Source of the DNA: a virus
Taxonomy: Duplodnaviria; Caudoviricetes
Virus record (IMG/VR): IMGVR_UViG_3300028591_000070
Coordinates: 256,001 to 320,000 of that record
Reading direction: 5' to 3' (one strand)
Length of the DNA: 64,000 nucleotides
Shown: piece by piece, positions 1 to 64,000 of the stretch
Layout of the letters: each line of letters starts with the position of its first letter
Position numbering within the stretch: position 1 is the first letter of the stretch
The notes under the pieces: model-generated
Seen by the model: only the letters and a program-made list of their open reading frames with translations
Told to the model about the DNA's origin: nothing
Databases searched by the model: none
Position numbers and translations under genes: made by a program

Positions 1-310
1 CTTTGGCTTCATGAGCCGGAGCTTCAGGAACTGGGCCAGAATCTTCGGGTTTTTCGATAGGCTTAACATAAAATGAAAAACTGTCTTCTCTAAATCGAAG
101 ATTTATTCCAACATCAGCATCTTGTGCTGATACATCTTTGATTACTTTTTCAATTTTTGAAAAATAATCTTTTACTTCCTGAGAAGCATATTCAAACTGA
201 ACATCTCTGGAATTGTCCAAAAAACAAAATCCAGAGCCTAATTGCTGACCAACAAGCCCTTCTTTTTTGAGAGCTTCTTCAATGTCATTTGAAACTTTTA
301 ATAAATCCAT
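1..310 (-). CDS. hypothetical protein (partial, runs off window start)
   Basis: ATG at 310 with AGGAG SD upstream; frame open to window edge (MDLLKVSNDIEEALKKEG...). Confidence 0.7.
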   Translation of the reverse strand, partial: MDLLKVSNDIEEALKKEGLVGQQLGSGFCFLDNSRDVQFEYASQEVKDYFSKIEKVIKDVSAQDADVGINLRFREDSFSFYVKPIEKPEDSGPVPEAPAHEAK

Positions 311-314
311 ATTA

Positions 315-572
315 TTAACTCCTATTGGTATCTTTTAAAAAAGATTTATACTCAGTGTCTATTTTATCTGTCGCTGTATTTAAGTCATCTTCACACTTAA
401 AAGAAACAGTAAACTCAATTTCATTTGAGCCTTTTACTGGATAGCCATGAATATCATGGTCTCTTGTTTTTTCACGAACTCTGATAGAAGGAAAAGTAAT
501 AACGTCTGCATATTCGTCCAAAATATCCAAAATTTTGTGATTAAATTCTATAATTCTTTTATCAATTGTCAT
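315..572 (-). CDS. hypothetical protein
   Basis: 85 aa ORF directly after a class I promoter. Confidence 0.7.
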   Translation of the reverse strand: MTIDKRIIEFNHKILDILDEYADVITFPSIRVREKTRDHDIHGYPVKGSNEIEFTVSFKCEDDLNTATDKIDTEYKSFLKDTNRS

Positions 573-610
573 TTTATCTAGATTATACCAAAAGGTTAAT
601 ATTTTTTCAT
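573..610. promoter_or_regulatory. back-to-back promoters: class I on - (ATGAAA-17-TATAAT-CT) and class II GTTAATATT on +
   Basis: ATTATA 582-587 with TTTCAT 605-610; GTTAATATT 595-603; both motifs recur through the window. Confidence 0.6.
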
Positions 611-1393
611 ATGGTACAAGTAGGAATAACAGAGAGAGGTGATGCTGCCTTAAATACTAGCTGGAAGAAATGGGTAGAAAATGGGCAGCCTGCGATTTTA
701 ATCACAAAAAATGTAATTAAACTTATTGAAGAAAACAAGCAATTATTATTAAATGGAAATGTAATTATTCATGCAACTGTTACTGGATTAGGTGGCACAA
801 GATGGGAGCCTAATGTTCCAAATTATAAAAAGGTTTTAGAATTTTTAGAAAAACAAATTAGATATGGTTTTCCAAAAGAAAGATTAGTTATAAGATGCGA
901 CCCAATTTTTATTCCTTTTATGGCTCCAGAAACCCAATCTATATTTGACTACAAGTCAATTATTTCTGAAATATTAAACTTTGCTATTGATAATGATTTA
1001 AGGTATCGTATTTCATTTTTTGACTATTACCCACATGTTAGAGAAAGAGTTAAGAATTTACCACAAACTCTTGTTATTGAGAAGTTAAACCAAATACAAC
1101 CTGAATTACATGCTAATATCCTTTTAAGGCAAGGTTTTTTAGCTATGTTGGAAGATTATATTACTACTCGAGGTGGAAAAACTGAAGTAGAAATCTGTGG
1201 TGAGCCTGGTTTACCTTGTACTGGTTGTTTATCTAAAAAAGACTTAGACATTTTTGGCATTGAATTGGATAAAGACCCAGAAACAGGAATGCAAAGACCT
1301 GCTTGTGCTTGTTTAGGAATTAAAAGAGAATTATTAGATAATAAACACCCTTGTGCCCATGGCTGTCTCTACTGTTATTGGAAAGATTACTAA
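611..1393 (+). CDS. DUF1848 family protein (SPL/radical-SAM-like Fe-S protein)
   Basis: ITKN, EPNVP, RCDPI, QRPACAC and C-terminal CAHGCLYCY motifs; start moved to ATG 611 after the GTTAATATT motif. Confidence 0.8.
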   Translation: MVQVGITERGDAALNTSWKKWVENGQPAILITKNVIKLIEENKQLLLNGNVIIHATVTGLGGTRWEPNVPNYKKVLEFLEKQIRYGFPKERLVIRCDPIFIPFMAPETQSIFDYKSIISEILNFAIDNDLRYRISFFDYYPHVRERVKNLPQTLVIEKLNQIQPELHANILLRQGFLAMLEDYITTRGGKTEVEICGEPGLPCTGCLSKKDLDIFGIELDKDPETGMQRPACACLGIKRELLDNKHPCAHGCLYCYWKDY

Positions 1394-1400
1394 TTTATTT

Positions 1401-2612
1401 ATGAGATTAAATGAAACTATTTCAGATGTATTCTATGATCAGCCTGAAATTTACTTAAAGTGTATTGAGGCTGGAGCAAAATATTTACAAGAAAAACCAT
1501 ATCCAGAAAATAATCAAGATATTAAATTTAAATATGGTTATCATCCAGAAAAAGTAACTAACAGAGAAAAGTGGTGGACCGATGCTCTTAGACCTATTAA
1601 AGCTGAATTGAAAGATCACTATGGCCCAGGATTTACAAAGAAGATTAAGGGTATTGTTTGGACTTTAGCAGATGAAGGTAATACTGCTTTGGAAAATATG
1701 AAGCAGTTTATCTCAACTGGAACCTGTGAACAATATGAAGCTTTTTTAAATAGCAATTCTAACAATTCAGATGCAGGTGGCCTTTATATTGATGATAAGG
1801 TTTTTGATAAACCAGTTTGTATAGAGTGCGGAGCTCCATTATCAAAAGAAGAAGTTGAAGCTTATGGCGATACTTGTGAAGCTTGTGCTTTAGATGATAT
1901 TGGAAGAGATAGACATTATGATGGCCCAGATATGGGAGATTTATTTGAGTCTATTATAAAAGAAGGAACAAACACAGAAAAGAAAAATTATATCGACATT
2001 AAAGGTGAAAAAGCTCCATTAGACTGGGATAGAATAGATGATAAAATAGAAAAAGTTGGTTTTGGTAAAGACTTATATGAATGTATTATTCGCGAAAGTG
2101 AGATTAAATCTTGGTATGAGCCATTTATGAATTTCTATTACCAGATTTATAATGGTGGTGTAGGTCAGCCAATTAGATTAAATCCTGGATATTACAAAGA
2201 AGTAGATGAAATTTTAAGCATTGCTTCATATAATGATATTCTTACAAATATATATGAAGAAAAATATATTCCAGAAGAAGTAAAACCATTATTTGAAGAG
2301 TTTGTGAGAAATGTTAAAGAAGTTTGTGATGCAGTATCTTCAACTACATTCTATAGACCTTGTGAATATTGTGGTGGATCTGGTGAAGAATATGTAATGG
2401 ATGAAGATGAGGACGGAAATGATCGTTCTTATTATGATACTTGCATTAACTGTGGTGGTGATGGTGAAGTTCAATGCAGCTATGATGAAGTAGATGACCC
2501 AGACGATATTAAAAATTATCTAAACTTAGAAGCAAAAAATGCTTGGGATGAGCTTGAGAATAAATGTTTAGACTATCAAAAAATGTTTAAGATTATAGAA
2601 GGAAAAGAGTAA
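1401..2612 (+). CDS. mosaic hypothetical protein with CxxC Zn motifs, DMP19/DUF4375-like segment and DnaJ-type CxxCxGxG repeats; possible virion internal protein
   Basis: CIECG..CEAC; YQIYNGGVGQ; CEYCGGSG/CINCGGDG; ACTAAT motif 6 nt before ATG 1401. Confidence 0.55.
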   Translation: MRLNETISDVFYDQPEIYLKCIEAGAKYLQEKPYPENNQDIKFKYGYHPEKVTNREKWWTDALRPIKAELKDHYGPGFTKKIKGIVWTLADEGNTALENMKQFISTGTCEQYEAFLNSNSNNSDAGGLYIDDKVFDKPVCIECGAPLSKEEVEAYGDTCEACALDDIGRDRHYDGPDMGDLFESIIKEGTNTEKKNYIDIKGEKAPLDWDRIDDKIEKVGFGKDLYECIIRESEIKSWYEPFMNFYYQIYNGGVGQPIRLNPGYYKEVDEILSIASYNDILTNIYEEKYIPEEVKPLFEEFVRNVKEVCDAVSSTTFYRPCEYCGGSGEEYVMDEDEDGNDRSYYDTCINCGGDGEVQCSYDEVDDPDDIKNYLNLEAKNAWDELENKCLDYQKMFKIIEGKE

Positions 2613-3508
2613 TGACATATAATCAAATTATAAAATTTCTTAAAAATACCCCAAGACCTAATGGCCGAAAGTATGATTTATATCGCTCTATAGCTGAAAA
2701 AACAAATCAAAATATTTCATATCTAAAAGCTGTAATTATTGATGATGGTTTTAGGTATGAACCTGATGAAGATGGTTATGTTATTGAGATGAATCCTAAG
2801 TTTTTAAATAAAACTACTTGGGTTGCTTATTTTGACCCAAACTCAGGTGAGTTTATAAATAGATGGGACCAATATAAACATGAAGATATGAGTGGTTTTG
2901 AAGCTCAATTAAATGGCTATAATGATGAGGGTGAGTGGATTTGTACTATAGTAGATACATCAGCACCTGATATGGATTCAGGTGGAGCTTATGATGCTTT
3001 ATTAGCTATTGTTGAACATAAAGATGAAATCTCAGGTGATGAGAATGATGAATACAAAACTTTGGAAATTGTAAATTCTCTTCAATTCAGAAAAGATATA
3101 CACAATGCTCTTGGAGAATGGGATGAAATATTTAATAGATATAGAGCATTTGAAATGGAATATGAAGTTGGCGAAAAATGTGTTGATGACTTGCACGTAG
3201 CTAAAAGATTTCATAACTATGAAACTGGTGAAGATGACTGGGACCATATCCTTGAAGATGACACAGAAAAACTTACTAAAATTATTAGTAATATTAAAAG
3301 CATATTTAAGAAGCATAATGTACCATATTATGGAACTGGTTATATTAGAGGTAGCCTAGGAGACGATCCTCGATATGCCGTTGCTGAACTCCATCCATAT
3401 TTTGCGGAACCAGGAGAAAATCACTATACTATCTTAGATGAAAAAATTGGATTAAAAGAGTCTAGTGACATTGTTAGTGAGTTTTTAAGATTGTGTGAGG
3501 GTAAATAA
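2612..3508 (+). CDS. acidic hypothetical protein
   Basis: 298 aa ORF, TAATG-coupled to upstream gene. Confidence 0.75.
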   Translation: MTYNQIIKFLKNTPRPNGRKYDLYRSIAEKTNQNISYLKAVIIDDGFRYEPDEDGYVIEMNPKFLNKTTWVAYFDPNSGEFINRWDQYKHEDMSGFEAQLNGYNDEGEWICTIVDTSAPDMDSGGAYDALLAIVEHKDEISGDENDEYKTLEIVNSLQFRKDIHNALGEWDEIFNRYRAFEMEYEVGEKCVDDLHVAKRFHNYETGEDDWDHILEDDTEKLTKIISNIKSIFKKHNVPYYGTGYIRGSLGDDPRYAVAELHPYFAEPGENHYTILDEKIGLKESSDIVSEFLRLCEGK

Positions 3509-3509
3509 A

Positions 3510-3695
3510 ATGACAGAACCTAAAGTAGTTGAGTTTAAATGTCCAAAATGTGGATATGAATGGACTAAGTCTTTTCCAGAAGGAATGGAAATTTGGACAA
3601 GAAGACGCTGCCCTAATTGTATGCGATATAGTGACAATTGTTTAAAACCTTTCAATTTTTTTGAAAAGATGAAAAAGGAAATTTCTAATGAATAA
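3510..3695 (+). CDS. small zinc-ribbon protein
   Basis: CPKC...CPNC; GAGGG SD before ATG 3510. Confidence 0.7.
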   Translation: MTEPKVVEFKCPKCGYEWTKSFPEGMEIWTRRRCPNCMRYSDNCLKPFNFFEKMKKEISNE

Positions 3696-4230
3696 ATCTG
3701 AACTATTTGAGTCCATTTTAGCAGAATCTTTACAAGAGGATTATGAACAAGCCTTAGGAGATTGGATCTGTGGATGGGACCTTAGATTTAAGAGTATTAA
3801 AAATAGAATTAAAAAATTTAAAAAACAATTTAAGGTACTTTATAGATATATTGCTCTACCATATGATTCTTATATTGAAGAGGGTCAGAATGTTTGGAAA
3901 ATGAAAGTTGGTGATATTTTTAATGCAACTCCTTGTTCAACTTCAATTATACCATTTTGCAGTAAATTAAATTATAAAAAATATGTTGATCGCATGTGCG
4001 TTTTTACAGGTAATTCTTCAGATGTTGACCTTTTAGAAATGATTTTTCATAATGCAGAAGGTTGGCAAATACCTCAGAGTGTTTATGATAAAAATAATTA
4101 TGAAGACTCAGATTATGCATGGCAAAAAGAAGTTATTTTAGATGGAAAATATCGAATAACTAAAATTATGAATATAAATGACCCACAAAGACCAACTTTA
4201 AAAAAGAAAGTTTTTTTAGAAAAATGTTAG
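3688..4230 (+). CDS. putative R-S-E clade ADP-ribosyltransferase
   Basis: VLYR(53), STS(84-86), QKE(146-148)VIL..YRITKI, in the order typical of VIP2/Alt-like ARTs. Confidence 0.55.
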   Translation: MNKSELFESILAESLQEDYEQALGDWICGWDLRFKSIKNRIKKFKKQFKVLYRYIALPYDSYIEEGQNVWKMKVGDIFNATPCSTSIIPFCSKLNYKKYVDRMCVFTGNSSDVDLLEMIFHNAEGWQIPQSVYDKNNYEDSDYAWQKEVILDGKYRITKIMNINDPQRPTLKKKVFLEKC

Positions 4231-4257
4231 TTTTAATAAAATAAGTAATTTCTATAT

Positions 4258-4281
4258 AAAGGCGCAAAAAGCGCCTTTTTT
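4258..4281 (+). terminator. intrinsic terminator
   Basis: AAAGGCGC-AAAAA-GCGCCTTTTTT. Confidence 0.8.
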
Positions 4282-4320
4282 GAATTTTTATTGAATTTGA
4301 TGTATAATCTATATAAGAGG
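4280..4320 (+). promoter_or_regulatory. class I (early, sigma70-like) promoter plus SD
   Basis: TTGAAT-17-TATAAT-CTATATAAGAGG. Confidence 0.8.
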
Positions 4321-4326
4321 TAAATT

Positions 4327-6180
4327 ATGTCAAGTCCAAGAGTTTTAGCAGGTAAGAAAAATTTCACAACAGTTAATGATGCATGGGAAGATTATTATTC
4401 TGAGAATAAGTTTGCTATTTCAGCAGATGTTCAGAAAGCTCTTAAGTATGTTCCTATTTATTATCAGAAGAAAAATCTTATGGCTATGGCTGCAGCTTAT
4501 TCTCTTTGGAATAGTGCTGAACAGCGATTTGAAATATTCTGTCCTAAGAATGCAGTTTTCCGTTCAACAAACCTTCATGAACTTGGACATATTTATTTCG
4601 GCCACTTAAAAAACTCTCGTAAGTATATTGCTATGGCTGAAAAAATCCTCGAACCTTATAGAAGTCAGATTGCAGATTTTCTTGATATAAGCCGCATGAA
4701 TGCAATCCATGATATTATCAATATTTGTATGGATTTTGAAATCAACTCAAAACTTTTTGTTACTAACAAAGAGCGAGAAGAATTGAATGCCTCAGTTCAA
4801 TTTTATTTAATGAGAAGACACGACACTAGAACTATTAGTTCTTTTATTAGTTCTTTTGATCCTGAAAAACTTTCTAAAGAAACTATAATTTTCTTCCCAG
4901 AAAACTTTGGTTTTCCTGGAAAAAAATCATTTCTTGAATATGTTCAAATGATGGTTGATTATTGTGTTCATCATAAAAAGCCAGAAATTCCACAGAATGG
5001 AACTGGTTCTTCTTATGAAGGTCAACTTTCTAATGAAACTAAAGGTGCAACTGCATTTTCTCTTCCTAGTAATAATACTGAAAATACTTCAAAAAATGAT
5101 GATGCTGAAGGTGACTCACCATTTAATGAAGAAGATGAAAATAATTCTGATGAAGAAAATAAACTTCCTTCATTTAATGAAAATAAATTGGAAGAAGAAA
5201 CTCAGGACAATTCTAACGAAGAAAACCCAGGTTCTGCTTCTTCTCCTAATGAAAATGATAAAGAAGAAGCTAATAGCAATAGTAGCAATAATGAAAAAGG
5301 TAAAGACTCAGTATCTTCAGATACTCCTCAAATTGAAGAAATAGATGATGATACTTTTGCTAAGCGTTTTAGAATTAATCGTGACACTAAAGAACAAAAA
5401 GATAACATTAAAGGAGAAGACTGCCGAGCTAATCGCAGAAATAGCGAACCTCTTTATGAACTTGAAGGTGAATCTCTTGACAATGAAATCTATAACTCTA
5501 AAACTTGGATGCTAGACCATGAAAGAGAAGAGGAAGAAATAAATAATCTTAAAGGAAAGGTTGACATAGCTTCTAATGCTTCTGAGATTAACAACTTTAT
5601 TCTTAAGAATGCTCTTCCTTCTATTGATATTTCATCTTATAATGATATTTTATACAACTATAATCGTGGTAAAACAACAGATGTATTTATCAATAAGGTA
5701 AGAACTCGTTCAACTTTCAGAAAGCCAAATGTTCATATTTTCACTGATGTTTCTGGCTCAATGGATGCTGAATATACTAAAAAGGTTGTAAAAGCTGTAA
5801 AAGCAATTAGCAGCCGTATTGATACTCGCTCATCAATTACATTTTATAATGAATGGGCCTTGAATACTGAAAAGTTTACAACTCTTAGTGATGAAGTTAT
5901 AAATAAATCATTTGTTGGTGGTGGCACTGAACTCGCTAGATCACTTAACAGAAATTATGTTAAAACTCAGGAAAATAACTCAGCTAATACTTTGGTTATT
6001 ATTTCAGATTTTTGTGATAATATCAGTGCAATTAAAAAATCATTTGATAATATCAAATCTACAATTCTTTGTATTGAAGTTGGAAACTCTAATAATGATG
6101 ATGTTGCTCAAGAATTCAAAGAAAATGAAATTAACAATGTAAAACACATAAAAATCGTAAATCGTCAATATGCTGCATAA
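4327..6180 (+). CDS. HExxH metallopeptidase-like + acidic linker + VWA domain protein (DUF2201-like)
   Basis: HELGH, NICMDFEIN, N/S/E-rich linker, MIDAS DVSGS..GGGT..ISDF; adjacent to MoxR ATPase. Confidence 0.85.
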   Translation: MSSPRVLAGKKNFTTVNDAWEDYYSENKFAISADVQKALKYVPIYYQKKNLMAMAAAYSLWNSAEQRFEIFCPKNAVFRSTNLHELGHIYFGHLKNSRKYIAMAEKILEPYRSQIADFLDISRMNAIHDIINICMDFEINSKLFVTNKEREELNASVQFYLMRRHDTRTISSFISSFDPEKLSKETIIFFPENFGFPGKKSFLEYVQMMVDYCVHHKKPEIPQNGTGSSYEGQLSNETKGATAFSLPSNNTENTSKNDDAEGDSPFNEEDENNSDEENKLPSFNENKLEEETQDNSNEENPGSASSPNENDKEEANSNSSNNEKGKDSVSSDTPQIEEIDDDTFAKRFRINRDTKEQKDNIKGEDCRANRRNSEPLYELEGESLDNEIYNSKTWMLDHEREEEEINNLKGKVDIASNASEINNFILKNALPSIDISSYNDILYNYNRGKTTDVFINKVRTRSTFRKPNVHIFTDVSGSMDAEYTKKVVKAVKAISSRIDTRSSITFYNEWALNTEKFTTLSDEVINKSFVGGGTELARSLNRNYVKTQENNSANTLVIISDFCDNISAIKKSFDNIKSTILCIEVGNSNNDDVAQEFKENEINNVKHIKIVNRQYAA

Positions 6181-6185
6181 TTGAT

Positions 6186-6220
6186 AAAAATCGCATTTTA
6201 TTAAAAAATGCGATTTTTTT
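6186..6220 (+). terminator. intrinsic terminator
   Basis: AAAAATCGCATTTT...AAAATGCGATTTTTTT. Confidence 0.75.
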
Positions 6221-6257
6221 GAATTTATTAAAACCTTAAGGTATTATCTATATAAGA
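6219..6257 (+). promoter_or_regulatory. class I promoter
   Basis: TTGAAT-17-TATTAT-CTATATAAGA. Confidence 0.75.
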
Positions 6258-6283
6258 AAACTTAAACAAAAGAGGTAAACTTT

Positions 6284-7597
6284 ATGAAAAATTTTGACAA
6301 AATGGTAAATGCTATTTCCCTTTCAAAGGATAGCGACGTTCCTTTCCTTTTAGTAGGAAATCCTGGTTTTGGTAAAACAACTGTAGTTCATGCTTGGGCT
6401 AAACAGAATGGTTACCATGTAGAAGAAATTATGGGTTCTTCATTCTCGCGTGATGAAGTTCTTGGTTACATGGTAAATGTAAATGGTTCTCTTGAAATGC
6501 TCGCTCCTTTTTGGTTCAAGAGAATTAAGAAACTTGCTGATGAAGGTACAAAATCAGTTTTATTTATTGATGAACTTTCAACAACTGGTGGTGATGTTCA
6601 GTCATCTCTCCTTCGTCTTATTTTTGAGCGTACAATTGGAAATGGTGATATGCTTCCTGAAGGAACTATCGTAATGTCAGCTGCTAACTATAAAGCAAAT
6701 CTTCCTGGTTACTGTGATGTTTCTTCTCCTGCTGTAAATCGTTTCTGTATTATCAATTTGGAAGAAGCTTCTCTTGAAACAATGGTTGATGACTATGTTA
6801 TCAATGAAATGCCTACTCCAAAAACTCCTAAGTTTGGTACAATCAATCCTTCAAAGTTACCTGACATCAGTGCTAAGATTGGTCTTTCAATGAAGAAGAC
6901 TTTTGTTAAATATTCAAATGGTGATGATGGCGGAAATGTACTCAACCCACTTAATCATAATCTCCAGATTTATGATGTTGAAAATGATACAAACACAAAG
7001 CGCCTTGCAAACTTTATCTCAGGTCGTTGTCTCAGCTATCTTAAGAGAGTACTTATAAGTATTGCAAAGTCTGATATTGAAGAAATTGAGCCACTTATCC
7101 GTGGAGCTGTAGAAGGTCTGGTAGGTGCTGGTACAAATACATTCCCAAGTGAAACTGTTCAGGAAGCATATATTTCTTATATGACAGACTCTTTTGTGGA
7201 AGATGTTGAAAAAATCCGTAGAATGTATGTAAAATATGATGCTACTCCAGCTTATGAAGCTATAACAGAAAAGCTAGTTGAAGACACAAAAGCTACTGCT
7301 TCTTCATCAAATCCTGATGAACTCTTCGAAAATATTCGCCGCAATGTAGAATATAACCCAGAAGAAAGAGAACAGATTGTTGCTGATATGGACCAGCTCG
7401 CTGTTGCACTTAAAATCAAAGGTCGCAACTTCGAAAAGAAGTATGCAACAAACCCTCTCTTTGCAGCAACTTGTAATTACATCATGAGTGTTTATACAAA
7501 TTATGTAAAAGCAAATCGTCTTAATCGCGAACTTGTAAATTATGTAAAGTATTATATGAACCGCATGGAAGAAACTTCTAAATCAGAAGTAGCTTAA
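6284..7597 (+). CDS. MoxR-like AAA+ ATPase
   Basis: Walker A GNPGFGKT, Walker B LFIDE, sensor AAN, Arg finger NRF. Confidence 0.9.
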   Translation: MKNFDKMVNAISLSKDSDVPFLLVGNPGFGKTTVVHAWAKQNGYHVEEIMGSSFSRDEVLGYMVNVNGSLEMLAPFWFKRIKKLADEGTKSVLFIDELSTTGGDVQSSLLRLIFERTIGNGDMLPEGTIVMSAANYKANLPGYCDVSSPAVNRFCIINLEEASLETMVDDYVINEMPTPKTPKFGTINPSKLPDISAKIGLSMKKTFVKYSNGDDGGNVLNPLNHNLQIYDVENDTNTKRLANFISGRCLSYLKRVLISIAKSDIEEIEPLIRGAVEGLVGAGTNTFPSETVQEAYISYMTDSFVEDVEKIRRMYVKYDATPAYEAITEKLVEDTKATASSSNPDELFENIRRNVEYNPEEREQIVADMDQLAVALKIKGRNFEKKYATNPLFAATCNYIMSVYTNYVKANRLNRELVNYVKYYMNRMEETSKSEVA

Positions 7598-7624
7598 TAT
7601 AAAAAGTTTACCTAAGTTTTCTTA

Positions 7625-7653
7625 AGGGACCCTCTTACCAGGGGTCCCTTTTT
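7625..7653 (+). terminator. intrinsic terminator
   Basis: AGGGACCC..GGGTCCCTTTTT hairpin. Confidence 0.8.
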
Positions 7654-7660
7654 CATTTGT

Positions 7661-7675
7661 GTTAATATTACTAAT
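7661..7675 (+). promoter_or_regulatory. tandem class II (GTTAATATT) and class III (ACTAAT) promoter motifs
   Basis: GTTAATATTACTAAT 7 nt before ATG 7683. Confidence 0.55.
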
Positions 7676-7682
7676 AATTATT

Positions 7683-8027
7683 ATGAATGAAAATACAGTA
7701 AACTTGGGCATTGACTCAACATTAAAAGAATATCATAAGGGTGATCATATTTTCTCAGTTGATTTTGGTAAAAATGCTGAAGATGAAAAACCTTCTTTCG
7801 AAATCCATGAATATGAGATTAAGTCTGTTATAAACTCTCATTTTGAGAATACTGAAGGAACATTCTATAAGATCGCCGACATTAAGCATCCCAGAGTAGA
7901 AATCAAAACTAATCTCAAATCAGGATTTTTTACTACTCCAAAAGAAGCTGCAGATGAGTTTATTAGCTCAATGGAATATATCTTAGAAGAAGCAAGAAGG
8001 TCATATAGTGAGCAATTCAGCGACTAA
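7683..8027 (+). CDS. hypothetical protein
   Basis: ORF; start reassigned to ATG 7683. Confidence 0.7.
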   Translation: MNENTVNLGIDSTLKEYHKGDHIFSVDFGKNAEDEKPSFEIHEYEIKSVINSHFENTEGTFYKIADIKHPRVEIKTNLKSGFFTTPKEAADEFISSMEYILEEARRSYSEQFSD

Positions 8028-9150
8028 TCTTTTTGATGAGCTTGAATATAAAAGCTCTAAAATGAAAGTGGACTTACCCTATGGTGGTAGTCCAAAATAT
8101 AATTTACATAATCTCAATTTTATTGCTGAGAAATTTGGTTATTCAATTTTAAAATCTATTTATGGTAAAGAAGTTTATAAAACTTCTGCAAATCAAGCGA
8201 AAGGCTATTTCAAGAATAGAGAAAAAGAATTTAACTCTGTTTATGGGCATCTGATTCAAGATGGTTTTAATTATCGAATAGCTACAACAATAGATCTGGA
8301 TAAAAAGATTGTTCAAATCCCAGAAAGTGAGCAAGAATTATTTAAGCCAGAAAATAGATTATTCTTTTTTAAGAATAATTTTTTTGTTATTCTAGACTCA
8401 AGCAGATGCAGCAAATATGTTGATTATTACTATAATGATGTGAATAATCTAACTATTGATTTGGCACGCATGATTGAAAAAGAAGATTATATCAATTTTG
8501 GTTTATTAGATGGAACTAAAGTTGTTACTGCAAAAGGTACATTTGATAAAGACTTAAATCCTATATCTGAAAACTTTTTGAAAGCTTCTTTGAAAGGTTG
8601 TACAGCTTTTGCTCGACCAAAATATTATGCAATTCATAAAAATCGGTCTACATTTGAGGGACAATCTTTTGCATCAGCTGAAACTCTTATAAAAGAATTA
8701 AACCTAGATAATTCTGCTTCTTGGATTTGCCGTATTTCTAAGAAAAATGCTGATGTTTATGAGACCTTAAATAACCGCTCTTTTTTGAGCCAAGATCTTG
8801 TAAACTTCAAAGAGTTGAATGACTATATTATCATTAAGTCTGATAATGATGATTTCTTAAAAGAAGCTTATGGTCATTTCTTAGAAGTTCAAACTGATTT
8901 AGATGCTTTGGATAAATTGTCTTATGCTGAGAATAGTAAGACTTGTAAAGTATCAGATGCTCTTAAACTATTTACTTGTAAATCTAAGGAAGAGCGCGAA
9001 TATTATAAAGATCAACTCAAAGAGTTAAAAAAGAATATGGGAAATGCTTTCTCAGTTAATAATATTAAAGAGAAATTAGAACTTAATGAGATTAAATCAT
9101 TTAAGTATGAAGATAATGGAAACTATACCTATTATAGTTGGGTAAAATAA
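8008..9150 (+). CDS. hypothetical protein
   Basis: 380 aa ORF. Confidence 0.75.
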   Translation: MSNSATNLFDELEYKSSKMKVDLPYGGSPKYNLHNLNFIAEKFGYSILKSIYGKEVYKTSANQAKGYFKNREKEFNSVYGHLIQDGFNYRIATTIDLDKKIVQIPESEQELFKPENRLFFFKNNFFVILDSSRCSKYVDYYYNDVNNLTIDLARMIEKEDYINFGLLDGTKVVTAKGTFDKDLNPISENFLKASLKGCTAFARPKYYAIHKNRSTFEGQSFASAETLIKELNLDNSASWICRISKKNADVYETLNNRSFLSQDLVNFKELNDYIIIKSDNDDFLKEAYGHFLEVQTDLDALDKLSYAENSKTCKVSDALKLFTCKSKEEREYYKDQLKELKKNMGNAFSVNNIKEKLELNEIKSFKYEDNGNYTYYSWVK

Positions 9151-9151
9151 G

Positions 9152-9481
9152 ATGGCTACAATTATAGAGTTTGAAGATAATTTAATTTGGGTTACATGTT
9201 CAGGTTCTCAATTCCAAGATCAGATAGAATCTTGTAAGTATCTCAAAATGAATTATAATCCCTCTAAAAAGAAGTGGTCTATAAGTCCAGGAAAAATAAA
9301 AGAAGTAATGGATGAGTTCTCAGCTTATGGTATTCAATTATCTGAGTATGATAAAGAAGCCATCAATAATTATATTGATGGCCTTTCAAACTTTCATAGA
9401 ATAGTTAAGCGTTCAGAAAGACGGCATTTCAATTTAAGTTTAATGAAAAAACCACCTTTTATTCCACCTAGCAGTTCTTAA
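9152..9481 (+). CDS. hypothetical protein, possibly HARP-like N-terminal module of an SNF2 helicase
   Basis: YNPSKKKW motif; ends just after LMKKPPF where a convergent gene overlaps. Confidence 0.4.
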   Translation: MATIIEFEDNLIWVTCSGSQFQDQIESCKYLKMNYNPSKKKWSISPGKIKEVMDEFSAYGIQLSEYDKEAINNYIDGLSNFHRIVKRSERRHFNLSLMKKPPFIPPSSS

Positions 9482-10751
9482 TGCTATCTTTTGTAGTAAT
9501 ATCACAATATTTCATTTGCGCTCTAAAACATTTATAAGATAAAAATAAATTATTGGTTGAAATAAGTGGTACTCCCATAAATACACAAATTTTACAAGTT
9601 TTTAGTTCATCAGCATATTTTACCATTTCTTTAATGTTCTTTATAGTAGCAGGTTTATTTTTTAATACTTTAGGTTCAAACATAAATCTAAATACATTAA
9701 ACTGGTAATCCATTAATTTAGAAGTAAAATCATATCCTTTATATTTTTCTTGTTCAGGTGTGCACTTTCCCAGATTGATACACTCTTGTTTTGCAATAGC
9801 TTGAATAACTTTTCTCTTATGTCTATAATAAAGCATTAGCTTTATAATAATTTTTAAGGTCTCTGTCATAATAACGATGCTTATTAAAATAAGAATGATA
9901 TTAGTTGTATAATACCAAATATTTGAAATTCTATAAATTTCTGAATAAGATGCGGCACTTAAAACTTTATAATAGAAAATATAAGTAACAATAAGATCAA
10001 TACATAATAATAATGCACCAAATACTCCAAATTGTCTTTTCTTAAAAATATCATTGTTTATTTTTAGAATTCCAGATTTATTTTGATTAGCAGTTTTAAT
10101 ATCTCTCCACTCTAAATGATATAAAATTTCACATACAATTAAAAATCCTAAAGTTAAAATTATTCCAACTACAACTAAAAATATTGCACTATGGGCGCAT
10201 GAATTTAAATTTTCCAAAGTAAACTTTGTTCTATTTATGTCTACAACTCTAACGGCTTTCTTAATTTCTTGTAAAATTTCATTAGTTTGAATAAGACTTG
10301 CATCATATTTATTTTCAGCTAAATAATAAATTTGTATACCTAAAATAGAGACGCCTACGGAAATAATTGAAATAACTAAAAATAAGATTTCAAAAAATCT
10401 TCCATAGCAATATGAAAACTTCTTATAATTTTTTATTCCAGACTCTAATGCAAATTGGAAATGACTAGAATAATTATTTGGAAGGATCTTTATAGCTATA
10501 AATAAAGCTGTTGCAATTTTAAGTGGTACTAATATTTTATTACAAAAATCAATATCAAAATGATTTCTACAAAACCAAATGCTTGCTGCAAAAAATAAAA
10601 CTACCATATTTTTAGATAAAATAAACATTTGTGTCTTAATAGATTTATCAATATAGCTTAATCCTGGGTTATCAGATTTATAGCACCTAAAATCATTTAA
10701 GATAAATGGTAAAAATCCAAAAGCTAAAACTAATATAAGAGCATATTCCAT
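9468..10751 (-). CDS. multi-pass membrane protein
   Basis: 427 aa, about 7 hydrophobic segments, GGAGG SD. Confidence 0.7.
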   Translation of the reverse strand: MEYALILVLAFGFLPFILNDFRCYKSDNPGLSYIDKSIKTQMFILSKNMVVLFFAASIWFCRNHFDIDFCNKILVPLKIATALFIAIKILPNNYSSHFQFALESGIKNYKKFSYCYGRFFEILFLVISIISVGVSILGIQIYYLAENKYDASLIQTNEILQEIKKAVRVVDINRTKFTLENLNSCAHSAIFLVVVGIILTLGFLIVCEILYHLEWRDIKTANQNKSGILKINNDIFKKRQFGVFGALLLCIDLIVTYIFYYKVLSAASYSEIYRISNIWYYTTNIILILISIVIMTETLKIIIKLMLYYRHKRKVIQAIAKQECINLGKCTPEQEKYKGYDFTSKLMDYQFNVFRFMFEPKVLKNKPATIKNIKEMVKYADELKTCKICVFMGVPLISTNNLFLSYKCFRAQMKYCDITTKDSIKNC

Positions 10752-10752
10752 A

Positions 10753-11616
10753 TTATTTATCCTCCTTAGTTTTAATAGTTACATTAATTGCAGTTTTATA
10801 TCCTTTTGTAATTCCTACAAATAAAATCTGTAAAAGGATATAAGATATGGCTTTTACAATTGTAATTGATGCTAAAGAATCAACATAAAATATTATTAAA
10901 AGAGTTAAACCATCACATAATAAAATATTGTACAATAACTCTATGTTTTCTTGTTTGCTAATAGTTACCAGCTCTCTAATCTTTGTGTTCCCAAATAAAA
11001 GTTTTCTTAAGCTTTCTTTTTTCTTAGATTGAAGTTTATGTAAGAAAACGCATAAAAGAACAAAACAGAATGTTGCCACAATACAGAAACTTGAAACACT
11101 ACCAATAGTTGTTCCAATAGGTCTAGAATGTTTTGTTGCTCCTATGTAAATAGCACATAATAAAATGCTTAATAATGACTCTAATAAGCAATAATTATTT
11201 TTTAATAAACTCATAAAATTATTGCTATTACGAATATAGTATAATAAAATGGCAATAGCAATTAAAGATGCACTTAATATAGCCATGATTTGAATACTCA
11301 ATTCTGAATATGAAACCAACTCAATATTTATTGGAATACCACAATAAGCATAAAGAGCTAATATTAGATAAAAACTATTTAAGACTAAAAGTGAACAGAT
11401 TATTAAAAAATATGAAGCGATCATTAAGCTGACATGCCGATAAGAATATAAGATTGGTTGATTATCTCTGATTTGAAATAATTTTTTAATTAAAAAACAA
11501 ACATTATCCTTAAAAGACATTTTAAGAACGCTTAAATGAACTAGTACTGAGATTGCAAAAGTTGCTATTAAATATATCAATTCAGTACTAGCTAGATTAG
11601 CAAAACTACTTATCAC
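10753..11616 (-). CDS. multi-pass membrane protein
   Basis: 287 aa, about 7 hydrophobic segments; GTG start with GGAGG SD. Confidence 0.7.
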   Translation of the reverse strand: MISSFANLASTELIYLIATFAISVLVHLSVLKMSFKDNVCFLIKKLFQIRDNQPILYSYRHVSLMIASYFLIICSLLVLNSFYLILALYAYCGIPINIELVSYSELSIQIMAILSASLIAIAILLYYIRNSNNFMSLLKNNYCLLESLLSILLCAIYIGATKHSRPIGTTIGSVSSFCIVATFCFVLLCVFLHKLQSKKKESLRKLLFGNTKIRELVTISKQENIELLYNILLCDGLTLLIIFYVDSLASITIVKAISYILLQILFVGITKGYKTAINVTIKTKEDK

Positions 11617-12415
11617 TCTGGCTTTCCTCCAATTTTGAGAGGAACGCCGAAATTGTGTTGTTTAAGTCATTGTCGAACTGCTTATCTTTAAGTTTGAATT
11701 CAGGAATTAAACGTGTTAGAATATCACCAACTTTAAGCTTGGCTTGTTCCTCAATAATTGTATTGATGGTTTTTGTATCAACCATATCGCGGCATGGGTC
11801 GTCGCGGCCTACAAAAACATTCATATAGATTTCTTTTATCTCAGAGATGATCATATCTTTCTTCTGAGCTTTTTCTGAGTCTGAAGCATTTTCGTCTTCT
11901 AATTCAATAATATCTTTAACACCGTTTGTAATCTTTGTGATAACATCTTTCTCAAATGATGCTAATTCCATAAGGTTTTTAAGATATTTAAGAGAGTCTG
12001 GCTGCAATAAAAAATCTTTATCATCACCTTTATAGTCGTCATTTAATGATGTCTCATAACAACCTTGAATTGCTTTAATATAATCTTCTAGACGATCTTT
12101 TGTTTTATCTGTGAGTTCTTGGAAGTGATTTTGTGCGTCATTAATAATTTCATAAGAGAACTCTAAGATTGAAGTTTTAAGGTCATCATCCAAATGAATC
12201 GGTTTTGATTCTTTATTTTTCTTTTCTTTATTTTTCCAAAAATTACCACCAAATGTACCCCATTTAGTTTTAATTTCAAGCCCAAATAAAGGAAGAATAA
12301 ATTTATTTAAAATACCAATAACCACAGCTGCGGCCAAAATAATGAGAATAATCTTTCCACCAGCTGTGCTTAAAAGGTCGATTAAATTTTTTGTGAGAGC
12401 AACTTTATCTTCCAT
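11606..12415 (-). CDS. membrane-anchored protein (N-terminal TM helix, soluble helical domain)
   Basis: IILIILAAAVVIGIL followed by basic patch. Confidence 0.7.
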   Translation of the reverse strand: MEDKVALTKNLIDLLSTAGGKIILIILAAAVVIGILNKFILPLFGLEIKTKWGTFGGNFWKNKEKKNKESKPIHLDDDLKTSILEFSYEIINDAQNHFQELTDKTKDRLEDYIKAIQGCYETSLNDDYKGDDKDFLLQPDSLKYLKNLMELASFEKDVITKITNGVKDIIELEDENASDSEKAQKKDMIISEIKEIYMNVFVGRDDPCRDMVDTKTINTIIEEQAKLKVGDILTRLIPEFKLKDKQFDNDLNNTISAFLSKLEESQSDK

Positions 12416-12423
12416 AATATAAG

Positions 12424-12933
12424 TTAGTTGATGATTTTGTCTAACTCTATTATGTAATTATCGAAGTTGAGATTAGTTCTATTCATTGTCTTCCAATACT
12501 CAATAATAAGTTTAATATCTTCACGGCAGAGAATAAGATAGTTATCTCTTTGGCTTTTTACTTTATCTTCTTCTTGAGTTAAAGCTTCTAGTTTTGCAGC
12601 ATCTTGTTTAACCTCTTCCATATTATATGACTGAGGCTGTGTATAAATACCAGGTAATTGTCCAGATCCTACACCTTTTCCACTAAGGTTATTTGATTTA
12701 TATTTACTCTGAATATCCAATGCTTCTGTAGTAATGTTTAGATAATCAACCATGCATTCTTTATACAAAGCAATATTATTATTCAAATCTTGAATGGCGG
12801 CCATCAATTTAGCGATAGCAGCAACACTTTGATTTGTAAGTGAGTTTATATTATCTGTATCTCTTTTAGAAAGATTTTGTGGATTATATTCTTCTAATTT
12901 TTCCATAGTAATCTCCTTAGTTATGATATCCAA
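12424..12933 (-). CDS. coiled-coil hypothetical protein
   Basis: 169 aa ORF (SD-supported start may be MEKLEE, 27 nt downstream). Confidence 0.7.
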   Translation of the reverse strand: MDIITKEITMEKLEEYNPQNLSKRDTDNINSLTNQSVAAIAKLMAAIQDLNNNIALYKECMVDYLNITTEALDIQSKYKSNNLSGKGVGSGQLPGIYTQPQSYNMEEVKQDAAKLEALTQEEDKVKSQRDNYLILCREDIKLIIEYWKTMNRTNLNFDNYIIELDKIIN

Positions 12934-14110
12934 ATGTGTGCATATTTGTTACTTCATAAACAATGCCATTTTCCCAGATTTCTTCCTTAAATACAGGGGT
13001 ATCATGGAATTTTGTTACAGAAACAAAGTAATGCGTAAGAGTTCTTTCTAATTCCGCACTTTCTTCAGGTGTATTAGCTATAGGCCATTTGTTAGAAAGA
13101 TAATGTTTTTCAAGCATTGTAATCTTTACAGGCTTTTCAACGTGTATTGTTGACTCAATTCTAGCATAGTTATTGTGGAAATAATCAATTGCTGAGAATA
13201 AGAAATTGTCTGCATCAAGTCTACTAGCAAATGAGAATGTTACAGAGTTTGTATCAACTGAAACTTTTCTACCAGTTGCTGAAGTCTTAAACTCAATAGG
13301 TTCATGAGACTCATCAAAAGTAAGACCATTAACATCATCACTTGTAGGCCATTTAATTTCATCAAATCCAGGATTTTTAAGAATGTTAACCAAGTCAAAT
13401 TCTCTTGAAATGTCAACTCTCTTATGAGGTGCTTGAACTTTAATCAATTCTGGAGCAGCAGTTTCTTGATATTCGTCATCAATAATATGCTTATGTTCTG
13501 CAGCTTCTTCATTACCCCAGCATAAAGCAACATCATATTTAATAAGATGGTCTAAATCATGTAATCTTGTTCTGTGGGTTTTAGCATACTCAAAAATGGT
13601 CATTAATTTCTCTAATGTTTCTCTTAAATCTGAATATTGATCTTCAAGTTTTGTAAGCTTAAATTCTACCCATTCTGGAGCTTTTCTTCCTTCAGCAGAA
13701 TTATAAGCAGTATAAAGTTCACCATAGTCTTCTTTAGGACTCTTAAACTCTTTTAATATACCTCTATTAATTAAAACTCTAACATATTGTTCACGAGCAT
13801 TTATAAACCAGTGAGTTGAACTAGCAATCTTCCAAGGACCACTTTCACGTAATTTACCATATTTATAAAACCATTGTCTTTCTTCTTCAGTTAGAGTATG
13901 GATATTTTCTCCAGCTTGAATTTGTTCTTTTGGAGCATCTAATAACCAAATTTGTTCAAGAGTTGTAATATAATAATTTCCATGGTCGATCTCAGCATTA
14001 AAATTAAGGTCATTTAGTCTTTGAACAACATCTCTGAGGTCACGGTTCCAGTTAAAAGTATTATCTTTTAATTCTTGTATTTTAGAAAGAATATCATCAA
14101 TCTTAGCCAT
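12917..14110 (-). CDS. hypothetical protein (late-type promoter, possibly virion)
   Basis: 397 aa; ACTAAT motif 6 nt before ATG. Confidence 0.75.
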   Translation of the reverse strand: MAKIDDILSKIQELKDNTFNWNRDLRDVVQRLNDLNFNAEIDHGNYYITTLEQIWLLDAPKEQIQAGENIHTLTEEERQWFYKYGKLRESGPWKIASSTHWFINAREQYVRVLINRGILKEFKSPKEDYGELYTAYNSAEGRKAPEWVEFKLTKLEDQYSDLRETLEKLMTIFEYAKTHRTRLHDLDHLIKYDVALCWGNEEAAEHKHIIDDEYQETAAPELIKVQAPHKRVDISREFDLVNILKNPGFDEIKWPTSDDVNGLTFDESHEPIEFKTSATGRKVSVDTNSVTFSFASRLDADNFLFSAIDYFHNNYARIESTIHVEKPVKITMLEKHYLSNKWPIANTPEESAELERTLTHYFVSVTKFHDTPVFKEEIWENGIVYEVTNMHTFGYHN

Positions 14111-14116
14111 ATTTTA

Positions 14117-14172
14117 ATTAGTTATCTATGAATATTTTTTGACAGTAGAGGTATATTCTTTATATAGTGAGG
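14117..14172. promoter_or_regulatory. divergent class III (-, ACTAAT) and class I (+, GTATATTCT) promoters
   Basis: ATTAGT 14117-14122; GTATATTCTTTATATAGTGAGG 14151-14172. Confidence 0.65.
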
Positions 14173-14181
14173 TAATAACTT

Positions 14182-14433
14182 ATGCAAATTTTTAAGTCAA
14201 AGCTTTATCTTCCAGATGAAAGAGAGCCAGCTGGAAATGCTTATTGTATTCTTGGATTTATTGATGAGGTAATGAGCAAAGCTTATGAAGCTACCCATGA
14301 GGATGAACGTTTTAATAAAGAAGCTCGCACTGCTTATCAGAAAGATGCAACCTCTGGAGATTATGACCATCTTCGTAATGTTTCTCAGAAAATTCTAAAC
14401 TTAGTAAATGACTATGATGGAGTTATTCTTTAA
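14182..14433 (+). CDS. small early hypothetical protein
   Basis: GNAYCILG...ATSGDYDHL pattern of a common phage small-protein family. Confidence 0.75.
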   Translation: MQIFKSKLYLPDEREPAGNAYCILGFIDEVMSKAYEATHEDERFNKEARTAYQKDATSGDYDHLRNVSQKILNLVNDYDGVIL

Positions 14434-14918
14434 TGGAGCGCTTTAATAATTATGCAGATCATATGAGTAAAAATTGGGGATTTAACTCAACCGAAATTTT
14501 TGATGTTCTAAATATGTGTCCGCAATTAAAGCCTGAATCTAATATGGTCGTTCAAGTTGGAGATCATGGTCCCGTAGTTACTTTTGATATTGTTCATAGA
14601 GTTGTTTTGAATGATGACTGGTATGGAAAAGATAATGCTCAAATTGATAGAGATAGTTTTCATGGGCCAAAATTACCAAAACTTACTTATGGTGAATTTC
14701 TTGAAATTTTAACTGAAAATTCAGATAAACATTTTACTATTGCTGATATGTCTGGTATTGCTGAAATTGCTATTTGTGAAAACTTTGAAGAACTTAAAAA
14801 ATATGTAAAAGCTTATGAATATTATGATGTCTGCGAAAAAGATTTGAAAAAAGCAAACTTAACTTATCCAGTTATTGTATTTAATGACTCTAGCTATAAT
14901 GATGCTTTCAAGGAGTAA
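14433..14918 (+). CDS. hypothetical protein
   Basis: coupled ORF in early cluster. Confidence 0.75.
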   Translation: MERFNNYADHMSKNWGFNSTEIFDVLNMCPQLKPESNMVVQVGDHGPVVTFDIVHRVVLNDDWYGKDNAQIDRDSFHGPKLPKLTYGEFLEILTENSDKHFTIADMSGIAEIAICENFEELKKYVKAYEYYDVCEKDLKKANLTYPVIVFNDSSYNDAFKE

Positions 14919-14923
14919 ACAAA

Positions 14924-15442
14924 ATGACTGAGACAAAATATATCCCATTTTCTGAATTAAAAGTTGGTATGGAAATCCATGGTTATAAAAAAGGATGCTC
15001 AGAAAGTTTTTGCCGCCAAGAAGTAAAATCAATTAAAAAGAATTCTGTAACTTTAAGCTGGGGAGAAACTCTGGAAAATGCTTCTGATTATATGTTTTCA
15101 ATTGAATTAACTGATGAAGAATTGGAAGAAAAATATAAAGATGCTATTCAGGAAATAAAAGAAGCTCTAAACCATGATTTGGGTCAAGTGGATGGCTATC
15201 ATGAAATGAATAATACTTGGCTTTATGCAGGTGATTTAGCTGAAATAGCCTCATCATTAAATGAACATAATTTAAGAATTATAGGTTATGCAACCTTATC
15301 TGTTCCAAAGCATTCAATGCTTGGCAATTTATTAGATATCGGAGTCGTAGCTGAATATAATGATGGTGAACGAATATGGTGTCACTGCTCTAATAAACAT
15401 AGAAAATTTCTTTTGGAAGGTAAAATAGAAGATGATGACTGA
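14924..15442 (+). CDS. hypothetical protein
   Basis: ORF with AGGAG SD. Confidence 0.75.
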   Translation: MTETKYIPFSELKVGMEIHGYKKGCSESFCRQEVKSIKKNSVTLSWGETLENASDYMFSIELTDEELEEKYKDAIQEIKEALNHDLGQVDGYHEMNNTWLYAGDLAEIASSLNEHNLRIIGYATLSVPKHSMLGNLLDIGVVAEYNDGERIWCHCSNKHRKFLLEGKIEDDD

Positions 15443-15827
15443 AGAAGAACTTAGAAAAGAAGCAACCTCAACTATCGAATGGGAAAATATACCAATGATC
15501 GACCGACCTTTATTTGTTCATGGGTATATAACAAGCGCGAAGCCAAGAGAAAAGTGTATAGAAGAGCAAAAAGTAAAAATTGCGGAACTTGAACTAAAGA
15601 TAAAATATCTCACCGAGCATCTGGAACCACAGACTGCATCCGCATTATTTGAACAAGTTGAAGAAGAAGTTGAGCGAGAGCAGAAACTCAAAGAATTCGA
15701 AGAACAAATTGAAAAAATGAGGTCTTTATTAAAAGAAATATATGTGGAATATGGTTTTTCTGAGTTGGTAAAAATAAGAAACGACTTGCCCACAGAAATA
15801 CAAGAAGTTATTAATGATGAAAGATAA
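15432..15827 (+). CDS. coiled-coil hypothetical protein (related to 16128..16610)
   Basis: shares AKPREK motif. Confidence 0.7.
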   Translation: MMTEEELRKEATSTIEWENIPMIDRPLFVHGYITSAKPREKCIEEQKVKIAELELKIKYLTEHLEPQTASALFEQVEEEVEREQKLKEFEEQIEKMRSLLKEIYVEYGFSELVKIRNDLPTEIQEVINDER

Positions 15828-16128
15828 GATAAATATTCTTGGCACAGATTATAAGATTATTTTTGAAACAAAAGAAGAAAATGAGCAATTACTAGAATGT
15901 AAAGGGTATGCAGATTTTTCCACAAAAGAAATCCACATAAATAAAGAAACATATGATTGGTATGGGCTTGGTTGGAAAACACTAAAACATGAAATTGTGC
16001 ATTGTTTTATTTTTGAGAGTGGATTATGGAATAATTGCTCTTGGGCAGATAATGAAGAACTAACAGATTGGATTGCAATTCAAACACCAAAATTAGCAAA
16101 ATGCTTTGAAAGTTTGGGAGAAAAATAA
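15814..16128 (+). CDS. small HExxH metallopeptidase-like phage protein
   Basis: LKHEIVH...NEELTDW. Confidence 0.7.
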   Translation: MMKDKINILGTDYKIIFETKEENEQLLECKGYADFSTKEIHINKETYDWYGLGWKTLKHEIVHCFIFESGLWNNCSWADNEELTDWIAIQTPKLAKCFESLGEK

Positions 16129-16610
16129 TGAAAAAACTTGAAAAAGAAGTAGAAGAATGGCTTGATAAGAAATATTTAAAAGATATGGGCGTTAGAAAAC
16201 CTTGTAGAGAAGCCTATCTTGCAGCTGCAAAACCTAGAGAAAAGCAAATTGAAGTTCTTAAAAAAGAAAATGCAGATCTTAAAAAGAAAAATACTGCTCT
16301 AAGACAAGATTGGGACATAATGAAGAGTACCATAACTGATTATGAAAAAGAAAATGAAGAGCTAACAAAAAAGTTAGAGGGCGCAGAAAGAGCAAGAGAT
16401 TATTGGAAAGACAGCTCTTTTGATTGGCGGCATAAATGCACAAGTAGAAAACCTTTTAAAGCAGCAGTAAAAGCACAGAAACAACTCTCTAAAGCAAAAA
16501 CTCTACTAGCGAAATGGGTAGAGCTATATAAGCCAAAATTAGAAGACTTCCCAAAACCACCAATACAGGTTGATACAGAACAATTTTTAAAGGAGACAGA
16601 AAATGAATAA
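16128..16610 (+). CDS. coiled-coil hypothetical protein
   Basis: AKPREK motif, heptads. Confidence 0.7.
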   Translation: MKKLEKEVEEWLDKKYLKDMGVRKPCREAYLAAAKPREKQIEVLKKENADLKKKNTALRQDWDIMKSTITDYEKENEELTKKLEGAERARDYWKDSSFDWRHKCTSRKPFKAAVKAQKQLSKAKTLLAKWVELYKPKLEDFPKPPIQVDTEQFLKETENE

Positions 16611-16836
16611 TAATATTACAAATAAAGAACTCGCAGAATGGCTGGCACATGGCAAAGGTGAATGGAAACATGAACCTTCTAACTCTGGAAAGATTTATGA
16701 TTTCTATTATTTTAACCCAAACGATGCAGACAAACAGATAACAATAAATGAAGAAAATCAAAAAATCGTTGTAAGAAAATATGGCGATAATGAATGGCAT
16801 AGTCCAACTTATGATTATTGCGAGATTGAGAAATGA
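16603..16836 (+). CDS. hypothetical protein
   Basis: coupled ORF, AGGAG SD. Confidence 0.7.
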   Translation: MNNNITNKELAEWLAHGKGEWKHEPSNSGKIYDFYYFNPNDADKQITINEENQKIVVRKYGDNEWHSPTYDYCEIEK

Positions 16837-17039
16837 TTATATTTGAAAAATGGTGGCATAAAAATAATAAAGTTATTAATCTTCAATATTGTAAAGAATG
16901 GAAAAAACCAATGTATAAAATATATACCAATGGTGGAAAAAGAAAGAATGGTGATAACTGTTTTGACTTTCATATTCATTTTGGAAGATTTTCTTTCTCC
17001 TATACAAATTATGATTTACAGAGAAAGGTGGGAAAATGA
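16833..17039 (+). CDS. hypothetical protein
   Basis: ATGA-coupled ORF. Confidence 0.6.
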   Translation: MIIFEKWWHKNNKVINLQYCKEWKKPMYKIYTNGGKRKNGDNCFDFHIHFGRFSFSYTNYDLQRKVGK

Positions 17040-17242
17040 ATAATGTAATTATACATTGCCCAGATGGAGATGAATGTATTACAAATGCCTATGAATATTA
17101 TGCAGAAAATAATCGACTTAAATTCCGTAGTCTAGTTACTGGTAATTGGATAGCTGTTGATGATGTTGATATTGCTATAGAAATTACTGGCTTTCTCGTA
17201 GAAATAACTTGTACATATAGGCATAATTTGAATTTCTCTTAA
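17036..17242 (+). CDS. hypothetical protein
   Basis: ATGA-coupled ORF. Confidence 0.6.
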   Translation: MNNVIIHCPDGDECITNAYEYYAENNRLKFRSLVTGNWIAVDDVDIAIEITGFLVEITCTYRHNLNFS

Positions 17243-17268
17243 GTTTGTAGTATATTCTATATAAGAGG
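17228..17268 (+). promoter_or_regulatory. class I promoter plus SD
   Basis: TTGAAT-17-TATATT-CTATATAAGAGG. Confidence 0.8.
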
Positions 17269-17276
17269 TAAATAAT

Positions 17277-17609
17277 ATGCGTTTAGAAGTTAATTCACAG
17301 GTAGAAGTTATTAAGATTTTTAAGGAAAAGCTCTCAAGCAATAAAGCTTGGGCACTTCGCGGACTGAAGGTTATCTATGATAATCAGACAGCTGATGAAA
17401 AGCGCGATGCTTCTACAAAGCATTATAACAAGATTGGTTTTACTGGTTCTGATGCTGAAATTCTTACTTCATTTGCTCAGCAGTATGAACGTAAAGGAGA
17501 CCTTTCTGACAAGCAGATGGCACTTCTTTACAAGAAAATGCCAAAATATGCTGGACAGCTGCTCAAAATGAGTGGCCTTAAGAAAGTAAACCACGGCTTT
17601 GAAAAATAA
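17277..17609 (+). CDS. conserved phage hypothetical protein
   Basis: QTADEK..NKIGF..DA..LTSFA..LSDKQ..KYAGQL; own promoter and terminator. Confidence 0.8.
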   Translation: MRLEVNSQVEVIKIFKEKLSSNKAWALRGLKVIYDNQTADEKRDASTKHYNKIGFTGSDAEILTSFAQQYERKGDLSDKQMALLYKKMPKYAGQLLKMSGLKKVNHGFEK

Positions 17610-17632
17610 GTCATAGTTGTACCCTCCCACTT

Positions 17633-17662
17633 GGACCTTCTGTGAAAGGAAGGTCCTTTTTT
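17633..17662 (+). terminator. intrinsic terminator
   Basis: GGACCTTC...GAAGGTCCTTTTTT. Confidence 0.8.
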
Positions 17663-17677
17663 GTTTTAAAAACTCAT

Positions 17678-17817
17678 GAAACTGGTCACTGTTAAATTAT
17701 ATTTAAAGATGACCACTTTCCAGACTTTTTTCGCTTCGCTCAAAAATCCTGTAAACTGGTACTGTGACCACGGCACCGCCTTAGGTCTGCTAATAAGTGG
17801 ATATAAATCAAAAAAGA
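17678..17817. repeat. intergenic hairpin element, copy 1
   Basis: 46 bp at 17684-17729 identical to 41558-41603, followed by CGCT(T/G)CGCTCAAA and GTGGATATAAAT in both copies. Confidence 0.9.
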
Positions 17818-17832
17818 CCTTAAATCTATTCT

Positions 17833-17841
17833 GTTAATATT
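17833..17841 (+). promoter_or_regulatory. class II promoter motif GTTAATATT
   Basis: recurrent intergenic motif, upstream of recA. Confidence 0.55.
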
Positions 17842-17884
17842 TTTATATTATGATTAAAAATTTAATATCAATGGAGGATAAGTA

Positions 17885-19036
17885 GTGTCTAGTGCTTTTG
17901 ACAAGTTAATTAAGAAAGTGGCCGATAAAAATCCTATGGCAGTATCATGCGATGGTACTATTAAATGGTGTCCTATAGAGTCGCCTCAGGCAACCTATAT
18001 GATGGGTGGTGGAGTTCCAACAGCTCGTATTATTCGTTTCAGAGGACCTTCATCTTCTGGTAAATCTGCATTTTGTAATTATTTAGCAGGTCAGCTTCAG
18101 AAAGGTTGTCCAGAACTTTATGACAATCCAAATAAAAATAAAGTTTTATATCTTGACTTTGAGCGTACATTTGAAAAGAGATTTGCAACTTCAGTAGGTG
18201 TTGATACAAGTCCAGATAAGTTTTTCCAGTTGACATTTGATACAATTGAAGATATGTCAGATGGTATTGAAGATCTTGTAAAATCTGGAGAAGTTGCGGC
18301 AATTATTTTAGACTCAGATGCGGCAGCACCAACTCGTACTACAATTACAGACCCAGCTGGTAAGGCATCTTTTGGTTCACGCGCTAAAGCTCTTACAGAG
18401 TTCTGTAATAAATACAATATTCTTTGTGCAAATTATGGTACAACTATTCTTTGGATTTCTCAGGAACGTGCAAACCTTAATCCTATGGCACGTCTTCCAA
18501 CTGCAACTGGTGGTGAAGCAATCAATTATTATACATCAATCACATGTCGTATTACTAAAACAGATGATATTAAGGATGCTACAGGTGATGTTTGTGGTAT
18601 TGAGATGCGCGTAAGAAACTACAAAAATAAGTGTTCTGTTCCATTCCGTGATGCTAATATGAAGCTTTACTATGATGGTGGTTTTGACTCTAATTCAGAG
18701 TATATCGACTTCCTTCTTCTTTTAGGAATGGTAAAACAGGCCGGAGCTTATTTTAAGTTTAGCCATGAAGGTCAGGATTATTCTCTTCAGGGACGTAAAA
18801 AACTTCAGGAATGGCTTGATACTCATGCTGATGTTTATGATTCTTGGAAGAAAGAGATTATTGAGAAGATTTCTCATCACAATGAGATTTTGGATGCTAA
18901 TAATCAGGCAACAGATGAAAATGGAAATGAGATTTCTTTGGATGAAGCTAAGAAAATGGGAAATGCTGTTGACCCAGCAGAACTCGCTTCTCAAGCTTTG
19001 GCTGCAGCAACAGCAGATGATGCTGTGACTGATTAA
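17885..19036 (+). CDS. recA: RecA/UvsX-like recombinase
   Basis: GGGVP, Walker A GPSSSGKS, LDFE, ILDS, SQER, GGEAINYY, KNK, AGAYF. Confidence 0.95.
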   Translation: MSSAFDKLIKKVADKNPMAVSCDGTIKWCPIESPQATYMMGGGVPTARIIRFRGPSSSGKSAFCNYLAGQLQKGCPELYDNPNKNKVLYLDFERTFEKRFATSVGVDTSPDKFFQLTFDTIEDMSDGIEDLVKSGEVAAIILDSDAAAPTRTTITDPAGKASFGSRAKALTEFCNKYNILCANYGTTILWISQERANLNPMARLPTATGGEAINYYTSITCRITKTDDIKDATGDVCGIEMRVRNYKNKCSVPFRDANMKLYYDGGFDSNSEYIDFLLLLGMVKQAGAYFKFSHEGQDYSLQGRKKLQEWLDTHADVYDSWKKEIIEKISHHNEILDANNQATDENGNEISLDEAKKMGNAVDPAELASQALAAATADDAVTD

Positions 19037-19045
19037 AACATGGAG

Positions 19046-19073
19046 CCACTCCTTAAATGGAGTGGTTAATATT
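19046..19073 (+). promoter_or_regulatory. hairpin fused to class II promoter motif
   Basis: CCACTCC-TTAAAT-GGAGTGG running into GTTAATATT; ATG at 19079 with no SD. Confidence 0.55.
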
Positions 19074-19078
19074 TTACT

Positions 19079-19438
19079 ATGAGCAATAAACAAATTTTTA
19101 AACTCTCTAAGGAAGAGAAAGAATTTTTACAGAAAGTCTCAAATGTTAGTGGTATTAAGAAACAATCAATCCAGATGGTTTGGTTGTATACTATTTATAC
19201 AATGCTTTTAGAGGCTGCTGAAAATAAAAATGCCAAGTTTACAGAGCTTATCATTCCTTATTTTGCAAAAATCCTGGCAAAATCTACAGAAGATGACTAT
19301 GAGCTCATTATGAATTTAAACTCAGATTTTACTGAGCAACTTAAAAACGTTAAGAATGATGATTTCCTTGATTTAATCAATTTCTTTAAGGAAAATTTCG
19401 TTAAGCAAACAATCAATCAGGTAGTAGTAAACTCATGA
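19079..19438 (+). CDS. hypothetical protein, weakly HU/IHF-like
   Basis: helix-SGIKK-helix then LIIPYFAKI strand pattern. Confidence 0.4.
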   Translation: MSNKQIFKLSKEEKEFLQKVSNVSGIKKQSIQMVWLYTIYTMLLEAAENKNAKFTELIIPYFAKILAKSTEDDYELIMNLNSDFTEQLKNVKNDDFLDLINFFKENFVKQTINQVVVNS

Positions 19439-19785
19439 TAAATACAATTTTATTGATAATCCTTGCTCTTATTGGGTTTGGAATAATTGGAATAGGAATA
19501 AATATCTCTAAAAAATTAGATTCTCTTAAGGATGGAAATAATCCTCTCACATCAGACATTAGTTTGATTGATGAGGTTGTAAATTATATATCATCAAAAG
19601 GATTAGAGCCAACTATCGGAGATAGCGATAGTGGTAAACAGTATTTTGCTTACATCAAAGATAATGTAATTATGAATATAGTTCCTATTGAGGATATTGA
19701 ATATAAAAAAGATTCATTAGCATGGAAAGCTCGAAGATCAGAACTTTTTAAAGCTATTGATAAATATTTGGAAGAGAACAACTAA
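19435..19785 (+). CDS. membrane-anchored hypothetical protein
   Basis: N-terminal TM helix. Confidence 0.7.
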   Translation: MINTILLIILALIGFGIIGIGINISKKLDSLKDGNNPLTSDISLIDEVVNYISSKGLEPTIGDSDSGKQYFAYIKDNVIMNIVPIEDIEYKKDSLAWKARRSELFKAIDKYLEENN

Positions 19786-20798
19786 TGGCGTTATATTTAC
19801 TTGGAGATTTGCATTTTACAAATTCCCATGAATGGGATGATATTTGTTTTACAAGATTTATTGAATATTTCTCAAACCTAGAAGTGGAGGCTGATTCAAG
19901 CCTCCTTTTATTAGGTGATATATCTGATAAGAAGATAAATGATAGTAAAACAATTGATTTGATTTCTTGGTTCTTTGCCGTGGCCCTTAAAAAGTTTAAG
20001 ATGATTTATGTATTAGGTGGAAATCACGATATGCATAAGGATTCTTTTAAGAAAGTTCATTATACAACACAGTTTGTTAAGTATTTTAATTCAGAAAAAA
20101 TACACCTCATTTATAATGAGGAAATATTAGATATTGATGGCCTTAAAGTATTAGCATTACCTCATAAAGAAACAACATTGGGAATAGAAGAATATTATAA
20201 TTCAGAATTGGATAATAAATATTATTCTACTCAAGTTGATTTATTGGTGGGACATTTAAACATTTATGATGAAAAAATGCCAATGGCTGAAGGTTTAGAT
20301 ATACATAAGTTTAATTATAAAACAGCTTATTTTGGACATGTACATTCAAGAGTTGGTTCATATGCTCAGAATTATACTGGTTCTATTATGCCATTTAAGA
20401 AAACCGAGAATGATACTACTCTTCCAAGATGTATTGCTAAAATAACAAAAGACTCAGTGGAAGAAATTCCATTACCAATCTTTAAGTTATTCAAGACTTT
20501 GGATATTTCTAAAGAATTGCCAGACCATAAAAAAGATGCCAATCCAACCATTATTTATGATTTTATAAACTGTAATGATGAGACAGCAGAATCACTTAAA
20601 AAGGACTATTTTGTAAGGTCTGAAAAAGATGTATTAGACATGTCCGAGGATGTAGAAGTTGATCAAGAAGCTGTTATTTTTGAGCAGATTTTTGAAAGTT
20701 TCTATGATGCATACACCCAGATGTGTAAAGATTTAGACATTCATCCAAAACGTTCTGTAAACTCTATAATTAAACAACTCTTGGAAGAAGATGATTAA
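19785..20798 (+). CDS. Mre11/SbcD/gp47-like metallophosphoesterase recombination nuclease
   Basis: GDLH, LGDISD, GGNHD, GHL, GHVH, YTGS motifs. Confidence 0.9.
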   Translation: MALYLLGDLHFTNSHEWDDICFTRFIEYFSNLEVEADSSLLLLGDISDKKINDSKTIDLISWFFAVALKKFKMIYVLGGNHDMHKDSFKKVHYTTQFVKYFNSEKIHLIYNEEILDIDGLKVLALPHKETTLGIEEYYNSELDNKYYSTQVDLLVGHLNIYDEKMPMAEGLDIHKFNYKTAYFGHVHSRVGSYAQNYTGSIMPFKKTENDTTLPRCIAKITKDSVEEIPLPIFKLFKTLDISKELPDHKKDANPTIIYDFINCNDETAESLKKDYFVRSEKDVLDMSEDVEVDQEAVIFEQIFESFYDAYTQMCKDLDIHPKRSVNSIIKQLLEEDD

Positions 20799-20850
20799 GT
20801 TATTTTCAATAATGACCTTTGAAAATAAAAAATTAAGCTAATTTATTCCT

Positions 20851-23409
20851 ATGAAGGAAGAGAATATGATAAAAACAGTAATTAAAAGGGATGGTGTTAA
20901 AAGACAAGATTTCAATCCCGAGAAAATTAAAAAAGCTATAAGAGCAGCAAATACTCAAGTAGATAAAGAAAAAAGACTCGATGAAGATCAAATTGAAAAA
21001 GTATTACAAAATGTTATAAAGTCTATTGAAAGTATTCAAGAGGAAACAATAGATATTGAACAAATTCAGGATTTTGTAGAAAAGAGTCTTATTAAATATA
21101 ATCATCATGCAGTAGTTAAGGCTTTTATTCTTTACCGTGAAGAACGTAACAAGGAAAGATTTAAGAAGCTTGCTATTACCAAAGAAATAAATAAAAAATT
21201 AGCTGCGTCTGATATTGAAAATCAGAATGCTAATGTTGATGAAGCTTCTTTTGGTGGTCGTAAAGGTGAAGCATCTTCATGTCTTAATAAACAACTTGCA
21301 TTGGATTATTATATGAATCCAAAATTTGCAAAAAATCATTTATTAAACAGAATTTATATTCACGACCTTGACTCATTTGTAGTAGGACAGCACAACTGTC
21401 TTTCATTGCCTATTGACCATTTATTAAAGAAAGGATTTAAGACTAGGCAAACAGATATTCGTCCAGCAAGGTCTGTTTCTACAGCTTTCCAGTTGTTAGC
21501 AGTTGGATTCCAAGTTCAGTCATTGCAGCAATTTGGTGGTGTTTCAGTGACACACTTAGACTGGTCACTTGTTCCATACGTAAGATACTCATTCATGAAG
21601 CATTTTATCCTCAATTACCTTAAACTTACTGGTGAGTTTGAAAAACTTGATTTGCTTCTTATGACAACAGAAGAATTGGACGACTGGATCGACAACAATA
21701 AACAAAAATATCTCAAGAAATGGAAGCTCTCTTATAAAGATTTCTATTTCGATAATAAAATATTTAAGAAAAGAAAGTTTAGAAAACTTCGCCAGATGGC
21801 ATTATTAGATACAATTGTTGAAACAAATCAAGCAGCAGAAGGTATGTATCATAACTTAAATACATTACAATCTCGTTCTGGTAATCAGTTGCCATTTACC
21901 TCTATCAATTATGGTACATGTACTTCAAGTGAAGGTCGTTTGATTATTAAAGCTCTCTTGAATGGTAGTATCAAAGGTGTTGGTATCAATCACAGAACAG
22001 CAATCTTCCCATGTGGTATCTTCCAGTACAGCAAGAAGATTAATGGTTTCCCAGGAACTCCAAATTATGATATGTATCAATTAGCCCTTAAATCAACAGC
22101 TAAGAGACTTTATCCAAATTATGTTAATACTGATTGGTCTAATGATACAGATTGGTCTGATGTTGCATTCAAGAAACTTCATCTTTCAAAGATGACAAAA
22201 GAAGATGAAAAAACATTGATTAAGCGTCTCCAAGAAAATGAAGACTTAATGGATATTTTTGGTCTTGAGATTAAAAACGGCCATGTTAAAGCAATGGATA
22301 TCATTCCAGCTGCAATGCCTTCAACTATGGGATGTCGTACTTATACAAGTAAAGACGTTAGTTGGCCAGAGGATTGGACTTCTGAATTAAGAAAGACTAT
22401 TGATAATCCATCATATCAGCCTGTAACATTTGCCTCTTCTCATATGAAGGATGGCCGTGGAAATATTTGTCCTGCAACTATCATTCTCCCAACATTAGCT
22501 ATGGAAGCTAAGAAAAAAGCTGAAAAAGAGCAGCAACCTGAATATATTGTAGATTATTTCATGGATATTCTTGAAAAAGCAATAGGTGATTGTAAAGATG
22601 AATTGCTTGAAAGATTTAATTGGATTTGTGCTCAGCCAGCCGCTTCAGCTAAGTTTATGTATGAAAACAATACATTCTTTGGATATAAACCTGAGGAAGG
22701 TGTTCGTTCAGCATTGAGACATGGTTCATTAGCAGTTGGCCAACTCGGTCTTGCAGAATGTCTTCAGATTTTGGTTGGTTGTAATCATACTGAAGAAAAA
22801 GGTATGAAAGTTGCTAAACAGATTGAACAGCTATTTAAGGATAAGTGTGCCGAATATAAAGAGCATTATAAATTAAACTTTGGTGTTTATTACACTCCTG
22901 CTGAAAACCTCTGTTATACAGCAATGAAGAAGTTTAAGGCTAAATATGGTGAAATTCCAAATGTATCAAATCATGAATACTTTACAAACTCAATTCATGT
23001 TCCAGTTTGGGAAAAGGTTTCTCCATTCAGAAAGATTGATATTGAAAGTCAATTGACAGGATATTCTGGAGCAGGATGTATCACTTATGTTGAATTAGAC
23101 AGTAATGCTATAAATAACCTTAAATCTTTGGAAGAGATTGTAAATTATGCGATGGCAAAAGATATTCCATATTTTGCATTAAATGTTCCAGTAGATTATT
23201 GTGAATGTTGTGGATATCAGGGATTTATTGATAATGAATGTCCAATTTGTCATAATGATGATGAAAATCAAATTCAGAGATTGCGCCGTGTAACTGGTTA
23301 TCTTTCAACAGATTACCGTCATTTCAATCCTGGAAAACAGAGAGAAGTTTTGGAAAGAGTTCATCATACAGATATGATGCAAGATTGGAAGAAATATGCA
23401 GATTGCTAA
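20851..23409 (+). CDS. nrdD: anaerobic ribonucleoside-triphosphate reductase with ATP cone
   Basis: VIKRDG ATP cone, IHDLD, HNC, MGCR, TPAENL, YFTNS, CxxC..CxxC, glycyl-radical RVTGYL. Confidence 0.97.
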   Translation: MKEENMIKTVIKRDGVKRQDFNPEKIKKAIRAANTQVDKEKRLDEDQIEKVLQNVIKSIESIQEETIDIEQIQDFVEKSLIKYNHHAVVKAFILYREERNKERFKKLAITKEINKKLAASDIENQNANVDEASFGGRKGEASSCLNKQLALDYYMNPKFAKNHLLNRIYIHDLDSFVVGQHNCLSLPIDHLLKKGFKTRQTDIRPARSVSTAFQLLAVGFQVQSLQQFGGVSVTHLDWSLVPYVRYSFMKHFILNYLKLTGEFEKLDLLLMTTEELDDWIDNNKQKYLKKWKLSYKDFYFDNKIFKKRKFRKLRQMALLDTIVETNQAAEGMYHNLNTLQSRSGNQLPFTSINYGTCTSSEGRLIIKALLNGSIKGVGINHRTAIFPCGIFQYSKKINGFPGTPNYDMYQLALKSTAKRLYPNYVNTDWSNDTDWSDVAFKKLHLSKMTKEDEKTLIKRLQENEDLMDIFGLEIKNGHVKAMDIIPAAMPSTMGCRTYTSKDVSWPEDWTSELRKTIDNPSYQPVTFASSHMKDGRGNICPATIILPTLAMEAKKKAEKEQQPEYIVDYFMDILEKAIGDCKDELLERFNWICAQPAASAKFMYENNTFFGYKPEEGVRSALRHGSLAVGQLGLAECLQILVGCNHTEEKGMKVAKQIEQLFKDKCAEYKEHYKLNFGVYYTPAENLCYTAMKKFKAKYGEIPNVSNHEYFTNSIHVPVWEKVSPFRKIDIESQLTGYSGAGCITYVELDSNAINNLKSLEEIVNYAMAKDIPYFALNVPVDYCECCGYQGFIDNECPICHNDDENQIQRLRRVTGYLSTDYRHFNPGKQREVLERVHHTDMMQDWKKYADC

Positions 23410-23881
23410 TATTATTCTAAATGATGTTCAAAATGGTGAAAGTGGAATAGTTGTCTCACTTTGGGTAAGTGGCTGTCCACATAAATGTCCTGGTTGTCAT
23501 AATGCTGAATTATGGGATTATTCATATGGCCAGGATATTCCAATAGACCAATTAAAAATTATAATCCAAAAAATGATTTCTGCTGAAGGGATAACTAGAG
23601 ACTTAGCCATTTTAGGTGGTGAGCCTCTAGATCCATCAAAAAGAGATGAGATGGCAGAATTATTAAAGCATATTAAGTTTGTATATCCAGATAAGAAAAT
23701 CTATTTATGGACAGGCTATGACTATAAAGATGTTAAAAAGTTGGAATGCCTCAAATATGTAGATGTTCTTATTGACGGAAAGTTTGACATTACAAAAAGA
23801 GATCTTACCTTGAAATTAAGAGGTAGTTCTAATCAAAATATCTACTATAGAAAAGGTCGAAGACTAAAGAGAGGGAAATAA
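23396..23881 (+). CDS. nrdG: anaerobic RNR activating protein
   Basis: GCPHKCPGCHN, LGGEP, WTGY, RGSSNQ. Confidence 0.97.
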   Translation: MQIANIILNDVQNGESGIVVSLWVSGCPHKCPGCHNAELWDYSYGQDIPIDQLKIIIQKMISAEGITRDLAILGGEPLDPSKRDEMAELLKHIKFVYPDKKIYLWTGYDYKDVKKLECLKYVDVLIDGKFDITKRDLTLKLRGSSNQNIYYRKGRRLKRGK

Positions 23882-24037
23882 ATGGCATCATATTTTGAAT
23901 GGAAAAAGATTAATCAAAAGGATTATGAAGAGATTAGAAAAGCTTTTATTATTGCAGCCAATGAATATGAGTTAGAAGAAGCATTTAAACTTTTCTATGA
24001 TAAAATAAATAATCTCTCAGAAGATGATGGAAAATAG
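23882..24037 (+). CDS. 51 aa hypothetical protein (not in ORF track)
   Basis: ATG abutting nrdG stop, GAGG SD; MASYFEWKKINQ...DDGK. Confidence 0.6.
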   Translation: MASYFEWKKINQKDYEEIRKAFIIAANEYELEEAFKLFYDKINNLSEDDGK

Positions 24038-24079
24038 TTGAAAATTTATTAATCTTGGTGGTATATTCTATATACGAGG
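24038..24079 (+). promoter_or_regulatory. class I promoter plus SD
   Basis: TTGAAA-18-TATATT-CTATATACGAGG. Confidence 0.7.
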
Positions 24080-24085
24080 TAGAAT

Positions 24086-25006
24086 ATGGCTAAAGAAAAA
24101 AGATTTAATAAACTTTATCCACCAATTCCAATATTTCCTGAAGAATATGCTCCTAGGGGTTTTGATCTTAATAATGAAGTTTTACCTTCCCTTGCAGAAG
24201 AGATGCTTTGGAATTGTGCTTCATATTATTTGCATGAATCTTATTGGAAGCGTCTTATAGAATTAAATAACTTCTGGCAGTGTCTTAAGCCAGAACTTAC
24301 TAAAAATCAACGACAACTCTCATTTCCAGCTGATTTTGAAACTTTGCTTGCTGAAATGAAAGATATTAAAACTGCTGAGTCTGAAGCTAAAAAGCAGTGG
24401 CAGAAAAATAATAAAATTGAGTATGCAAAACAAAAATCTGAAAACGAAAAATTCCGTGATGAACATAATTTCTGTCTTATTGATGGCAAAAAGGTGAAAT
24501 GTCCTTATCAAATAGAAGGACCTGGACTTATTATGTCACACCCAGGTGATCCTAAGTTTGGTGCTTGGAAATATCGTGTAAAGCCAGAAGATGTTACATT
24601 AAATATTGTTGGTTATGAAACTCCAAAAGACTGGAAGGGCAAGGTTGTTTCATCTAACACATCTCAGTGGGTCTTCAAATATAAGATGGACTGTGGCCGC
24701 AAAGGTATGTCTTGCTATACTCAGCTTGCTAAAAAAGCTAATGTTGATGCTAAGAGTGATATTGCTCAGGGAAATACTTCTAAGAAGTTTGATAAAACAA
24801 TGAAAGCTATTAAGAAGTATAAAAAACTTGAAAAACATATTGAAGATGGTCTTAAGTCTTCAGATTTGAAAACACAGCAAACTGCTTTAGTTACTTGGTT
24901 GATTTCTCAGACTGGTATTCGTGTCGGAAATGAAAAAAATCTTAATATTTCTGCTGATACTGTTGGAGCCACAACTCTCAAGGTTAAAGACATCATCTTG
25001 AATTAA
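24086..25006 (+). CDS. DNA topoisomerase IB, eukaryote/thaumarchaeal-type, N-terminal subunit (cap + first catalytic Arg)
   Basis: FCLIDG..YQIEGPGL..PKFGAWK.RVKPEDVTLN, KKFDK, GIRVGNEK, ADTVGATTLKV, collinear with human TOP1 IEPPGL..PKMG..PEDIIIN, LRAGNEK, ADTVGCCSLRV. Confidence 0.9.
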   Translation: MAKEKRFNKLYPPIPIFPEEYAPRGFDLNNEVLPSLAEEMLWNCASYYLHESYWKRLIELNNFWQCLKPELTKNQRQLSFPADFETLLAEMKDIKTAESEAKKQWQKNNKIEYAKQKSENEKFRDEHNFCLIDGKKVKCPYQIEGPGLIMSHPGDPKFGAWKYRVKPEDVTLNIVGYETPKDWKGKVVSSNTSQWVFKYKMDCGRKGMSCYTQLAKKANVDAKSDIAQGNTSKKFDKTMKAIKKYKKLEKHIEDGLKSSDLKTQQTALVTWLISQTGIRVGNEKNLNISADTVGATTLKVKDIILN

Positions 25007-25038
25007 GCTTTACAAAAAAGTATATTCTATATAAGAGG
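24998..25038 (+). promoter_or_regulatory. class I promoter plus SD between the two Topo IB halves
   Basis: TTGAAT (last codons of N-half)-17-TATATT-CTATATAAGAGG. Confidence 0.8.
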
Positions 25039-25043
25039 TAGAT

Positions 25044-25835
25044 ATGAAAACTATTACATTAAACTTTGTAGGTAAGAGTTCAGTTCCATTTAACCGTACT
25101 ATTGAAGTTTCTGATGAACTTTATGAAGTAATTAAACGAAGCCAGGAAAATAAAAAACCAACTGATGAAATCTTTGATATGGTTGACTCTGGTGATGTAG
25201 GAAACTTTTTGAAGGAAGTTGATAAAAGTTTCTCACCTAAAGTTTTGCGTACAGCTCGTTGTAATAGTGTTCTTGTTGAAAATCTTAAAAAGCAGAAGGT
25301 TGATAAAAACTCGACAGAAACCCAGAAGCTTGAGGCAATTTATAATGCAAATTATGCTATTGCTAAAGAGCTTAATCACCAGAAAAATATCGGCAAAAAT
25401 CAGTCAAACAATGAGGAAAAAGCAAATACAAATCTTCAGAATGCTAAAGATAAATTAAAGACTCTTAAAAAAGAGTCTAAGGCAAAACTTGCTGATATTG
25501 ATAATCAGGAAAAAAGCTTTGAAGAAAAATATGCAAAAATGCCTCAGATGCTCGAAGCTAAAAAGGCCGCATTGAAAATTGCTCGTGAAAAAATTGCAGA
25601 ACGTATTAAAAAGCAAGAAGCAACTGTTTCAAAGAACGAATTGAAAGCTAAGAAAACTTCTGAAACTGCTGATATTGCTCTTGGTACATCCCTTGGAAAT
25701 TATGCTGACCCACGTATTATCTATTCTTGGTGTAAAGATGTAGACCTTCCTATTGGAAAAGTTTATAATAAAAACTTACAGGAAAAATTTGAATGGGCAA
25801 AAGATACTCCTGCAGATTATTGGAGAAAAATATAG
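25044..25835 (+). CDS. DNA topoisomerase IB, C-terminal subunit (catalytic K, R, H, linker, Tyr)
   Basis: FVGKSS, SPKVLRT, ELNHQK, coiled-coil linker, ALGTSLGNYADPRI..WC....PIGKVYNK..QEKFEWA. Confidence 0.92.
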   Translation: MKTITLNFVGKSSVPFNRTIEVSDELYEVIKRSQENKKPTDEIFDMVDSGDVGNFLKEVDKSFSPKVLRTARCNSVLVENLKKQKVDKNSTETQKLEAIYNANYAIAKELNHQKNIGKNQSNNEEKANTNLQNAKDKLKTLKKESKAKLADIDNQEKSFEEKYAKMPQMLEAKKAALKIAREKIAERIKKQEATVSKNELKAKKTSETADIALGTSLGNYADPRIIYSWCKDVDLPIGKVYNKNLQEKFEWAKDTPADYWRKI

Positions 25836-26330
25836 ATGTTTGAAAGCTCAAGCGAAGATAATAGATTTTTTAAAGCCCTTGATGATTTTGTCCAACGAAT
25901 GAAGAGTACTTTTACAAGTGATTTTCATCAAGGCTTTATAAAAGAGTCGGAATATCAACGATTATTACACCTTATGCTTAGAAATCCTCATATGACAAGA
26001 GGCGCCGGCTTTGGTAATATGCTTCTTGAGAAAGATGGGATTAGAATTCTCATAGAAGATGATAAACTTTATGTGCATTATACTTATTTTAAACGAGAAG
26101 ACGACTCTAAGTTAAGTTCTCCTTATGCTATTTTTATTAAAAACTCTAACAAGCCAGTAAGATATTATAATTATTATGTAGACCATTCTGGTAATTTTAG
26201 TTTTAAGCAGCAGCGTGATTTAGTAGATATTATGACAGAATTTGGACTTACTAAAGAAGAAGCTGAAGCCTATGAAAAAATTTCAAGAGATGAGATACAA
26301 GACTTAAGTGAAGAGGAGAAAGAATGTTAA
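25836..26330 (+). CDS. hypothetical protein
   Basis: 164 aa ORF. Confidence 0.7.
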   Translation: MFESSSEDNRFFKALDDFVQRMKSTFTSDFHQGFIKESEYQRLLHLMLRNPHMTRGAGFGNMLLEKDGIRILIEDDKLYVHYTYFKREDDSKLSSPYAIFIKNSNKPVRYYNYYVDHSGNFSFKQQRDLVDIMTEFGLTKEEAEAYEKISRDEIQDLSEEEKEC

Positions 26331-27418
26331 ATATTTATGACCCAAGTGAATATAGTAAAAAACTTAAAAAAGTTGCTACAGTAAAAGGCACAACTTTAAG
26401 GTCTATTGAAATTTCCTTTCTTATTGATGAACACTCTAAATATAACTTAAAAGTTTATGGTAGAGAACATTATGATAGACAGAGTTTTTATGATTGGGAC
26501 TCAGATCATCGTGATAATAAAAATGATGCTGAAGAAAGAGTATGGTTTATATTAAGACAACCTTGGATTAAGCTTCCAGATTTTCTTAATATTTGGTGTG
26601 AAAATCATACACCTTGTTCTTGGAGTGATCCTAAACTTACAACACCTCCTAAAGACTTAGAGTTTTCTCCATTTGAGAAAAAAGTTGAAGATTATTTTGA
26701 CAAAAACAATTTTTTACTTGGAGAACTAGCAACAAATAATGATGTTGCTGACTATAAAGAGGCACTACAAGAATATAAAAATGATGAATTTGAGGGCAAT
26801 TTTGAACATTTTTTAAGAACAGGTGGAAGTTTTCCATTTGATAGGCGTGGCTTGCTCTATCATGCAGGATATGCTAAAATTACTAGTTCTTTAATGGCAA
26901 ATTTCTTAAATTATCTTAATGATAAAGATATAAACATCAGTGCCTGCGAGTTTAAAGATTATGATGCTCCAAAACTTACAACATCATTTAAAATTTGTTT
27001 TGAAGATTTTGATGGTCCACCTGCTAAAGCAAAAGAACTTTTTGAAGCTTATGCAGAGGAGTTTGGTTTATATCGCCATCTTATAAATATTTATTTTGAT
27101 GAAACTGAACCTATTGAGAAAGCTCCTGCCTTACTTGGAATTAAGATAAAAGTTTCAAGTCATACTCCATCAAAGTCATCATCGGCTCTTGTGCCGCAAG
27201 GTACTCTTTTGGATCAAAATGGAGTTCTTATTGAAGTTGGGGATGTCATTGCTTATCCAAGAGGTGGTGACCACAATTACTATTGCCTCTATTATGGAAA
27301 GGTTGTGGCTAATACAGCAAAAATGGTTATTATGGAAGATGACTCTCAGGCTCGTCATGATAAAGTAATGGTTATTAAATCTAAAAATCCAAATAAAAAA
27401 TTGCCATGGGACGATTAA
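26324..27418 (+). CDS. hypothetical protein with C-terminal SH3/KOW-like segment
   Basis: DQNGVLIEVGDVIAY..YGKVV. Confidence 0.7.
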   Translation: MLNIYDPSEYSKKLKKVATVKGTTLRSIEISFLIDEHSKYNLKVYGREHYDRQSFYDWDSDHRDNKNDAEERVWFILRQPWIKLPDFLNIWCENHTPCSWSDPKLTTPPKDLEFSPFEKKVEDYFDKNNFLLGELATNNDVADYKEALQEYKNDEFEGNFEHFLRTGGSFPFDRRGLLYHAGYAKITSSLMANFLNYLNDKDINISACEFKDYDAPKLTTSFKICFEDFDGPPAKAKELFEAYAEEFGLYRHLINIYFDETEPIEKAPALLGIKIKVSSHTPSKSSSALVPQGTLLDQNGVLIEVGDVIAYPRGGDHNYYCLYYGKVVANTAKMVIMEDDSQARHDKVMVIKSKNPNKKLPWDD

Positions 27419-27672
27419 AAAAACTTACAAATAAACAAAGACTTTTCGAAATAAGTAAAGCTCTTCTAACAGCTAAAGAGCCTGAAATTGTTGAAAAGTT
27501 GGGTACTTATATTTATGATGTAAGTAATGTTTATACAAATGGAAAGATTGCTCAAATTGAAATCTCTGATGAGAGAGGAAATAAAATTATTTATCAATTT
27601 GATAAGCCTAAACTATGGAAAGGTGAGCCACAATTAGATAGAGCTCACCTTGTAGGAGAAAACAATGTCTAA
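27406..27672 (+). CDS. hypothetical protein
   Basis: overlapping ORF in operon. Confidence 0.65.
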   Translation: MGRLKKLTNKQRLFEISKALLTAKEPEIVEKLGTYIYDVSNVYTNGKIAQIEISDERGNKIIYQFDKPKLWKGEPQLDRAHLVGENNV

Positions 27673-28567
27673 AAGAGTACATTACTGTGATGACTGTTAT
27701 AATTCTTACGATATTATACGCTTATATGATGGTGAAGAAGATAAACCATTCGCAAAAGTATATAATGCTTCTGAGATAGAAAAGAAATTATTTCCTAGAG
27801 AATGGAAGCCAGAATTTCAAGAGTCACTATATAATCTCTCTTCATGGCCAAAAGACTCTTATGCTATTATGTTTAGTGGTGGTTTTGATAGTTTGTCTTT
27901 AGCATTAAGACATTTGGAGAAAGGTGAAAGAGTTTTTCTTTTATCAATTGGTTTTTCAGAGGAGAGAACAACTAGTTCTCTAACAGTTAAATTATTAAAA
28001 TCAATTTACAATGATGCCGTTATTGGACCTATTAAACTTTTTGCGCCTATTTTCATAGATTTGGAAGGTGGTAATGGATTAGTACAACAGCCTTTTACCG
28101 CTTTCTATGCTGCTCATATGCCAGATAGAGTTAGACAAGTAGTTAAAGCTGTAGAATGTGCGTATGTTTTAAATGATGATGCTATATCTTTTCAGAATGA
28201 ACTAAAGGCAATTTATAATAATTCTGTTAAGTGCCACATCCTTGACAAAGAGAATCCTCCATTAAAGTTTCCACTTACTAAAGTTTCGCATTATGAAAAT
28301 CTTGAATATGTTGCAGGTATTGAGAAAAAATATCAAATTATTTTCCCAGCACTCTCTTCAGAAGGTTTAATTTGTAATAAGTATACAGATAAAAATGATA
28401 ATACTTTGTATACAATACAAGGTGGTACAAACTCTGATAAGCCTAATAAAAAGTGTGATATAAGTGGTTATCTTATTTTAGAAAAATCAGCGAGAAAAGC
28501 ATTTCCAAGATTAAAGCTTAAGTCAAAACTTGAAAAGCTTGAAGACCCCGTACAGATAAAGTGTTAA
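27665..28567 (+). CDS. QueC-like PP-loop ATPase
   Basis: MFSGGFDS PP-loop, YVLNDD, FPL; canonical C-terminal Zn cysteines not evident. Confidence 0.65.
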   Translation: MSKRVHYCDDCYNSYDIIRLYDGEEDKPFAKVYNASEIEKKLFPREWKPEFQESLYNLSSWPKDSYAIMFSGGFDSLSLALRHLEKGERVFLLSIGFSEERTTSSLTVKLLKSIYNDAVIGPIKLFAPIFIDLEGGNGLVQQPFTAFYAAHMPDRVRQVVKAVECAYVLNDDAISFQNELKAIYNNSVKCHILDKENPPLKFPLTKVSHYENLEYVAGIEKKYQIIFPALSSEGLICNKYTDKNDNTLYTIQGGTNSDKPNKKCDISGYLILEKSARKAFPRLKLKSKLEKLEDPVQIKC

Positions 28568-28624
28568 TATTATTTTATTGTGGGTTGAAATAAACTCATA
28601 AAGTTCAAAAGGAGAATAAACACA

Positions 28625-29428
28625 ATGACAAAAACATTGGGTGATCGTATGAAAGAATATGAAAATGTCACAGATGCATCCCTTTATCATAGGATGCCAA
28701 TAATTTTAAGAATCGATGGAAGAGCATTCCATACCCTCACTTCCTTTATGGAAAAGCCTTATGATAATAATTTTATCAATCTCATGAATAATACAATGAT
28801 TGAGGTTTTTAATTCTTTTCCAGATGCAACTCTTGGATATGTACAGTCTGATGAAATCAGCATTCTTATGTGTCCATATGCTACTTATGAAACTGAGCCT
28901 GTTTTTGGTGCTCGTATTCAGAAAATCAGTTCAGTAGCCGCTTCTATTGCCACTCAAGCATTCATTAAAAATCTTTACAAGATGACTCAGTCTGATGAAA
29001 CTAAAGAATGGGCAGAAAAATGTCTTAATGGAAATATTACTTTTGACTGTAGATGCTTTAATCTTCCAAAAGAAGAAGTAATAAATTATTTTAGATTTAG
29101 ACAGCAAGATTGTACAAGAAACTCAATTTTGAATGCAGGACATTTTTATATTGGAAAGAAAAAATGCCATGGATTTAAGACTCCAGATATTATTGAAGCC
29201 TTAAAAGAAAAAAGCATTGACTATTGGACTACTTGGCCAAATTATGTTCATTATGGACGCTCATGTTATAGAGGAGAAGATGGCCATACAAAACTCTGGA
29301 CTCTTGTTTATGGAGCTAAAGATGTCGCCCTCGCTGTAGATAAGATGGTAAACTTCAATTATGAAAATCGCTCAGAATATATTGAAATGTTAGAGAGGTG
29401 TGTCAATGATACTGAATCCAGTAGGTGA
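28625..29428 (+). CDS. tRNA(His) guanylyltransferase Thg1-like protein
   Basis: LGDRMKEYE, RIDGRAFH, YVQSDEIS, FDCR, RQQDCTRNS. Confidence 0.95.
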   Translation: MTKTLGDRMKEYENVTDASLYHRMPIILRIDGRAFHTLTSFMEKPYDNNFINLMNNTMIEVFNSFPDATLGYVQSDEISILMCPYATYETEPVFGARIQKISSVAASIATQAFIKNLYKMTQSDETKEWAEKCLNGNITFDCRCFNLPKEEVINYFRFRQQDCTRNSILNAGHFYIGKKKCHGFKTPDIIEALKEKSIDYWTTWPNYVHYGRSCYRGEDGHTKLWTLVYGAKDVALAVDKMVNFNYENRSEYIEMLERCVNDTESSR

Positions 29429-29567
29429 AGTTGTTATAAATGACGATGGTAGTTTGAGTGTCATTACCTCAAATGGCCAGAAGTTGTCTATGCTTGAAGC
29501 TGAGAAGTTGAAAGCTAAAATTGAACATAAAGAGCCAGAAGTTCATATTTATACAACGGAGGATTAA
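29406..29567 (+). CDS. 53 aa hypothetical protein (not in ORF track)
   Basis: GAGG SD; MILNPVGEV...YTTED fills the gap before dCMP deaminase. Confidence 0.55.
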   Translation: MILNPVGEVVINDDGSLSVITSNGQKLSMLEAEKLKAKIEHKEPEVHIYTTED

Positions 29568-30068
29568 ATGACTGTTGCTCAGAAAAAATTAAGTTGGGAT
29601 AAATCCTTTCTAAGAATAGCATGGGAATATGCGACACATTCAACTTGTTCTAGAAAACATGTTGGAGCCTTAATTGTAAAAGATGGTAGAATTGTTGCAA
29701 CTGGTTTTAATGGTACTCCTAAAGGTTTTGAAAACTGTAAAGATAAATTCAAAAATATCAATTGGAAAGAGCAACCATTAGATGGCCCTTTAAGTAAAGA
29801 ACATCATTCTTTTTCAGAAAAATATGAAATTCATGCTGAGCAAAATGCGTTATTAACTCTTATTCATAATGAAACAAATTGTGATGGAGCAACTTTATAT
29901 ACAACATTAAGTCCTTGTTCTACTTGTGCCAAAATGATTGTTCAGTCTGGGATTATAAGAGTTGTTTATGAAGAAGAATATGACAGAGATACTTCAGGTG
30001 TTGATTTACTGAGAGATATGGGTATTGAAGTTTGTCATATTCCATTTTTTGATAAGGAGAAAAAATAA
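29568..30068 (+). CDS. dCMP deaminase
   Basis: STC.RKHVGA, TGFNG, HAEQNA, SPCSTC. Confidence 0.95.
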   Translation: MTVAQKKLSWDKSFLRIAWEYATHSTCSRKHVGALIVKDGRIVATGFNGTPKGFENCKDKFKNINWKEQPLDGPLSKEHHSFSEKYEIHAEQNALLTLIHNETNCDGATLYTTLSPCSTCAKMIVQSGIIRVVYEEEYDRDTSGVDLLRDMGIEVCHIPFFDKEKK

Positions 30069-30359
30069 ATGGAAACAACAAATTTTATGCAGGAAATTCC
30101 AAATTCTTCATTTACAATTGGAGATTTAATCGAGGCTGAGATTAAAAATGCTAATGGCCTTTGGGACCTTGTAAAAGGTCGTATTACAAATGATGTAAAT
30201 AATGCTATGCTAATAACTATACTAGAAGTAGATGAAAATGGAAACTTGAATTTTAATGCTGGTGGATTTACTTCTTTCCATCTAAAAGACCTAGAAATGA
30301 GAAATGTTAAAGTCTTAGAAAAAGGACCATGGCATAAGCTTATTTGTGGAGAAGACTAA
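30069..30359 (+). CDS. hypothetical protein
   Basis: SD-supported ORF. Confidence 0.7.
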   Translation: METTNFMQEIPNSSFTIGDLIEAEIKNANGLWDLVKGRITNDVNNAMLITILEVDENGNLNFNAGGFTSFHLKDLEMRNVKVLEKGPWHKLICGED

Positions 30360-30868
30360 TGACAACAGATGAAACTTTAAAAACTCAAGAAGAAGAACTC
30401 AAAGAACATTTTGAAAGATTTTGGAAAACAGCGTCTAAAGATTTTGTAAATGGTAATATTTCTGCCAAAGAATTTGGATATATGCTCTATAAACAAGGGC
30501 ATCTAGACCAAACACCTCAGGGAGTTGATATTGACCCAGATATTTTTGCAGACAACTACCAAAGAGATGCATTTATTAAATTTGTTGAAGAGTGTCTTGA
30601 ACATCCAAGCTCAACAACTGAAGCATCTAAAAACGATTATGCTTTGGTAGCTTATAAATGCCCGGGCCATGATAAGTGTATTGCTTGGCCAGATAGATGT
30701 GAGGATATAGGCGGTGATGGAGAAGTTTGTACAACTCTTATCAACCTTTCTAAATTGTGTGGTGTTCAGAAAACAGATGATGGCTTTATTCCAAAAGTTG
30801 ATACTAAAGCAATGCTTACACCTGATGAAGTAAAAACTCTTTCTGAGATTGTAGCGAGATATAAATAA
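30359..30868 (+). CDS. hypothetical protein
   Basis: TAATG-coupled start at 30359. Confidence 0.7.
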   Translation: MTTDETLKTQEEELKEHFERFWKTASKDFVNGNISAKEFGYMLYKQGHLDQTPQGVDIDPDIFADNYQRDAFIKFVEECLEHPSSTTEASKNDYALVAYKCPGHDKCIAWPDRCEDIGGDGEVCTTLINLSKLCGVQKTDDGFIPKVDTKAMLTPDEVKTLSEIVARYK

Positions 30869-31314
30869 TGAGCTGCGGTTCAAGAAAACTTTTAGTATGT
30901 GGGTCTCGTACTATTCGAGATACCACTTATATCCAAGGTCCTACTCAGTGGGCTAAAGACCAAATTGAAGCATATTGGTATTGGAATCTAGCAGGATATG
31001 AAGACCTTACAATGATTGAGGGTGCTGCAAAAGGTATTGATACTATTGCTAAAGAATATGCTCAAGAAAATGACTGGAAAATTGAAGAATACCCAGCCGA
31101 TTGGGATAAATATGGAAAAAGTGCAGGTTTTATTCGTAATGAGATTATGGTGAAAGCTGCAGATGAAGTTTTAATATTGTGGGATGGTGAGAGTAAAGGT
31201 ACCAAAAACGATATTGACTTATGCGAAAAATATAATAAGCCTTATAAGGTTTTAATATATAATGACAAGGTAAAAGAAACTTATGTTGAAAAATATCTAA
31301 AGGAGAATAAATAA
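30868..31314 (+). CDS. SLOG family protein (DUF2493/YspA-like)
   Basis: VCGSR, GAAKGID, PADWDKYGKSAGFIRN, WDGESKGT. Confidence 0.9.
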   Translation: MSCGSRKLLVCGSRTIRDTTYIQGPTQWAKDQIEAYWYWNLAGYEDLTMIEGAAKGIDTIAKEYAQENDWKIEEYPADWDKYGKSAGFIRNEIMVKAADEVLILWDGESKGTKNDIDLCEKYNKPYKVLIYNDKVKETYVEKYLKENK

Positions 31315-31889
31315 TGGGACGAGAATTTGAAGCTAAAGTTTTGATTTCCGCTGATGAGTTTATTGATTTAATCAGAGAATGGAGTCTTACTTTTTCTCAG
31401 AAAAAGAGTGATGTTTATTGGTCTAAATATGCTTCAACTGAAGAAGCACTTAAGAATGGTGAAAGTCTTACTCGTATTAGAATAGAAGAAGATAATGCTT
31501 TTCTTACTCTTAAACAGAAAAATAAGACAGATGGTTTTGAAAATAATAAAGAATATGAGACAAGAGTTTTAGATGTAAATGTTTTACAGAAACTTTTGGA
31601 AGAAGCAGGATATAGCCCTTATTTCAAAAAGTATAAAACATCATATATGCTTAAAAGCACTGTAAACAGAGTTGACGTTCATACCGAAATTGAAATGGTT
31701 GAAAACTCCACTCATCCTAATAAAGAAACTTATAAGCGTTTTTATGCTATTGAGATTGAAGCTATTCCACCTATTGGTGTTTATCCAGATGATGAAGAAC
31801 TTATAAATATTGTAAAAGAAGAATTTTCAAAATATGGAAAAACAGAAGCAGATTTTGAAACAAGAAGTTGGAGAGAACTTTTAAGTTAA
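31314..31889 (+). CDS. CYTH/triphosphate tunnel metalloenzyme (class IV adenylate cyclase-like)
   Basis: REFEAK (ExExK), DVYW, RIR, LTLK, EYE, EIE. Confidence 0.85.
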   Translation: MGREFEAKVLISADEFIDLIREWSLTFSQKKSDVYWSKYASTEEALKNGESLTRIRIEEDNAFLTLKQKNKTDGFENNKEYETRVLDVNVLQKLLEEAGYSPYFKKYKTSYMLKSTVNRVDVHTEIEMVENSTHPNKETYKRFYAIEIEAIPPIGVYPDDEELINIVKEEFSKYGKTEADFETRSWRELLS

Positions 31890-32167
31890 TGTTTAAGCAA
31901 AATGAATATAGAGAAGAAGATTTCTCAGATCATTATAATCTTTATAAAGGTAAAGAAAGAAATATTTCTCTAAATGGTTGGGTTTTTGATAGATTCAATC
32001 AAATCTTTTATATGGAAAAAGATACACATGCCATTGGTGAAGTAGTCGCTATAAGATGGTATAATGATAAGTGGCTTCTTACTTTATGCAATTATGCTAA
32101 TGTTATTTTTAGTGAATCTTATGACGATTTGGCTGATGCTTTTGCTGAAGGCAGTAAACTGATTTAA
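31889..32167 (+). CDS. hypothetical protein
   Basis: TAATG-coupled start. Confidence 0.65.
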   Translation: MFKQNEYREEDFSDHYNLYKGKERNISLNGWVFDRFNQIFYMEKDTHAIGEVVAIRWYNDKWLLTLCNYANVIFSESYDDLADAFAEGSKLI

Positions 32168-32177
32168 GGAGGATTTT

Positions 32178-32597
32178 ATGGGATCAGGTGTAGTATTTTT
32201 TATTTTTTTAATGGTAATTGTAGGCCTTTGTATTTGTGGCTTTATAGGTATGCTTACAGGATTGATTTATAATCACGTTGAAGAGCGAACTTTTGAGCCA
32301 AAACTCTTTTGGCTTTCTATTGGATTTTTAGTTCTTTCTGTATGGGGCATTTTTGCAATAGTTGATTGGACAAAATATGACGACTCTCATAGAAAAGTTG
32401 AACAGGTAGCATCAGCTCCATATAAAGAAATAAAAACTTTTGATATTCATGTTAAAGATGGTGAAACTTATTTGAATGCTAAAAATGCTAAAATCATCTC
32501 AGGTACTTATATTGCTTTTGATACTGAAGATGGCAGACATTTAGAAACAAACGCAGAAACCTTGGTTGAGGTTCATACTGAAATTATTAAAGAATAA
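32178..32597 (+). CDS. two-TM membrane protein
   Basis: two hydrophobic helices; AGGAGG SD. Confidence 0.75.
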   Translation: MGSGVVFFIFLMVIVGLCICGFIGMLTGLIYNHVEERTFEPKLFWLSIGFLVLSVWGIFAIVDWTKYDDSHRKVEQVASAPYKEIKTFDIHVKDGETYLNAKNAKIISGTYIAFDTEDGRHLETNAETLVEVHTEIIKE

Positions 32598-32612
32598 AAG
32601 TATATTCTATAT
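32578..32612 (+). promoter_or_regulatory. class I promoter, leaderless start
   Basis: CTGAAA-17-TATATT-CTATAT directly followed by ATG 32613. Confidence 0.6.
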
Positions 32613-32915
32613 ATGATTTATTCGAAAGAAAAGAAGGCCGAAATACAGAAAAGAATAGACGCAGGTGAATTTGGCGTCGGTGGAACTGGTGGAGAAGGCT
32701 GGTTTTTTAATCTAGAACGAGAGATTCTCGGAGACCCACTTGATGCTCGATTTGTTTGTATAAAAGACCCTTCTAGAGCAAGAAAAGCTTATATAAAATA
32801 TTTACTTTCAGTTGGCTATACTGAAGAAAATGGATATTTTAAGAAGGGTCGAAAGTACTATCACATTTGTCAATGTGGTGGAACTTCAAATTCAAGAATG
32901 TATAAGGTACTTTAG
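32613..32915 (+). CDS. hypothetical protein
   Basis: 100 aa ORF. Confidence 0.65.
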   Translation: MIYSKEKKAEIQKRIDAGEFGVGGTGGEGWFFNLEREILGDPLDARFVCIKDPSRARKAYIKYLLSVGYTEENGYFKKGRKYYHICQCGGTSNSRMYKVL

Positions 32916-32922
32916 AGGTTAT

Positions 32923-33138
32923 ATGGTAGAAATTAGATTATATAAAGACGAAAAAAATTATGCACAGAATCCATTTAGAACAATGGTTGTTCCTGTAGTT
33001 GACATTGACGCTGAGTCTGGAATTCTTACAGTTCCATCTCTTGATGGAAAAGAAACATTCAGTTTTTATTTTGTTGAATATGTAAGAAATGAAGCAACTA
33101 CATTCAGCTTTTATAAAGTTGATAAAAAAACAAATTAA
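32923..33138 (+). CDS. hypothetical protein
   Basis: start reassigned to ATG 32923 (GAGG SD). Confidence 0.65.
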   Translation: MVEIRLYKDEKNYAQNPFRTMVVPVVDIDAESGILTVPSLDGKETFSFYFVEYVRNEATTFSFYKVDKKTN

Positions 33139-33160
33139 GATGCTATAAAAAGAGGTAAAT

Positions 33161-34066
33161 ATGGAAGGTTTTAGAAAATGCATGTCATTCTTTGCTGGTA
33201 TAATAGCATTTTTTACATTTATAGCTTTTATGGTAGTAGATGACCATCTCTCTAAATGGACATTAGTTAAAACATATATTATTTATAATGATGAAACTTC
33301 CATTTTAAGCAAGAGCCAAACTCCGCAGTATTATATTTTATTAAATACTTCTGGTACTGGTAATAATGAAACAGATTATATCGATCTTGAAAACCAGAAT
33401 TGTAGTATAGTTCGTATTCAGCAACCTAATAAGAAGTTTTATAATCAAGCCATTTTTTCTAAAAAAACGTATTATATATTTAACAATGGTGGCGTAACTA
33501 AACCTGAAAATTTTAATGGATATATTCAGTATGGCGAAAAGGCTTATACTCTTGAAGAATTTTATGAAAATCCTCCTTTTGAGGGTGATGTTGACCCATT
33601 AGGATCAAAAAATATATGGGGTTGGATAACCTTAAGCTTAGTTGCTCTTTGTTTGATAGGATTAATTCCCGTTGAAGAGTTTGAATTTACTTTGCCTAAT
33701 ACAATAAAAGAGAGAAAAGTTAGGAAAGCAGCTGCAGAAATTTTTCCACACTTAGAACATGTTTTTAAAGTTGAAAAACTTAAAGTTATTAATTTTATTA
33801 CTGAGACTGTTACTTGGAAAATAAGTATCGACCATGATGACCAAACTATATTTGTTTCTCAACTAGGTTTGAGTAGAGATGGGATGCGCTATAACTATAA
33901 GACGAAAGAAGTAAGTTTACAAGATAAATATGATTTACAAGTTGCATTAGCCTTTATAAAACTTAAACCTAAATTACAACCATTATATAATGGCATTTTG
34001 GATTATGCTGTAGAGACCATTGTAGATAAAATCCCACCATCTGATGAGATACAGATTAGTCTTTAA
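33161..34066 (+). CDS. two-TM membrane protein
   Basis: TM-extracellular-TM-cytoplasmic layout. Confidence 0.7.
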   Translation: MEGFRKCMSFFAGIIAFFTFIAFMVVDDHLSKWTLVKTYIIYNDETSILSKSQTPQYYILLNTSGTGNNETDYIDLENQNCSIVRIQQPNKKFYNQAIFSKKTYYIFNNGGVTKPENFNGYIQYGEKAYTLEEFYENPPFEGDVDPLGSKNIWGWITLSLVALCLIGLIPVEEFEFTLPNTIKERKVRKAAAEIFPHLEHVFKVEKLKVINFITETVTWKISIDHDDQTIFVSQLGLSRDGMRYNYKTKEVSLQDKYDLQVALAFIKLKPKLQPLYNGILDYAVETIVDKIPPSDEIQISL

Positions 34067-34068
34067 TT

Positions 34069-34094
34069 AAAAGAGGAGCATGCTCCTCTTTTTT
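34069..34094 (+). terminator. intrinsic terminator
   Basis: AAAAGAGGAGC-AT-GCTCCTCTTTTTT. Confidence 0.8.
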
Positions 34095-34119
34095 ATTTTT
34101 AATAGTTAATATTTTTTAT

Positions 34120-34515
34120 ATGGAAGATGTTAGAAGTTATAATGTAGGTGCGTCAGATTACTCAAAACATAAATATCAGTCATGGGATTTTTGGCTGACT
34201 TTTGTTTTGAACCCATTTGATGCCGATTTATGTAAACGTACTTTAAGAACAAAAGCAACAGATGGTCGTTTACTAGATTATCAGAAAATCAAACATATTT
34301 GTGGCGAACGCCTTAGACAGCTTGATGAAGGTCCAGATAGATGGGTTGGTCCTAAGTATGTTGAAAAATCTCACTTTGAAGAAATGATTGCAGATTATTC
34401 ATTACATGAGGATGATAAGCAATTATTAGAAAATCTTTTATTCCTTCAAAATCGTAAAGAAGCATATAAAAATATGCAAGCAATTTGTGATAAAAGAATT
34501 CAGGAATTATCCTAA
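34120..34515 (+). CDS. hypothetical protein, DUF3310-like
   Basis: VGASDYSKHKYQSWDF..LNPF motif; class II motif 34105-34113. Confidence 0.5.
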   Translation: MEDVRSYNVGASDYSKHKYQSWDFWLTFVLNPFDADLCKRTLRTKATDGRLLDYQKIKHICGERLRQLDEGPDRWVGPKYVEKSHFEEMIADYSLHEDDKQLLENLLFLQNRKEAYKNMQAICDKRIQELS

Positions 34516-34706
34516 TGAAATTAAGGAAAGAGCTTGCTGAGAAATTAAGATGGGCGGTTGAGCACTCTCCTTGTAGTGCAGAATATAAAGGTGATATAAC
34601 CTTAGAAGAAAGAGAGGAGATTGAGAGACGCGGCTTTGAAATATATACTTTTGCAGTATTTATGGATGGCGGCGGAATCTTACATATAAGATGGTACAAT
34701 CATTAG
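34515..34706 (+). CDS. hypothetical protein
   Basis: coupled ORF. Confidence 0.6.
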   Translation: MKLRKELAEKLRWAVEHSPCSAEYKGDITLEEREEIERRGFEIYTFAVFMDGGGILHIRWYNH

Positions 34707-34969
34707 TAGTTTATAATTTAGAAAATAAGTTGATTGCTTGGTACACAAATCCATCATTGAAATTTTTTAAATTGGATAATGAACTTAAGTTGGATATTAA
34801 TGGTCAAACAATCATTACATTGTGTAATACTCCAGACACATTAATAGACGTTACAGATACAACTTCAGGCATTTGGAAACTTAAGCAAATGACTGGAACA
34901 AAATATGAAGTTGCAGATGTAGAAGAAAACCTTGTTAGATTTGGAGACTTCTATGAACAAGAACTTTGA
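34691..34969 (+). CDS. hypothetical protein
   Basis: overlapping ORF. Confidence 0.6.
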   Translation: MVQSLVVYNLENKLIAWYTNPSLKFFKLDNELKLDINGQTIITLCNTPDTLIDVTDTTSGIWKLKQMTGTKYEVADVEENLVRFGDFYEQEL

Positions 34970-36410
34970 TGTGGCTATTGTTGGAGCTGGTCCTGCTGGT
35001 CTTTATTGCGCTTATAAACTTATTACAGAAAATAAAAATCTTAAAATCATTGTTTTTGAGCAAGGACGAGAAATAGATAATCGAAAGTGCCCAGCTATTA
35101 AGCAGAATAAAAGCTGTTTACATTGTAATAACTGTGCTATTATGTCTGGAATTGCTGGAGCCGGCGCATTTTCTGATGGTAAATTTCCAATTACAAATGA
35201 CTTTGGTGGCACTCTTTGGGAAAAATGTGGTAAAGATGAAGCCTTAATTTATATGAATGAAGTCGACCAGCTCAATAAAAAGTTTTTTGATGAAAAATCT
35301 AGAGGAAGTCCATATACTTGGCCAAAGATGTATATGTCTTGGAACTCACCTTATAAGAAAATTTGTACTCAGCATAATTTACACTTGTTAAATGCAAATA
35401 TTCGTCATTTAGGTACAGATATTTCCCAACTAGTATTTAGACAACTCTTTTATTACTTGAAAGATCAAGGTGTTGTATTTACAACTAATACTCATGTGGA
35501 TAAGATTAAAAGAACAGAAAATCTTATAAATGTCGACTCTTTAAGCGATAGAAAATATCATTGGGAAATAAACTGCTCATTCAATGATAATAATGTAAAT
35601 ACATCTTTTGAAGCTTCTACTGTTATAGTTGCTGCTGGCCGCTCGGGTAGTAAATGGGTTGAAACTTTATGCGAAGACTTGGATATTCCTACTCATTCTA
35701 ATAGAGTTGATATTGGCATTAGATTTGAATGTCCTAATGAAATATGGAATCATGTTACAAAAGACCTTTATGAGGCCAAAATTGTCTATAAAACTAAAAC
35801 ATATGAAGATGAGGTTAGAACATTCTGTATGAACCCATCTGGTTATGTTGTTACAGAGCATACAAAGAGTGGTATCACTGTAAATGGCCATTCATTTGAA
35901 GCTCAGGATAAAAAATCTAATAACACAAATTTTGCATTATTGGTTAGTAAAACTTTAACAGAGCCATTTGACAATTCTAATGAGTATGGTGAAGCTATTA
36001 TTAAATTATCTAATATGTTAGGTGGTGGTGTCATTGTTCAGAGATATGGCGACCTAATTCGTGGAAGACGTTCAACAAAAGATCATATTGCTCACAACTC
36101 AGTTACTCCAACCTTAAATGCTGAGCCAGGTGACTTAAGTCTTGTATTACCTAAGCGTATTCTAGATGATATTTTGGAAATGATCGAAAAACTCGACCAT
36201 CTGGTTCCAGGTATGGTAAATGATGATAACTTACTCTATGGTGTAGAATGTAAATTTTATAATATGACAGTTGAATCTAAAAATAATTGTGAAGCATTAG
36301 ATTATCCTGGACTATATTTTGCAGGAGATGGTGCAGGATATACACATTCATTATCACAAGCAGCAGCAAATGGACTTTATATAGCTGAAGATATTCTCAA
36401 TCACTTTTAG
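34953..36410 (+). CDS. FAD-dependent oxidoreductase (COG2509-like)
   Basis: IVGAGPAG, CLHCNNC, GAGAFSDGK, RHLGTD, RTFCMNP, GLYFAGDGAG. Confidence 0.9.
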   Translation: MNKNFDVAIVGAGPAGLYCAYKLITENKNLKIIVFEQGREIDNRKCPAIKQNKSCLHCNNCAIMSGIAGAGAFSDGKFPITNDFGGTLWEKCGKDEALIYMNEVDQLNKKFFDEKSRGSPYTWPKMYMSWNSPYKKICTQHNLHLLNANIRHLGTDISQLVFRQLFYYLKDQGVVFTTNTHVDKIKRTENLINVDSLSDRKYHWEINCSFNDNNVNTSFEASTVIVAAGRSGSKWVETLCEDLDIPTHSNRVDIGIRFECPNEIWNHVTKDLYEAKIVYKTKTYEDEVRTFCMNPSGYVVTEHTKSGITVNGHSFEAQDKKSNNTNFALLVSKTLTEPFDNSNEYGEAIIKLSNMLGGGVIVQRYGDLIRGRRSTKDHIAHNSVTPTLNAEPGDLSLVLPKRILDDILEMIEKLDHLVPGMVNDDNLLYGVECKFYNMTVESKNNCEALDYPGLYFAGDGAGYTHSLSQAAANGLYIAEDILNHF

Positions 36411-36427
36411 TTTCTACTAATTTATCT

Positions 36428-39109
36428 ATGAATCGTTTTGACTCGGCAGCAAACTATGATAGATATAAAAGACGCTTTGAAAAACAAACTAATGGTGCAC
36501 AAATAGCAGATCAAGGTACGATTGATGCTTTATTTAAGGCTCATTCTGAAGTTGATGCAGAATATATCCGTTATCTTGAATATCTTTATAATGAAACAAA
36601 ACTTAAAAATTGTCGTAATATTTCATCAGTTACTCAAATGGCTGAGTTGGTTGGCTATAAGCGTCAGCTACCAAAATCAGCTATTGGTTATGTAGTTGTA
36701 TCACATACTGACGTAGATGGAAAAAATAGATTACAGAATTTTGGTACAAGTTTCTTTGATTTAGATGCCCCATCAGATTATGATGATCTTTACAAAAATC
36801 CAAATGCTACTGCCGCTGAAAAAGCTGCTTTAATTCCATGGACAGCTAATGAGTTTTATTCAATCCCAGAAGGATCAATTTTTCACACAAATAGTGGTAT
36901 TAAGTTTATAGCAACATCTACAGTAGAATCAAGAGCTTTAAAAGAACCTTTTTCTGTAATTAAAAAAGATAAAGCAAAATATAAGAGTTTTATTGAAGCA
37001 GGTGGATGGGATGGCATTAAATATCTTAAAGTACCTGTTATCCAAGGTGAGCAAGTTTCGTTAGAGTTAGGTGAAGCTGAAGGAACTAGATTTGAGTCTT
37101 TCACAATTGACACCTTAAATGTAGAGAATGCATCAAATATTATCTCATGTAAATATCTCACAGTAACAGTTAAGCCTCAAGCAAAAGAAGGATATGAGAG
37201 CGATGACTCTTACACAGAAACTTGGGAAAATATTCCAAATATTGGTTTAGCTGGTGAATATGATAAAGTATTTGAAATACAGATTTTAGATGATGCCGGA
37301 AAAGTTTTAATTAAATTCGGTGATGGCATTACAGGTAGAACACTTCCAAAAGGTGCTTTAGTTACAGTAAATTATTTACAAACCTTAGGCGACGCTGGTA
37401 ACGTTGACACAAAATTCCAGATTGTTGGAATGACATTACCTTCTGGTTATCAGATGGTTGACCCTAGAACAAATGCTGTAGCTCCATTCCTATCATGCAC
37501 TAATGTGTCACCTATTATGGGTGGTAAAGCTATTGAAGCTCAAACATCTATCAAAGAGAATGCTCCAGTTTCTTATTTGAAATCTTATACATTGGGAACA
37601 AGACTTACATATCTTGAAAAAATTATAAATGATAGTCCAGTAAATCTTTTACATTGTCTTTTATTCAGCTCTAAAGTTGTAGATTCAGAATCTTATGGAA
37701 CTATTGATACATCATCTGAATTTGCAAGCTGCTTAGATGAAAATTACAATGTTTTACAAGAGATTACAACTGATAAAAAAGCTTTAATTGTTTGTGCTTT
37801 AAGGGCTAATGGCGAAAACATTGAAGACCCAGAAGGTGAATTGATTACACCTTTAAGACAAACTTTAGATGATTATATTTCACCTAGTGATAGCTTAGAT
37901 TTTATTCAACCTAACAAAGTAGAAATCTGTCCAAATGTAATTATCACAACATCATCTTCTGTTTTAGAGTCTGATATTAGAGATGAACTTTTGCCTAAAA
38001 TCATCAGTAAATATTCTATTTTCTACAAAGACTTTGGTGATAAATACTTCAAATCAAATATTGTTGATATTGCTCACACATTAAACTATGCTAAATCCGT
38101 TGAGTGTATTTTAGAGGCAAAAGCTAATGTTGATATGGAACCAATCATTTATTCTCAAAATGGCCAAACAAATATCAATTGGCTTGAGCATGTAGGTAAT
38201 ACAGTAAATGATATGGCAAAATATGATGCTGAAGAAGAAAAGATTGAAAGCTTATTTGGATTTAAGTTCTCATTTGATAAGATTTTTGCTCAAAATGAAT
38301 TGGGTAGAGGATTTAAGAATTACAAATATAAAGCACCATATTTATTGAAAGCTGATATTATTTTTAAGGATGACCCAGCTAATAGCAAGACTTTAATCTT
38401 ATATGATAACAGAACTGATTTATTAAATGAAATAGATATTGACAGTGCTTATAAAACTCCAATAGAAGAGACAGAATCATATCCACTTTTAACTAAAACT
38501 TTCTATGGTGAGTCTAAAATTATTTATTGGCCACAGAATGAGAGTGAAAGCTTCCAAAACTTACAAGCTCGTACAGCTCAATATCCTTTAATTGATAGAA
38601 TTACAAATGATAAATATATGAATCAGGTAAAGAGTTTCTTACAATCACCATTTGAAATTCGTCCATTATATATTGATGAAGCCGGAAATAATAAAATCTT
38701 TGATGTTTCAGATGTACCCGCAACTGACCAAGTTTCTTTCAACTATGATGCAAATATTAAAACTGCAACTTGTTACCGTAAAAACTGGCAATATTGGAAT
38801 CATTGTAAAATTGAGTTTAGTGAAGGATATAATGATCCAAATTCATCTGAGTATGCGAATGGTATAATTACTATTCCTGTAAAAAATATTTTATCTGCAA
38901 AAGAGATTGCAACATTAAAAACAATGCTTGCAGAAACAAAAGATTTTGAAGAGCAAACTCCTGATATCAAGAAAATGATTAAGGATAAAATCGAAATTAA
39001 TGTTTATGCGGTACCTGTTCAAGATACTTTTGAATGCAATAATGAATATGATATAATTTATAGTGATAAGAATTATACTAAAATTGAAAAGAACTTTATA
39101 ATTAAATAA
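36428..39109 (+). CDS. baseplate wedge subunit (T4 gp6-like/baseplate J family)
   Basis: SVTQMAELVGYK..PKSA, IKFGDGITG, VNYLQTLGDAGN, GG.AIE..SIK.NAP; ACTAAT motif 6 nt before ATG. Confidence 0.85.
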   Translation: MNRFDSAANYDRYKRRFEKQTNGAQIADQGTIDALFKAHSEVDAEYIRYLEYLYNETKLKNCRNISSVTQMAELVGYKRQLPKSAIGYVVVSHTDVDGKNRLQNFGTSFFDLDAPSDYDDLYKNPNATAAEKAALIPWTANEFYSIPEGSIFHTNSGIKFIATSTVESRALKEPFSVIKKDKAKYKSFIEAGGWDGIKYLKVPVIQGEQVSLELGEAEGTRFESFTIDTLNVENASNIISCKYLTVTVKPQAKEGYESDDSYTETWENIPNIGLAGEYDKVFEIQILDDAGKVLIKFGDGITGRTLPKGALVTVNYLQTLGDAGNVDTKFQIVGMTLPSGYQMVDPRTNAVAPFLSCTNVSPIMGGKAIEAQTSIKENAPVSYLKSYTLGTRLTYLEKIINDSPVNLLHCLLFSSKVVDSESYGTIDTSSEFASCLDENYNVLQEITTDKKALIVCALRANGENIEDPEGELITPLRQTLDDYISPSDSLDFIQPNKVEICPNVIITTSSSVLESDIRDELLPKIISKYSIFYKDFGDKYFKSNIVDIAHTLNYAKSVECILEAKANVDMEPIIYSQNGQTNINWLEHVGNTVNDMAKYDAEEEKIESLFGFKFSFDKIFAQNELGRGFKNYKYKAPYLLKADIIFKDDPANSKTLILYDNRTDLLNEIDIDSAYKTPIEETESYPLLTKTFYGESKIIYWPQNESESFQNLQARTAQYPLIDRITNDKYMNQVKSFLQSPFEIRPLYIDEAGNNKIFDVSDVPATDQVSFNYDANIKTATCYRKNWQYWNHCKIEFSEGYNDPNSSEYANGIITIPVKNILSAKEIATLKTMLAETKDFEEQTPDIKKMIKDKIEINVYAVPVQDTFECNNEYDIIYSDKNYTKIEKNFIIK

Positions 39110-39111
39110 AA

Positions 39112-39142
39112 AATAAGCCGCTCAAAAGAGCGGCTTTTATTT
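39112..39142. terminator. bidirectional terminator at the strand switch
   Basis: AAGCCGCTC-AAAA-GAGCGGCTT with A-tract left and T-tract right, between convergent genes. Confidence 0.8.
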
Positions 39143-39950
39143 ACTTTTTCAAAGCATCTAATTCAGCTTTCATATTTTCTGCTGACTGAATTAAATATGT
39201 TCGTTCTGAACCCATAGTAGTAATTTGATTCTTAAGATTTTGAATCTCATTTTCCACTTCAGATTTAGGTGGTTTTCTACCGCATGTAAACTTTTCAGGA
39301 CAATATCCTAATAATTCACATTTTGGTTTCATACAATTATCTACAATCCAGGCCCATTCATCTGAATAGTCATGTAATGCATTCAAAACATCCTTAAATA
39401 ATTTTCTATATTCATGATATGCTCTTGAACACATTCTCTGATGAGACATATCTACAAGATTTCTCATATTATGTTTACAAGTAATCTTAGTTGTCATTCC
39501 TAAAGGATAGAACAATGCAGCATCTTCCTTTGGAACATTAGCTTGCTCTAGCTGTTCTAGTAGGATTTGAAATGAATCAACAAAATTATTAAATGTTGTT
39601 TTAAGGTCTGCATTAGACTCTAAAGCATCTTTAATTTTTGGAGCCATTACAAAGTTTTCTTCAAACTGACCTGCCCATTTTACATATCTAGTTGAAGACT
39701 GTAATCGAGTTGGCATTCCTCCTATGTGAGTATACCATTCACGAATAACCCTAGCACTATAACCATCAAGTACCATGTTAACATCTGGAAATTCTGTAGT
39801 TCTTCCATGATCATTAGATATACACTCTTTAGCGCGCTTAATATTTTTTTCTTTATCATCAACATCTGCTCCCCAACATACACCAGCATTATAGCCAATT
39901 TGTTGTAATGGATTTTTAGTTGTCCATTCTAGAATTGTTACTTTACCCAT
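39141..39950 (-). CDS. thyX: flavin-dependent thymidylate synthase
   Basis: HGRTTEF, SARVIREWYTH..RLQSSTRY, EDA..YPL, NMRNL..RMC.RA..EYR. Confidence 0.93.
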   Translation of the reverse strand: MGKVTILEWTTKNPLQQIGYNAGVCWGADVDDKEKNIKRAKECISNDHGRTTEFPDVNMVLDGYSARVIREWYTHIGGMPTRLQSSTRYVKWAGQFEENFVMAPKIKDALESNADLKTTFNNFVDSFQILLEQLEQANVPKEDAALFYPLGMTTKITCKHNMRNLVDMSHQRMCSRAYHEYRKLFKDVLNALHDYSDEWAWIVDNCMKPKCELLGYCPEKFTCGRKPPKSEVENEIQNLKNQITTMGSERTYLIQSAENMKAELDALKK

Positions 39951-40384
39951 TATTCTTTCTCCCAAGGAAACATGATAACCGTCTTGGTCTCATCTTCTGC
40001 ATACTGCATTGTCTCATAAGCTCCACCTTTTGGTGTACCATCCCATACAACTAATACAACATCAGAATGATCTACCATCCATTTATCTCTGTCTTCATAT
40101 ACTCCATCATATTTCTTCTCAGATTGAAAATAAACTTGTTCAGCATAGTCATAAAATTCTTGCTCTACATCGCATAAATCATGTTTATAAGGAAATGCAC
40201 AAACTAAGGGTCTACCTAATTCTTTCACAGCTTCTGCAAAAAGAGTATCAGTTCCTCTTGCCATTCCTGTAAAATTATATGTATCTCCCAATGATTTAAG
40301 GGTTTTAAGAATCCATTCTTTAATCTCTGCTTCTCGGCCATCTAACCTTTCTGGTTTATGGCCTGTAATCATAACTTTAATCAT
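39950..40384 (-). CDS. SLOG family protein (DUF1273/YspA-like)
   Basis: ITGHKP, GMARGTD, RDKWMVDHSD, WDG..KGG..T. Confidence 0.85.
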   Translation of the reverse strand: MIKVMITGHKPERLDGREAEIKEWILKTLKSLGDTYNFTGMARGTDTLFAEAVKELGRPLVCAFPYKHDLCDVEQEFYDYAEQVYFQSEKKYDGVYEDRDKWMVDHSDVVLVVWDGTPKGGAYETMQYAEDETKTVIMFPWEKE

Positions 40385-40841
40385 TACTAATATTTCCTTT
40401 GTATTCCAACCAAAGTTGACGCTCAGCAAAGAGATTATTCATGATTTCTATTGTTTTGATAATATCAAATTTAACACCACTTAAGAATTTTACTTCTATA
40501 GTTTCATCTGGTTCAAATGACCAAGAAAACATTGGGTATTTATTTTCAGCAAATGTACGAAAAGTAGCAGTTGTAGATAAAACTTTACATGTTACTATTG
40601 CATCTTTGAAATTATTATAAATCCACATGTTGTCAGTAAATTGAAGACCATATAATGCGTTAATTTTTGATTTAATATCATCAATAGACAAAAGAAGAGC
40701 CAAATCTCGATCTGACTCTTTATTGAATGAGGATAAATATTTATTTTGTTCTAAAATATCTTTTTTATATTGTTCCCATTCAGCTTGAGCGTGAACAACA
40801 TCATTCTCTCTTGGAGGATCCAACTTGCTTGAATTATACAT
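40377..40841 (-). CDS. hypothetical protein
   Basis: ORF after class II motif (40847-40855). Confidence 0.7.
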   Translation of the reverse strand: MYNSSKLDPPRENDVVHAQAEWEQYKKDILEQNKYLSSFNKESDRDLALLLSIDDIKSKINALYGLQFTDNMWIYNNFKDAIVTCKVLSTTATFRTFAENKYPMFSWSFEPDETIEVKFLSGVKFDIIKTIEIMNNLFAERQLWLEYKGNISND

Positions 40842-40855
40842 AAGATAATATTAAC

Positions 40856-41278
40856 TTATGCTTCTTTTATGTCCTCAACGCCAAGAGCTTTATTTATCAT
40901 TGCTAGAATTTCAAATATTTTTGAATGTTTATCTTTATAGTAAAAGAATAATTTTTTGGTATAATTTGCACCAATAAATCCAACTGCTAAAAATCCAAGG
41001 TTTATCCAGAAAAGAATATGGCTTACAGGAATTCTTGGACAAAAAATCATACAAATAATAGCCGCAGCTAGCTTAAAAAGAAACCATTTTCTTCGTTCAC
41101 CACTATAATAAAGAGCTTCATTATAAAAATCTGTTGCTTTTTTATCCAAAATTGAAACAATATTTTCTAGTGAAATAGCTGCAAGCTTACCTAAGGCTGT
41201 AGGTTTCTGAGCTTCATCGCATAAATTAAGTATATCTTCTTTAGTAAGAAATTTAATTTCGGGTGTGATTTTGTCCAT
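40856..41278 (-). CDS. two-TM membrane protein
   Basis: hydrophobic hairpin. Confidence 0.7.
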   Translation of the reverse strand: MDKITPEIKFLTKEDILNLCDEAQKPTALGKLAAISLENIVSILDKKATDFYNEALYYSGERRKWFLFKLAAAIICMIFCPRIPVSHILFWINLGFLAVGFIGANYTKKLFFYYKDKHSKIFEILAMINKALGVEDIKEA

Positions 41279-41302
41279 TATAGCATCCTTTAACCATTTA
41301 GT

Positions 41303-41497
41303 TTAGAAAAGAGTTTTGAAAAGATATTTGAAATAAGACATTTTCTTATACCATTTGTCTAGATTAAGAAGTGGCATCCATACAAAAAGCATTTCAACTG
41401 CAATGCCACCAAAGCAAAGACTGATGAGTGTGTCAATATCTACATTAGCAAGGGTACCATTTATAGCCTTGATTAAAAGAATAACTAAAGTTACCAT
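41303..41497 (-). CDS. small membrane protein
   Basis: follows class I promoter and GAGG SD. Confidence 0.65.
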   Translation of the reverse strand: MVTLVILLIKAINGTLANVDIDTLISLCFGGIAVEMLFVWMPLLNLDKWYKKMSYFKYLFKTLF

Positions 41498-41502
41498 ATT
41501 TA

Positions 41503-41543
41503 CCTCTTATATAGATTATACATTTTCTATATAAAAAGTTCAA
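41503..41543 (-). promoter_or_regulatory. class I promoter plus SD
   Basis: TTGAAC-17-TATAAT-CTATATAAGAGG on - strand. Confidence 0.8.
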
Positions 41544-41680
41544 AAAGTCTGGAAACAGGTCACTGTTAAATTATATTTAAAGATGACCACTTTCCAGACT
41601 TTTCGCTGCGCTCAAACTCTAGAAATTGGCTGACTACAGCAGTGTTAGTCACATAATATGTGGATATAAATAAAAAAGGA
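41543..41680. repeat. intergenic hairpin element, copy 2
   Basis: AAAAGTCTGGAAA..GGTCA..TTAAAT-TAT-ATTTAA..TGACC..TTTCCAGACTTTT long inverted repeat; 46 bp identical to copy 1. Confidence 0.9.
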
Positions 41681-41696
41681 GGTATTAAAACCTCCT
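41672..41696 (-). terminator. intrinsic terminator of protease operon
   Basis: AGGAGGT..ACCTCCT with T-tract on - strand. Confidence 0.75.
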
Positions 41697-41721
41697 CTTA
41701 AGCTTATTTAAAATTTAAAAG

Positions 41722-42081
41722 CTAACCTATTCGTCTTTCTTTAACTGACTGCATGATAAAATCAAAAACTTTATCTTCTAGATCATTTGCTTCATCACCA
41801 TAAGGTAAAGTGTCTTTTGACAAATCTGCTCCTAATTTTTCGGCATATTCAAATATCAATTGTTCAAAATCATAATGAAAAGCCATAGCTATTTCTTTAT
41901 TATTTGCAGACTCTTCAATTGGTTCTCTACTTGTGAAGAATGCCTCTTCATCATCTAAGATTTCATTCCAATATTGATTTGCCTCTTCATCAGTCATTTC
42001 AGAAGAAGCAATCTCAAAGAATAAATCCTTATCACCTTCAACCATGTCATAAATGTCTCTAGCGATATCTTTTTTATTCAT
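41722..42081 (-). CDS. acidic hypothetical protein, candidate internal head protein
   Basis: co-transcribed with prohead protease; IEES motif. Confidence 0.65.
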   Translation of the reverse strand: MNKKDIARDIYDMVEGDKDLFFEIASSEMTDEEANQYWNEILDDEEAFFTSREPIEESANNKEIAMAFHYDFEQLIFEYAEKLGADLSKDTLPYGDEANDLEDKVFDFIMQSVKERRIG

Positions 42082-42084
42082 TTA

Positions 42085-42972
42085 TTAATCTCCTAAATCA
42101 ACTCCAGCTAAAATGTTACCAGTGAATTTTGCACTAGTACCACCTCTACCTAAAGTCATTCCAGAATCTTCAAGTTCGCTAAAATCAAGCATTCCCATAT
42201 CAGGCATACCAGAAGTTAATGACTCTTGAATGTTACTCATATTTCCAGACTCACGAATAGTTTGTCCTCTATCGAAGTTCATTGATGGTACGTTATTAGC
42301 TGCAAGTGAAACTCCATTTGCATCTAACTGACTCAACATACCAAACTCGCCGAATGGATTTGCTGCTTCATTGATTCTTTCATTCTGACCATACATAGCC
42401 TTAAGCTTACCAAAGTTGAGTTTGTTATTAACATAATTCTCTTCAAGAGATTTAATAACTGCTTGGTCTGTAGATTCCTGAACAGGAGCTGGGCCAGGAG
42501 CAATAGCTGACTGTGGTTCAGTTGGCTGTGATTGGCTACCTAAAATAGAAGACTGAGGTCCTTGTGTCAAATCTGGACCAGCAAGAATTCTTGCTCTCTT
42601 TTCTTCTTTTGTTTCAGGATGAGTATCTTTATAAGGCATGTTATTTACAAGATCTTTTAACTGACTTAATGAACTCTGTCCATTATTATCAACATATGCC
42701 TCGATCTTGTGCTTTGTACTTACAAGTTCTGTTTCAGCAATCTGTGTAAGTTCAGCGATAATATTTGTAAAGTGAGAAGGAATGATTTCATTTACCTTTC
42801 CACCAATAGCTGTACATTCTACCTGAGCATCATCCAAAATGTCAGTTACATCCAATACAGCGTTACCTGCTGCCTCAATAGCGGCTGCAGCTTTATTTAC
42901 TGCAGCTACAGCACTATCAAGGAGAGTGTAAAGTCTATCAATATTTCCTGCTGCTTCTTTTAAATTTTCCAT
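42085..42972 (-). CDS. candidate prohead core/scaffold protein
   Basis: downstream of protease; repeated LKEA, VQES, INEA, IRES, IQES. Confidence 0.6.
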   Translation of the reverse strand: MENLKEAAGNIDRLYTLLDSAVAAVNKAAAAIEAAGNAVLDVTDILDDAQVECTAIGGKVNEIIPSHFTNIIAELTQIAETELVSTKHKIEAYVDNNGQSSLSQLKDLVNNMPYKDTHPETKEEKRARILAGPDLTQGPQSSILGSQSQPTEPQSAIAPGPAPVQESTDQAVIKSLEENYVNNKLNFGKLKAMYGQNERINEAANPFGEFGMLSQLDANGVSLAANNVPSMNFDRGQTIRESGNMSNIQESLTSGMPDMGMLDFSELEDSGMTLGRGGTSAKFTGNILAGVDLGD

Positions 42973-42998
42973 ATCTTTATCTCCTCTCCTTAATCCTA

Positions 42999-45515
42999 TT
43001 AGTACAATCCTTGAGCGTGAAGGTTATTTACAAATCTGTTTCCAGCTTCTTTTTCAGTTACTTTTTCACCTTCAAAGTCATTTCTTCCAACAGCTTCGTA
43101 ATAATCTTGACGAGCAGATTCATTCATGAATGTTCCAGTAATTGGAGCTGCATCATCAAATCCAGGAATAATCTGATTTCTGTGTCTCAAGAATGCAGAT
43201 GTCGCTTCTTTAAGGTTTCTTGCACCATGGATTTGCTTTTCAAATGGTTCGATGTTCTTACCATATTTAGCATGCTGCTGTTCCCAATATTCATTTACTT
43301 CAACATTTTCTCTTACAATATTAATGCGGTTTTCAGCAGTTGGCATAAGATGCTTTGTAGTATCATACATGTCTGAAACCTGCTCTTTATATTGGTCAAA
43401 GCTTTCTTTCAAAGCATTATATTTCTTTGTCTGTTCATTGAAGTTATTCTTGAGAGTTTCAACAGAAGTAGTTGCTGTTTTGATGCTCTCTTTAAGAGTA
43501 GTATTTTCAGCATTTAGTTCTGCAATTCTCTTAACATTTCTATCTGTTGTTTTCTTAGCTTCTTCCATGATAGTAACAGCTTCTCTAAGTTTTGTCTCTA
43601 ATAAGCCATTATCTTTTTCAAGACGTTCATTTGTTTCAGAAAGTTTAGCAATAGTATCTTCACTTGTTGTCTTAGACTCTTTAAGCATATCTTTGAGAGC
43701 AGCAATTTCTGATTCTTTAGACTCAATTGTTTCATTTACTTTTTCAAGTTCATCACCAAAATTATCTAATGACTCTTTAAGAGTTTTGTTCTGCTCTTCC
43801 AAATCTTTGATATACTCTTCAGATTCAGTAATCTTTTCATTTGCAGATTTCTTGATATTATCTTTTCTCTGCATTAAAACTTTATTTTCTTCAGAAAGAG
43901 TATCATAAGATTCTTTCAATTCTTCATATTTAGCCTTAAAGTCTTCACCTTCAGCACTCTCTTTAATAGAAGCTCTAACTTCTGCAAGACGATCTTCAAG
44001 AGCTTTATTAGCTTCTTTTAAGAGTTCAACTTCTTCAGAAGATTTGTCAGACTCTTTGAGTGAAGCTACAAGATCTTTGTTGTAGTTTTTAATCTTTGCA
44101 TCAGCTGCTTCTCTTGCTTCAGAAAGCTGTTTCTTAAGATCTTCAATTTCTTCATTTAATTTACCATTTCTGATAGCTGCTTCTTCAACAAGCTCTTTAT
44201 AATCAATAACTTGTTCTTTAAGAAGTAATGCTGCTTCTAAGTTCTTTTCAGAAGCTTCGCGGAATTCCTTTGTAGACATGTCATAGTCTTTCTGGATTTC
44301 AACTGCTGATTCAACCATCTTTTCAAGGCGCTGTTTTTCAGCAATAATCTGTGCTTCTACTTTTTCTTTAAGGTCTGTGCAGTTTCCATCTTCGAAACAA
44401 TCTAGGATGTCTGTACATTCATTTAATCTATCAATTGGGTTTACGCCTTCTGATGATTCTGCCAAGAAATTGTTTACATAATTTCTAAAGATTTTTTCTT
44501 CTGCTTTTGTAAGCTTTTTAGACTCATGAACAGGCTGAGCTACAGCTGTCTGAGCTTGTGTATTTGTTGCGTCTGCTGTCATATTTTCCTCATTATTTGT
44601 ATTGTTTTGGATTATTTTGCTCTGAGCATTAGCTGGAGCACTCTTGATAATAACTGGATTTCCATTATCTACAGGGCCTTTCATACCTGCTGTAGCTTCT
44701 GTAATCTGATTTGAAGTATCTATTTGTGTATTTTCATTGATAGGACCAACACCTTTATAGTTGATAACAGCTGGCTGGCTGATATCCTTCATAAAGTTTG
44801 TAGGAGCTACACTATGATTATCTCTAGCATAAGTACCATAAGTTCCCTGAGATGGATTAAGTACTAAGTCTGCTAAACGTTCAATTTGGAAGGTATTTGG
44901 GTCAACGATTCTTGTAATTTGATTTACATCGCCAAAACCACTAGAAGATGTACCTACACGTCCATGATGATTTAAGATCTCTTGAGCAAGATGTCCGTAA
45001 GGTCCAACAAATGAGGCATAACCAAAAACAGTTCCTTGTTCATCAAGGTCCATATCATGCCATACTACAGCCTGGTCTCTAAATAAACCAGGGTCATCAT
45101 CTTTAACAGGATGGTCGGCTAATCCACATAAACCACACCAAGCTTCTCTCTGATTATCTCTTACATTTTCAAATAAGGCTTTTGGATAGATACGACCATT
45201 TAAGTTTTTAACGTCGTAGTGAGCTACTGGAATGCGCCATACTTCAAATGAGTCATTATTACCATTCTTAGTAAGTGATTCAAGTACCTTATTTAATAAG
45301 AGAATAGTCTGTGAATTGTCTTGATTATCTGTAGATGTGAGAGCTTCTTTTAAGGTCTGAGCAGCTTTAATAACGTCCATGTTAGAAACAACACACTCAT
45401 TGAGTTTATTTGGTTTTTCTACGCCATGAATTTTAAAAGCATTTTCATGTAAACGAGAAGCTTTAGCCTGGAAATCATTCTGTTTAAATGACCAGCTTTC
45501 TACTAATCTTTGCAT
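42999..45515 (-). CDS. prohead core protease (T4 gp21-like) fused to long coiled-coil scaffold
   Basis: NLNGRIYP, LADHP (His), GTSSSGFG (Ser), DLVLNPS; about 450 aa coiled coil rich in LKES/LKEA. Confidence 0.88.
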   Translation of the reverse strand: MQRLVESWSFKQNDFQAKASRLHENAFKIHGVEKPNKLNECVVSNMDVIKAAQTLKEALTSTDNQDNSQTILLLNKVLESLTKNGNNDSFEVWRIPVAHYDVKNLNGRIYPKALFENVRDNQREAWCGLCGLADHPVKDDDPGLFRDQAVVWHDMDLDEQGTVFGYASFVGPYGHLAQEILNHHGRVGTSSSGFGDVNQITRIVDPNTFQIERLADLVLNPSQGTYGTYARDNHSVAPTNFMKDISQPAVINYKGVGPINENTQIDTSNQITEATAGMKGPVDNGNPVIIKSAPANAQSKIIQNNTNNEENMTADATNTQAQTAVAQPVHESKKLTKAEEKIFRNYVNNFLAESSEGVNPIDRLNECTDILDCFEDGNCTDLKEKVEAQIIAEKQRLEKMVESAVEIQKDYDMSTKEFREASEKNLEAALLLKEQVIDYKELVEEAAIRNGKLNEEIEDLKKQLSEAREAADAKIKNYNKDLVASLKESDKSSEEVELLKEANKALEDRLAEVRASIKESAEGEDFKAKYEELKESYDTLSEENKVLMQRKDNIKKSANEKITESEEYIKDLEEQNKTLKESLDNFGDELEKVNETIESKESEIAALKDMLKESKTTSEDTIAKLSETNERLEKDNGLLETKLREAVTIMEEAKKTTDRNVKRIAELNAENTTLKESIKTATTSVETLKNNFNEQTKKYNALKESFDQYKEQVSDMYDTTKHLMPTAENRINIVRENVEVNEYWEQQHAKYGKNIEPFEKQIHGARNLKEATSAFLRHRNQIIPGFDDAAPITGTFMNESARQDYYEAVGRNDFEGEKVTEKEAGNRFVNNLHAQGLY

Positions 45516-45547
45516 TATTTATTCTCCACATTTAAACACTGGATTCA

Positions 45548-45585
45548 CTGTGGTCATTCAGACCACAATGTTTAATTTAATTAGT
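45548..45585 (-). promoter_or_regulatory. class III motif ACTAAT followed by 5' UTR hairpin
   Basis: ATTAGT 45580-45585; CATTGTGGTC-TGAAT-GACCACAGTG on - strand. Confidence 0.6.
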
Positions 45586-45599
45586 AAAATTCAAAATAA

Positions 45600-46238
45600 T
45601 TATTTACTTTTTTCTCTCTCCCATGGAAGTAATCCACTAAAGTCTATTCCACTATCTGGAACTTCCTCCTCTTCCTTCTCTTCAGGTTTGAAGGCTTGTT
45701 CCCATAATAAATAATTATAAGAATTTTCCATTTGCTTATCTGCAATAATGCGTTCTTGTTTTGCATAAATATCATTGAATAGATCACTATTCATGTATTC
45801 TCTATATGTATTTGTAAGCAGACTTCTAATTGTATCAGAGAATCCAAATCTATCACACTGTTCTCTTATGAGTTTGACGCCTTCTCTTATAGGAATATCT
45901 TGCTTATAAGCAAACCAGTCACATAGCATTTCAACCATATCTATTAGAGTCATTTCATGCTCTGGGTTTACGAAATGTTCCGGATGATGAGAATTGACTC
46001 TGTAATGATGCTTAAATACCTCAGAGAATCTTCTGAGTTTGTCATAATATTCATAAGAACCATATTCATAGCGAGGCTCTAAATCCATAGCAGCCCATCC
46101 ATAAACTTCGGGTTCTTCTAGTTTAGATTGGTCATGGGTTTCTCCTTTCTGCTTCAACACATCGGCAAACTTATTTAACAGTTTTCGTACATTATAAATA
46201 TGCCCTTCAGTATATGATACAGTTTGTTCGACTCCCAT
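45600..46238 (-). CDS. DUF5662-like HD-type protein
   Basis: HDQSKL, HHYRVNSHHPEHF, MTLIDMVEMLCDW. Confidence 0.8.
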   Translation of the reverse strand: MGVEQTVSYTEGHIYNVRKLLNKFADVLKQKGETHDQSKLEEPEVYGWAAMDLEPRYEYGSYEYYDKLRRFSEVFKHHYRVNSHHPEHFVNPEHEMTLIDMVEMLCDWFAYKQDIPIREGVKLIREQCDRFGFSDTIRSLLTNTYREYMNSDLFNDIYAKQERIIADKQMENSYNYLLWEQAFKPEEKEEEEVPDSGIDFSGLLPWEREKSK

Positions 46239-46245
46239 ACCTTAA

Positions 46246-46268
46246 ATTAGTTTTGAGAAGTTAATATT
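46246..46268. promoter_or_regulatory. divergent class III (-) and class II (+) motifs
   Basis: ATTAGT 46246-46251; GTTAATATT 46260-46268; both flanking genes lack an SD. Confidence 0.6.
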
Positions 46269-46274
46269 TTCTTT

Positions 46275-47072
46275 ATGGATATTTTAATTTGTGGATATGG
46301 GAATATTGGAAAACATATTTATACTGAATTACTTCCAACAATAAAAAATTGTGATGCGGCTATTCATGTTTATGACAAATACAAAAATATACAATTTGTG
46401 TCAGATCCTTTATATATGGACCTCCATAGAGGTTGGACAACTTCAAAATTTGATTATGTTTTTATTTGTGTTCCAACCGAGATGAAAAAGGATGGGTCAG
46501 TAAATACTGAAGAAGTTTTAGATTGTATAAATAAATATTCCAACTCAGACACTCTTATTATAAAAAGTGCAGTTCCAGTTGGGTTTACAGATAAAATTGC
46601 AAATAACAATAATATTGTAGTTTCACCTGAATTCTGGGGTACAACACAGCATAGTAAAGATCCAGACTATATTATTTTAGGTGGATATCGAGATTATACA
46701 GACAAAGTTGCAAATCTCTATAGTTATGCCAAAGATGGATATTATAAGTATCATTTTACAGACCATAAGACAGCTGAGCTTGTAAAATATATGGAAAATT
46801 GTTGGATTGCAACTAAAGTTACATTCTGTAATGAGTTTGCAGAAATTGCAAAAGAATTTGGTATTAGTTATCCTGAATTAAGAGAACTTTGGCTTGCAGA
46901 TTCTAGAGTTTCTCCATCTCATACTTATGTTTATCCAGATGAACCTTACTTTAATAGCCATTGCCTAAATAAAGATATACCTGCACTTATTAAGTTTTGT
47001 GAAGATCAAAAAATCGATACACCTTTAATTAAGAAAGTTTTAGAGATTAGAAATTCTAAAAAAGGATATTAA
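46275..47072 (+). CDS. UDP-glucose/GDP-mannose dehydrogenase family protein (short form)
   Basis: GYGNIG, FICVPT, IIKS.VP.G, SPEF, AELVKYMEN..A.KVTFCNE, HCLNKD. Confidence 0.88.
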   Translation: MDILICGYGNIGKHIYTELLPTIKNCDAAIHVYDKYKNIQFVSDPLYMDLHRGWTTSKFDYVFICVPTEMKKDGSVNTEEVLDCINKYSNSDTLIIKSAVPVGFTDKIANNNNIVVSPEFWGTTQHSKDPDYIILGGYRDYTDKVANLYSYAKDGYYKYHFTDHKTAELVKYMENCWIATKVTFCNEFAEIAKEFGISYPELRELWLADSRVSPSHTYVYPDEPYFNSHCLNKDIPALIKFCEDQKIDTPLIKKVLEIRNSKKGY

Positions 47073-47935
47073 ATCTCTTCAAATTTAATGTTTGGATTTT
47101 GAAGAGTATATTTTATTTGTTCTTTCCACAAATCAAATTGAACATCTTCAGGAATAAACTCATAAGCTGTATGCCATTGATAAATTGACAAGATATTTCC
47201 ATATTTATTTCTTATTAATTTTCTGACAATATGAATTTCATCGGCATTTTTTCCAAGTTGCCATACGCAAGTCTTATCGCTTTCAAATAAGTCACCAACT
47301 TTTTTATAAGTATAATAAATGGTATCAGGCTTATTTGTTTGATTATAGTAAATGCCAAAGCTTCTCATTTTAGACAAAATAAAATGTTTTACCGGAACAT
47401 CTAATAAGTTCATATCGCCAGCTTTTCTATTCTCATAATCTACTTTATATGGATATTTGAAATAAACATTTACATTGGTCATGTCTTTTAGGTCTTTATT
47501 TTCATATAAGTCGAAATAATATTTATTAAATTCACAGCCTTTATCAGAGCAAAAGAAAGTTCCATTATTTATTTCATGCTTTTCAGGACTGTAATAAACA
47601 CAGTTTTTATTAGCCCAAATTTTATTTTGCATTTCTTTTGTTATGTAAACATCTGCATCACAATAAAAATAATCATCATAAATTAAGGAATAATATAAAC
47701 GGATTTGGTCACCAATGAATGACGGAAGTGATTTTTGATTTTTCTTTATATAGACATTTTCATAAGACTCTCTAGCATGATGCAACTTTTGAATATCTGG
47801 CATTATATCATCTAAAGTTAAAATGGTAGGACTTTGTAGCTGAGCTACACAGAACTCAGCTACAGGATTTTTTAAATAATTATCATAATTAAAAACAACA
47901 GTCATGCTTAATTTAGTTATTAGTATGTTTTGCAA
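47069..47935 (-). CDS. putative GT-A glycosyltransferase
   Basis: GDQIRL..YCDADV (DxD)..INNG. Confidence 0.6.
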   Translation of the reverse strand: MQNILITKLSMTVVFNYDNYLKNPVAEFCVAQLQSPTILTLDDIMPDIQKLHHARESYENVYIKKNQKSLPSFIGDQIRLYYSLIYDDYFYCDADVYITKEMQNKIWANKNCVYYSPEKHEINNGTFFCSDKGCEFNKYYFDLYENKDLKDMTNVNVYFKYPYKVDYENRKAGDMNLLDVPVKHFILSKMRSFGIYYNQTNKPDTIYYTYKKVGDLFESDKTCVWQLGKNADEIHIVRKLIRNKYGNILSIYQWHTAYEFIPEDVQFDLWKEQIKYTLQNPNIKFEEI

Positions 47936-48533
47936 AGAATGACTCTATTGAACCGAGATTTGCTAAAACAAAGAACTTATTGTTACGGCCATCATCAGCA
48001 CTAAAATAACTAAAATCATTTGGGTAGTCTTTAGAATAAACTAATACATATTCATAGTCTGAAGCATTATCTGCTTCACCATCAAGCTGCCATTCCAAAC
48101 GTTTAGTATTTTTATTTTGGAATAGTACACCAAAATTTCTATAGCCATGAAAATAGTTATTACTCTCAGAATTAAAATTATAGCTAAATTGAAAACTTTC
48201 ATCATTTGTACCTATAGTATATACTAAATCTGAAATATTTCCGCGAGCATATGATGTTTTTTCATTCGCAATTAGATAAGGTCTTACTAAGTTCTTAAGA
48301 GCATCAACATCATACTCAAGGTCTGCACCTCCCTGAACCAATTCAACCTTCTTTACAACATCCAAAGCTGAGAAAACATTAGAGCCAGCTTTTACCTGAA
48401 CTTTTGTATAATCTGTATCATCAGGAAGTGTAATGCCATCTCTTAATGCATCTAATGTAGTAGATGTAAATCTTACTCCATCAGTAGTATAAGACAAATT
48501 ACCTTTTTCTTCGCCTCTAAAATATAACTTCAT
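47913..48533 (-). CDS. hypothetical protein (late-type promoter)
   Basis: ACTAAT (48555-48560) plus GGAGA SD. Confidence 0.7.
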   Translation of the reverse strand: MKLYFRGEEKGNLSYTTDGVRFTSTTLDALRDGITLPDDTDYTKVQVKAGSNVFSALDVVKKVELVQGGADLEYDVDALKNLVRPYLIANEKTSYARGNISDLVYTIGTNDESFQFSYNFNSESNNYFHGYRNFGVLFQNKNTKRLEWQLDGEADNASDYEYVLVYSKDYPNDFSYFSADDGRNNKFFVLANLGSIESFFAKHTNN

Positions 48534-48569
48534 TCTATAATCTCCTATGAATTAATTAGTTTTTAAAAT

Positions 48570-48594
48570 AAAAAAGGACGGCAAAAAGCCGTCC
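48570..48594 (-). terminator. intrinsic terminator
   Basis: GGACGGC-loop-GCCGTCC followed by T-tract on - strand. Confidence 0.8.
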
Positions 48595-48613
48595 AAAAAG
48601 CATAAATTATATT

Positions 48614-49153
48614 TTACTTGTGATTTTCTTTATAATCTTCATAACGATAATTCATTGCTTTTGCAATATTAAGTTCTTGTTTTTCTTCTTCAAAAAGACG
48701 AAGTCCTGCTTTTTTGTCTTTTCTTTTAATTTTTGGAAATTTTACTTTAAAAGTAATTTCTAAATAACCTTGAATGCCATAATAAAAAGCATATGAACAC
48801 CAGAAAGCTATTATAATACCTACTCCAGAGCGAAATCCTAAAAATATCATTATTACTGACATAAGCAAAGCAACCCACATTGTAATAAAAACTGCAGTTG
48901 AGAGATCTTTAAGTTTCATCATAAATGGAGTTTTTTTAGCATTATTTATCCGATCAGCTTCTTCACCTACTTTATTATACTCATTAACCCATTTAACAAA
49001 AGTGGAATTATCAACTTTTTCTGAAATTTGTTGAACATAATCACACTGCTCATTGATAGCTGTTAATGCTTTAAGATTATCTTTTTCATTAATAGCAGTT
49101 TCAATGAGACTCATTTTTTCGTCAAACTTCTTTTTATATTCTTTTTTATTCAA
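48614..49153 (-). CDS. two-TM membrane protein
   Basis: hydrophobic hairpin; class I promoter 49160-49180. Confidence 0.7.
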   Translation of the reverse strand: MNKKEYKKKFDEKMSLIETAINEKDNLKALTAINEQCDYVQQISEKVDNSTFVKWVNEYNKVGEEADRINNAKKTPFMMKLKDLSTAVFITMWVALLMSVIMIFLGFRSGVGIIIAFWCSYAFYYGIQGYLEITFKVKFPKIKRKDKKAGLRLFEEEKQELNIAKAMNYRYEDYKENHK

Positions 49154-49173
49154 AATTTGCCTCCATATATAGA

Positions 49174-49503
49174 TTATACCAAAGCTTCAACCAAATAGTC
49201 ATATAATTCTTTATCATCATCCAGATGAAATACTTGGCCTAAATAAGTAACTTCGCCACCATAATTTTGATCATATAGATAATAATCTACAAAATCTTTA
49301 ATTTTATTATAGGGAGCTTCTTTTACTGCGCTGAATAATGTAAATAAATGCTCCCAAAGTAAATCTGCAAGAAGGTCTGAACGAACTCCTCCAGCATCAG
49401 TAATAAAAGGATTATTACTATTAAATTTTTCAACTGCATCATCAGTTTTAATATCTAAGTTTCTAATAATATCTAATCGTTCCTTAAATAATTGAAATGT
49501 CAT
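49174..49503 (-). CDS. hypothetical protein
   Basis: coupled ORF. Confidence 0.7.
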   Translation of the reverse strand: MTFQLFKERLDIIRNLDIKTDDAVEKFNSNNPFITDAGGVRSDLLADLLWEHLFTLFSAVKEAPYNKIKDFVDYYLYDQNYGGEVTYLGQVFHLDDDKELYDYLVEALV

Positions 49504-50069
49504 TTAAAACTCCTAGTTAAATTTTGTGTATTTATAAAATCTAAAATTTGATGAACACCATCATTATAGTCTTTAGGTGTAAAAGTCCAATCCCAATCAT
49601 CAGCATTAAACTTAGGATTTATCATGAATGACTGATAGGGCACACCATAATCATCAATAAATTTTAATACATAATCTAGACCTTTATGATTAGCCATGTC
49701 ATTAATATCCACCATTGTTTGACAAACCTTAGTAAAACCTAAAGTTTTTTCATAATAACCACAAATATCTCTTCTCACATGAGTTTCTTTTTGATAATAG
49801 CCTAAAACAACAAGCCACTCAACTTTAGACAGAATAATTTTTTTAACATCATCATCTTTAAGAAGAGGCAAACCTTTTTCATAATTGAAAATATTAACCA
49901 ACTCTTTTGTAGGTGTAATCGCAAATCCACCTAAATCGGCAGGTGTCAAATAGCATTCACAATTACTAAAATCTGAATGATAACCAACAAACATTTTATG
50001 AAGAAGCCAGAATTGAGCACTGTTAAACGCTTTTTCAAACTCTTCTGCAGATACTTTTCTTACTCCCAT
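49500..50069 (-). CDS. hypothetical protein
   Basis: GFAIT..ELVNIFN..YYEKTLGF; possibly GNAT-like. Confidence 0.65.
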   Translation of the reverse strand: MGVRKVSAEEFEKAFNSAQFWLLHKMFVGYHSDFSNCECYLTPADLGGFAITPTKELVNIFNYEKGLPLLKDDDVKKIILSKVEWLVVLGYYQKETHVRRDICGYYEKTLGFTKVCQTMVDINDMANHKGLDYVLKFIDDYGVPYQSFMINPKFNADDWDWTFTPKDYNDGVHQILDFINTQNLTRSFK

Positions 50070-50071
50070 TC

Positions 50072-51217
50072 TTAGTCCTCTATATTAGCTGAACTAGTAC
50101 AATGGATTTCATCTACTACATTACAAACAATATTTTCAGGTCCGACTTCATCACAATGTGTAAGTTCCAAAATTGTCTTAGTAATTTGTTTATCTTTAAT
50201 TATAGGATTTAAGTCATTCAAATCCTTTAGAATTCGCTGTGTAAGAAGCATTGAATTTAAAGCATTATACTTAAATTCACCTTGCCATTGATTATAATGA
50301 TTATTAAAATCTTCTTCAATATAAGAAGAAATCAACTTTCTTTTTACAGGACTAAAAGATTCATCATCGCCATGTCTTGTTTCATAAGTACGCGATACAT
50401 AATGGATAGTAAAAGACTCAATACAATCTTGTAAGAGAGATACAAAATTTCTATCTAAAGTTTTTAATCCTGTATAAGAAGGAGTCTTTTCAGAGTCATT
50501 GTTACCATTATCTCCAATAGCTAAACCCTGACCATTTTCAAAAATAACATTTTGATATAATTTAATAAATTCATAATTATTAACTGGTTTAGTTGTTCTA
50601 AACATAAACTCACAGTCGGAAATAAAATGGTCAATAAGTCCTTTTCTAAGAGCAAGATCAGTAAAAAATGGAGCATATTCTGGTAATAACTCATCTTTTG
50701 ATAAATTAGATTGATACCAGTTTGCAATATCATTAATATAGTTATATCGTTGTTTATAGTCATTTAGCATAAACTCATCAAATGACCACTTAAATCTTGA
50801 ATTAGAAAATCTTTGAATAGTTTTCCAAATACCCATACCACAAGTATTATGAATACCTCGATATAGGGCATTATTTTGATTTACGATAATATCAAATGGA
50901 GTAACCCATCTACAGTCTTTATGTCTAAAAATAGCAGGAGCGGTTTTCATCCAATTTAAGTTGTACTCCTGCATAAATTGCATTGGGTCCATAATAAACA
51001 TAGGACCAAAAAAACTTGCGCTTCCTAAACAAGAAGCGCTTCCAAAATGTTTATTATTATAAACTTTATCTTGATAAAAAACTGAATGTCCACGTTGAGC
51101 TCCACCATTATTTAATATAACTATTGTATTTGTAGGATCTTTAGCTGCAACTCTAGCTGTTATAGTACCTTTACCTTCGTCGCCATATCCAGCTCCGATT
51201 ACCATATGAACATTCAT
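50072..51217 (-). CDS. divergent adenylosuccinate synthetase (PurA)-like GTP-dependent ligase
   Basis: GAGYGDEGKG, GGAQRGHS, TCGMGI, FENGQG, TYETRHG, THCD; aspartate-binding TTGRxR loop replaced by NHYNQWQGEFKY. Confidence 0.85.
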   Translation of the reverse strand: MNVHMVIGAGYGDEGKGTITARVAAKDPTNTIVILNNGGAQRGHSVFYQDKVYNNKHFGSASCLGSASFFGPMFIMDPMQFMQEYNLNWMKTAPAIFRHKDCRWVTPFDIIVNQNNALYRGIHNTCGMGIWKTIQRFSNSRFKWSFDEFMLNDYKQRYNYINDIANWYQSNLSKDELLPEYAPFFTDLALRKGLIDHFISDCEFMFRTTKPVNNYEFIKLYQNVIFENGQGLAIGDNGNNDSEKTPSYTGLKTLDRNFVSLLQDCIESFTIHYVSRTYETRHGDDESFSPVKRKLISSYIEEDFNNHYNQWQGEFKYNALNSMLLTQRILKDLNDLNPIIKDKQITKTILELTHCDEVGPENIVCNVVDEIHCTSSANIED

Positions 51218-51228
51218 TATATTCTCCT

Positions 51229-51519
51229 TTACCAGGTGATTACATCATCTGATTTATGTTCAATTTTTAAAGATGAGTCATCATTTGTATGAAAGTCAAC
51301 CATACAAACTTTATCATTACCTTCAAGTTTAATAAAAGGTGTAGACTCTGCAGTCCATTGATCTTGCCAAATCTTTACATTTTTTACAGTAATATCATAA
51401 GATAAATCTGGATGCCTTTCTTTAAGATTTGGCCCATAAGTCGGATGATTTTTAGGATCAATATCCCAGTATAAAAAATCTTTTAATTCGGAAAGTTTGC
51501 CTTCAATAATAATTCTCAT
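51229..51519 (-). CDS. hypothetical protein ending VITW
   Basis: likely ATG 51519; C-terminus DDVITW. Confidence 0.7.
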   Translation of the reverse strand: MRIIIEGKLSELKDFLYWDIDPKNHPTYGPNLKERHPDLSYDITVKNVKIWQDQWTAESTPFIKLEGNDKVCMVDFHTNDDSSLKIEHKSDDVITW

Positions 51520-51527
51520 AGCTGCAC

Positions 51528-51872
51528 CTACCAAGTAATAACATTATCAAGAAGGCCTTCATTAGCAGTTCCTTCTAGATTATACATTTTTTCAAATGTT
51601 TGTTCAGGATAAACAGACCAGTCAGTGTTACTTCTTTTAATGATATAAGAGCCTTCACCTATATGAACTCTTCGTCTGTCTCCCTCTTCATTGATATAAG
51701 ATGCATTAAAATAATTCCATCCATGATAATCGTGTTCATAGTCTATAGAAGCCACTTGAGGTAAAAATTTACGTATTTCTGCGGCTATATTAAAACTATT
51801 TTCTTCATTTAACTGAGGAATGTGAATGCATTCACCCTCATCTGGAATGCGCTTACACTTATAAACTACCAT
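51528..51872 (-). CDS. phage hypothetical protein (paralog of 51866..52177) ending VITW
   Basis: GSYIIK..VYPEQTFEKMY; C-terminus DNVITW. Confidence 0.75.
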   Translation of the reverse strand: MVVYKCKRIPDEGECIHIPQLNEENSFNIAAEIRKFLPQVASIDYEHDYHGWNYFNASYINEEGDRRRVHIGEGSYIIKRSNTDWSVYPEQTFEKMYNLEGTANEGLLDNVITW

Positions 51873-52177
51873 GTTATTACCCCTGTTGAGTCATCCATAG
51901 GTTCGTATACTTTTTTAAAAGTCTCATCTTTTACAGGATAAATAGAACCATCAATGCCTTTAACAAGCCAACCATTTTTAGGACAAAACATTTCACTTCC
52001 ATCAGGTTTAGTTATGATAAAAACTTCATCTCCATCAATGTCATTATCCCATTCTACTTCTAGATCTTCCCAATTGTCAATAATCCAATCTGCAATTTCT
52101 TCTGCATTTTCATCGCTACCTGTAAACTGAACAGCTTCAACAATAATTGGCTTTTTACGGAATTTCTGCAAAGTCAT
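51866..52177 (-). CDS. common phage small protein (RKKP..VEAVQF family) ending VITW
   Basis: FRKKPIIVEAVQFTG..WLVKGIDG..YPVK..F...YE; C-terminus TGVITW. Confidence 0.8.
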   Translation of the reverse strand: MTLQKFRKKPIIVEAVQFTGSDENAEEIADWIIDNWEDLEVEWDNDIDGDEVFIITKPDGSEMFCPKNGWLVKGIDGSIYPVKDETFKKVYEPMDDSTGVITW

Positions 52178-52194
52178 TCTATTTTCTCCTATTT

Positions 52195-52220
52195 AATAGA
52201 GGAGCCGAAGCTCCTCTATT
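52195..52220 (-). terminator. cUUCGg-capped hairpin (leaky terminator or RNA stabiliser)
   Basis: AATAGAGGAGC-TTCG-GCTCCTCTATT on - strand, weak U-tract. Confidence 0.6.
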
Positions 52221-52224
52221 TATT

Positions 52225-53148
52225 TTACCAAGTTACAACACCAATAGTTGCATTATCTTCTGTAAGATGTTCTGTTTCTTCACCAGCATTCTCGATAGAA
52301 GATTCAATACAATCCATAATTGTCTTGTTCAAATTGTTAATTGTTGATACCTTGTATCTTTCACCAAGAAGCTGCTTAAATCCTTTCATATTTTTATCTT
52401 CATAAAAATCTTTATCAGGATTTTCGATATACTTCTTGTTGTTTGAATAACAAGTTTCATCATCATCTACAGAAATATGATAAATATCAAACTTCTTAGA
52501 AGCGGCTTTGTAAAGGTCTGGTGTCTTAAGAGAACCAAACTCTTCAGCGCCTTCAGGACGTCCAAAATATTCAACAATTCTGTTTTCCGGCAAATCAGGA
52601 TTTAATGGCTCATCACCCATCGTAATGATGATACCTTTTCGTCCCTGTTTGTCATAAGCATCAAGTTTTGTACGGTAGAGACCAAAGAACCAAGGAGCTG
52701 TATAGCTTTCCCAGTTATTTCCACCACCATGATGCTCCATCCAAATATCATCAAGCTGTTTTGCTACACGGACATCAGACTCAAACTGAGAAACCTGGAG
52801 TGGAGAGTAGTCACATTCAAAGTCACCAACTCCCATAACCATGATTTCAATATCCTTAAACTTCTTATAAAGTTTATCCATCATAGCGCCCAAAGCTGCA
52901 GCAGTTTCCTGACAAGCAGAACCCATAGAACCTGTAACATCCAAAGCGAGAATTACAGGTATTGTATTTGGGTGTTCAGCAGTGTTGATACATTCACGGA
53001 TTTTGTTCTTAGGATTCATAGTCTCCTTCATTGAAGAAGAAGTCCATGCCTGCCCTGAAGTAACACGCAATGTTGAAGCATCAACACTTTTTTTCATCGA
53101 CCTTGAATAAGTTACAAAGTCTGAACTTGAATATGCTCCTCCACCCAT
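52225..53148 (-). CDS. VWA (MIDAS) domain protein ending VVTW
   Basis: MGGG start, ALDVTGSMG, QVSQFESD, GGGN..ESY, ITMGDE; C-terminus IGVVTW. Confidence 0.88.
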   Translation of the reverse strand: MGGGAYSSSDFVTYSRSMKKSVDASTLRVTSGQAWTSSSMKETMNPKNKIRECINTAEHPNTIPVILALDVTGSMGSACQETAAALGAMMDKLYKKFKDIEIMVMGVGDFECDYSPLQVSQFESDVRVAKQLDDIWMEHHGGGNNWESYTAPWFFGLYRTKLDAYDKQGRKGIIITMGDEPLNPDLPENRIVEYFGRPEGAEEFGSLKTPDLYKAASKKFDIYHISVDDDETCYSNNKKYIENPDKDFYEDKNMKGFKQLLGERYKVSTINNLNKTIMDCIESSIENAGEETEHLTEDNATIGVVTW

Positions 53149-53151
53149 GTT

Positions 53152-54033
53152 TTACTCCTCATCGTCGTCAGCTTCTGCTTCAGCTTTTTCTTCTTCAGTT
53201 GCATCTTCTGCACCTGAGAAATCAAGCTCTGAGAACATACTTGCAAATGGATTTTCACCATCTTCACCACCGAAAATAGCAGCGAATGGATTTGCATCTG
53301 TCTTTCCACCAAACATTCCACCCATCATCTGCATCATAACCATCTGACCAAACATGTTTCCACCACCAAATGGACTGCAAGCATCTGCGACGTTTCCGCC
53401 ATTCATCATACCATTCATCATCTGGCTCATGAGCTGCATTTTAAACATCTGGCCAAACATGTTACCATTAGATGCCATACCTTTAAAGGGACACCAGATT
53501 TTAGCATAGAAGAATACTTTTCCCATAAGGATGTGACGTTCTGGAAGAACCTGCTTAAGTTCGTTGTCTTCATAGTCAAGAGCTGTAATAACTCCGTTAT
53601 CAACCTTGATTACAAAGCGTGGTACGCGGCGGTCACCTTTCTGCATAAGAATAATATCACCAACCTGAAGTGTATTTGTTGGAATAAGCCAGAACATGTT
53701 GAACATGTCAAAAGCGAAAGAACCAACATTTGTCAAGCGGTTTTTTTTAGCATCATAAGTTTTGTAACCACTTGGTGTCTTAATTGCAATTTTACCATTC
53801 ATACCGAGCTTGCACTTTCCTGCCTCGATAGGACCAAACATTCCCTTAAACATCTTACCCATGTCACCCATACCAAAATCGTTCATATCTTTATTCTCCT
53901 TGGGATTTTCTTCCCCATTATTATATTCAATTGAGTAGGAAGGTCTGCTGTACCTAGGTATCATAATCATTCCTTCCTCGCCATAATTCATTCTACTAAA
54001 ATCTGCAAACCTTGTCCAATTTGCTACACTCAT
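53152..54033 (-). CDS. Met/Gly-rich hypothetical protein (second, SD-supported in-frame start at 53886)
   Basis: FKGMFG..GKCKLGMNG.IA.K..YKTY; MMMQMMGG low-complexity C-terminal half; acidic tail. Confidence 0.75.
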   Translation of the reverse strand: MSVANWTRFADFSRMNYGEEGMIMIPRYSRPSYSIEYNNGEENPKENKDMNDFGMGDMGKMFKGMFGPIEAGKCKLGMNGKIAIKTPSGYKTYDAKKNRLTNVGSFAFDMFNMFWLIPTNTLQVGDIILMQKGDRRVPRFVIKVDNGVITALDYEDNELKQVLPERHILMGKVFFYAKIWCPFKGMASNGNMFGQMFKMQLMSQMMNGMMNGGNVADACSPFGGGNMFGQMVMMQMMGGMFGGKTDANPFAAIFGGEDGENPFASMFSELDFSGAEDATEEEKAEAEADDDEE

Positions 54034-54512
54034 AGTAATTTGGCCTTTTTCTTAAGATAAGCTCTTACTAGCATAAGAGTAAATCCAAGAAGGTTTTGTC
54101 CTTGCCACTTTGAAATATCCTGAACCCTTGGGTCATCTTCAGCCATATGAATAGCCCAAATGTTATCAGTAGGATTACATTCAACAAGAATATCATCACC
54201 TGTGTCAAGAAGTTGCTTTGCCAAATCTGGATTTTGTTCAAACTTAGCTTTAAGACCTTCATACACTACAATTTGACGAACACCATTCCAAACAGTGTCG
54301 TTATAATTGCGCACTTTTCTACCAAGACCTTTAATTTCGCTTGGAGAGGTTGAAGCCAGAATTTTCTGAGCAATTTCATCATCTCCAAAAGTCTTAGCTT
54401 TCTGATACATCATCCACTGTTCACTGTTGATAAACTTTACTCCATCAACAGTAAATTCGCTTTTGTACCAGTTACTTAAGAAACCTTTCAAAAAAGGATG
54501 GATTTTAGCCAT
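54030..54512 (-). CDS. NADAR (YbiA-like) family protein
   Basis: FLSNWY, SEQWMMYQKA, GRKV, KFEQN, LVE.NP.D.IW, GQNLLG. Confidence 0.95.
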   Translation of the reverse strand: MAKIHPFLKGFLSNWYKSEFTVDGVKFINSEQWMMYQKAKTFGDDEIAQKILASTSPSEIKGLGRKVRNYNDTVWNGVRQIVVYEGLKAKFEQNPDLAKQLLDTGDDILVECNPTDNIWAIHMAEDDPRVQDISKWQGQNLLGFTLMLVRAYLKKKAKLL

Positions 54513-54515
54513 ATA

Positions 54516-55325
54516 TTACAACTCCTTGAAATAATCTACCATTCCTGAGTCAGGATGTGGCATCTGAATAATTTCAATCTTAAACTTCATCTTGTTATAG
54601 AGTTTAACAATTCGATTAATTTCATCTACTGTAAAATCAACTTCATCCATTTCTCTACGAATAAAATGGTCCAATCTTTCATATGTGAAGTTTGGAATAT
54701 CCAACTGCTTAGAAAGATTCTGCTCATCTGTTGAGCCACACATTCCATCATCTGGAGCTTTCATAACCAAATCTTCTGGAGCACCCAAAGCCAAACCAAT
54801 CTGTCTTACTTCTGAAACAGTGTAGTCACAAATTGGACCATAACTTCCGGCGCTATCTCCATAGAATGTTGAATATCCAAGGACATCTTCGCTGCGGTTG
54901 CAAGTGTTCAAAACACGACCACCAAGAATTGCTGCAACTCCATAAAGAGTTGTCATTCGCAATCTCGCAGGAGTATTTGTAGAATACTGGCTTGGAATTT
55001 CATTGTTAAGAACTCCATTTGATACATCATCCATAAGGTTGACACAAATGGCTCCTGTAAGAGCTCTATAAGCATCACCAATATTTACAGTCAAATTCTT
55101 AATTCCAAGTAATTCACAAACTCTCTTTGAGTCGGCTATGTCCTTCTGTTCGCCATTAGGCATCATAACTCCAACAACATTTTCCTTACCATAAGCTTTT
55201 ACAGCAAGGTAAGCTACGACTGTTGAGTCTTTTCCACCTGAAATACCAATTACGGCCTTTCCAGATGGATTAGATGCTCTCAAGCCATTTACAATATTTT
55301 CAATAGCAAGATTAGCATCAAACAT
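54516..55325 (-). CDS. nadE: NH3-dependent NAD+ synthetase
   Basis: GISGGKDS, NTPARLRM, NRSE..GYST.YGD, KAP.DG..G.TDE. Confidence 0.93.
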   Translation of the reverse strand: MFDANLAIENIVNGLRASNPSGKAVIGISGGKDSTVVAYLAVKAYGKENVVGVMMPNGEQKDIADSKRVCELLGIKNLTVNIGDAYRALTGAICVNLMDDVSNGVLNNEIPSQYSTNTPARLRMTTLYGVAAILGGRVLNTCNRSEDVLGYSTFYGDSAGSYGPICDYTVSEVRQIGLALGAPEDLVMKAPDDGMCGSTDEQNLSKQLDIPNFTYERLDHFIRREMDEVDFTVDEINRIVKLYNKMKFKIEIIQMPHPDSGMVDYFKEL

Positions 55326-55327
55326 AA

Positions 55328-56800
55328 CTACTCAATCTCCTTAGCAAGGCGGGCACGAATATCCATCAAATTCTGGCGGTTGAAATAAACACCATTTACG
55401 AAAACAACCTGCATTTCATCTTTGTGAGCTGCAGCAAGTTTATCATATTCATGTTCAGTCAAACCATCTGTTGCAACATAGTCATTTCCAACTTTTTCAA
55501 CAAAAACCAAACCTTTGTGAGATTTCTTAAGTTTTGCTGTATCAGTTTTTGGATCTTTTACAACTTCAAGTTCGCGGCCGTCCATAAGCTGAATATATGT
55601 AGTTTTCTGTGCAAAACCGAAAGTATCACGAGTTGATACAATCATCTTGTCACCTTCAAAGAAAGCATGGAAACAGAAAGCACCTACACCAAAGAGACAG
55701 TTTGTTGCGGCAAACTTCATTTCTTCAAGCTTTTTCCAGATTTTTTCAACCTGTTTAAGAGTACATCCATCACCGAGGATCATTCCAACATGTGGATTTA
55801 ATACCTTGTAACCCTTCTTGTTTTCAGTACCACCAAATGTTTCCCAAAGAGACTGAACTGTCTGGATAACATTTTCATACTGGTCACCAGAGTCTGGACG
55901 AATAAGGATTTTACCTTCGTGAGCAAGAATTTCTTCTTTAATTTCAGGAAGAACATTCTTTACAATGTCCCAATAATCATAAGTATCGGCAACATAGCTG
56001 AAGTTTTTGTACTGCTTAAGAAGCTTGAGAATAAGCTCTTTTTCAGAAGTGCCAACAGCAACATTTGAACTTACTACAGAGTGTTCAATTGAAACTGCAC
56101 CAATTCCAAGGTGATTGTAAGAACAATCAGCATTGTAGAAATAATCAAGCCAAGAAATAGCAGGAACTGTTGAAGTCTTATTGAATGAAATCAACCAAGA
56201 AGCAGAAGTTTTACAAGCTTCTTCCATACAAGACATTCCGCGCATTCCAAAGTCTGAAGCAGCCATACGAGGGTCAGCACCATCTGTTGTTTTGTCATAC
56301 CACTTCTTTGCGATTTTGTAGTACATATAACCAGCAGTTGCGTCATTACAAGGCTTCCAAACTTCACCCTGCAACCAGCATTCTGTCCACTGAGCCAACC
56401 AAGCAAAATCAGGGTCTGTATTTTCTACAGAAGCGATAGGAACTCCCATATTTACAAGAGAACCTTCTGGAAGAGCTTTAATCTTAAGTGGAAGATAACC
56501 GAGACGATGCAGCTTTTCAATGTGGCTTGTTTCATAGTTTCCTGGGCCAAGCTGAAGATTCATCTTCTTTTCATAATCTGCGATTACTTCAGAAGTAGGC
56601 TTAGCAAACCAAGCATCTGCATTTTCTTTGAAATTTTTAATAAAGGCTTGAATACCGAAAACAACAACTTTCTGCTGTTTTTCGAACATAGATTTGCGGG
56701 GAACAAGATAACTAACGAGTTTAGTCATCCCTTTTGGATAAACGTCAACATGACAGTTTTTGTAGGTGTCAGCTACATCAGGCATCATAAAATGAAACAT
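55328..56800 (-). CDS. Nampt/Namat-family phosphoribosyl (or ADP-ribosyl) transferase, probably nicotinate-preferring
   Basis: DTYK..H, DFGMRG, SFNKTSTVPA, EHSV, DTYD, IRPDSGD, GDG, FGVG, RDT.GFA.K, KDPKTD..KKS.KG. Confidence 0.9.
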   Translation of the reverse strand: MFHFMMPDVADTYKNCHVDVYPKGMTKLVSYLVPRKSMFEKQQKVVVFGIQAFIKNFKENADAWFAKPTSEVIADYEKKMNLQLGPGNYETSHIEKLHRLGYLPLKIKALPEGSLVNMGVPIASVENTDPDFAWLAQWTECWLQGEVWKPCNDATAGYMYYKIAKKWYDKTTDGADPRMAASDFGMRGMSCMEEACKTSASWLISFNKTSTVPAISWLDYFYNADCSYNHLGIGAVSIEHSVVSSNVAVGTSEKELILKLLKQYKNFSYVADTYDYWDIVKNVLPEIKEEILAHEGKILIRPDSGDQYENVIQTVQSLWETFGGTENKKGYKVLNPHVGMILGDGCTLKQVEKIWKKLEEMKFAATNCLFGVGAFCFHAFFEGDKMIVSTRDTFGFAQKTTYIQLMDGRELEVVKDPKTDTAKLKKSHKGLVFVEKVGNDYVATDGLTEHEYDKLAAAHKDEMQVVFVNGVYFNRQNLMDIRARLAKEIE

Positions 56801-56807
56801 AATTTTT

Positions 56808-56902
56808 TATCTCCTATATAAGTCGAATATGTTTTTTGATAGTCACTAAGAACTGTGCCACCTAATTATGGTTATTCTTAGCAACATCTAAATTATATTA
56901 AC
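56808..56902 (-). promoter_or_regulatory. class II promoter plus structured 5' leader (candidate riboswitch-like motif), copy A
   Basis: GTTAATATAATT; stem GTTGCTAAGAAT/GTTCTTAGTGAC enclosing CCA-TAATTAGG-TGG; tail TTCGACTTATATAGGAGA. Confidence 0.6.
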
Positions 56903-57683
56903 AGACTTCTACGAAGTCGTTAGTACCACGGTAAATTGAATTTGTAGTAAATACTTTTGTAATTCCAGCTTCTTTAAGAGCATCAATATCAATTACATTT
57001 TCGCAGTGTGAAATGTAGAGATATACATCTTTTGCTCCAAGCTTTTTAAGCTCAATAGCTGAATATTTGAAAGTACCACCTTTTGAACAAATATCATCAA
57101 TGATGAGAATGTTCTTATCTTTGATAGCTTCTGGATTTCCCTTAATTTCAAGACCAAGGATTTTTCCGCTGCGCCAATCACGAGTTTTTTCACCAACTAC
57201 GATTTCATAATTTTCTTTAACTATATCCAAAGTAGAATAGCGTTTACAAGCACCAGCATCTGGGAACATAATTGTCTCAACATCAAGTGGAAGTTCTTTC
57301 AAGAAGTTTTCAATTGTCTGAAGTCCATTGTCCTGAATATTATCGATAAGAGCGCGAGAAACATCTGAGTGTGCATTATCAACAATAACAGCCTTAAAAT
57401 CCATTGCATTTAAAACTTTTGCAAAAGACTTAAGAGTAAATACTTCATCTGGATTTTTAACACGATCCATTCGTGCATTTGGAATATAAGGCATCTCCAA
57501 GAAAAGATTGCAGCCTTTATAAAAATCAGCAATACATTGAAGAGTGAAAAGTTCACTCATAGAGTCAAACAACCAAGTTACAGTTATCTGCTGATTATTT
57601 TTAATCTTAGGGTCAAGTCGAAAAAGTGGAGTTCCATCAGGAAAGTTTTCAACTTTAATTTTAATGTCATTTACTTTAATCAA
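56898..57683 (-). CDS. Prs-like pyrophosphokinase (candidate Adps, ADPR-PP synthetase)
   Basis: FPDG, MPYIPNARMDR, AHS, FPDAGA..RY, K.RD..SGKI, IIDDICSKGGTF; adjacent to Nampt-like gene. Confidence 0.92.
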   Translation of the reverse strand: MIKVNDIKIKVENFPDGTPLFRLDPKIKNNQQITVTWLFDSMSELFTLQCIADFYKGCNLFLEMPYIPNARMDRVKNPDEVFTLKSFAKVLNAMDFKAVIVDNAHSDVSRALIDNIQDNGLQTIENFLKELPLDVETIMFPDAGACKRYSTLDIVKENYEIVVGEKTRDWRSGKILGLEIKGNPEAIKDKNILIIDDICSKGGTFKYSAIELKKLGAKDVYLYISHCENVIDIDALKEAGITKVFTTNSIYRGTNDFVEVC

Positions 57684-57724
57684 AGGTTTTTCCTCATATC
57701 CGCCGGCAAAAGCCGGCTGGAATA

Positions 57725-57958
57725 TTAGCGACGCTTACGAGGAGTTCTTCCCCACATCTGCATCTGTTTTACAAAAAAATCATACAACTCGTTAAAGTCG
57801 TGATTACCTTCACTGGCAACAAGAGCGATATACTCTCGTGCGTCCGCTACATCTTCAGAGCACTTAGCTCGGCCGATGTAGTTTTTGATAATTCTTTTAG
57901 GATTATCAATAGCATCCTTCTTTGTGAAGGAGTCTACACCAAGGTTCTTTTTATCCAA
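57725..57958 (-). CDS. small hypothetical protein
   Basis: class I promoter (TTGTAA-17-TATAAT, 57979-58007) and GGAGG SD. Confidence 0.65.
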   Translation of the reverse strand: MDKKNLGVDSFTKKDAIDNPKRIIKNYIGRAKCSEDVADAREYIALVASEGNHDFNELYDFFVKQMQMWGRTPRKRR

Positions 57959-57996
57959 GACCTTTCCTCCATAAATAGATTATACCAAGAGTTGGA

Positions 57997-58545
57997 TTAT
58001 TTTACAAAAATTTGTTGTGATTTAAGTACATTCATTGCAGATTTTTGACCTTCTTCAGAGAGGTCAGCACAACAAGAGCTATCAACTATTATTGGCATTT
58101 CTGGAAAAAATGACTTAAGTAAAGTGGCGTTACTACAAACACAGATTGATGAAACTGTTCCAATAATTTCAATCTCTTCAGGGAAGTCACCAGGCTGATT
58201 ATTTTCATCATTGAAAAGTTCGTTAAATTTAGCTTTCCAGTCTTTATAGCCAAATGTAGGCTTGTCAACAATAAATGCATTTTTTGCAAATTCCTGAAGT
58301 TCTGGAACGATTTCCCAACCTTTTGTACCTTCAATGCAGTGTTCAACTGGAAGATTTTTTCCTTCCTGTGTTTCAAGATAATTTTTTTGATGTGTATCGC
58401 GAGTAAAAATAAGATATGTGTAGTCTTTAGCTTTAAGCTTTTCTACAATATTTGGAATGATTTTTTCTGCGGCAGGATTTGCCAAAGAACCAGTTACGAA
58501 GTCGTTTTGCATATCAACGACAATAAGAAGTTTGTTTTTCTTCAT
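57997..58545 (-). CDS. pncA: nicotinamidase (isochorismatase family cysteine hydrolase)
   Basis: VVDMQNDF, DTH, PVEHC..GT.G, DK.TFG, ICV..N; located in NAD cluster. Confidence 0.88.
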   Translation of the reverse strand: MKKNKLLIVVDMQNDFVTGSLANPAAEKIIPNIVEKLKAKDYTYLIFTRDTHQKNYLETQEGKNLPVEHCIEGTKGWEIVPELQEFAKNAFIVDKPTFGYKDWKAKFNELFNDENNQPGDFPEEIEIIGTVSSICVCSNATLLKSFFPEMPIIVDSSCCADLSEEGQKSAMNVLKSQQIFVK

Positions 58546-58553
58546 GTTTTCTT

Positions 58554-58657
58554 TTCTCCTATATAAATCGAAAATAGTTTAGTTTACTAAGAGAAGATCC
58601 GACCAACTTTTCTTATGGCTAATCTTCTCATTCAACTAGGTATATAATTATATTAAC
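58554..58657 (-). promoter_or_regulatory. class II promoter plus structured 5' leader (candidate riboswitch-like motif), copy B
   Basis: GTTAATATAATT; stem GAGAAGATT/GATCTTCTC enclosing GCCA-TAAGAAAAGT-TGGT; tail TTCGATTTATATAGGAGA. Confidence 0.6.
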
Positions 58658-58660
58658 ATA

Positions 58661-58702
58661 TATCCCTATAAAGAATATACATTAATATTTAAATTAGTTC
58701 AT
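58661..58702 (-). promoter_or_regulatory. class I promoter upstream of pncA
   Basis: ATGAAC-17-TATATT-CTTTATAGG. Confidence 0.6.
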
Positions 58703-59416
58703 TTGAAAATACTCATTAGCTTTCATACCAGGCCAATAAGCTCTTTCATCTTCTCTATCACTATTTTTAAGTTTTTCAAAATGTTCGTCCATTTTAGTAA
58801 AGACATTCTGAAGAATTTCTAATTTGTTAAACTTTGTAAGAGCATTAATAAATGTTTTATAGTATTCTTCATAGATGCGTTCATGCTGACCTTCACCATA
58901 ATCAAGGTCGATATAAGTATCTTTGAATAAATGATTTTCTACGACATAATGATATGTAGCTGCAACAAGATTTTTAATATCAATCCATTCATTTCTAGAT
59001 GAACCTACGAAAAGTTGATAAACTTCAGACTCTGGAGGATTTTCGAATTCTGAATATATTTCACTTATTTCAGCGTCTTCATCGTCAATGCTGTCATAAT
59101 ATAAATGACCTTCATAATCTGGAGCACCAACATATTTATGAGTACCTTTATGACCTATCCATTTAAGGCCAAAAGTATCAGTAAACTCATACTCATGTAA
59201 TCCAAACTGTTCAGCATCTCTTTCTAGAGAATAAAAATCTGGTGGATTAAGGTCATTGTTTTTATAAATACTATCAGACCTACGAGCTCTAGTGGCCATA
59301 TAAATTTTGTTCCATTCTGTTTGCTCTTCTACAGAACCAGTATATGGTCGCCATTCCCATTTTTCTGGAAAATACTTTACATAATTGTTATAATATCTTC
59401 TAACTTCTCTGCTCAT
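58694..59416 (-). CDS. hypothetical protein
   Basis: 240 aa ORF. Confidence 0.7.
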   Translation of the reverse strand: MSREVRRYYNNYVKYFPEKWEWRPYTGSVEEQTEWNKIYMATRARRSDSIYKNNDLNPPDFYSLERDAEQFGLHEYEFTDTFGLKWIGHKGTHKYVGAPDYEGHLYYDSIDDEDAEISEIYSEFENPPESEVYQLFVGSSRNEWIDIKNLVAATYHYVVENHLFKDTYIDLDYGEGQHERIYEEYYKTFINALTKFNKLEILQNVFTKMDEHFEKLKNSDREDERAYWPGMKANEYFQMN

Positions 59417-59895
59417 TACTTATCCTTCAATTCACAAGCATCTAATACCATCTTACAAGTATTCTCAAAAGCTTTATACAACACATCTTTATCAATCTCA
59501 ATCGGGCTTTTAAGGCCACCACTACGTGCTAAAGCTGCTGCTGTACAATCAGCGATCATTTCTAAAACATCAACTAGATCAACATCTTCTGGACAATGAT
59601 CTTTAATATGGTGTCTCTCATCTTTAATATGGTTTTTATACCAATCCATTTCTGTAAACTTTTTATTGTTTTTTCTGGCATCTGTAAACTCTTCATAAAA
59701 CTGTTTTTCTCTTTCTTTTTTAGTCCAGTCATGAGTTTTACCAGTGTCTTGGATCATTTTTGCCAAAGAGTTCATAATATTAGAAACATCTTTGATATGC
59801 ATGTCATTTGCTTTCTGAAATTCTTCAAAAGAAACATCACCTTTTGCAGTGCGAGTATCTCCATTTGGAGACTTTATAATTGTTACCTTATTCAT
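59416..59895 (-). CDS. DUF5662-like HD-type protein
   Basis: HDWTK, H...ERHH, DLVDVLEMIADC; class II motif 59901-59909. Confidence 0.75.
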   Translation of the reverse strand: MNKVTIIKSPNGDTRTAKGDVSFEEFQKANDMHIKDVSNIMNSLAKMIQDTGKTHDWTKKEREKQFYEEFTDARKNNKKFTEMDWYKNHIKDERHHIKDHCPEDVDLVDVLEMIADCTAAALARSGGLKSPIEIDKDVLYKAFENTCKMVLDACELKDK

Positions 59896-59899
59896 AAAG

Positions 59900-60598
59900 T
59901 TATATTAACTTACAATTTTTATCGCAATGAGTTTTAGTTATTACAAACTTTTTGTTTTCAAAATCAACATGTCCAATGATATGAGTAATCTTTTTACTAC
60001 AACTAAAAGTAAGAAGTCCTTGGTCGACAAATATATCTACTCCACTTGTAGTATTTAAACATACCGACTTAAATAAAGGTTTTATTCTAAAATGATTTAA
60101 TCGTTCAGTAATTTCTTTTTTAAGAGCTTTATCTTGAATACTTGAGTCTATAAAAAAATTTGTTGAAAATAAACATTTATTAATTATTTCTTCCGTAAGA
60201 AGATTAATATTATCTTTTGTTACTATAAATATTTTACTGTCAAGTGGGTTTTTAATAAGATCTTCTACTGAAAGAATATGCTTAAATGTAAAAACTGGTA
60301 ATTGACCTTCAAAAGGCACATTATTCATAGTAATAGTCACCATCTTATTTTTAGAAAAGTCATTTATACTCTGAATAGTTTCTTTAGAAAAATTTTGTTT
60401 ATCATCTCCTAAAAGAAATTGAACTTCAGAAGTTGAATAATCTCTATTTAGAATATTTAATACTACTTTTAATTTATAATTAAATTCTTCATCTGAAATA
60501 GATTTTTTAGAAACTATCTCTTTATTTAAAAGACAATATTCACAATTATGATGACATTTTGCTGTAGGAAATATAGAAATCTTATTTAGAGTTATCAT
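59900..60598 (-). CDS. radical SAM-like protein
   Basis: N-terminal CHHNCEYC (CxxxCxxC), C-terminal cysteines. Confidence 0.6.
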   Translation of the reverse strand: MITLNKISIFPTAKCHHNCEYCLLNKEIVSKKSISDEEFNYKLKVVLNILNRDYSTSEVQFLLGDDKQNFSKETIQSINDFSKNKMVTITMNNVPFEGQLPVFTFKHILSVEDLIKNPLDSKIFIVTKDNINLLTEEIINKCLFSTNFFIDSSIQDKALKKEITERLNHFRIKPLFKSVCLNTTSGVDIFVDQGLLTFSCSKKITHIIGHVDFENKKFVITKTHCDKNCKLI

Positions 60599-61002
60599 AC
60601 TCTATATGACCACCTTCTTTGATTTGGATGCGCTTTTTTCCAAGCTTTTCGTGCACGCAATTCAGCATAATATGCACAACTTTTCTCATAATCTACTTTA
60701 TTAGCTCTAATTGAATATTCTTCTGGGTCATCGTTTTCCCAACCACCATCCATTTCATAGATTTTTTCCCAATCTTCAATGGAATGCTGCTCATAACCCA
60801 TATCCTTGCACATCCACCAAGGAGCAAGCATAATATTATTATGAGAAGCAAGATATTTTTCAGGAAGACCTTCAGGCTTTCCCAAATGAACTGGCATACA
60901 ATATGATACCGCAAAAAACTTTCCATCTTGATTTTTCCAAGCTTTCTGTGTCTGTGTTTTTCCTCTCAAATAAGGAATTGCACAATATTCTGTTGTTGCC
61001 AT
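60595..61002 (-). CDS. hypothetical protein
   Basis: class I promoter (TTGAAA-17-TATAAT, 61024-61052) and GAGG SD. Confidence 0.75.
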   Translation of the reverse strand: MATTEYCAIPYLRGKTQTQKAWKNQDGKFFAVSYCMPVHLGKPEGLPEKYLASHNNIMLAPWWMCKDMGYEQHSIEDWEKIYEMDGGWENDDPEEYSIRANKVDYEKSCAYYAELRARKAWKKAHPNQRRWSYRV

Positions 61003-61035
61003 ATCTATTACCTCTCATAATAGATTATACTTTAA

Positions 61036-61878
61036 TTAGAGTATTTTTTCAATCTTAAAGTTGACCATATCATTGCTAAATGAAGGTAAAATAGCTTTAG
61101 CTGCTTTTTCTATCCAATAGAGTTCGTGTGTTACATAGTTTTCAAGATGTCCATCAGCATATAAACGAACACCACGAGCAACTCGTTCACCTTTATAGTG
61201 AATCTCATCAAACTCTATTCTGTCAGGCCGTACATCAATATCAACTCGAAGATTATTTATTTTATAGCAAAAACTTGCTCTGTCGCTATAATAACCATCA
61301 TAACCTTTTACATAAGGTGCGTACTTCATAAGAGCTAGTAAAACATCTTTTGATGGATTAGTATGCACAAGAGGTAATACAATTAAAACTGTGGTTAAAA
61401 TAGCCCAAAGTAAAATAGAGAAACATCTTACACCTTTAAAACCAGAGTCTAGCTCCTCATAAACCTGAAGACCTTTATCATCTGTATTTTGGTGTAAATA
61501 AAAACCATCTTTTTCCAAAGCTCTATGATAAATACTTTTATAAGAACCTAATGTAGAAGTTCTAGTTTTTTTATCATAATGATTATGATTAAACTTTATA
61601 CGAATAAACTTATATTGATTACTCAACAGTGGGCCAGCTTGTAGTGTCTGCTCGCCATTTTCATCATATAAACACCAAACATCACTTGAGTGTTTTCCAC
61701 AAGAACCCTTATCATCAACAGTGTATACTCTACCATCAATATCTGTAGCAAAAATAACGCCTTTCATGTGAGTACTTGCAGAATAAATAATAGATAAAAC
61801 CATTGTTGCAACAATAACAACCCATGTTATTGTCCAATAAGCAACTTTACCACCTGTAGTCTTTAAAGTCATTTGCAC
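61036..61878 (-). CDS. two-TM membrane protein
   Basis: TM-extracellular-TM-cytoplasmic layout. Confidence 0.7.
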   Translation of the reverse strand: MQMTLKTTGGKVAYWTITWVVIVATMVLSIIYSASTHMKGVIFATDIDGRVYTVDDKGSCGKHSSDVWCLYDENGEQTLQAGPLLSNQYKFIRIKFNHNHYDKKTRTSTLGSYKSIYHRALEKDGFYLHQNTDDKGLQVYEELDSGFKGVRCFSILLWAILTTVLIVLPLVHTNPSKDVLLALMKYAPYVKGYDGYYSDRASFCYKINNLRVDIDVRPDRIEFDEIHYKGERVARGVRLYADGHLENYVTHELYWIEKAAKAILPSFSNDMVNFKIEKIL

Positions 61879-62269
61879 GCTCCTTAGCCATAATATTTTG
61901 ATATTTACGCTCTACTTCTCGAACATATTCTTTTCGAGCTTCTAATTCTTTTTCATTCTTTTCTTTAATATTTGTAGGAAGTAAAAACAAAGTTTTCATA
62001 GCATTAAAGAAAAATACAAGTGGCACTATAGCTAAAAATATTGCATGGCCTATTGGCCAAAATATGAAATACAATACTGTAAATGCCGCCTCATCACCAT
62101 CTTCAAAAACAAACATCTCTTTTACAATGTCATAGTCATATGAAAATGGCTCAAATTTAAATGTAGCTACACGCCATAAGTTTTCATAAAGAGGTAATAA
62201 GAATATTGAAAAGCCTCCAACTATAAGATAACCAAAAACACCAAAAATGATTTTCAAAACTATAGGCAT
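61847..62269 (-). CDS. membrane protein, tandem paralog
   Basis: MPIVLKIIFGVFGYL..FWPI..VFFFN..REYV..VER.Y. Confidence 0.75.
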   Translation of the reverse strand: MPIVLKIIFGVFGYLIVGGFSIFLLPLYENLWRVATFKFEPFSYDYDIVKEMFVFEDGDEAAFTVLYFIFWPIGHAIFLAIVPLVFFFNAMKTLFLLPTNIKEKNEKELEARKEYVREVERKYQNIMAKERANDFKDYRW

Positions 62270-62667
62270 TTTTTACCCTCTCTTTCCATAATTTTCTTAT
62301 ATTCTCGTTCAACTTTTTCGATATACTCTCGTTCAGCCACTCGTTTTTCACTCTTTTTATATGAGATTTCAGAAGGAAGACTGAATAAAAGTTTCATAAC
62401 ATTAAAGAATAATACAATAGGCCAAATTACGAGAGCGATAACAAAAATAATTGGCCAAAAAAGATAATATACAAAACAAACTAAAAAGTCTTCATCATCA
62501 TACCAATCAAAAAGACTAGATACTATGTCAATATCATATTCCCAGCCAGAAAATTCAAGTTTAGCCATTTCCCAAAAATTTATCCAAATAGGAACCAAAA
62601 AAGTTGAAAGACAGCCTGTAAGAAGATAACCGAAAACTCCTAAAATAATTTTCAAAGCTAATGGCAT
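62260..62667 (-). CDS. membrane protein, tandem paralog
   Basis: MPLALKIILGVFGYL..FWPI..VLFFN..REYI..VER.Y. Confidence 0.75.
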   Translation of the reverse strand: MPLALKIILGVFGYLLTGCLSTFLVPIWINFWEMAKLEFSGWEYDIDIVSSLFDWYDDEDFLVCFVYYLFWPIIFVIALVIWPIVLFFNVMKLLFSLPSEISYKKSEKRVAEREYIEKVEREYKKIMEREGKKCL

Positions 62668-62670
62668 ATT

Positions 62671-62985
62671 CTACTCCTTCATAATTAGGGCTACTTTTTC
62701 ATTTACAGAAGCAATGTATCTCTTCTTTTTACCAAAGATATATTTAACCAGTGTAGGTAAATCTATTATAAAAAATGCAAATAGGAAAAAGATAAATATA
62801 GGCCATAAAAGGAATATAAGTGCTGGATGTGGGTTATCATTACCCTTATAAGTATAGTCCCACATTTCTTTGTAAGTGCCTGATTTTAAACGACTGTCTA
62901 ACATCCACACAATAGGTGGACAAATTAACATTGTAAAAAGAGCACATCCTAAATAACCTAAAATCCAATATAATGGTACAAGCAT
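62671..62985 (-). CDS. membrane protein, distant paralog
   Basis: ILGYL..LLWPI. Confidence 0.7.
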   Translation of the reverse strand: MLVPLYWILGYLGCALFTMLICPPIVWMLDSRLKSGTYKEMWDYTYKGNDNPHPALIFLLWPIFIFFLFAFFIIDLPTLVKYIFGKKKRYIASVNEKVALIMKE

Positions 62986-63004
62986 AATAATTTCCTAAAA
63001 ATAA

Positions 63005-63024
63005 GAGGGGCTTTGTAGCCCCTC
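63005..63024 (-). terminator. hairpin/terminator after pspA-like gene
   Basis: GAGGGGCT-loop-AGCCCCTC followed by T-rich tract on - strand. Confidence 0.7.
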
Positions 63025-63029
63025 ATAAA

Positions 63030-63635
63030 TTAAAGCTCTGAGTAAATCTTATCTACTTCGTCAGAAGTGATTTCAGGTTCATCAGCAGTCTTTGTTGAAG
63101 CTACAGTTTCTTCAACTTCGGCGCGAGCATCAACATCAATTTCAACACCACGAATGAGTTTCGAAATGTCTTCGAAATCAATTGTTGCTACATTTACACC
63201 AGTAATTGAAGCCTTTGTTTTAATGAGTTCGGCCTGAGCAGCAAGAACTTCTTTCTTTGCGTCAATCTTGATAAGGATATTTTTGTTGTCATCTACACGC
63301 TTTGTGATTTCCTTGTATGTTTTTTCAAGTTCATCTACAGCCTGCTGATATGACAGCATAACCATTACCTTAGATTTTGCAAGGGATTCTTTTCCTTCTG
63401 CCTTCAAAGTAGAAGCTTCTTTCTTTGTCGACTTAACTTTCTTCTGGAAGTCTTCAAGACTGTCCTTAAGTGAGTTACGGCGAGCAACAAGGTCAATAAG
63501 ATTTTCTTTGTACTGGAATGCTCTTTTATCGAGCTCCTTCAAAGCATAATCAAGTTTGTCCTCAACAGAAAGCTTCTTGCTAAGAAAAACGTCCAAACTG
63601 TTCTTTTTAATTTTCAAAAAACTAAAAATTCCCAT
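63030..63635 (-). CDS. PspA/IM30 family coiled-coil protein
   Basis: MGIFS..K start (ATG 63635, GGAGG SD), A...K.EGKESLAK, A.AE, C-terminal EVDKIYSEL. Confidence 0.7.
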   Translation of the reverse strand: MGIFSFLKIKKNSLDVFLSKKLSVEDKLDYALKELDKRAFQYKENLIDLVARRNSLKDSLEDFQKKVKSTKKEASTLKAEGKESLAKSKVMVMLSYQQAVDELEKTYKEITKRVDDNKNILIKIDAKKEVLAAQAELIKTKASITGVNVATIDFEDISKLIRGVEIDVDARAEVEETVASTKTADEPEITSDEVDKIYSEL

Positions 63636-63653
63636 TAAAATCCTCCAAATATC

Positions 63654-63700
63654 TATTAAATAGAATATACTATTAATAATAACATTTTTCAAAAACTAAT
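63654..63700. promoter_or_regulatory. divergent class I (-) and class III (+) promoters
   Basis: TTGAAA-17-TATATT on -; ACTAAT 63695-63700, 6 nt before ATG 63707. Confidence 0.65.
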
Positions 63701-63706
63701 TAAAAT

Positions 63707-64000
63707 ATGAAAGGTTTTGATAATGACGAGAGATACTCACATTCTCCAGAAAAAATGAATATTGCCACATTGCATGATTTATTTTTAGATAATTATGCAG
63801 TCGCAGAATATTTGTGGAAACATAAAGATTTTTTAAATATTTCAAGTTGTAATAATTTAGAAGAGGCTGCGGAGCTGGGAGAAACTATGGGTTATGAAGA
63901 TGGTTTTTTACCTAGAGCTTTAGATGCAATTGATTCAGCTACAGACAGAATTTTTGACCTAACAAGCTTAGTAAATCCAAATGAAGAAATAACTTTATAT
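63707..64000 (+). CDS. hypothetical protein (partial)
   Basis: MKGFDNDERYSHS... open to window end. Confidence 0.65.
   Translation, partial: MKGFDNDERYSHSPEKMNIATLHDLFLDNYAVAEYLWKHKDFLNISSCNNLEEAAELGETMGYEDGFLPRALDAIDSATDRIFDLTSLVNPNEEITLY

Follow-up and report, generated by a model that had tools for sequence, protein, structure and literature searches.

As a drug target, type IB DNA topoisomerase (Topo IB) has been studied intensively, and to our knowledge a natural two-chain form is known only from kinetoplastids, where the cut lies in the linker. The locus described here, from a ~386-kb phage, raises the question of whether two adjacent genes, each holding part of a long-form (eukaryote/archaeal) Topo IB, supply the two subunits of a single enzyme. 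Judging from the sequences, they very probably do so, as a predicted non-covalent heterodimer. A natural cut within the catalytic domain would imply that one active site can be assembled from two chains. At such loci annotators will find two partial genes, which they may label pseudogenes.

Genomic setting

The window, by which we mean the whole 64,000-nt stretch of DNA that was analysed (C1:256001-320000), belongs to a virus record of 385,934 bp with a 144-nt terminal overlap. We regard the record as a phage because it is a virus record and its major capsid gene is T4 gp23-like; the terminase profile PF03237 had no match in this phage (G000) or in G001-G004. The probable source, which is the best-matching sequencing run, is a sheep gut metagenome. 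The host is probably a bacterium, as suggested by the presence of tmRNA, a RecA-type recombinase and sigma70-like promoters with Shine-Dalgarno (SD) sequences.

The genes around the split Topo IB include recA, a metallophosphoesterase, nrdD/nrdG and Thg1, the last being a Thg1-like tRNA-His guanylyltransferase at 28625-29428 of the window (PF04446, E 2e-33). The minus strand of C1:152769-184155 carries 46 tRNA genes and the tmRNA. Immediately ahead of the window lies a two-gene type IIA topoisomerase (C1:246386-249624, minus strand), of which the A subunit was recognized by PF00521 (E 3e-72) and the B subunit by eye. Since the phage also encodes this enzyme, the split Topo IB need not be essential here. 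PF00521 and PF01131 were both absent from all four related phages tested. In another relative (L058) a topoisomerase IIA B-like gene precedes the split Topo IB by 1.1 kb, and a phage-like contig (L002:1442-6299) encodes a fused long Topo IB right after gyrB-like and gyrA-like genes.

Domains and catalytic residues of the two genes

The preliminary description of this locus, made from the sequence alone, had proposed a long-form Topo IB split within its catalytic core into two genes, and Pfam searches and alignment with human Top1 agree with it. The features concerned are as follows; residues were assigned by alignment, and human numbering is that of PDB 1A31 (chain position + 174).

24086..25006, + strand: N-half gene (ORF1), 306 aa, stop TAA; cap (PF02919), hinge and first part of the catalytic domain
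24539..24541, + strand: His152, replacing human R364 (a camptothecin contact); co-varies with Ser12 of the C-half
24920..24922, + strand: Arg279, equivalent to human R488; sole pentad residue on the N-half, invariant in 41 relatives
25044..25835, + strand: C-half gene (ORF2), 263 aa, stop TAG; remaining catalytic domain, linker and C-terminal domain
25074..25079, + strand: Lys11, equivalent to human K532 (catalytic, invariant), and Ser12, replacing human D533
25248..25250, + strand: Arg69, equivalent to human R590, invariant
25377..25379, + strand: His112, equivalent to human H632, invariant
25395..25664, + strand: K/E-rich linker, C-half residues ~118-207, limits approximate (composition and alignment with the human linker)
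25701..25703, + strand: Tyr220, equivalent to human Y723, the nucleophile, invariant

The cap profile PF02919 (Topoisom_I_N) matches ORF1 residues 16-201 with an E-value of 6.7e-20, which passes the cut-off, and the C-terminal domain profile PF14370 matches ORF2 residues 195-259 (E 1.7e-22). The catalytic profile PF01028 is divided, with positions 2-81 on ORF1 and 86-227 on ORF2, and is whole only over both genes. Relative to human Top1, the last residue of ORF1 falls at about L514 and the first of ORF2 at about V525, such that the loop 515-524 alone is absent. The catalytic pentad is divided one plus four, with the first arginine (R279) on ORF1 and the lysine, second arginine, histidine and tyrosine on ORF2, in line with the earlier placement of R279 on the one gene and of the catalytic Lys, Arg and His, the linker and a eukaryote-like C-terminus on the other. 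The linker is a putative coiled coil, to which its composition and its alignment with the human linker point. Neither half has docking residues added at the break, and Pfam detected no intein domain at the facing ends, which abut as in fused relatives.

The affinity with long forms had been proposed on the grounds that poxviral and bacterial Topo IB are short forms lacking the long cap and the linker. The family profiles support this, as they recover the long forms of human and Caldiarchaeum with E-values of 1e-37 to 1e-60 and match the short forms marginally at best (poxvirus, 5e-4 to 1e-2; Deinococcus, 0.7-2.6). Taken together, the two genes have every sequence feature of a long-form Topo IB.

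Conservation of the split

A decaying gene or an assembly error, with neither half functional, would be conceivable in a phage whose type IIA topoisomerase could cover the function. The contig of the probable source run, though, covers the stretch with zero differences, and in an independent bovine study one contig includes both genes, with 92 substitutions and 0 indels; in a close strain from a third study, 502 nt replace the 13 nt at 25007-25019. The continuous ORF that the preliminary description had named as grounds for rejecting the split is seen in none of these assemblies.

Searches for relatives gave the same picture. Protein search yielded about 40 stand-alone N-halves (~300 aa, 37-97% identity), a number that profile search extended to about 50, and about 36 stand-alone C-halves (~263 aa, 36-93% identity); protein-only halves among these may include contig-edge truncations, and those checked at the DNA level have genuine stops or starts. 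In all of them the N-half ends and the C-half starts at the same two strands. One N-half cluster has 376 members, and full-length halves are kept by hundreds of cluster members. The five catalytic residues are invariant among relatives, and comparison with close relatives gives a dN/dS of 0.12-0.24 (N-half) and 0.035-0.20 (C-half). A complete relative described below (G001) retains both halves, with no match to Topo IIA-A or Topo IA anywhere in its genome. Since independent assemblies show the same split, and since both halves are conserved with dN/dS of at most 0.24, the split is attributable neither to assembly error nor to decay, a reading that we consider extremely improbable; the earlier view of an evolved split stands.

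A scan of IMG/VR with the single ORF1 protein gave no match (an alignment-based scan did find relatives), neither half matched any of 50,697 GenBank phage records, and PHROG and NCBIfam hold no family for them, bar one marginal PHROG match. Two long-form proteins outside the phage branch (P0270 and P0285) end at the same strand; they are either split forms or contig-edge truncations.

Promoters and the gap between the halves

A 37-nt gap with a change of frame, and within it a promoter with SD whose -35 coincides with the final two sense codons of ORF1, had been noted previously. Both are confirmed by the coordinates below and by motif counts.

24038..24067, + strand: predicted class I (sigma70-like) promoter of the N-half, -35 TTGAAA (24038-24043), 18 nt, -10 TATATT (24062-24067); consensus match
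24076..24080, + strand: Shine-Dalgarno-like GAGGT of the N-half, from sequence
24998..25026, + strand: predicted promoter of the C-half, -35 TTGAAT (24998-25003), 17 nt, -10 TATATT (25021-25026)
25007..25043, + strand: 37-nt intergenic gap at the break; frame change, stops in both frames
25033..25039, + strand: Shine-Dalgarno-like AAGAGGT of the C-half, from sequence; common to other promoter copies

The promoter/SD motif stands ahead of both genes and occurs 5 times in the window, against 0 in 100 shuffles. Genome-wide there are 21 copies, and TTGAA is found 17-18 nt upstream in 15/21 of them versus ~0.6% by chance. Among 13 loci with both halves, the strict -35/-10 pattern precedes the C-half in 12, and the remaining locus (L001) has a near match by eye. 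Where the gap is 37 nt the -35 is formed by the last codons of ORF1, and where it is 24 nt another hexamer farther up ORF1 gives the right spacing; this shift of the -35 within ORF1 argues that the promoter is under selection. RNA contigs (run X15) contain only small pieces of both genes and are uninformative on expression. An alternative genetic code was ruled out, as the stop of ORF1 is TAA, the frames differ and all three stops are used genome-wide.

The distance between the halves in the 13 two-half loci is 24, 37, 38, 56, 107, 114, 421, 526, 696, 889 or 941 nt. The gap site behaves as an insertion hotspot for cargo genes, and an RNA ligase, a small signal-peptide, a membrane-protein or a homing endonuclease gene is seen there. 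Individual gaps contain an RNA ligase gene (PF09414; L145:2433-3080), a 155-aa signal-peptide protein (L144:3942-4409), a 59-aa protein and a 221-aa membrane protein (L137:6934-7775), and a 421-nt stretch with an interrupted ORF (L151:3925-4345). In L146 and L148 the gap is a 107-114 nt remnant of the RNA ligase with SD and start codon, and the N-half is identical to that of the ligase-bearing strain.

In the complete relative G001 (300,878 bp) the N-half (42196-43098) and the C-half (291042-291833), single copy each, are 51 kb apart on the circle, with the promoter motif ahead of each. In two relatives a half adjoins the major capsid gene, namely the C-half in G001 (L004:3903-5726) and the N-half in L140:3668-5497.

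These arrangements bear on whether the halves are joined into one chain by ribosomal bypassing, frameshifting, an intron, RNA trans-splicing or a split intein. A topoisomerase gene whose gap is bypassed is known from T4, namely gene 60 (bioRxiv 10.1101/2022.08.31.505936), and the RNA ligase gene in the gap of some strains (L145) could be read in the same sense. Distances ranging from 24 nt to 51 kb, often with whole genes inside, rule out bypassing, frameshifting and cis-splicing. Moreover, no matched take-off and landing codons are present, the gap has stops in both frames, neither RNA structure (z = +0.98) nor an Rfam match was found, and the C-half has its own predicted promoter, SD and ATG. 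Intein residues are absent at ends that abut exactly as in fused relatives, and the RNA ligase is missing or deleted in strains with an identical N-half. Any joining of the halves is thus very improbable, which leaves the two-subunit reading in place.

Phylogeny of split and fused forms

The phylogeny of joined halves that had been proposed was reconstructed for long forms, without a short-form outgroup or a mixture model, from 80 joined sequences and 512 columns under LG+G4. Many rows are labelled by tree position, not by source name, and the fused rows are only partly verified as phage. All 52 phage-type rows form one branch (100/99), which joins the archaeal-type rows (99/97) and is separate from giant-virus and eukaryotic rows; as there is no short-form outgroup, the tree does not give the root or any donor. 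The enzyme of the window falls among 11 clustered rows, G001 included, that make up an all-split branch (100/99).

Fused long Topo IB is encoded by many huge-phage contigs, and most members of the phage clade are fused. Since the long form is a property of the whole, mostly fused, huge-phage clade, the split is a derived state within it. The capsid proteins of G001-G004, from phages with split and fused forms alike, are 48-68% identical to that of the phage of the window. A single clade of split forms is rejected (AU p 1.3e-54), and the six split pairs need 4 state changes in 200/200 bootstrap trees, counts that are blind to fission versus re-fusion versus recombination. A tree of N-halves requires 6 changes for the 8 DNA-verified split rows and 18 for the full set of 36, 13 of the 18 being forced by the starred branches.

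Origin of the split

In one of these relatives (L080) the gap contains a gene for a 291-aa homing endonuclease (phrog_655, E 1e-43; NUMOD3). In L160 a copy with 87% identity stands before the C-half, which is in turn 86% identical to the fused enzyme of L011. In both, the -35 for the C-half lies within the last codons of the endonuclease. An endonuclease at the break is seen in this one split lineage only, and there is none in the 37-nt gap of the window. A 38% homolog of the L080 endonuclease is encoded elsewhere in the phage of the window (C1:156269-157135, minus strand), before an RtcB-like gene (identified by eye) and after an apparent duplicated stub of that gene's N-terminus; owing to this location, and with no 3' promoter, it is no evidence on the cause of the split in the window.

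A mechanism of the following kind may be envisaged. The loop of the catalytic domain would tolerate being broken. Insertion there of a free-standing homing endonuclease, or of other cargo with a promoter and SD at its 3' end, would rescue the downstream half. The cargo would later be lost or swapped, and the halves would drift apart. The earlier reading of an evolved split is refined accordingly by the tree and the L080/L160 lineage: at one and the same loop the gene was split, or the split undone, on several occasions, and a homing endonuclease may be a cause. On balance we lean towards a fuller version, in which huge phages of gut and anaerobic digester carry a long-Topo-IB branch beside the archaeal enzymes, and in which cuts or re-fusions of the loop have been numerous (no fewer than 4-6 changes if only DNA-verified halves are counted, 13-18 if all protein-only halves are real), the cuts being driven by endonucleases with their own promoter and giving an active two-gene enzyme without docking sequence. 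Since fused, endonuclease-split, adjacent and unlinked states occur in one phage family, gene fission can be traced stepwise.

A predicted heterodimer

The two-chain structure prediction that had been suggested gave a score of 0.70, compared with 0.01 for the best control; the mark for this score is reached by 58/80 solved pairs and 2/110 mismatched pairs. Contacts are at least 99% the same between runs, and the partner pLDDT is at least 85. The modelled interface has ~210 contacts, between residues 222-306 of the N-half and residues 2-75 plus the Tyr region of the C-half. Halves of split genes tend to pass such a comparison by likeness to the solved human enzyme, so that the model speaks for fit, not for binding, and the interface may have been carried over from human Top1.

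A hint at pairing that is independent of the model comes from two residues on different chains. In human Top1, R364 and D533 contact each other and camptothecin. This pair is R/D in 271/286 enzymes, and H/S occurs in the subclade of the window and in one distant fused protein, that is, in two events; the joint change hints that the halves pair. Because these camptothecin contacts are H/S here, resistance to the drug, not sensitivity, is expected of the split enzyme. The archaeal long Topo IB is camptothecin-resistant as well (PMC4824112). The residue before the catalytic Tyr (25698-25700 of the window) is Asn in this subclade, as is human N722; most other split relatives have Ala or Ser there, and the change goes together with R364H/D533S.

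In the proposed mechanism, transcription of each gene would start at the class I promoter in front of it, and the two proteins would be made separately. The last helices and strand of the N-half would pack on the first strands and helices of the C-half and rebuild the catalytic domain, the sole missing part being a surface beta-hairpin loop. Once clamped on DNA, the enzyme would cleave one strand through a 3'-phosphotyrosine at Tyr220 and, with no need for ATP, remove both positive and negative supercoils.

It could also be that both halves are functional with partly separate jobs, the N-half serving as a DNA clamp or the pair being resolvase- or recombinase-like rather than a relaxase. Consistent with this, several contigs (L062-L066, L082, L092 and L138-L140) have a lone half with no partner within 1.5-6 kb, and R364H/D533S marks the subclade. 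Nevertheless, G001, the only complete genome in which this can be tested, has one copy of each half, the N-half has retained R488 and the interface helices, features that are meaningful only as part of a joint active site, and fused and split forms interleave in one phage family with related capsid proteins. Separate jobs are therefore unlikely, and a heterodimeric Topo IB remains the reading that we prefer.

Relation to known enzymes

In domain order and in its full pentad the phage enzyme is like human TOP1 (PDB 1A31, 1K4T) and TOP1 of Caldiarchaeum subterraneum (PDB 6Z01; PMC4824112, PMC8748870). It differs from these cellular, single-chain enzymes in having two chains, in forming its own phage clade and in having H/S for R364/D533. 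The prokaryotic long form has been limited to Thaumarchaeota in the literature (PMC4824112), and so the phage branch bears on the origin of the archaeal and eukaryotic long enzyme. A phage long form is not listed in PMC4824112 or PMC2647321, nor is it described in the accessible part of PMC4889955. Our literature search, with subscription papers mostly outside its scope, found no report of a long or split Topo IB in phages.

There are precedents for the split, namely the linker-split Leishmania Topo IB and split phage enzymes. The Leishmania/Trypanosoma enzyme (PDB 2B9S; PMC2063514) is a natural heterodimeric long form encoded by two unlinked genes, to which the dimer predicted here is similar. 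In Leishmania all four residues of the tetrad (R314, K352, R410, H453) are on the large subunit, and the small one contributes only the Tyr (PMC2063514), so that the cut lies in the linker. The phage cut lies ~120 residues earlier, inside the catalytic domain, and chain A of 2B9S matches both phage halves; as had been stated before, the kinetoplastid enzyme is split elsewhere, and the phage enzyme is not a member of that type.

The locus also resembles the genes-in-pieces of T4-like phages, where a replication enzyme is made as two polypeptides: topoisomerase II genes 39/60 of T4 (mobA), nrdA of Aeh1 (mobE) and gp43A/B of phage 25, the pieces of which reassemble (PMC2988022). There the free-standing homing endonucleases mobA and mobE split the genes for topoisomerase II and NrdA (PMC2988022). 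T4-like phages have promoters for downstream genes inside endonuclease genes (PMC2988022), as in the L080/L160 lineage. In contrast to those cases, the enzyme family is another one, no docking sequence was added, splitting or reversion was repeated at one loop, and the halves are up to 51 kb apart. The two halves offer a ready system for mixing, with which clamp opening, the R364-D533 contact and camptothecin resistance can be approached.

With the short Topo IB of poxviruses and bacteria (PDB 1A41, 2H7F, 2F4Q) the phage enzyme shares the catalytic fold and chemistry, and it differs from them by its long cap and linker. NCLDV are credited with short forms only in the literature on the enzyme; fused long Topo IB is encoded on giant-virus contigs in our dataset (L013-L051, many named GVMAG), where it forms a branch of its own (100/100).

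Follow-up and report, generated by a model that had tools for sequence, protein, structure and literature searches.

Several described systems depend on the last few residues of a protein. The HbYX motif of proteasome activators, the ligands of PDZ domains, and the TPR-bound EEVD and PTS1 endings all use the terminal three to four residues, in which a hydrophobic anchor is combined with a free carboxylate. The tail of SSB (SSB-Ct, DDDIPF) places an I-x-aromatic end behind an acidic linker, and there one tail serves many partners. Encapsulin targeting peptides follow a consensus of the L-x-I-G-S-L type. In Family 1 encapsulins, these are short C-terminal peptides on flexible linkers, carried by unrelated cargo proteins encoded beside the receptor gene (PMC7925596).

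A related arrangement of proteins comes from jumbo phages, where MoxR AAA+ ATPases and vWA proteins form chaperone-adaptor pairs; the survey that covers them mentions neither adenylosuccinate nor PurA (PMC7824862). The module considered here, which joins a vWA protein to a PurA-like enzyme, has a wide distribution among large phages and gut bacteria. A literature search conducted largely outside the subscription journals found no relevant publication on the module, its tail, or PGDYG.

Organization of the locus

The window, that is, the whole stretch of DNA analyzed, comprises 64,000 nucleotides and is part of a 385,934-base IMG/VR virus record. Close relatives of this virus are present in ruminant gut samples. 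Along the minus strand, the gene order runs from NAD-salvage genes through NADAR, a Met-rich protein, the vWA protein, and three small proteins to the PurA-like enzyme. The features are listed below in this order.

54030..58545, minus strand: untailed upstream context with NADAR, NAD synthase, NAMPT/NAPRTase-like, PRPP-synthetase-like, and isochorismatase/nicotinamidase-like genes
53152..53886, minus strand: Met-rich protein, 244 aa; ATG at 53886 behind a GGAG site, frame open from 54033
52225..53148, minus strand: vWA-fold protein, 307 aa; N-terminal MGxG, MIDAS-type D70-x-T-x-S74, tailed unstructured C-terminal linker
52225-52239, minus strand: tail 1, V-V-T-W-stop of the vWA gene, which ends IGVVTW (ORF 52225-53148)
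52195..52220, no strand assigned: 11-bp hairpin in the gap from the vWA gene to the first small gene, resembling a terminator on the plus strand
51866..52177, minus strand: PGDYG-like phage domain protein, 103 aa, of the operon-linked G-x-D-G-S-x-Y subfamily; phrog_419, E 2.9e-19
51866-51880, minus strand: tail 2, of the 103-aa gene, which ends TGVITW (ORF 51866-52177)
51528..51872, minus strand: 114-aa protein, diverged paralog of the 103-aa protein; start inside a 7-nt ATGGTAG overlap with tail 2
51528-51542, minus strand: tail 3, of the 114-aa gene, which ends DNVITW (ORF 51528-51872)
51229..51519, minus strand: 96-aa protein; start at ATG 51519, the same as the start of its homologs
51229-51243, minus strand: tail 4, of the 96-aa gene, which ends DDVITW (ORF 51229-51519)
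50072..51217, minus strand: PurA-like (adenylosuccinate-synthetase-fold) enzyme, 381 aa; Pfam PF00709, E 2.7e-10; PDB profile, E 1.6e-27

The NADAR gene (54030-54512) was assigned by Pfam, and the other upstream NAD genes were named through Pfam matches of the syntenic genes in two related loci, L004 and L008. The hairpin (-17.9 kcal/mol, z -3.2) has a similar counterpart at the corresponding place in L004. Contigs from RNA libraries of gut samples match the small, vWA, and Met-rich genes over part of their length at 95-100% identity, possibly through DNA carry-over.

The Met-rich protein consists of a beta-rich N-terminal domain with a KOW/SH3-like segment, a Met/Gly-rich region, and an acidic end. 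Its Pfam matches to DUF2187 and GPKOW_C are weak and below cut-off, and its profile found no PDB match below E 0.18. The vWA protein matches phrog_2971 (E 3.9e-41), and its fold matches integrin beta I domains (Foldseek E 2e-7). The vWA model has an overall pLDDT of 86, with residues 294-307 below 50, and the tail is unstructured. In the vWA alignment, the MIDAS residues D70, S74, T176, and D179 are invariant, as is W307. The N-terminal M-G is invariant too and, speculatively, offers an amine for ligation.

The 103-aa and 114-aa proteins form one PGDYG-like family (HMM without tails E 3.6e-6; hhalign probability 90.8). The 103-aa protein scores 15.6 bits against Pfam PGDYG (PF14083), for which the threshold is 27; weak PGDYG matches occur in 4 of 88 relatives, and the fold resembles proteins named PGDYG. 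Its model reaches a pLDDT of 91.5, with a loose tail and low pLDDT at residues 98-100. Among solved structures, fold searches with this model brought up no clear relative (best Z 6.0, rmsd 3.1, 69 aligned; Foldseek E 0.5), and sequence searches of the PDB with the same protein gave no clear match. Nor did the small proteins clearly match the solved nucleotide sponges Tad1, Tad2, Acb2, and Acb4 in the PDB. The domain is common in phages, with 3,004 representatives. In one Atlas cluster it occurs within 242-aa proteins, 71% of which contain an Acb2/Tad1 sponge hairpin, and one PHROG joins it to a nucleotide pyrophosphohydrolase. These associations hint at nucleotide binding by the PGDYG-like domain. 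The clade also often has NAD+ and ADP-ribose genes nearby. The 96-aa protein bears no likeness to the 103-aa/114-aa family and has no match in Pfam, PHROG, NCBIfam, or Atlas.

GDxGKG (including Asp13), a conserved His44, and E-x-x-Q-G are all retained in the PurA-like protein, and the Asp13 position is occupied by Asp in 100% of 84 sequences. The aspartate loop T-T-G-R-x-R is replaced by N-x-x-N-x-x-Q-G-x-x-R/K-Y, at a position matched by eye to what we take to be the E. coli loop. The protein scores 25 bits against TIGR00184 (cut-off 396) and 18 bits against NF038379, which describes PurZ (cut-off 300).

Terminal tails of four consecutive genes

The vWA gene and the three small genes that follow it all end in V[IV]TW. 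A preliminary description of this DNA, made from its letters alone, had listed the four endings and their codons, and they are exactly as given there. Its statement that no other ORF ends in this way extends to the whole record, where only 4 of 554 non-shadow ORFs have a [VI][VI]TW end, these being the four consecutive genes. By composition, 0.005 such ends would be expected among the 436 ORFs of at least 80 aa. The carriers had been assigned to at least three unrelated families; three is correct, as an exact number rather than a minimum (vWA, PGDYG-like, and the 96-aa protein). Of the acidic, flexible linkers proposed at the same time, flexibility agrees with the unstructured C-terminal linker of the vWA model, but the acidity is only mild, with 3-4 D/E and 0-2 K/R per 12 residues.

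Over their final 15 nt, the four genes are identical at 11-12 positions, and over the preceding 45 nt at only 11-17. Since this likeness stops at the tail codons, no longer DNA repeat is involved, and a search for an att-like site or a longer DNA repeat behind the four tails found neither.

Conservation of the tail in the vWA family

Across relatives, the conserved motif is [IVL]-x-W-stop, with I-x-W-stop as the consensus; the V and T of V[IV]TW are local to the clade of this virus. Among 6,859 vWA homologs in the length range searched, the best 120 all end in W (120/120). At 223 distinct loci, the vWA protein ends in W in 199 cases and in [IVL]xW in 183, the middle residue of the tail being S, T, V, or R. 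The supposition that the tail is conserved in relatives is borne out by these counts. The usual layout has three genes, Met-rich, vWA, and PurA-like, and occurs in gut phages as well as in MAGs with labels such as Lachnospiraceae, Bacteroidales, and Treponema, among others. The W end of the homologs and the three-gene layout indicate that the tail is primarily the family ending of this vWA clade.

Relatives of the module also occur in cultured phages, namely the mycobacteriophage I3/Bxz1 group, Vibrio phiKT1024, and Rhizobium RHph_TM2_3B, and there the vWA protein is tail-less. In the Vibrio and Rhizobium phages, the tail-less vWA protein occurs alongside a gene distantly like Met-rich, which means that the tail is dispensable for the module as a whole.

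Selection on the peptide

Codon choice and gene overlap were examined in 134 vWA clusters, 121 of them with a next gene. Ser at position -1 is written as TCN 40 times and as AGY 27 times, Ile uses all three of its codons, and all three stops occur. An A before the W-stop yields an ATGGTAR start/stop overlap, and the string GGA GAA ATT ACA TGG TAA can be read either as G-E-I-T-W-stop or as GGAG, a spacer, and ATG. A usable ATGGTAR overlap is absent in 98 of the 121 vWA genes, and C precedes TGG in 45 of 134. Among the other carriers, 18 of 34 lack a usable overlap, which is possible in the remaining 16.

At the level of sequence, these patterns show that the tail is selected as a peptide. The preliminary description had argued for peptide-level conservation rather than a DNA repeat, and the mixed serine codons, the three stops, and the missing overlaps support it. 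It had also named start/stop overlap as an explanation that would undo its reading; this was checked and fails. Inside carrier arrays, overlap is common and could have made duplication easier; the conservation is not explained by it.

Spread to unrelated carriers

The operon loci contain 46 distinct carriers other than vWA proteins, which fall into 10 sequence groups. PGDYG-like proteins account for 28 of the 46, and the rest include helical proteins of 83-98 aa and others of 146-170 aa. Because 28 of 46 carriers belong to one family, part of the pattern is descent. Ten other carriers searched against PHROG matched no family apart from one weak match. By position, genes are tailed in 22 of 30 cases between vWA and PurA-like, in 6 of 114 directly upstream of Met-rich, in 4 of 126 directly downstream of PurA-like (the four being almost identical members of a single family), and in 2 of 1311 elsewhere in the operon loci. 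Arrays reach four carriers (L004, L008), and one locus (L337) has three carriers upstream of Met-rich.

Away from the operon, the PGDYG-like family is untailed (0 of 81 members, at 80 viral loci without the operon), in agreement with the earlier suggestion that family members outside the operon might lack the tail. The second PGDYG-like gene of this genome is likewise untailed and ends TYEVVE. Among the best 150 PGDYG-like representatives, 140 have no tail; the other 10 carry one and coincide exactly with the representatives that have the remodelled G-x-D-G-S-x-Y motif. All four tailed representatives with enough DNA (4/4) lie beside a PurA-like gene. The tailed subfamily probably stems from one or two gains, not ten.

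The tail is retained by paralogs at about 25% identity and, as [IVL]xW, by 30 of 31 homologs of the 96-aa protein, while up to 8 residues have been added to the linker. Where the 114-aa and 96-aa genes have fused naturally (P0320, P0323), the inner tail is lost and the outer, terminal one kept, as expected if the free carboxylate matters. Read-through exceptions to the terminal W occur in L178 and L182. The comparison of these genes shows that the terminal position is needed. Within a locus, tails differ from one another and from the local vWA tail (AIVW, EITW, and AIRW in L015), unlike fresh DNA copies.

These data bear on the view that the small-protein tails are functionless, either a by-product of a ribosome-binding site combined with the ATGGTAR overlap or a remnant of vWA 3' end duplication at gene insertion. 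The double reading of GGA GAA ATT ACA TGG TAA would suit such an origin, as would the frequent 7-nt overlap in carrier arrays (possible in 16 of 34). It sits poorly with the 98 of 121 vWA genes and 18 of 34 carriers that lack a usable overlap, with the C before TGG in 45 of 134, and with carriers on both the upstream and downstream sides of the operon. The divergent tails of L015, the tailed paralogs at about 25% identity, and the 96-aa homologs that keep the tail behind a growing linker also speak against it. The by-product reading is largely refuted and, for the tails as they now stand, highly improbable; it may apply to the origin of the first tail gains.

Selection, terminal position, and linkage to the operon are shown by the sequences, and the tag is real, undescribed, and repeatedly transferred. 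A terminal recognition signal tied to this operon is the best reading.

Candidate receptors

Co-loss of tail and neighbouring genes was counted on core-clade vWA proteins clustered at 95%. An end with W in the last or next-to-last position (W or W+1) is kept in 193 of 194 loci with Met-rich; in loci without it, W is kept in 3 of 11 and [IVL]xW in 1 of 11. The vWA proteins of these 11 loci score as high as those of their neighbours, and the PurA-like gene is still adjacent. A search of eight such MAGs as a whole did not find Met-rich, which was found in the control; the MAGs are incomplete. On the tree, the co-loss corresponds to 8 changes in several nested lineages, with 4 well-supported independent pairs (2.7 in the same direction, 0.2 opposite, p 0.25), all from incomplete bacterial MAGs. 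With only four independent pairs and p 0.25, the co-loss is a lead and not proof. One locus (L381) has no Met-rich, yet keeps an LIFW end.

Where a J-domain pseudokinase stands in place of Met-rich, the vWA end is non-W in 16 of 16 cases and of a hydrophobic F/L type, mostly I/V-x-F. This changed ending may be purely a matter of phylogeny. Beside the J-type operons, no extra I-x-F carriers were found, except for one family about 2-3 kb downstream in L295 and L325.

As the putative receptor, the Met-rich protein is better supported by gene co-loss than the PurA-like enzyme, and one locus, L262, points the opposite way. There, two tailed genes come directly after a PurA-like gene, and neither a vWA nor a Met-rich gene lies within 10 kb; a search of viral_contigs found no relative of the L262 PurA-like protein. 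A docking pocket on the PurA-like enzyme would account for this arrangement, with the tailed proteins as its substrates or regulators, for example through ligation of a purine nucleotide to an amine that replaces aspartate. The replaced aspartate loop, the presence of the enzyme in both W-type and F-type operons, and the 22 of 30 tailed genes between vWA and PurA-like, the site of most carriers, are consistent with such a pocket. However, 8 of the 11 operons without Met-rich kept PurA-like and lost W, and the vWA/PurA-like pairs of the Vibrio, Rhizobium, and mycobacteriophage relatives are tail-less. Moreover, ten carriers lie upstream of Met-rich, and L262 is possibly a split operon. On balance, the PurA-like pocket is a tentative and rather unlikely alternative.

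A further possibility is that the tail binds the vWA protein itself. In integrins, acidic ligands complete the MIDAS metal site. By analogy, the tail carboxylate could complete this site in trans, and the carriers could cap or compete within a vWA oligomer. The invariant MIDAS residues and the integrin beta I fold match agree with this proposal, but the same residues remain in vWA proteins that lost or never had the tail, tail loss tracks another gene, and the L262 carriers have no vWA gene nearby. Binding in trans appears very improbable.

The preliminary description had proposed recruitment to a single hub and had named several candidates, which fared differently. MoxR was rejected, with 0 matches in about 400 operon loci when the genome's own AAA ATPase served as the query; the two copies of that ATPase in this genome are at distances of about 44 and 170 kb. 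Recruitment to a host complex is unlikely because the tail follows the operon's own upstream gene, which leaves Met-rich favoured over PurA-like by co-loss. The related notion that a host protein reads the tail, as a C-terminal protease degron or in imitation of a host motif, for instance the SSB tail, draws on the acidic linker and the I-x-aromatic end, which resemble SSB-Ct and hydrophobic C-degrons. Yet the same tail recurs across Lachnospiraceae, Bacteroidales, Treponema, and Myxococcales MAGs and in phages, is almost confined to the operon (2 of 1311 elsewhere), and changes with the operon's upstream gene. A host reader is accordingly quite improbable.

Prediction of a complex of the PurA-like protein, vWA residues 1-289, Met-rich residues 1-224, and the 103-aa partner gave values of 0.33, 0.38, and 0.31, compared with 0.00 for unrelated partners and 0.22 when the PurA-like protein was replaced, and is no evidence either way.

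Proposed mechanism

The I-x-W end very probably docks to some protein of the operon. That this protein is Met-rich, acting as a scaffold or adaptor of a vWA / PurA-like complex, we consider to have about an even chance; the binding, the identity of the receptor, and the function of the complex are what we infer from the genes and their neighbourhood. With Met-rich as the receptor, I-x-W with its free C-terminal carboxylate would serve as a short docking motif. Carried on its flexible linker, this motif would, in the ancestral three-gene operon, tether the vWA protein to its upstream partner, and Met-rich would be the scaffold or adaptor for the complex of vWA and PurA-like enzyme.

In several gut phage lineages, the tail would then have been transferred to small accessory proteins whose genes lie within or next to the operon. 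Most carriers would derive from tandem duplication of one PGDYG-like gene, aided by the ATGGTAR overlap that the W-stop provides. The tagged proteins would bind the same site, either becoming part of the complex or competing against the vWA tail. Their role might be that of modifiers, of nucleotide carriers, or of substrates for a GTP-dependent ligase working near NAD+/ADP-ribose genes. A bolder version, which we regard as unlikely, is a plug-in platform in which a Met-rich oligomer or condensate captures any I-x-W end. Phages would thereby reprogramme a PurA-fold nucleotide ligase through tagged genes, for example with nucleotide-binding PGDYG-like domains that deliver NAD+-derived immune signals to be modified, or with proteins that become nucleotidylated themselves.

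The tail offers a three-residue handle on the module, and a single point mutation of W to A tests its assembly. By sequence alone it also identifies additional members of the system, amounting to ten protein groups to date. That phages have copied it repeatedly to unrelated genes makes it a clear example of system growth by motif transfer, and a three-residue tag together with its receptor could be a useful tool.

Comparison with known systems

By sequence, the tag belongs to none of the encapsulin, HbYX, or PDZ types. Like encapsulin targeting peptides, it would bring many clients to one hub, with the carriers encoded adjacent to it. Unlike them, it is a three-residue, aromatic-ended motif at the very terminus, and its founding carrier is a core vWA subunit, not a cargo protein. 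The ending I-x-W-stop departs from the L-x-I-G-S-L consensus, and Pfam scans of the operon proteins found no encapsulin shell family. With the HbYX, PDZ, EEVD, and PTS1 signals it shares the use by unrelated proteins of one pocket, as proposed here, in a different sequence; Pfam found no proteasome, PDZ, or TPR family among the operon proteins. It differs from SSB-Ct in that many proteins carry one tail, in the lack of a conserved Pro, and in having W instead of F in this clade. The carriers have no SSB family match in Pfam or PHROG.

The PurA-like enzyme resembles PurA (PF00709) and PurZ (NF038379) in its fold, in GDxGKG and E-x-x-Q-G, and in the positions of the catalytic Asp and His. Unlike PurA, it has a replaced aspartate loop, scores far below the cut-offs, and travels with a vWA protein; unlike PurZ, it keeps Asp13 rather than Ser. 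Finally, as in the MoxR-vWA pairs of jumbo phages, a MIDAS vWA protein is encoded beside a presumed client enzyme. Here, in contrast, the locus is without MoxR, and a Met-rich protein or a J-domain pseudokinase takes its place.

Variation in the C-terminal tail

In a sub-clade of Lachnospiraceae MAGs (loci L099, L104, L105, L110 and L213), the tail of the vWA protein has changed and now consists of an amphipathic stretch followed by T-A-x-W. Met-rich proteins of this sub-clade, the inferred receptors of the tail, have gained a terminal L-F or I-F, pointing to a possible co-change of the two endings. Most losses of Met-rich also fall here.

Altered or possibly stray tails occur among other proteins as well:

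L178:3869-4237 and L182:799-1158, PGDYG-like genes with an extended tail, upstream of Met-rich
G000:C1:136428-136730, plus strand, 100-aa ORF ending DNVIW in the virus's own genome record, 170 kb from the operon

Both PGDYG-like proteins continue for eight further residues after V-I-N-W, which is a read-through tail, and a tailed gene in L040 is their sister. The 100-aa ORF overlaps the next gene through ATGGTAA; it could be a stray carrier, or else the overlap produced its ending by chance. A comparable W-stop overlap, but lacking the I, is present at L337:1480-1908.

Organization of the operon and other loci

Window 52195-52220, 11-bp hairpin, strong, at the junction of the vWA gene with the small genes, followed by a T-rich tail on the plus strand only
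L328:5729-6004, 91-aa protein flanked by PurA-like and a vWA gene that lacks the tail
Window 4327-7597, plus strand, AAA_5 (MoxR-like) ATPase, away from the operon
G000:C1:134311-135672, minus strand, AAA_5 (MoxR-like) ATPase, away from the operon

Similar hairpins lie at the corresponding junctions of L004 and L011, and this element may tune the stoichiometry of carrier versus core proteins. By eye, the L328 protein looks ubiquitin/ThiS-like; a second vWA gene lies downstream of it. The window ATPase is preceded by a 617-aa gene, which may encode its partner. A syntenic phage-type locus, P0011 (L008-L010), whose vWA NCBI labels as Campylobacter sp. MAG, is probably a binned phage contig, and the label is therefore no evidence of host.

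NAD+ salvage genes

Window 54030-58545, minus strand, one run of NADAR, NAD synthase, NAMPT/NAPRTase-like, PRPP-synthetase-like and isochorismatase-like genes

This run directly precedes the operon on its upstream side, and its synteny extends to L004 and L008 and partially to L255. In L005, one close relative, an inserted DUF7487 gene (2415-3341, 308 aa) separates the PRPP-synthetase-like from the NAMPT-like gene; this insert is missing from L004 and the window. The genes of the window run make up an NAD+ salvage cluster of the phage, similar to NARP-type routes.

Follow-up and report, generated by a model that had tools for sequence, protein, structure and literature searches.

Does a phage gene set that pairs NARP1-like enzymes with a nicotinamidase and an NAD+ synthetase rebuild NAD+ from nicotinamide or by way of nicotinate? 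NARP1, which consists of Adps and Namat, occurs in the phages SPbetaL1, Bas63, FADO, and ICP1 and in Paenibacillus foliorum (bioRxiv 10.1101/2024.02.11.579819; PMC12774641; PMC13586617). The locus considered here lies in a stretch of 64,000 nucleotides (the window) from the 385,934-bp record of a gut phage (CheckV completeness, 100%). The first-pass annotation of that stretch read it as a deamidated variant of NARP1, in which NAD+ is rebuilt via nicotinate and deamido-NAD (NaAD) is formed directly. We regard this reading as probable, though not secure.

Gene content and the Adps-like kinase

Open reading frame calls and profile searches, including Pfam, recovered all five of the genes that had been claimed, co-oriented on the minus strand: PncA-like, Prs/Adps-like, Nampt/Namat-like, NH3-type NadE, and NADAR (Table 1).

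Table 1. Features of the module, with positions in the window
Feature	Position	Strand	Basis
PncA-like nicotinamidase, 182 aa, at the head of the module	57997..58545	-	Pfam Isochorismatase, 83 bits
ORF of 77 aa between pncA and the Prs-like gene	57725..57958	-	No family match
Predicted ADP-ribose pyrophosphokinase: Adps-like kinase of the Prs fold, 261 aa, TTG start codon	56898..57683	-	phrog_619, tree
Namat-like transferase, 490 aa; predicted nicotinate ADP-ribose transferase forming deamido-NAD	55328..56800	-	9w5x match, tree
Single-domain NH3-dependent NAD+ synthetase NadE, 269 aa	54516..55325	-	Pfam NAD_synthase, TIGR00552
NADAR-domain protein, 160 aa, accessory module member	54030..54512	-	Pfam NADAR, TIGR02464
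Ser210 codon (Namat Asp215/NAMPT Asp219 position)	56171..56173	-	Translation and 9w5x alignment
Ser237 codon (Namat Ala242 position)	56090..56092	-	Split alignment column
Ser182 codon (Namat His187 column)	56255..56257	-	Split alignment column
Lys208 codon (human Gly217 position)	56177..56179	-	Alignment column
Remodeled selectivity-clamp helix region, residues 373-392	55625..55684	-	Comparison with Namat motif
Leader copy at the transferase start codon	56798..56835	-	38-nt direct repeat
Leader copy at the pncA start codon	58543..58580	-	38-nt direct repeat

The best solved relatives of the PncA-like protein were nicotinamidases (1ilw/1im5, 2h0r, 3pl1, and 2wt9), and alignment with 1ilw showed the catalytic triad (Asp, Lys, Cys) and the metal site (Asp-x-His...His) to be identical. 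NadE matched Pfam NAD_synthase at 143 bits and TIGR00552 at 133 bits, above the cutoff of 64; its P-loop is intact, its best solved relative is 2e18, and its gene starts 3 nt past the transferase stop codon. The NADAR protein scored 167 bits with Pfam and 153 bits with TIGR02464. A NADAR homologue lay within 10 kb of the transferase gene at 35 of 106 Ser-type, 20 of 75 Ala-plus-insertion, and 3 of 85 acidic loci. The 77-aa ORF had no match in Pfam, PHROG, or NCBIfam, and a phmmer search against 161 related loci found zero homologues; it may lie outside the pathway, and we assign it no function. The 38-nt leader repeat of the transferase and pncA genes (79% identity) covers the start codon and the leader upstream of it, and no Rfam family matched it.

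The Prs-like protein, the only one in the phage genome, matched Pfam Pribosyltran (27 bits), phrog_619 "ribose-phosphate pyrophosphokinase" (215 bits), and TIGR01251 (83 bits, below the cutoff of 113). The annotation had called for trees of this protein and the transferase. Built by quick methods, these placed the Prs-like protein with Adps and apart from canonical Prs, in a clade (99) of the partners of Ala/Ser transferases that was itself nested in a clade (97) also containing the Adps of classical NARP1 loci. Like Adps, it lacks the Prs N-terminal unit. Its residues Gly173, Cys199, and Phe205 align with Gly192, Cys215, and Phe221 of ICP1 Adps, columns occupied in canonical Prs by Val/Ile, Ile, and Ile/Met/Val. 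Pyrophosphorylation of ADP-ribose has been demonstrated for the SPbetaL1 and ICP1 Adps enzymes (bioRxiv 10.1101/2024.02.11.579819; PMC13586617).

The pyridine pocket and its linkage to pncA and nadE

The transferase, the genome's single NAPRTase-family protein, matched Pfam NAPRTase (78 bits), NAMPT_N (33 bits), and phrog_448 "nicotinamide phosphoribosyl transferase" (490 bits). Its best solved relative was SPbetaL1 Namat, 9w5x (325 bits, versus about 150 for NAMPT), with which its AF2 model (pLDDT 91.2) aligned at a TM of 0.91. In the tree it grouped with Namat and not with Nampt: it fell in a non-acidic clade, the sister group of classical Namat, separate from the Nampt clade (RB43, D485). 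The catalytic residues His240, Arg187, Arg301, and Asp303 are conserved.

The annotation had placed Ser210 at the Asp219 position of human NAMPT, and this held: positions 56159-56185 (minus strand) translate as FNKTSTVPA, and in the HMMER alignment Ser210 lies opposite Asp215 of FTGTDTIPA in 9w5x. Namat Asp215 hydrogen-bonds nicotinamide, and its replacement by Ala in the SPbetaL1 enzyme lowered NAD+ formation about 8-fold (PMC12774641). Published work agrees that NAMPT Asp219 is a specificity residue. As far as table 2 of PMC4919578 reports it, D219S switched the substrate preference of NAMPT (Khan et al. 2006), and human NaPRTase has a Ser (Ser214) at the equivalent site (PMC4442680).

Two further pocket columns changed along with this one. 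The Ser210 column held Asp or Glu in 46/46 acidic clusters, whereas all 29 clusters of the clade linked to PncA and NadE had Ala or Ser, Ala being the commoner replacement in the non-acidic clade. At the Ser237 column, Ala was found in 46/46 acidic clusters and Ser in 29/29 non-acidic ones; the corresponding Namat Ala242 is a nicotinamide-pocket residue (PMC12774641). The Ser182 column was His in 46/46 acidic clusters and Gly, Ser, Ala, or Asn in 29/29 non-acidic clusters. The His in question precedes Namat Phe189 by two positions (FADO His188) and, by our own motif matching, occupies the position of human NAMPT His191. The three residues (Asp215, Ala242, and His187 in Namat numbering) thus switched together with zero exceptions. 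Lys208, in addition, replaces the Gly two residues before the Asp (Gly in 46/46 acidic clusters); of the 14 Ser-type clusters, 11 have Lys in this column, and of the 10 Ala-plus-insertion clusters, 8 have Asn. We infer that Lys208 binds the nicotinate carboxylate.

Is the Asp-to-Ser change tied to PncA and NadE beyond this phage? We compared 329 transferase loci, collected by sequence patterns rather than by random sampling, which formed 76 clusters at 70% identity (47 Asp/Glu and 29 Ala/Ser). A PncA homologue accompanied 25/29 Ala/Ser clusters and 0/47 Asp/Glu clusters (Fisher p 3e-16), and a NadE homologue accompanied 27/29 and 0/47, respectively (Fisher p 1e-18). The Asp/Glu clusters retained the Prs-like neighbor, never PncA or NadE. 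The change is a family trait. Since the same set recurs across the 29 Ala/Ser clusters, in several gene orders, the arrangement is not due to chance. The non-acidic transferases all belong to a single clade, so the association records one origin, maintained by selection, and not many independent events. On the chromosome of Clostridium manihotivorum, an Ala-type module forms an operon downstream of an NrtR-type regulator (NUDIX and winged-helix domains). The NrtR family of regulators responds to ADP-ribose.

These observations make it very hard to maintain that the locus is an ordinary nicotinamide-using NARP1 with PncA, NadE, and NADAR as unrelated auxiliary neighbors. Such a locus would have adjoining Prs-like and Nampt-like genes and conserved catalytic His, Arg, and Asp residues, as this one does. 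However, PncA would remove its nicotinamide, the Asp on which SPbetaL1 Namat depends for full NAD+ formation is missing clade-wide, two more pocket residues covary with that loss, and the near-complete linkage to PncA and NadE has no counterpart in the 47 acidic clusters.

A useful product other than NAD+ is also improbable, if a little less so: deamido-NAD or another pyridine dinucleotide might inhibit NADases or act as a signal decoy, or the transferase might accept a different pyridine base. The pocket is remodeled at more positions than D219S alone needs, a clade-specific hairpin stands at the active-site entrance, and NADAR, macro, SIR2, and phosphatase genes have joined the module in some lineages. 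Yet the nicotinamidase active site of PncA is complete, and the presence of NadE in 27 of the 29 clusters, with its gene abutting that of the transferase here, points to amidation as the last step.

The donor and the absence of an adenylyltransferase

That the donor is ADPR-PP rather than PRPP remains an inference. The selectivity-clamp motif defined for Namat (PMC12774641), GSFTYQYNTRD, reads GAFCFH in the window transferase, followed by a 9-residue insertion and VSTRD. GS has thus become GA in this subclade, and a hairpin, modeled by AF2 as a beta hairpin at residues 379-388, takes the place of the Tyr396 position. Among the best 150 representatives at 50% identity, such insertions were found in 36/47 non-acidic and 2/103 acidic proteins. 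The adenine-stacking loop residue is Met38, not Arg, Lys, or Tyr, and the two NMN phosphate-contacting Ser residues are replaced by Gly185 and Ala374. Early-branching Ala members, by comparison, retain the exact adenine-clamp motif, GSYTYQYNTRD, and the clamp Arg persists in all 15 Ala-type clusters. Because of these departures from the published Namat signature, use of ADPR-PP is less secure in the window subclade than in its Ala-type relatives.

The annotation had noted no NMNAT or NadD in the window, and the same proved true of the rest of the genome. A profile search with PF01467, the nucleotidyltransferase fold of NadD, NadM, NadR, and NMNAT, gave zero matches in the window or the whole record and was positive in 14/14 control genomes. 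Of 29 related viral records, 22 likewise lacked the fold.

The remodeled clamp and altered phosphate-contacting Ser residues leave room for the main rival, a phage-boosted Preiss-Handler pathway, which we consider unlikely but a real possibility. Here PncA would supply nicotinate, the Prs-like enzyme PRPP, the transferase NaMN, a host NadD NaAD, and the phage NadE the last step. The pocket changes point to nicotinate in this case as well, Namat also uses PRPP in vitro (PMC12774641; bioRxiv 10.1101/2024.02.11.579819), hosts own a NadD, and in one related lineage (L259, L262, and L283) the module itself includes a gene for a NadM-like NMNAT. NAMPT, pncA, and nadE of gut jumbo phages have been assigned to standard pathways (PMC11662467). 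Against this, the kinase belongs to the Adps lineage and has the donor-site residues of enzymes that act on ADP-ribose. Where the Prs-like gene has been exchanged (loci L004 and L005), the replacement comes not from Prs but from the Prs-like partners of Glu-type transferases, another lineage that partners Namat-type enzymes. Three of the four steps plus the kinase are phage encoded and NadD is not, in this genome as in most of its relatives. Hosts have NadE too, so host supply does not account for a phage that brings its own NadE but omits NadD.

A proposed deamidated route and its relation to known systems

The five genes, their families, intact catalytic residues, pocket substitutions, and linkage, and the lack of NMNAT, can be read from sequence. 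All of the predictions of a deamidated NARP1 that could be tested computationally were borne out, the donor itself being inferred. In such a pathway, host NADases would split NAD+ into ADP-ribose and nicotinamide, the input. The PncA-like enzyme would convert nicotinamide to nicotinate and ammonia, and the Adps-like kinase would convert ADP-ribose and ATP to ADPR-PP. The Namat-like transferase, with Ser in place of the amide-reading Asp and a remodeled pyridine pocket, would join nicotinate and ADPR-PP directly into NaAD, which the NH3-dependent NadE would amidate to NAD+, perhaps reusing the ammonia from PncA. NADAR, as an accessory, may release ADP-ribose from conjugates. No mononucleotide adenylyltransferase would be needed, which fits the absence of NMNAT. 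Every substrate and product, and the counterdefense role, is inferred; no enzyme assay exists for any clade member. That the rationale is a NADase-resistant deamido-NAD, or use of nicotinate pools, is speculation.

Like NARP1, the module has adjacent, co-oriented Prs-fold and NAMPT-fold genes, a kinase that belongs to the Adps lineage and shares its donor-site residues, and a transferase nearest Namat in sequence and fold, in a genome without Nmnat. Unlike NARP1, its transferase has Ser for the nicotinamide-binding Asp, two more switched pocket residues, and a clamp broken by a hairpin; PncA and NadE are obligatory partners, found at none of the classical NARP1 loci examined; and the transferase is predicted to yield NaAD instead of NAD+. 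NARP2 of Vibrio phage KVP40 consists of Nampt and Nmnat/NadM. It also rebuilds NAD+ with a NAMPT-fold transferase, but the present phage lacks Nmnat, its transferase lies outside the Nampt clade, and it has a Prs-like partner. As in Preiss-Handler salvage (PncA, PncB, NadD, and NadE), clusters for which are included in a catalogue of "NAD-jumbo phages" (PMC11662467), a nicotinamidase comes first and NadE last, the amide being taken off and put back. Here, however, the transferase belongs with Namat rather than PncB, the phage encodes an Adps-type kinase and no NadD, and the predicted route bypasses the mononucleotide. NARP3 (PnuC and NadR; precursor, nicotinamide riboside) is likewise a phage pathway that restores NAD+ against NAD-depleting defenses (PMC13464706), but its proteins are unrelated and its precursor differs; PF01467, the NadR fold, is absent from the present genome (PnuC was outside the search). 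Human NAMPT D219S and NaPRTase Ser214 likewise place a Ser, tied to nicotinic acid use, where the pyridine substituent is read. Unlike D219S, the change in the phage enzyme is natural, clade-wide, and accompanied by further pocket changes, in a lineage whose donor is ADPR-PP.

We found no paper describing this module or the enzyme reaction that it implies. If the proposed route is correct, the module would be a variant of NARP1 counterdefense built on that reaction.

A compact NAD gene set without an adenylyltransferase

The window covers positions 256001 to 320000 of a viral record of 385,934 bp, 100% complete by CheckV. The module lies in a run of six tightly packed minus-strand open reading frames (ORFs) between 54030 and 58545 of the window. 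The first-pass annotation had described five co-oriented genes, for PncA-, Prs- and Nampt-like proteins, NadE and NADAR, with a serine, Ser210, of the transferase at the position of human NAMPT Asp219; ORF prediction, Pfam, PHROGs and NCBIfam matches and translation found this description correct in every detail. The Prs-fold and NAMPT-fold genes are adjacent, 97 nt apart, and on the same strand, which is the arrangement expected of NARP1, the phage pathway in which Adps converts ADP-ribose (ADPR) to ADPR-PP and Namat joins ADPR-PP to nicotinamide to give NAD+. The 77-aa ORF had no match in Pfam, PHROGs or NCBIfam and no homologue among 161 related loci.

Features of the NAD module and its surroundings (window positions)
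Feature	Position	Strand	Remark
Isochorismatase-fold protein (PncA-like)	57997-58545	-	Pfam, PHROGs and NCBIfam agree
77-aa ORF	57725-57958	-	between pncA and the Prs-like gene
Prs-fold protein	56898-57683	-	TTG start; Pfam, PHROGs and NCBIfam agree
NAMPT-fold protein (Namat-like transferase)	55328-56800	-	Pfam, PHROGs and NCBIfam agree
FNKTSTVPA motif of the transferase	56159-56185		
Ser210 codon of the transferase	56171-56173		
Single-domain NadE	54516-55325	-	Pfam, PHROGs and NCBIfam agree
NADAR protein	54030-54512	-	Pfam, PHROGs and NCBIfam agree
Two ORFs (293 and 307 aa)	52225-54033		directly downstream of NADAR
Shared leader, transferase copy	56798-56835		38 nt; start codon and upstream leader
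Shared leader, pncA copy	58543-58580		38 nt; start codon and upstream leader

The absence of an NMNAT, noted at first for the window alone, extends to the rest of the genome: PF01467, the fold of NadD, NadM, NadR and NMNAT, had zero matches in the complete 385,934-bp record, and all 14 control genomes were positive. An NMNAT was likewise not found in 22 of 29 related viral records, most complete ones included. The whole phage carries only one Prs-like gene and only one NAPRTase-family gene, the Namat-like one. A megablast search of the 6-kb region against GenBank phages returned nothing.

Judged from their sequences, and in the absence of biochemistry, the enzymes of the module look active. 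The NCBIfam equivalog score of the PncA-like protein falls far under the cutoff, so it is a divergent member of its family. Most of its top solved matches are nicotinamidases, and all six residues of the Asp-Lys-Cys triad and Asp-His-His metal site of Pyrococcus horikoshii PncA (1ilw) are identical in it. NadE (269 aa; TIGR00552, 133 bits against a cutoff of 64) consists of a single synthetase domain and keeps the SGGxDS P-loop, its GISGGKDS aligning with the ATP pyrophosphatase P-loop of 2e18. Since it has no glutaminase domain, it should use free ammonia. The second-best solved match of NadE was 3fiu, and we considered a Francisella-type enzyme acting on NaMN; this was dropped because that route also needs an NMNAT, which is absent. 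The NADAR protein matches PF08719 with 167 bits (cutoff, 35).

Two further ORFs follow NADAR and may be cotranscribed with the module. One, of 293 aa, shares 4 nt with the start of NADAR and matched no family; the other, of 307 aa, matches phrog_2971, a family of unknown function. The transferase and pncA genes share a 79% identical leader, which suggests a common translation or regulatory signal. Rfam found no known riboswitch between 53800 and 59000 and no family at this leader, the only match being a subthreshold SAM-III hit inside the Prs-like gene.

The acceptor pocket and its linkage to PncA and NadE

Among proteins of known structure, the transferase scores 325 bits to Namat versus about 150 to NAMPT. 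An AlphaFold2 model (pLDDT, 91.2), which informs fold and secondary structure only and not ligand contacts directly, superposes best on Namat (TM score, 0.91; 36% identity); next come Haemophilus ducreyi NadV and human NAMPT. The transferase keeps its catalytic residue, His240, as well as Arg187, Arg301 and Asp303, which bind ribose and phosphate. In the alignment with crystal structure 9w5x, Ser210 faces Asp215 of the SPbetaL1 Namat, so that the Asp expected of NARP1 is missing; in Namat, this residue hydrogen-bonds nicotinamide (PMC12774641).

We compared, column by column, 46 clusters of transferases with an acidic residue at the Asp215 column and 29 clusters without one. Seven alignment columns split the two groups perfectly, and three of these line the nicotinamide site. 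At one of the three, the His two residues before Phe189 of Namat is replaced by Gly, Ser or Ala; from our own motif matching, we take this to be the position of human His191. The other two are Asp215 itself, replaced by Ala or Ser in all 29 nonacidic clusters, and Ala242, a named nicotinamide-pocket residue of Namat (PMC12774641), which becomes Ser. In addition, an invariant Gly two residues before the Asp is Lys in the clade of the window protein and Asn in its sister clade, and we infer that a positive or polar group here could contribute to carboxylate binding. The D219S substitution switches the substrate preference of NAMPT (Khan et al. 2006, as cited in table 2 of PMC4919578), and the corresponding residue of human NaPRTase, Ser214, helps to steer specificity toward nicotinate (PMC4442680). 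These pocket changes and precedents, together with the obligatory nicotinamidase and NadE, make nicotinate the most likely acceptor, an assignment that we hold with considerable confidence.

The best 120 homologues, down to 52% identity, all have Ser at this position and the same insertion in the helix of the adenine clamp. A single protein retrieved nothing when used as a query for related loci, and alignment queries were needed. Our set of 326 loci was drawn with alignments of Ser-type proteins (IMG/VR and GTDB genomes), of classical Asp-type Namat and of a third group drawn from 50%-identity representatives, and it includes reference NARP1 loci. Loci were gathered via sequence patterns, and genes were detected by profiles seeded from the window's own proteins. 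We scored homologues of the window genes within 10 kb, with the 70%-identity transferase cluster as the unit. All 47 clusters with Asp or Glu at the Asp215 column had a Prs-like neighbor, and none had PncA or NadE. Of 29 clusters with Ala or Ser, 25 had the Prs-like gene, 25 had PncA and 27 had NadE (Fisher P values for residue class against partner, 3e-16 for PncA and 1e-18 for NadE); most of the few missing partners were at contig ends. The connection between the Asp-to-Ser change and PncA/NadE, read at first from a single locus, thus holds as a clade trait, and it is kept across several gene orders. Because the nonacidic transferases form a single clade, these statistics reflect one origin held through deep divergence and not repeated independent events. 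In a library of 1.84 billion proteins, the best 150 representatives divide into 103 with Asp or Glu and 47 with Ala, Ser or Val, which makes the variant a large radiation.

Fourteen loci of classical NARP1 type among those numbered L217 to L243 (IMG/VR) have Glu in place of Asp (motif GSETIPA). A Prs-like neighbor is present in them, and PncA and NadE are absent.

The identity of the donor

In the reading that we favor, PncA, an Adps-like kinase, a nicotinate-type transferase and NadE would together rebuild NAD+ by a deamidated route: the transferase would join nicotinate and ADPR-PP directly into deamido-NAD, and the ammonia released by PncA would be consumed by the NH3-type NadE. Alternatively, the Prs-like protein could supply PRPP and the transferase could make NaMN, to be finished by NadD of the host.

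We built trees by rapid procedures, namely FastTree and a short IQ-TREE search with SH-aLRT support. Among the 164 Prs-like proteins of one such tree, the canonical Prs of five host genomes made up a separate long-branched clade (support, 99). The window protein fell within a clade (99) of partners of Ala/Ser transferases, itself nested inside a clade (97) that takes in partners of classical Namat, among them the ones from the FADO and PBC2 loci. The Adps of ICP1, whose activity has been demonstrated (PMC13586617), lay on the other side, next to Prs. The window protein reaches only 83 bits against TIGR01251 (cutoff, 113) and, like Adps, is without the N-terminal unit of Prs. The donor site of Adps comprises Cys215 and Phe221 of the PP loop, Gly192 of the hairpin and the catalytic Lys185 (ICP1 numbering; PMC13586617), and the window protein has Cys199, Phe205, Gly173 and Lys166 at these columns. 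At the Cys215, Phe221 and Gly192 columns, the six canonical Prs proteins in the comparison carry Ile, Ile/Met/Val and Val/Ile, respectively. Tree, donor-site residues and subcutoff score thus agree with the inference of the first-pass annotation by placing the protein in the Adps lineage and not with canonical Prs, which counts against a PRPP donor. So does a kinase exchange in L004 and L005, two Ser-type jumbo-phage contigs from IMG/VR in which PncA, the transferase, NadE and the Prs-like gene follow one another in that order. The Prs-like protein of these contigs groups with partners of Glu-type transferases (support, 100), and the topology suggests that the kinase gene gave way to one of another such lineage, not to a Prs.

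The transferase, too, belongs, as first inferred, with Namat and not with Nampt. In a FastTree phylogeny rooted on the RB43, D485 and eukaryote-like Nampt proteins, all 59 Namat-like rows formed one clade (100), and the window protein fell in its nonacidic branch, which is sister to classical Namat to the exclusion of Nampt. Early-branching Ala-type members of this branch meet the NARP1 clamp-helix pattern exactly (GSYTYQYNTRD; GSFTYQYNTRD in Namat), and the clamp Arg is kept in all 15 Ala-type clusters. The case for PRPP rests in part on the subclade of the window protein, where the clamp is remodelled. Here the helix reads GAFCFH, a 9-residue insertion and VSTRD and does not meet the pattern: GA replaces GS, position 3 (Phe) is retained, position 7 is Val, and the inserted hairpin takes the position of Tyr396. 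The stacking position at the third residue of the selectivity-clamp loop, Arg, Lys or Tyr in Namat, is Met38, followed by Phe39; Gly185 and Ala374 stand where Ser residues of Namat contact the NMN phosphate; and the clamp Arg survives in only 3 of 14 Ser-type clusters. Namat also accepts PRPP in vitro (PMC12774641), and in one related lineage an expanded module includes a NadM-like gene. Set against these points are the kinase lineage, the retained clamp of the Ala-type members and the lack of an NMNAT here and in most related records, and we consider the PRPP route unlikely. The identity of the donor nevertheless remains the weaker link of the deamidated reading. With all activities inferred and no biochemistry, we judge it somewhat probable that the complete deamidated ADPR-PP route operates.

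Related modules, known pathways and biological meaning

The expanded module occurs in a related phage lineage (L262:5109-15291; also L259 and L283). Its order is an HD (SpoT-like) hydrolase, PncA, the Prs-like protein, a CobB-like SIR2 deacylase, an Ala-type transferase with a long insertion, a DarG-like macro domain, NadE, NADAR, the NadM-like NMNAT (TIGR01527, 48 bits) and a metallophosphatase. Two Asp-type Namat homologues (P0135 and P0194) have the clamp motif split exactly between GS and TYQ by an insertion several hundred residues long; with Cys first and His-Asn last, each insertion resembles an intein placed at the entrance to the active site. In Vibrio phage ICP1 isolate 2019_Mat_D (L327:2016-2714), the adps frame ends before the PP loop, and isolate 1992_Ind_M4 (L342) has an intact 280-aa adps, the version used in our comparisons; NARP1 may no longer work in some ICP1 isolates.

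The nicotinate-type module exists on a bacterial chromosome as well, as an operon. In Clostridium manihotivorum (L131:7683-11455), genes for an NrtR-type regulator (NUDIX plus NrtR winged helix), a Prs-like protein, PncA and an Ala-type Namat lie among nonphage, ordinary metabolic genes, such as those for a 4-alpha-glucanotransferase and a LacI regulator. NrtR repressors are responsive to ADP-ribose, a property that would fit an operon consuming this compound. We asked whether such copies stand in for housekeeping genes; this was ruled out, since all five host genomes have a long (~650-aa) NadE elsewhere and four of the five also have another NAPRTase-family gene outside the module. The module thus adds to these genes and does not replace them.

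With NARP1, the phage module shares adjacent Prs- and NAMPT-fold genes, the Adps lineage and donor site and a Namat-clade transferase, but it differs by Ser210 for Asp215 and by the interrupted clamp helix. NARP2 (Nampt plus Nmnat) requires an Nmnat/NadM that the genome does not encode, and the Preiss-Handler pathway requires a PncB-type NAPRTase and NadD, neither of which the phage encodes. The literature that we found covers NARP1 and NARP2 (bioRxiv 10.1101/2024.02.11.579819), the structures of Namat and Adps (PMC12774641, PMC13586617), bacterial NARP1 of Asp type (PMC12774641), NARP3, which consists of PnuC and NadR (PMC13464706), and gut jumbo-phage NAMPT, pncA and nadE genes catalogued under standard pathways (PMC11662467). 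These papers mention no nicotinate-type Namat, Ala/Ser clade or link to PncA and NadE, and formation of deamido-NAD from ADPR-PP and nicotinate is not reported in any paper that we found. We lean, by a narrow margin, toward the view that the Ala/Ser clade of Namat-like proteins comprises nicotinate ADP-ribose transferases of a fourth, deamidated pathway that is widespread in gut phages and also present on Clostridium chromosomes, at least once as an operon behind an NrtR-type regulator.

NAD+ depletion is a common end point of antiphage systems, among them Thoeris, DSR, SIR2-HerA and short Argonautes. The literature describes three phage pathways for rebuilding NAD+, and a nicotinate version would add a new enzyme reaction, its substrate switch encoded by a few pocket residues of the NAMPT fold. 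Such a pathway could also account for the way in which gut Firmicute phages cope with hosts where nicotinamide is rapidly deamidated; that a nicotinate-using transferase suits the pool available there is plausible, and is our inference. The Ala/Ser signature together with PncA and NadE offers a simple annotation rule for hundreds of genes, in phages and in bacteria, whose present label is nicotinamide or nicotinate phosphoribosyltransferase. Finally, the NrtR-linked Clostridium operon suggests that bacteria also recycle ADP-ribose as part of their normal NAD+ homeostasis; if the assignment is right, the module there would recycle NAD+ breakdown products in ordinary physiology.

Follow-up and report, generated by a model that had tools for sequence, protein, structure and literature searches.

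The phage NAD-reconstitution pathways NARP1 and NARP2 were recently found as counter-defence, and to our knowledge no account of their control has been given. Their control is the subject here, in a window of 64,000 nucleotides, the whole stretch of DNA that was analyzed, from the 385,934-bp (~386 kb) genome of a gut phage. Two leaders of about 90 nt, located before a pncA-like and a Nampt-like gene on the minus strand, had been described as twins with a shared architecture, and the original prediction offered a new riboswitch or a translational operator as their function. The best tblastn match among cultured phages was just 45% identical, so a cultured relative is absent; megablast against cultured phages gave no match, and a query of IMG/VR with the single Nampt protein returned nothing.

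The genes behind the leaders, all on the minus strand, belong to NAD metabolism. The pncA-like gene (57997..58545) codes for a nicotinamidase of 182 aa with an isochorismatase fold (Pfam PF00857, E 2.8e-23), and a Prs-like phosphoribosyltransferase gene is located at 56898..57683 (Pfam PF00156; phrog_619, E 1.8e-63). The Nampt-like gene (55328..56800; 490 aa; Pfam; phrog_448) is followed by nadE (54516-55325) and NADAR (54030-54512), and the Pfam families of this block are PF04095, PF18127, PF02540, and PF08719. NARP1 consists of a Prs-like Adps beside a Nampt-like Namat (10.1101/2024.02.11.579819). The Prs-like and Nampt-like genes of the window adjoin, as a candidate NARP1-type pair, and are candidates for Adps and Namat. 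Together these genes would make up two NAD-reconstitution transcription units, one of pncA-77aa-adps (the 77-aa protein being encoded at 57725-57958) and one beginning with namat-nadE-NADAR, and the Prs-like stop codon sits within the promoter box of the second leader.

In both leaders a GTTAATATAAT promoter box is followed by a long hairpin and then by a tail that is nearly the same in the two, and every sequence statement made about them earlier holds. The class II box GTTAATATAATT is present as an exact copy at 58646..58657 (-) in the pncA leader (leader 1) and at 56891..56902 (-) in the Nampt/Namat leader (leader 2), with no other exact copy in the whole window, and it is kept in relatives. 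The box GTTAATAT(A/T)AT recurs genome-wide, many copies having an ATG 3-6 nt downstream, so the two ~90-nt leaders are exceptional, as had been claimed. Ahead of leader 1 there is also a class-I-type promoter with a -10-like TATATT (58674..58679, -) and a -35-like ATGAAC (58697..58702, -; G000 314677(-)), the latter overlapping the stop codon of an upstream 240-aa ORF; both were assigned from the class I consensus TTGAAy-N17-TATATT-CTATAT seen genome-wide. The tail TTCGAYTTATATAGGAG, said to occur nowhere else in the window, was found twice there and twice in the whole genome. Consistent with this, covariance model R2 gave these 2 sites alone across the 385,934 bp, with the next-best match at E 1.8. 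Between the long hairpin and the mini-hairpin P3 described below lies a spacer of about 25-30 nt. Rfam returned nothing at gathering thresholds over the window and nothing in the leaders at E<=10 (56500-59000 scanned), in agreement with the original statement that they match neither NAD+-I nor NAD+-II. The tail was rejected as a class I promoter, having no -35 element at 17 nt. A conserved leader peptide was likewise rejected: short ATG frames span the long hairpin in the window and are not kept in relatives, the start being absent in L005 Nampt-type, L011 pncA, and L012, and the frame being shifted by +1 nt in L312 pncA.

The long hairpin is made of a stem, P1, and an inner hairpin, P2. ViennaRNA folded the stems GTTGCTAAGAAT/GTTCTTAGTGAC and GAGAAGATT/GATCTTCTC together with the inner CCA..TGG hairpin (z -2.1 to -3.2), so pairing is retained in stems that differ in sequence. 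In leader 1 it spans 58591..58629 (-; MFE fold, covariation in alignment A6, and model matches), with P1 pairing 58621-58629 with 58591-58599, and P2 pairing CCA 58616-58618 with UGG 58603-58605. About 12 unpaired nt would precede P1 in this leader, a poor fit for a 5' stabilizer. In leader 2 it spans 56842..56885 (-; MFE fold and covariation), with P1 pairing 56874-56885 with 56842-56853, including three G.U pairs, and P2 pairing CCAU 56868-56871 with GUGG 56858-56861. RNAalifold found no structure on plain MAFFT alignments because the 3' strands were misaligned; these alignments were replaced by building model R1 from the pncA-type copies and realigning the sequences with it. In alignment A6, 96.7% of the P1/P2 cells were paired, compared with 27-58% in slid controls, and 8 of the 12 pairs had double changes. 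The G.U pairs in P1/P2 indicate that it is the sense strand that folds. In most members a P2 of the form CYAY..GURG sits on a P1 of 9-16 bp. Sequence is conserved in P2 and at the top of P1, whereas the lower part of the stem drifts. In L012 pncA and L011 Nampt, P2 is swapped for a hairpin with a GACAGAC/GACAAAC loop, and the internal-loop bases vary; such GAYAGAC-loop hairpins were not enriched at NAD gene starts (~440 loci), and the loop was not seen in two cultured nadV phages.

Several other roles proposed for this region were not borne out. The pseudoknot between the loop AUAA and the tail UUAU can be drawn in the source genome and is not kept in relatives, being broken in L005 (AUGA), L312 (ACAA), and the copies with an exchanged P2. 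An intrinsic terminator, an alternative offered originally, was rejected, since P1/P2 is followed by UUAGUAAAC or UAUCAAAAAA, with no U-tract; true terminators in this genome combine a GC stem with a T-run. Pairing of the P1 3' strand with the SD exists in the window pncA copy alone, and a P0 pairing of the 5' flank with the tail is not conserved among relatives.

The tail had been read as single-stranded. Folding and covariation indicate that it forms a weak mini-hairpin, P3, with a U-A-closed UAUAU loop and the SD as its 3' arm, a candidate operator and a new point beyond the original prediction. In leader 1, P3 is UCGAUU[UAUAU]AGGAGA at 58555..58571 (-), with the SD AGGAG at 58556-58560, and is supported by clade invariance and cross-lineage covariation. 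In leader 2 it is UCGACU[UAUAU]AGGAGA at 56810..56826 (-), with the SD AGGAG at 56811-56815, and is supported by RNAfold and covariation. RNAfold drew the leader 2 hairpin both in the full leader and alone, and drew P3 independently in five distant leaders, while in leader 1 it drew an alternative pairing instead; the SD is unpaired in the MFE fold of that leader. The energy of P3 is -0.3 to -4 kcal/mol, and it is therefore too weak to block ribosomes alone; in the window clade it has 4 standard pairs around a tandem G.A/A.G, with an energy no better than that of shuffles.

Covariation across lineages also points to P3. In an ungapped alignment fitted to no structure, 73.8% of its cells were paired vs 32-55% when slid, and the covariation score was 0.366 vs 0.07-0.19 when slid and was reached by 0 of 500 shuffles; double changes occurred in 5 of 6 pairs, a measure on which just 37 of 500 shuffles were beaten, and these statistics are modest, the instances being few and partly related. 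The stems change by lineage (UUGCU/AGCAA, UAACU/AGUUA, AAUCU/AGGUU, AAGUU/AACUU, and CUUCU/AGGAG) around a constant UAUAU loop, which is present in 11 of the 14 aligned rows, and 4 of the P3 types contain G.U pairs. The 3' arm is AGGAG(A), or ends at or adjacent to AUG, in each of the 14 instance types. The position of P3 is set by the SD or AUG, with the promoter 75-95 nt off at a varying distance. Because the SD stands at a canonical distance from the ATG, the transcript must include it and, with it, P3. Hairpins with a UAUAU loop are not generally abundant (116 in the genome vs 184 in shuffles). ATAGGAGA is a common RBS form in the phage genome, so part of the tail conservation is ordinary. 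P3 has two features expected of a translational operator, namely overlap with the SD or start codon and a conserved loop on a covarying stem.

The distribution of the leader ties it to NAD genes. The check suggested earlier, a covariance model combined with gene context, recovered the leader before pncA and/or the Nampt-like (Namat) gene in 8 related uncultured jumbo-phage lineages. Between these lineages, 4-fold degenerate sites are 37-60% identical and synonymous sites are near saturation, and the 10-nt segment UUCRAYUUAU, located 5' of the RBS, does not vary in the clade and is absent from all other gene starts of the 386-kb genome. The structures, covariation, NAD-gene exclusivity, and selection computed from these alignments indicate that the two leaders represent one conserved, covarying architecture tied specifically to NAD genes and under purifying selection. 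In more distant phages and Treponema-binned contigs, P3 alone persists directly before pncA or Nampt, as a hairpin of 15-17 nt over the SD or start codon whose stems change and stay paired, and the large 5' hairpin is replaced by hairpins of unrelated sequence. In G154, G155, and L404 the ATG follows the loop by 4-5 nt, resembling the leaderless genes of the source phage. The 345-kb phage G154 has the exact tail box 4 times, at pncA, at Nampt, and at 2 sites away from gene starts; with one mismatch, the box is no more frequent there than a reversed control, and it does not act as a promoter in general. The P3 arms of G154 pncA and Nampt differ from each other, and each is self-paired. The motif was absent in 3 Treponema MAGs and in 151 genomes from the family to which the Treponema-labelled MAGs with the closest bacterial Nampt belong, and scans for the exact tail in IMG/VR and JGI metagenomes gave chance matches plus four near-identical strain copies (L198, L210, L272, and L273). 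As judged from these searches, only a narrow clade of phages carries the motif.

Taken together, the leader probably serves translational control and is so far uncatalogued; it is not a proven riboswitch. Of the two functions originally offered, the operator fits better, and the riboswitch is unsupported by the tests run. The mechanism that we favor, with a chance of being right that we put slightly below even, is an mRNA leader in which P3 is a translational operator for a trans factor and P1/P2 is a 5' stabilizing or second binding hairpin. Each leader would be the transcribed 5' UTR of a NAD-reconstitution transcription unit, with the transcription start, the mode of repression, and the nature of the factor all inferred. 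P3, whose 3' arm is the SD or, in SD-less relatives, abuts the start codon, would be clamped shut by the trans-acting factor, which would set the amounts of PncA and Namat. This factor would most likely be a protein, whether of phage or host origin or from the NAD operon itself; searching the genome for the RegA family gave no hit, and neither did the control. P1/P2, starting near the presumed transcription start, may protect the 5' end and, in the window clade, may serve as a second recognition site.

The same parts could form an unregulated, constitutive high-expression cassette duplicated onto both genes, with a 5' hairpin stabilizer, an A-rich enhancer, and a strong RBS, which we consider unlikely. 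In other long-leader genes of the phage, too, a hairpin directly follows the class II box (G000 183481, 164146), the frequency of ATAGGAGA is expected of such a cassette, and P3 is thermodynamically marginal, with the SD unpaired in the pncA-leader MFE fold. However, UUCRAYUUAU is invariant despite near-saturated neutral divergence and restricted to these gene starts, the P3 arms covary across lineages where an unstructured enhancer would need no covariation, and sequence is preserved in P2 and the P1 top, with drift in the lower stem.

A ligand-sensing riboswitch is rather doubtful. Here P1/P2 with its internal loop, together with the tail, would bind a NAD-related metabolite (NAD+, ADPR, nicotinamide, nicotinate, or ADPR-PP), shifting the balance between closed and open P3, and the leader would be a new metabolite-sensing RNA detecting NAD+ depletion or the ADPR/nicotinamide released by NADases, a version that we regard as equally doubtful. 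If true, it would turn on the NAD-reconstitution genes just when the phage is under attack by a NADase defence. Its appeal lies in the two copies on genes of one pathway, in a covarying structure with some conserved unpaired bases that is explained by no known Rfam family, in the weak SD-holding hairpin that could act as an expression platform, and in the pncA-type 5' segment AGUUGAA, which can form an alternative fold by pairing with the 5' arm of P3. However, this alternative pairing loses a pair, uncompensated, in L005 and L008. The P1 top and tail are conserved in the clade, but P2 was exchanged in two members, the internal-loop bases are variable, and the pseudoknot is unconserved. What distant relatives retain behind their unrelated hairpins is P3 alone, too small to be an aptamer, and the distribution is narrow.

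A DNA-level element appears improbable. It would make CTTATATAG a promoter or operator for a NAD-dedicated transcription factor or special RNA polymerase, and the mRNAs of the distant phages would then be leaderless. The TATA-like box is similar to the -10/discriminator regions of the source phage, the ATG lies 4-5 nt after the loop in G154, G155, and L404 as in leaderless genes, and the arms of a palindromic operator would likewise stay symmetric. However, a start after the box would delete the well-spaced conserved SD of the SD-type copies, a dimeric operator would show the opposite of this conserved centre and variable arms, the differing arms of G154 pncA and Nampt are each still self-paired, and the G.U pairs in 4 P3 types would be mismatches in duplex DNA. 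The box is not enriched genome-wide, and the operator cores of NadR, NiaR, and NrtR are absent. Similarly improbable is an RNA processing signal, in which an endonuclease, of the RNase III type or another, would cut at P1/P2 to part namat or pncA from the upstream message with a defined 5' end, and the P3 AU loop would be an entry for cleavage or decay: the lower stem, asymmetric internal loop, and upper stem resemble phage T7 RNase III sites, leader 2 lies inside a possible adps-namat read-through transcript, and real phage terminators look different from these U-tract-free hairpins, but each hairpin is downstream of its own conserved promoter box, the upper stem has just 3-5 bp, and the NAD-gene restriction is left unexplained.

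Under the favored reading of P3 as a translational operator, a conserved RNA element absent from Rfam is located on both entry genes of a NAD-reconstitution cluster. A reader of the UAUAU hairpin, once found, would tell titration of NAD rebuilding from sensing of NAD loss, and the hairpin with its reader would supply a compact regulatory part.

5'-terminal stabilizer stem-loops exist in bacteria, for example in the E. coli ompA leader. As in that type, the Nampt leader has its P1 starting close to the inferred +1, and other long leaders of the phage open with a hairpin; however, the conserved top, internal loop, P2, and NAD-gene restriction exceed a generic stabilizer. The NAD+-I riboswitch (nadA motif) is described as tandem bulged stem-loops with a ACANCCCC bulge (PMC7297122), occurring in Acidobacteria upstream of nadA with the RBS in the second domain (PMC6859854, PMC7297122). 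The leaders resemble it as bulged stem-loops on NAD genes, but neither has CCCC or ACANCCCC, nor an Rfam match. The NAD+-II riboswitch (pnuC motif) contains P1, P1a, and a pseudoknot involving the RBS region (PMC7749635). It is also a small element in the 5' UTR of a NAD-related gene with the RBS in the structure (PMC7749635, PMC10085692), whereas the leaders have no Rfam match at E<=10 and no conserved pseudoknot, precede pncA and Namat rather than pnuC, occur in different hosts, and have a conserved core of about 17 nt. The cores recognized by NAD regulators are GT-N7-AC for NrtR, TGT-N4-ACA or ACA-N5-TGT for NiaR, and TGTTTA-N6-TAAACA for NadR (PMC2330246, PMC2330245). Neither leader has any of them in its tail box or P3 region.

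Phage translational operators include the MS2/Q-beta coat protein operator on the replicase start and the T4/RB69 gene 43 operator. Like P3, these are small, weak hairpins with a conserved loop and a variable stem over the SD or start codon. In contrast to them, the UAUAU loop and stem of the leaders are unrelated in sequence, and this candidate operator is located on two genes of one pathway, with a long 5' hairpin ahead of it.

The leaders belong to a cluster of NAD genes in a 385,934-bp record with a G+C content of 31.7%, of which the window forms bases 256001-320000. On the minus strand, the gene order is a 240-aa ORF, leader 1 (58554-58657), pncA, whose product has an isochorismatase fold, a 77-aa ORF, a Prs-like phosphoribosyltransferase gene, leader 2 (56808-56902), a Nampt-like gene, nadE, and NADAR. 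NARP1, the phage NAD+ reconstitution pathway formed by Adps and Namat (10.1101/2024.02.11.579819), is recognized by a Prs-like gene adjoining a Nampt-like one, and the two neighbors arranged in this way here are candidate Adps and Namat genes. The nearest bacterial Nampt homologs are on Treponema MAG contigs (59-74% identity), while the nearest cultured-phage homolog is only 45% identical. In addition, a GC-rich hairpin lacking a clear U-tract was observed at 57702-57717 (-), which in the relatives L012 and L312 lies between the 77-aa and Prs-like genes. It covaries among relatives (GCCGGC-UUUU-GCCGGC, GGAGGC-UUCG-GCCUCC, GCUGGC-UUCG-GCCAGC) and may serve in processing or stability within the pncA transcription unit.

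The window contains two copies of the leader tail TTCGAYTTATATAGGAG, and the whole genome contains no more than these, in agreement with the original prediction that this near-identical tail is confined to the two leaders. Relatives were collected as a graded identity series of Nampt homologs with their contigs, which have the same gene order as the window. The leader was kept before pncA and/or Nampt in L005, L006, and L007 (Nampt 90% identical to that of the window), L312 (89%), L008 (88%), L310 (86%), and L011 and L012 (77% each), and before Nampt only in L009 (75%). Identity at four-fold degenerate Nampt sites is only 37-60% among the leader-bearing genomes. Neutral positions are therefore near saturation, and selection acts on whatever leader bases are conserved. 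The Rfam and covariance-model searches proposed with the original prediction gave no Rfam match for the leaders and, in relatives, these copies before NAD genes. A model built from the pncA copies recovered the Nampt copies, and a second model (11 copies) found only two sites in the 386-kb genome, both NAD leaders, with no match in three Treponema MAGs or in 151 genomes of their family; additional metagenomic copies came from near-identical strains only. By these comparisons, the leader is a real, selected RNA element that is absent from Rfam and specific to phage NAD-reconstitution genes. In L005, L006, and L007, codon 4 of the Nampt-like gene is followed by an inserted 308-aa DUF7487/homing-endonuclease gene (phrog_3339; 3999-5004). 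The leader, still intact, there precedes a remnant ORF of 11 codons together with the endonuclease, and the end of the insert supplies Nampt with a new RBS.

Both leaders contain the box GTTAATATAATT, as predicted, with no other exact copy within the window. The promoter-like box GTTAATAT(A/T)AT (class II) recurs across the genome, and many copies have an ATG 3-6 nt downstream, implying leaderless mRNAs. A second class, TTGAAy-N17-TATATT-CTATAT followed by A(+1) or AGAGGT-ATG (class I), is commoner genome-wide, and a class-I-like copy also lies upstream of leader 1. Many copies of either class across the genome have ATG at the expected +1; examples of the promoter classes are found in the 40856 region of the window and at record positions 296855, 249893, 221134, 219259, 200992, 127082, and 199264, all on the minus strand. 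A large share of the genes of this phage thus look leaderless. Since ATG so frequently follows the promoter box directly, the leaders of about 90 nt on the two NAD genes are exceptional in this phage, as had been predicted from the other class II genes. Other long-leader genes of the phage also begin with a simple hairpin after a class II box; that the NAD leaders represent an expression cassette without regulation is unlikely in our judgment.

Outside the window, a second twin-leader pair was observed at record positions 183481 and 164146 (-). Each has a class II box and then a simple hairpin of 8-9 bp, the conserved UGUACUAAUUAAAWUAUAAAAYUUAAU, and an SD; the small ORFs behind them encode about 50 aa and have terminators downstream. 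UGUACUAAUUA is also found directly upstream of the box at 117952 (-). At about 164-185 kb, class II boxes apparently drive structured non-coding RNAs, one of which begins GGGCUAUUCCCGGUUUCGACGG at 184173 (-) and is tmRNA-like in appearance. The same stretch of about 30 nt (CAAGC-TATAT-GCTTG...ATAGGAGATTCTT) is present at both record ends (103-133 and 385893-385922), pointing to a terminal repeat or to circular permutation of the assembly.

Both leaders fold into the predicted long 5' stems (P1/P2). In a model-guided alignment, 96.7% of P1/P2 cells were paired, compared with 27-58% in slid controls, and 8 of 12 pairs had double-sided changes, so the covariation expected of these stems was found. 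The G.U pairs indicate that the sense-strand RNA is what folds. Conservation among copies covers P2 and the top of P1 (AAGAWU/GWUCUU), while lower P1 is wholly different (GAGA, GGAU, GGGUU, GAAAA, GUUGCU, GAGAUUAGUU) and the internal-loop bases are variable. In two copies, the L012 pncA leader (3196-3215) and the L011 Nampt leader (4930-4950), P2 is swapped for another hairpin, which has a bulged G and whose loop is GACAGAC or GACAAAC. Two cultured phages with nadV were also inspected, and neither showed a loop of this G-AYAGA-C type. The proposed AUAA:UUAU pseudoknot did not hold up; it is broken in L005 (AUGA), L312 (ACAA), and both swapped-P2 copies. A leader peptide was rejected, as the short ATG-started frames over the hairpin conserve neither start nor frame in relatives. 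Distant phages again have a 5' hairpin there, with a sequence unrelated to P1/P2, and two views of P1/P2 are left: an elaboration peculiar to the clade, or a 5' hairpin of a generic kind. The original prediction offered a riboswitch or a translational operator; its structured, covarying, NAD-gene-tied leaders were borne out, but a ligand-binding riboswitch is quite improbable given the narrow distribution, the P2 module swap, the pseudoknot missing in relatives, and the failure of distant ones to retain P1/P2.

RBSs of the form ATAGGAGA are frequent in this phage, which leaves UUCRAYUUAU as the NAD-specific part of the tail. As RNA, the tail reads U-C-R-A-Y-U [UAUAU] A-G-G-A-G-A, a mini-hairpin (P3) whose 3' arm is the SD. 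In this clade, P3 has two standard pairs, tandem R.A/A.G, and two more pairs, and position Y is C or U, either of which pairs with G. RNAfold drew P3 for the Nampt leader and preferred another pairing for the pncA leader. Beyond the clade, the UAUAU loop is again directly before the same genes, with arms that are different yet complementary. The hairpins are UUGCU[UAUAU]AGCAA for Nampt in L009; UAACU[UAUAU]AGUUA for pncA and AAUCU[UAUAU]AGGUU for Nampt in the 345-kb phage G154; and, for pncA, AACU[UAUAU]AGUU in G155, AAGUU[UAUAU]AACUU in L404, CUUCU[UAUAU]AGGAG in the Treponema-MAG contigs L353 and L359, CACCU[UAUUU]AGGAG in L352, and CCUU[AUA]AAGG in L014 and L313. In an ungapped, loop-anchored alignment, 73.8% of P3 cells were paired (32-55% when slid), and the covariation score was 0.366 (0.07-0.19 when slid), a value reached by 0 of 500 shuffles. 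RNAfold also predicted P3 in five independent distant leaders. The P3 box does not behave as a general signal: of its four exact copies in G154, two are at the NAD genes and two lie away from gene starts, copies with one mismatch are no more frequent than in the reversed control, and only 2 of 80 IMG/VR pncA loci contain it. Because P3 recurs before NAD genes in distant phages where the 5' hairpin is unrelated, it is the deeply conserved, NAD-gene-specific element.

A weaker P3-like hairpin, UUCCU[UUAU]AGGAG, covers the SD of a 116-aa gene two genes upstream of pncA in L012 (2204-2285; 26 bits and E 0.06 with R2, the 11-copy covariance model). Ahead of a 94-aa ORF (L361; Treponema MAG G001, contig C36, 37291) lies an exact copy of the box, CTTATATAGGAG, again with a P3-like arm; this ORF is the sole non-NAD gene with the exact box among three Treponema MAGs.

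The core of the leader is this UAUAU hairpin, which is predicted to occlude the SD. It is the SD or AUG, and not the promoter, to which its position is fixed; the center is conserved, the arms vary yet stay paired, G.U included, and they differ between two sites of one genome. Such a pattern favors a hairpin in RNA over an operator or promoter in DNA. A DNA-level element is therefore very unlikely, and the known NAD regulator operators, when compared with the leaders, do not fit either. We give equally little credence to a processing site. The reading that we tentatively favor, at a little under even chances, is that P3 is a putative translational operator read by some factor. The predicted energy of P3 is weak (-0.3 to -4 kcal/mol), so a bound factor should be needed for occlusion, and a trans-acting factor reading P3 would block the ribosome. 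This would resemble phage translational operators, in which a hairpin with its bound factor occludes the ribosome.
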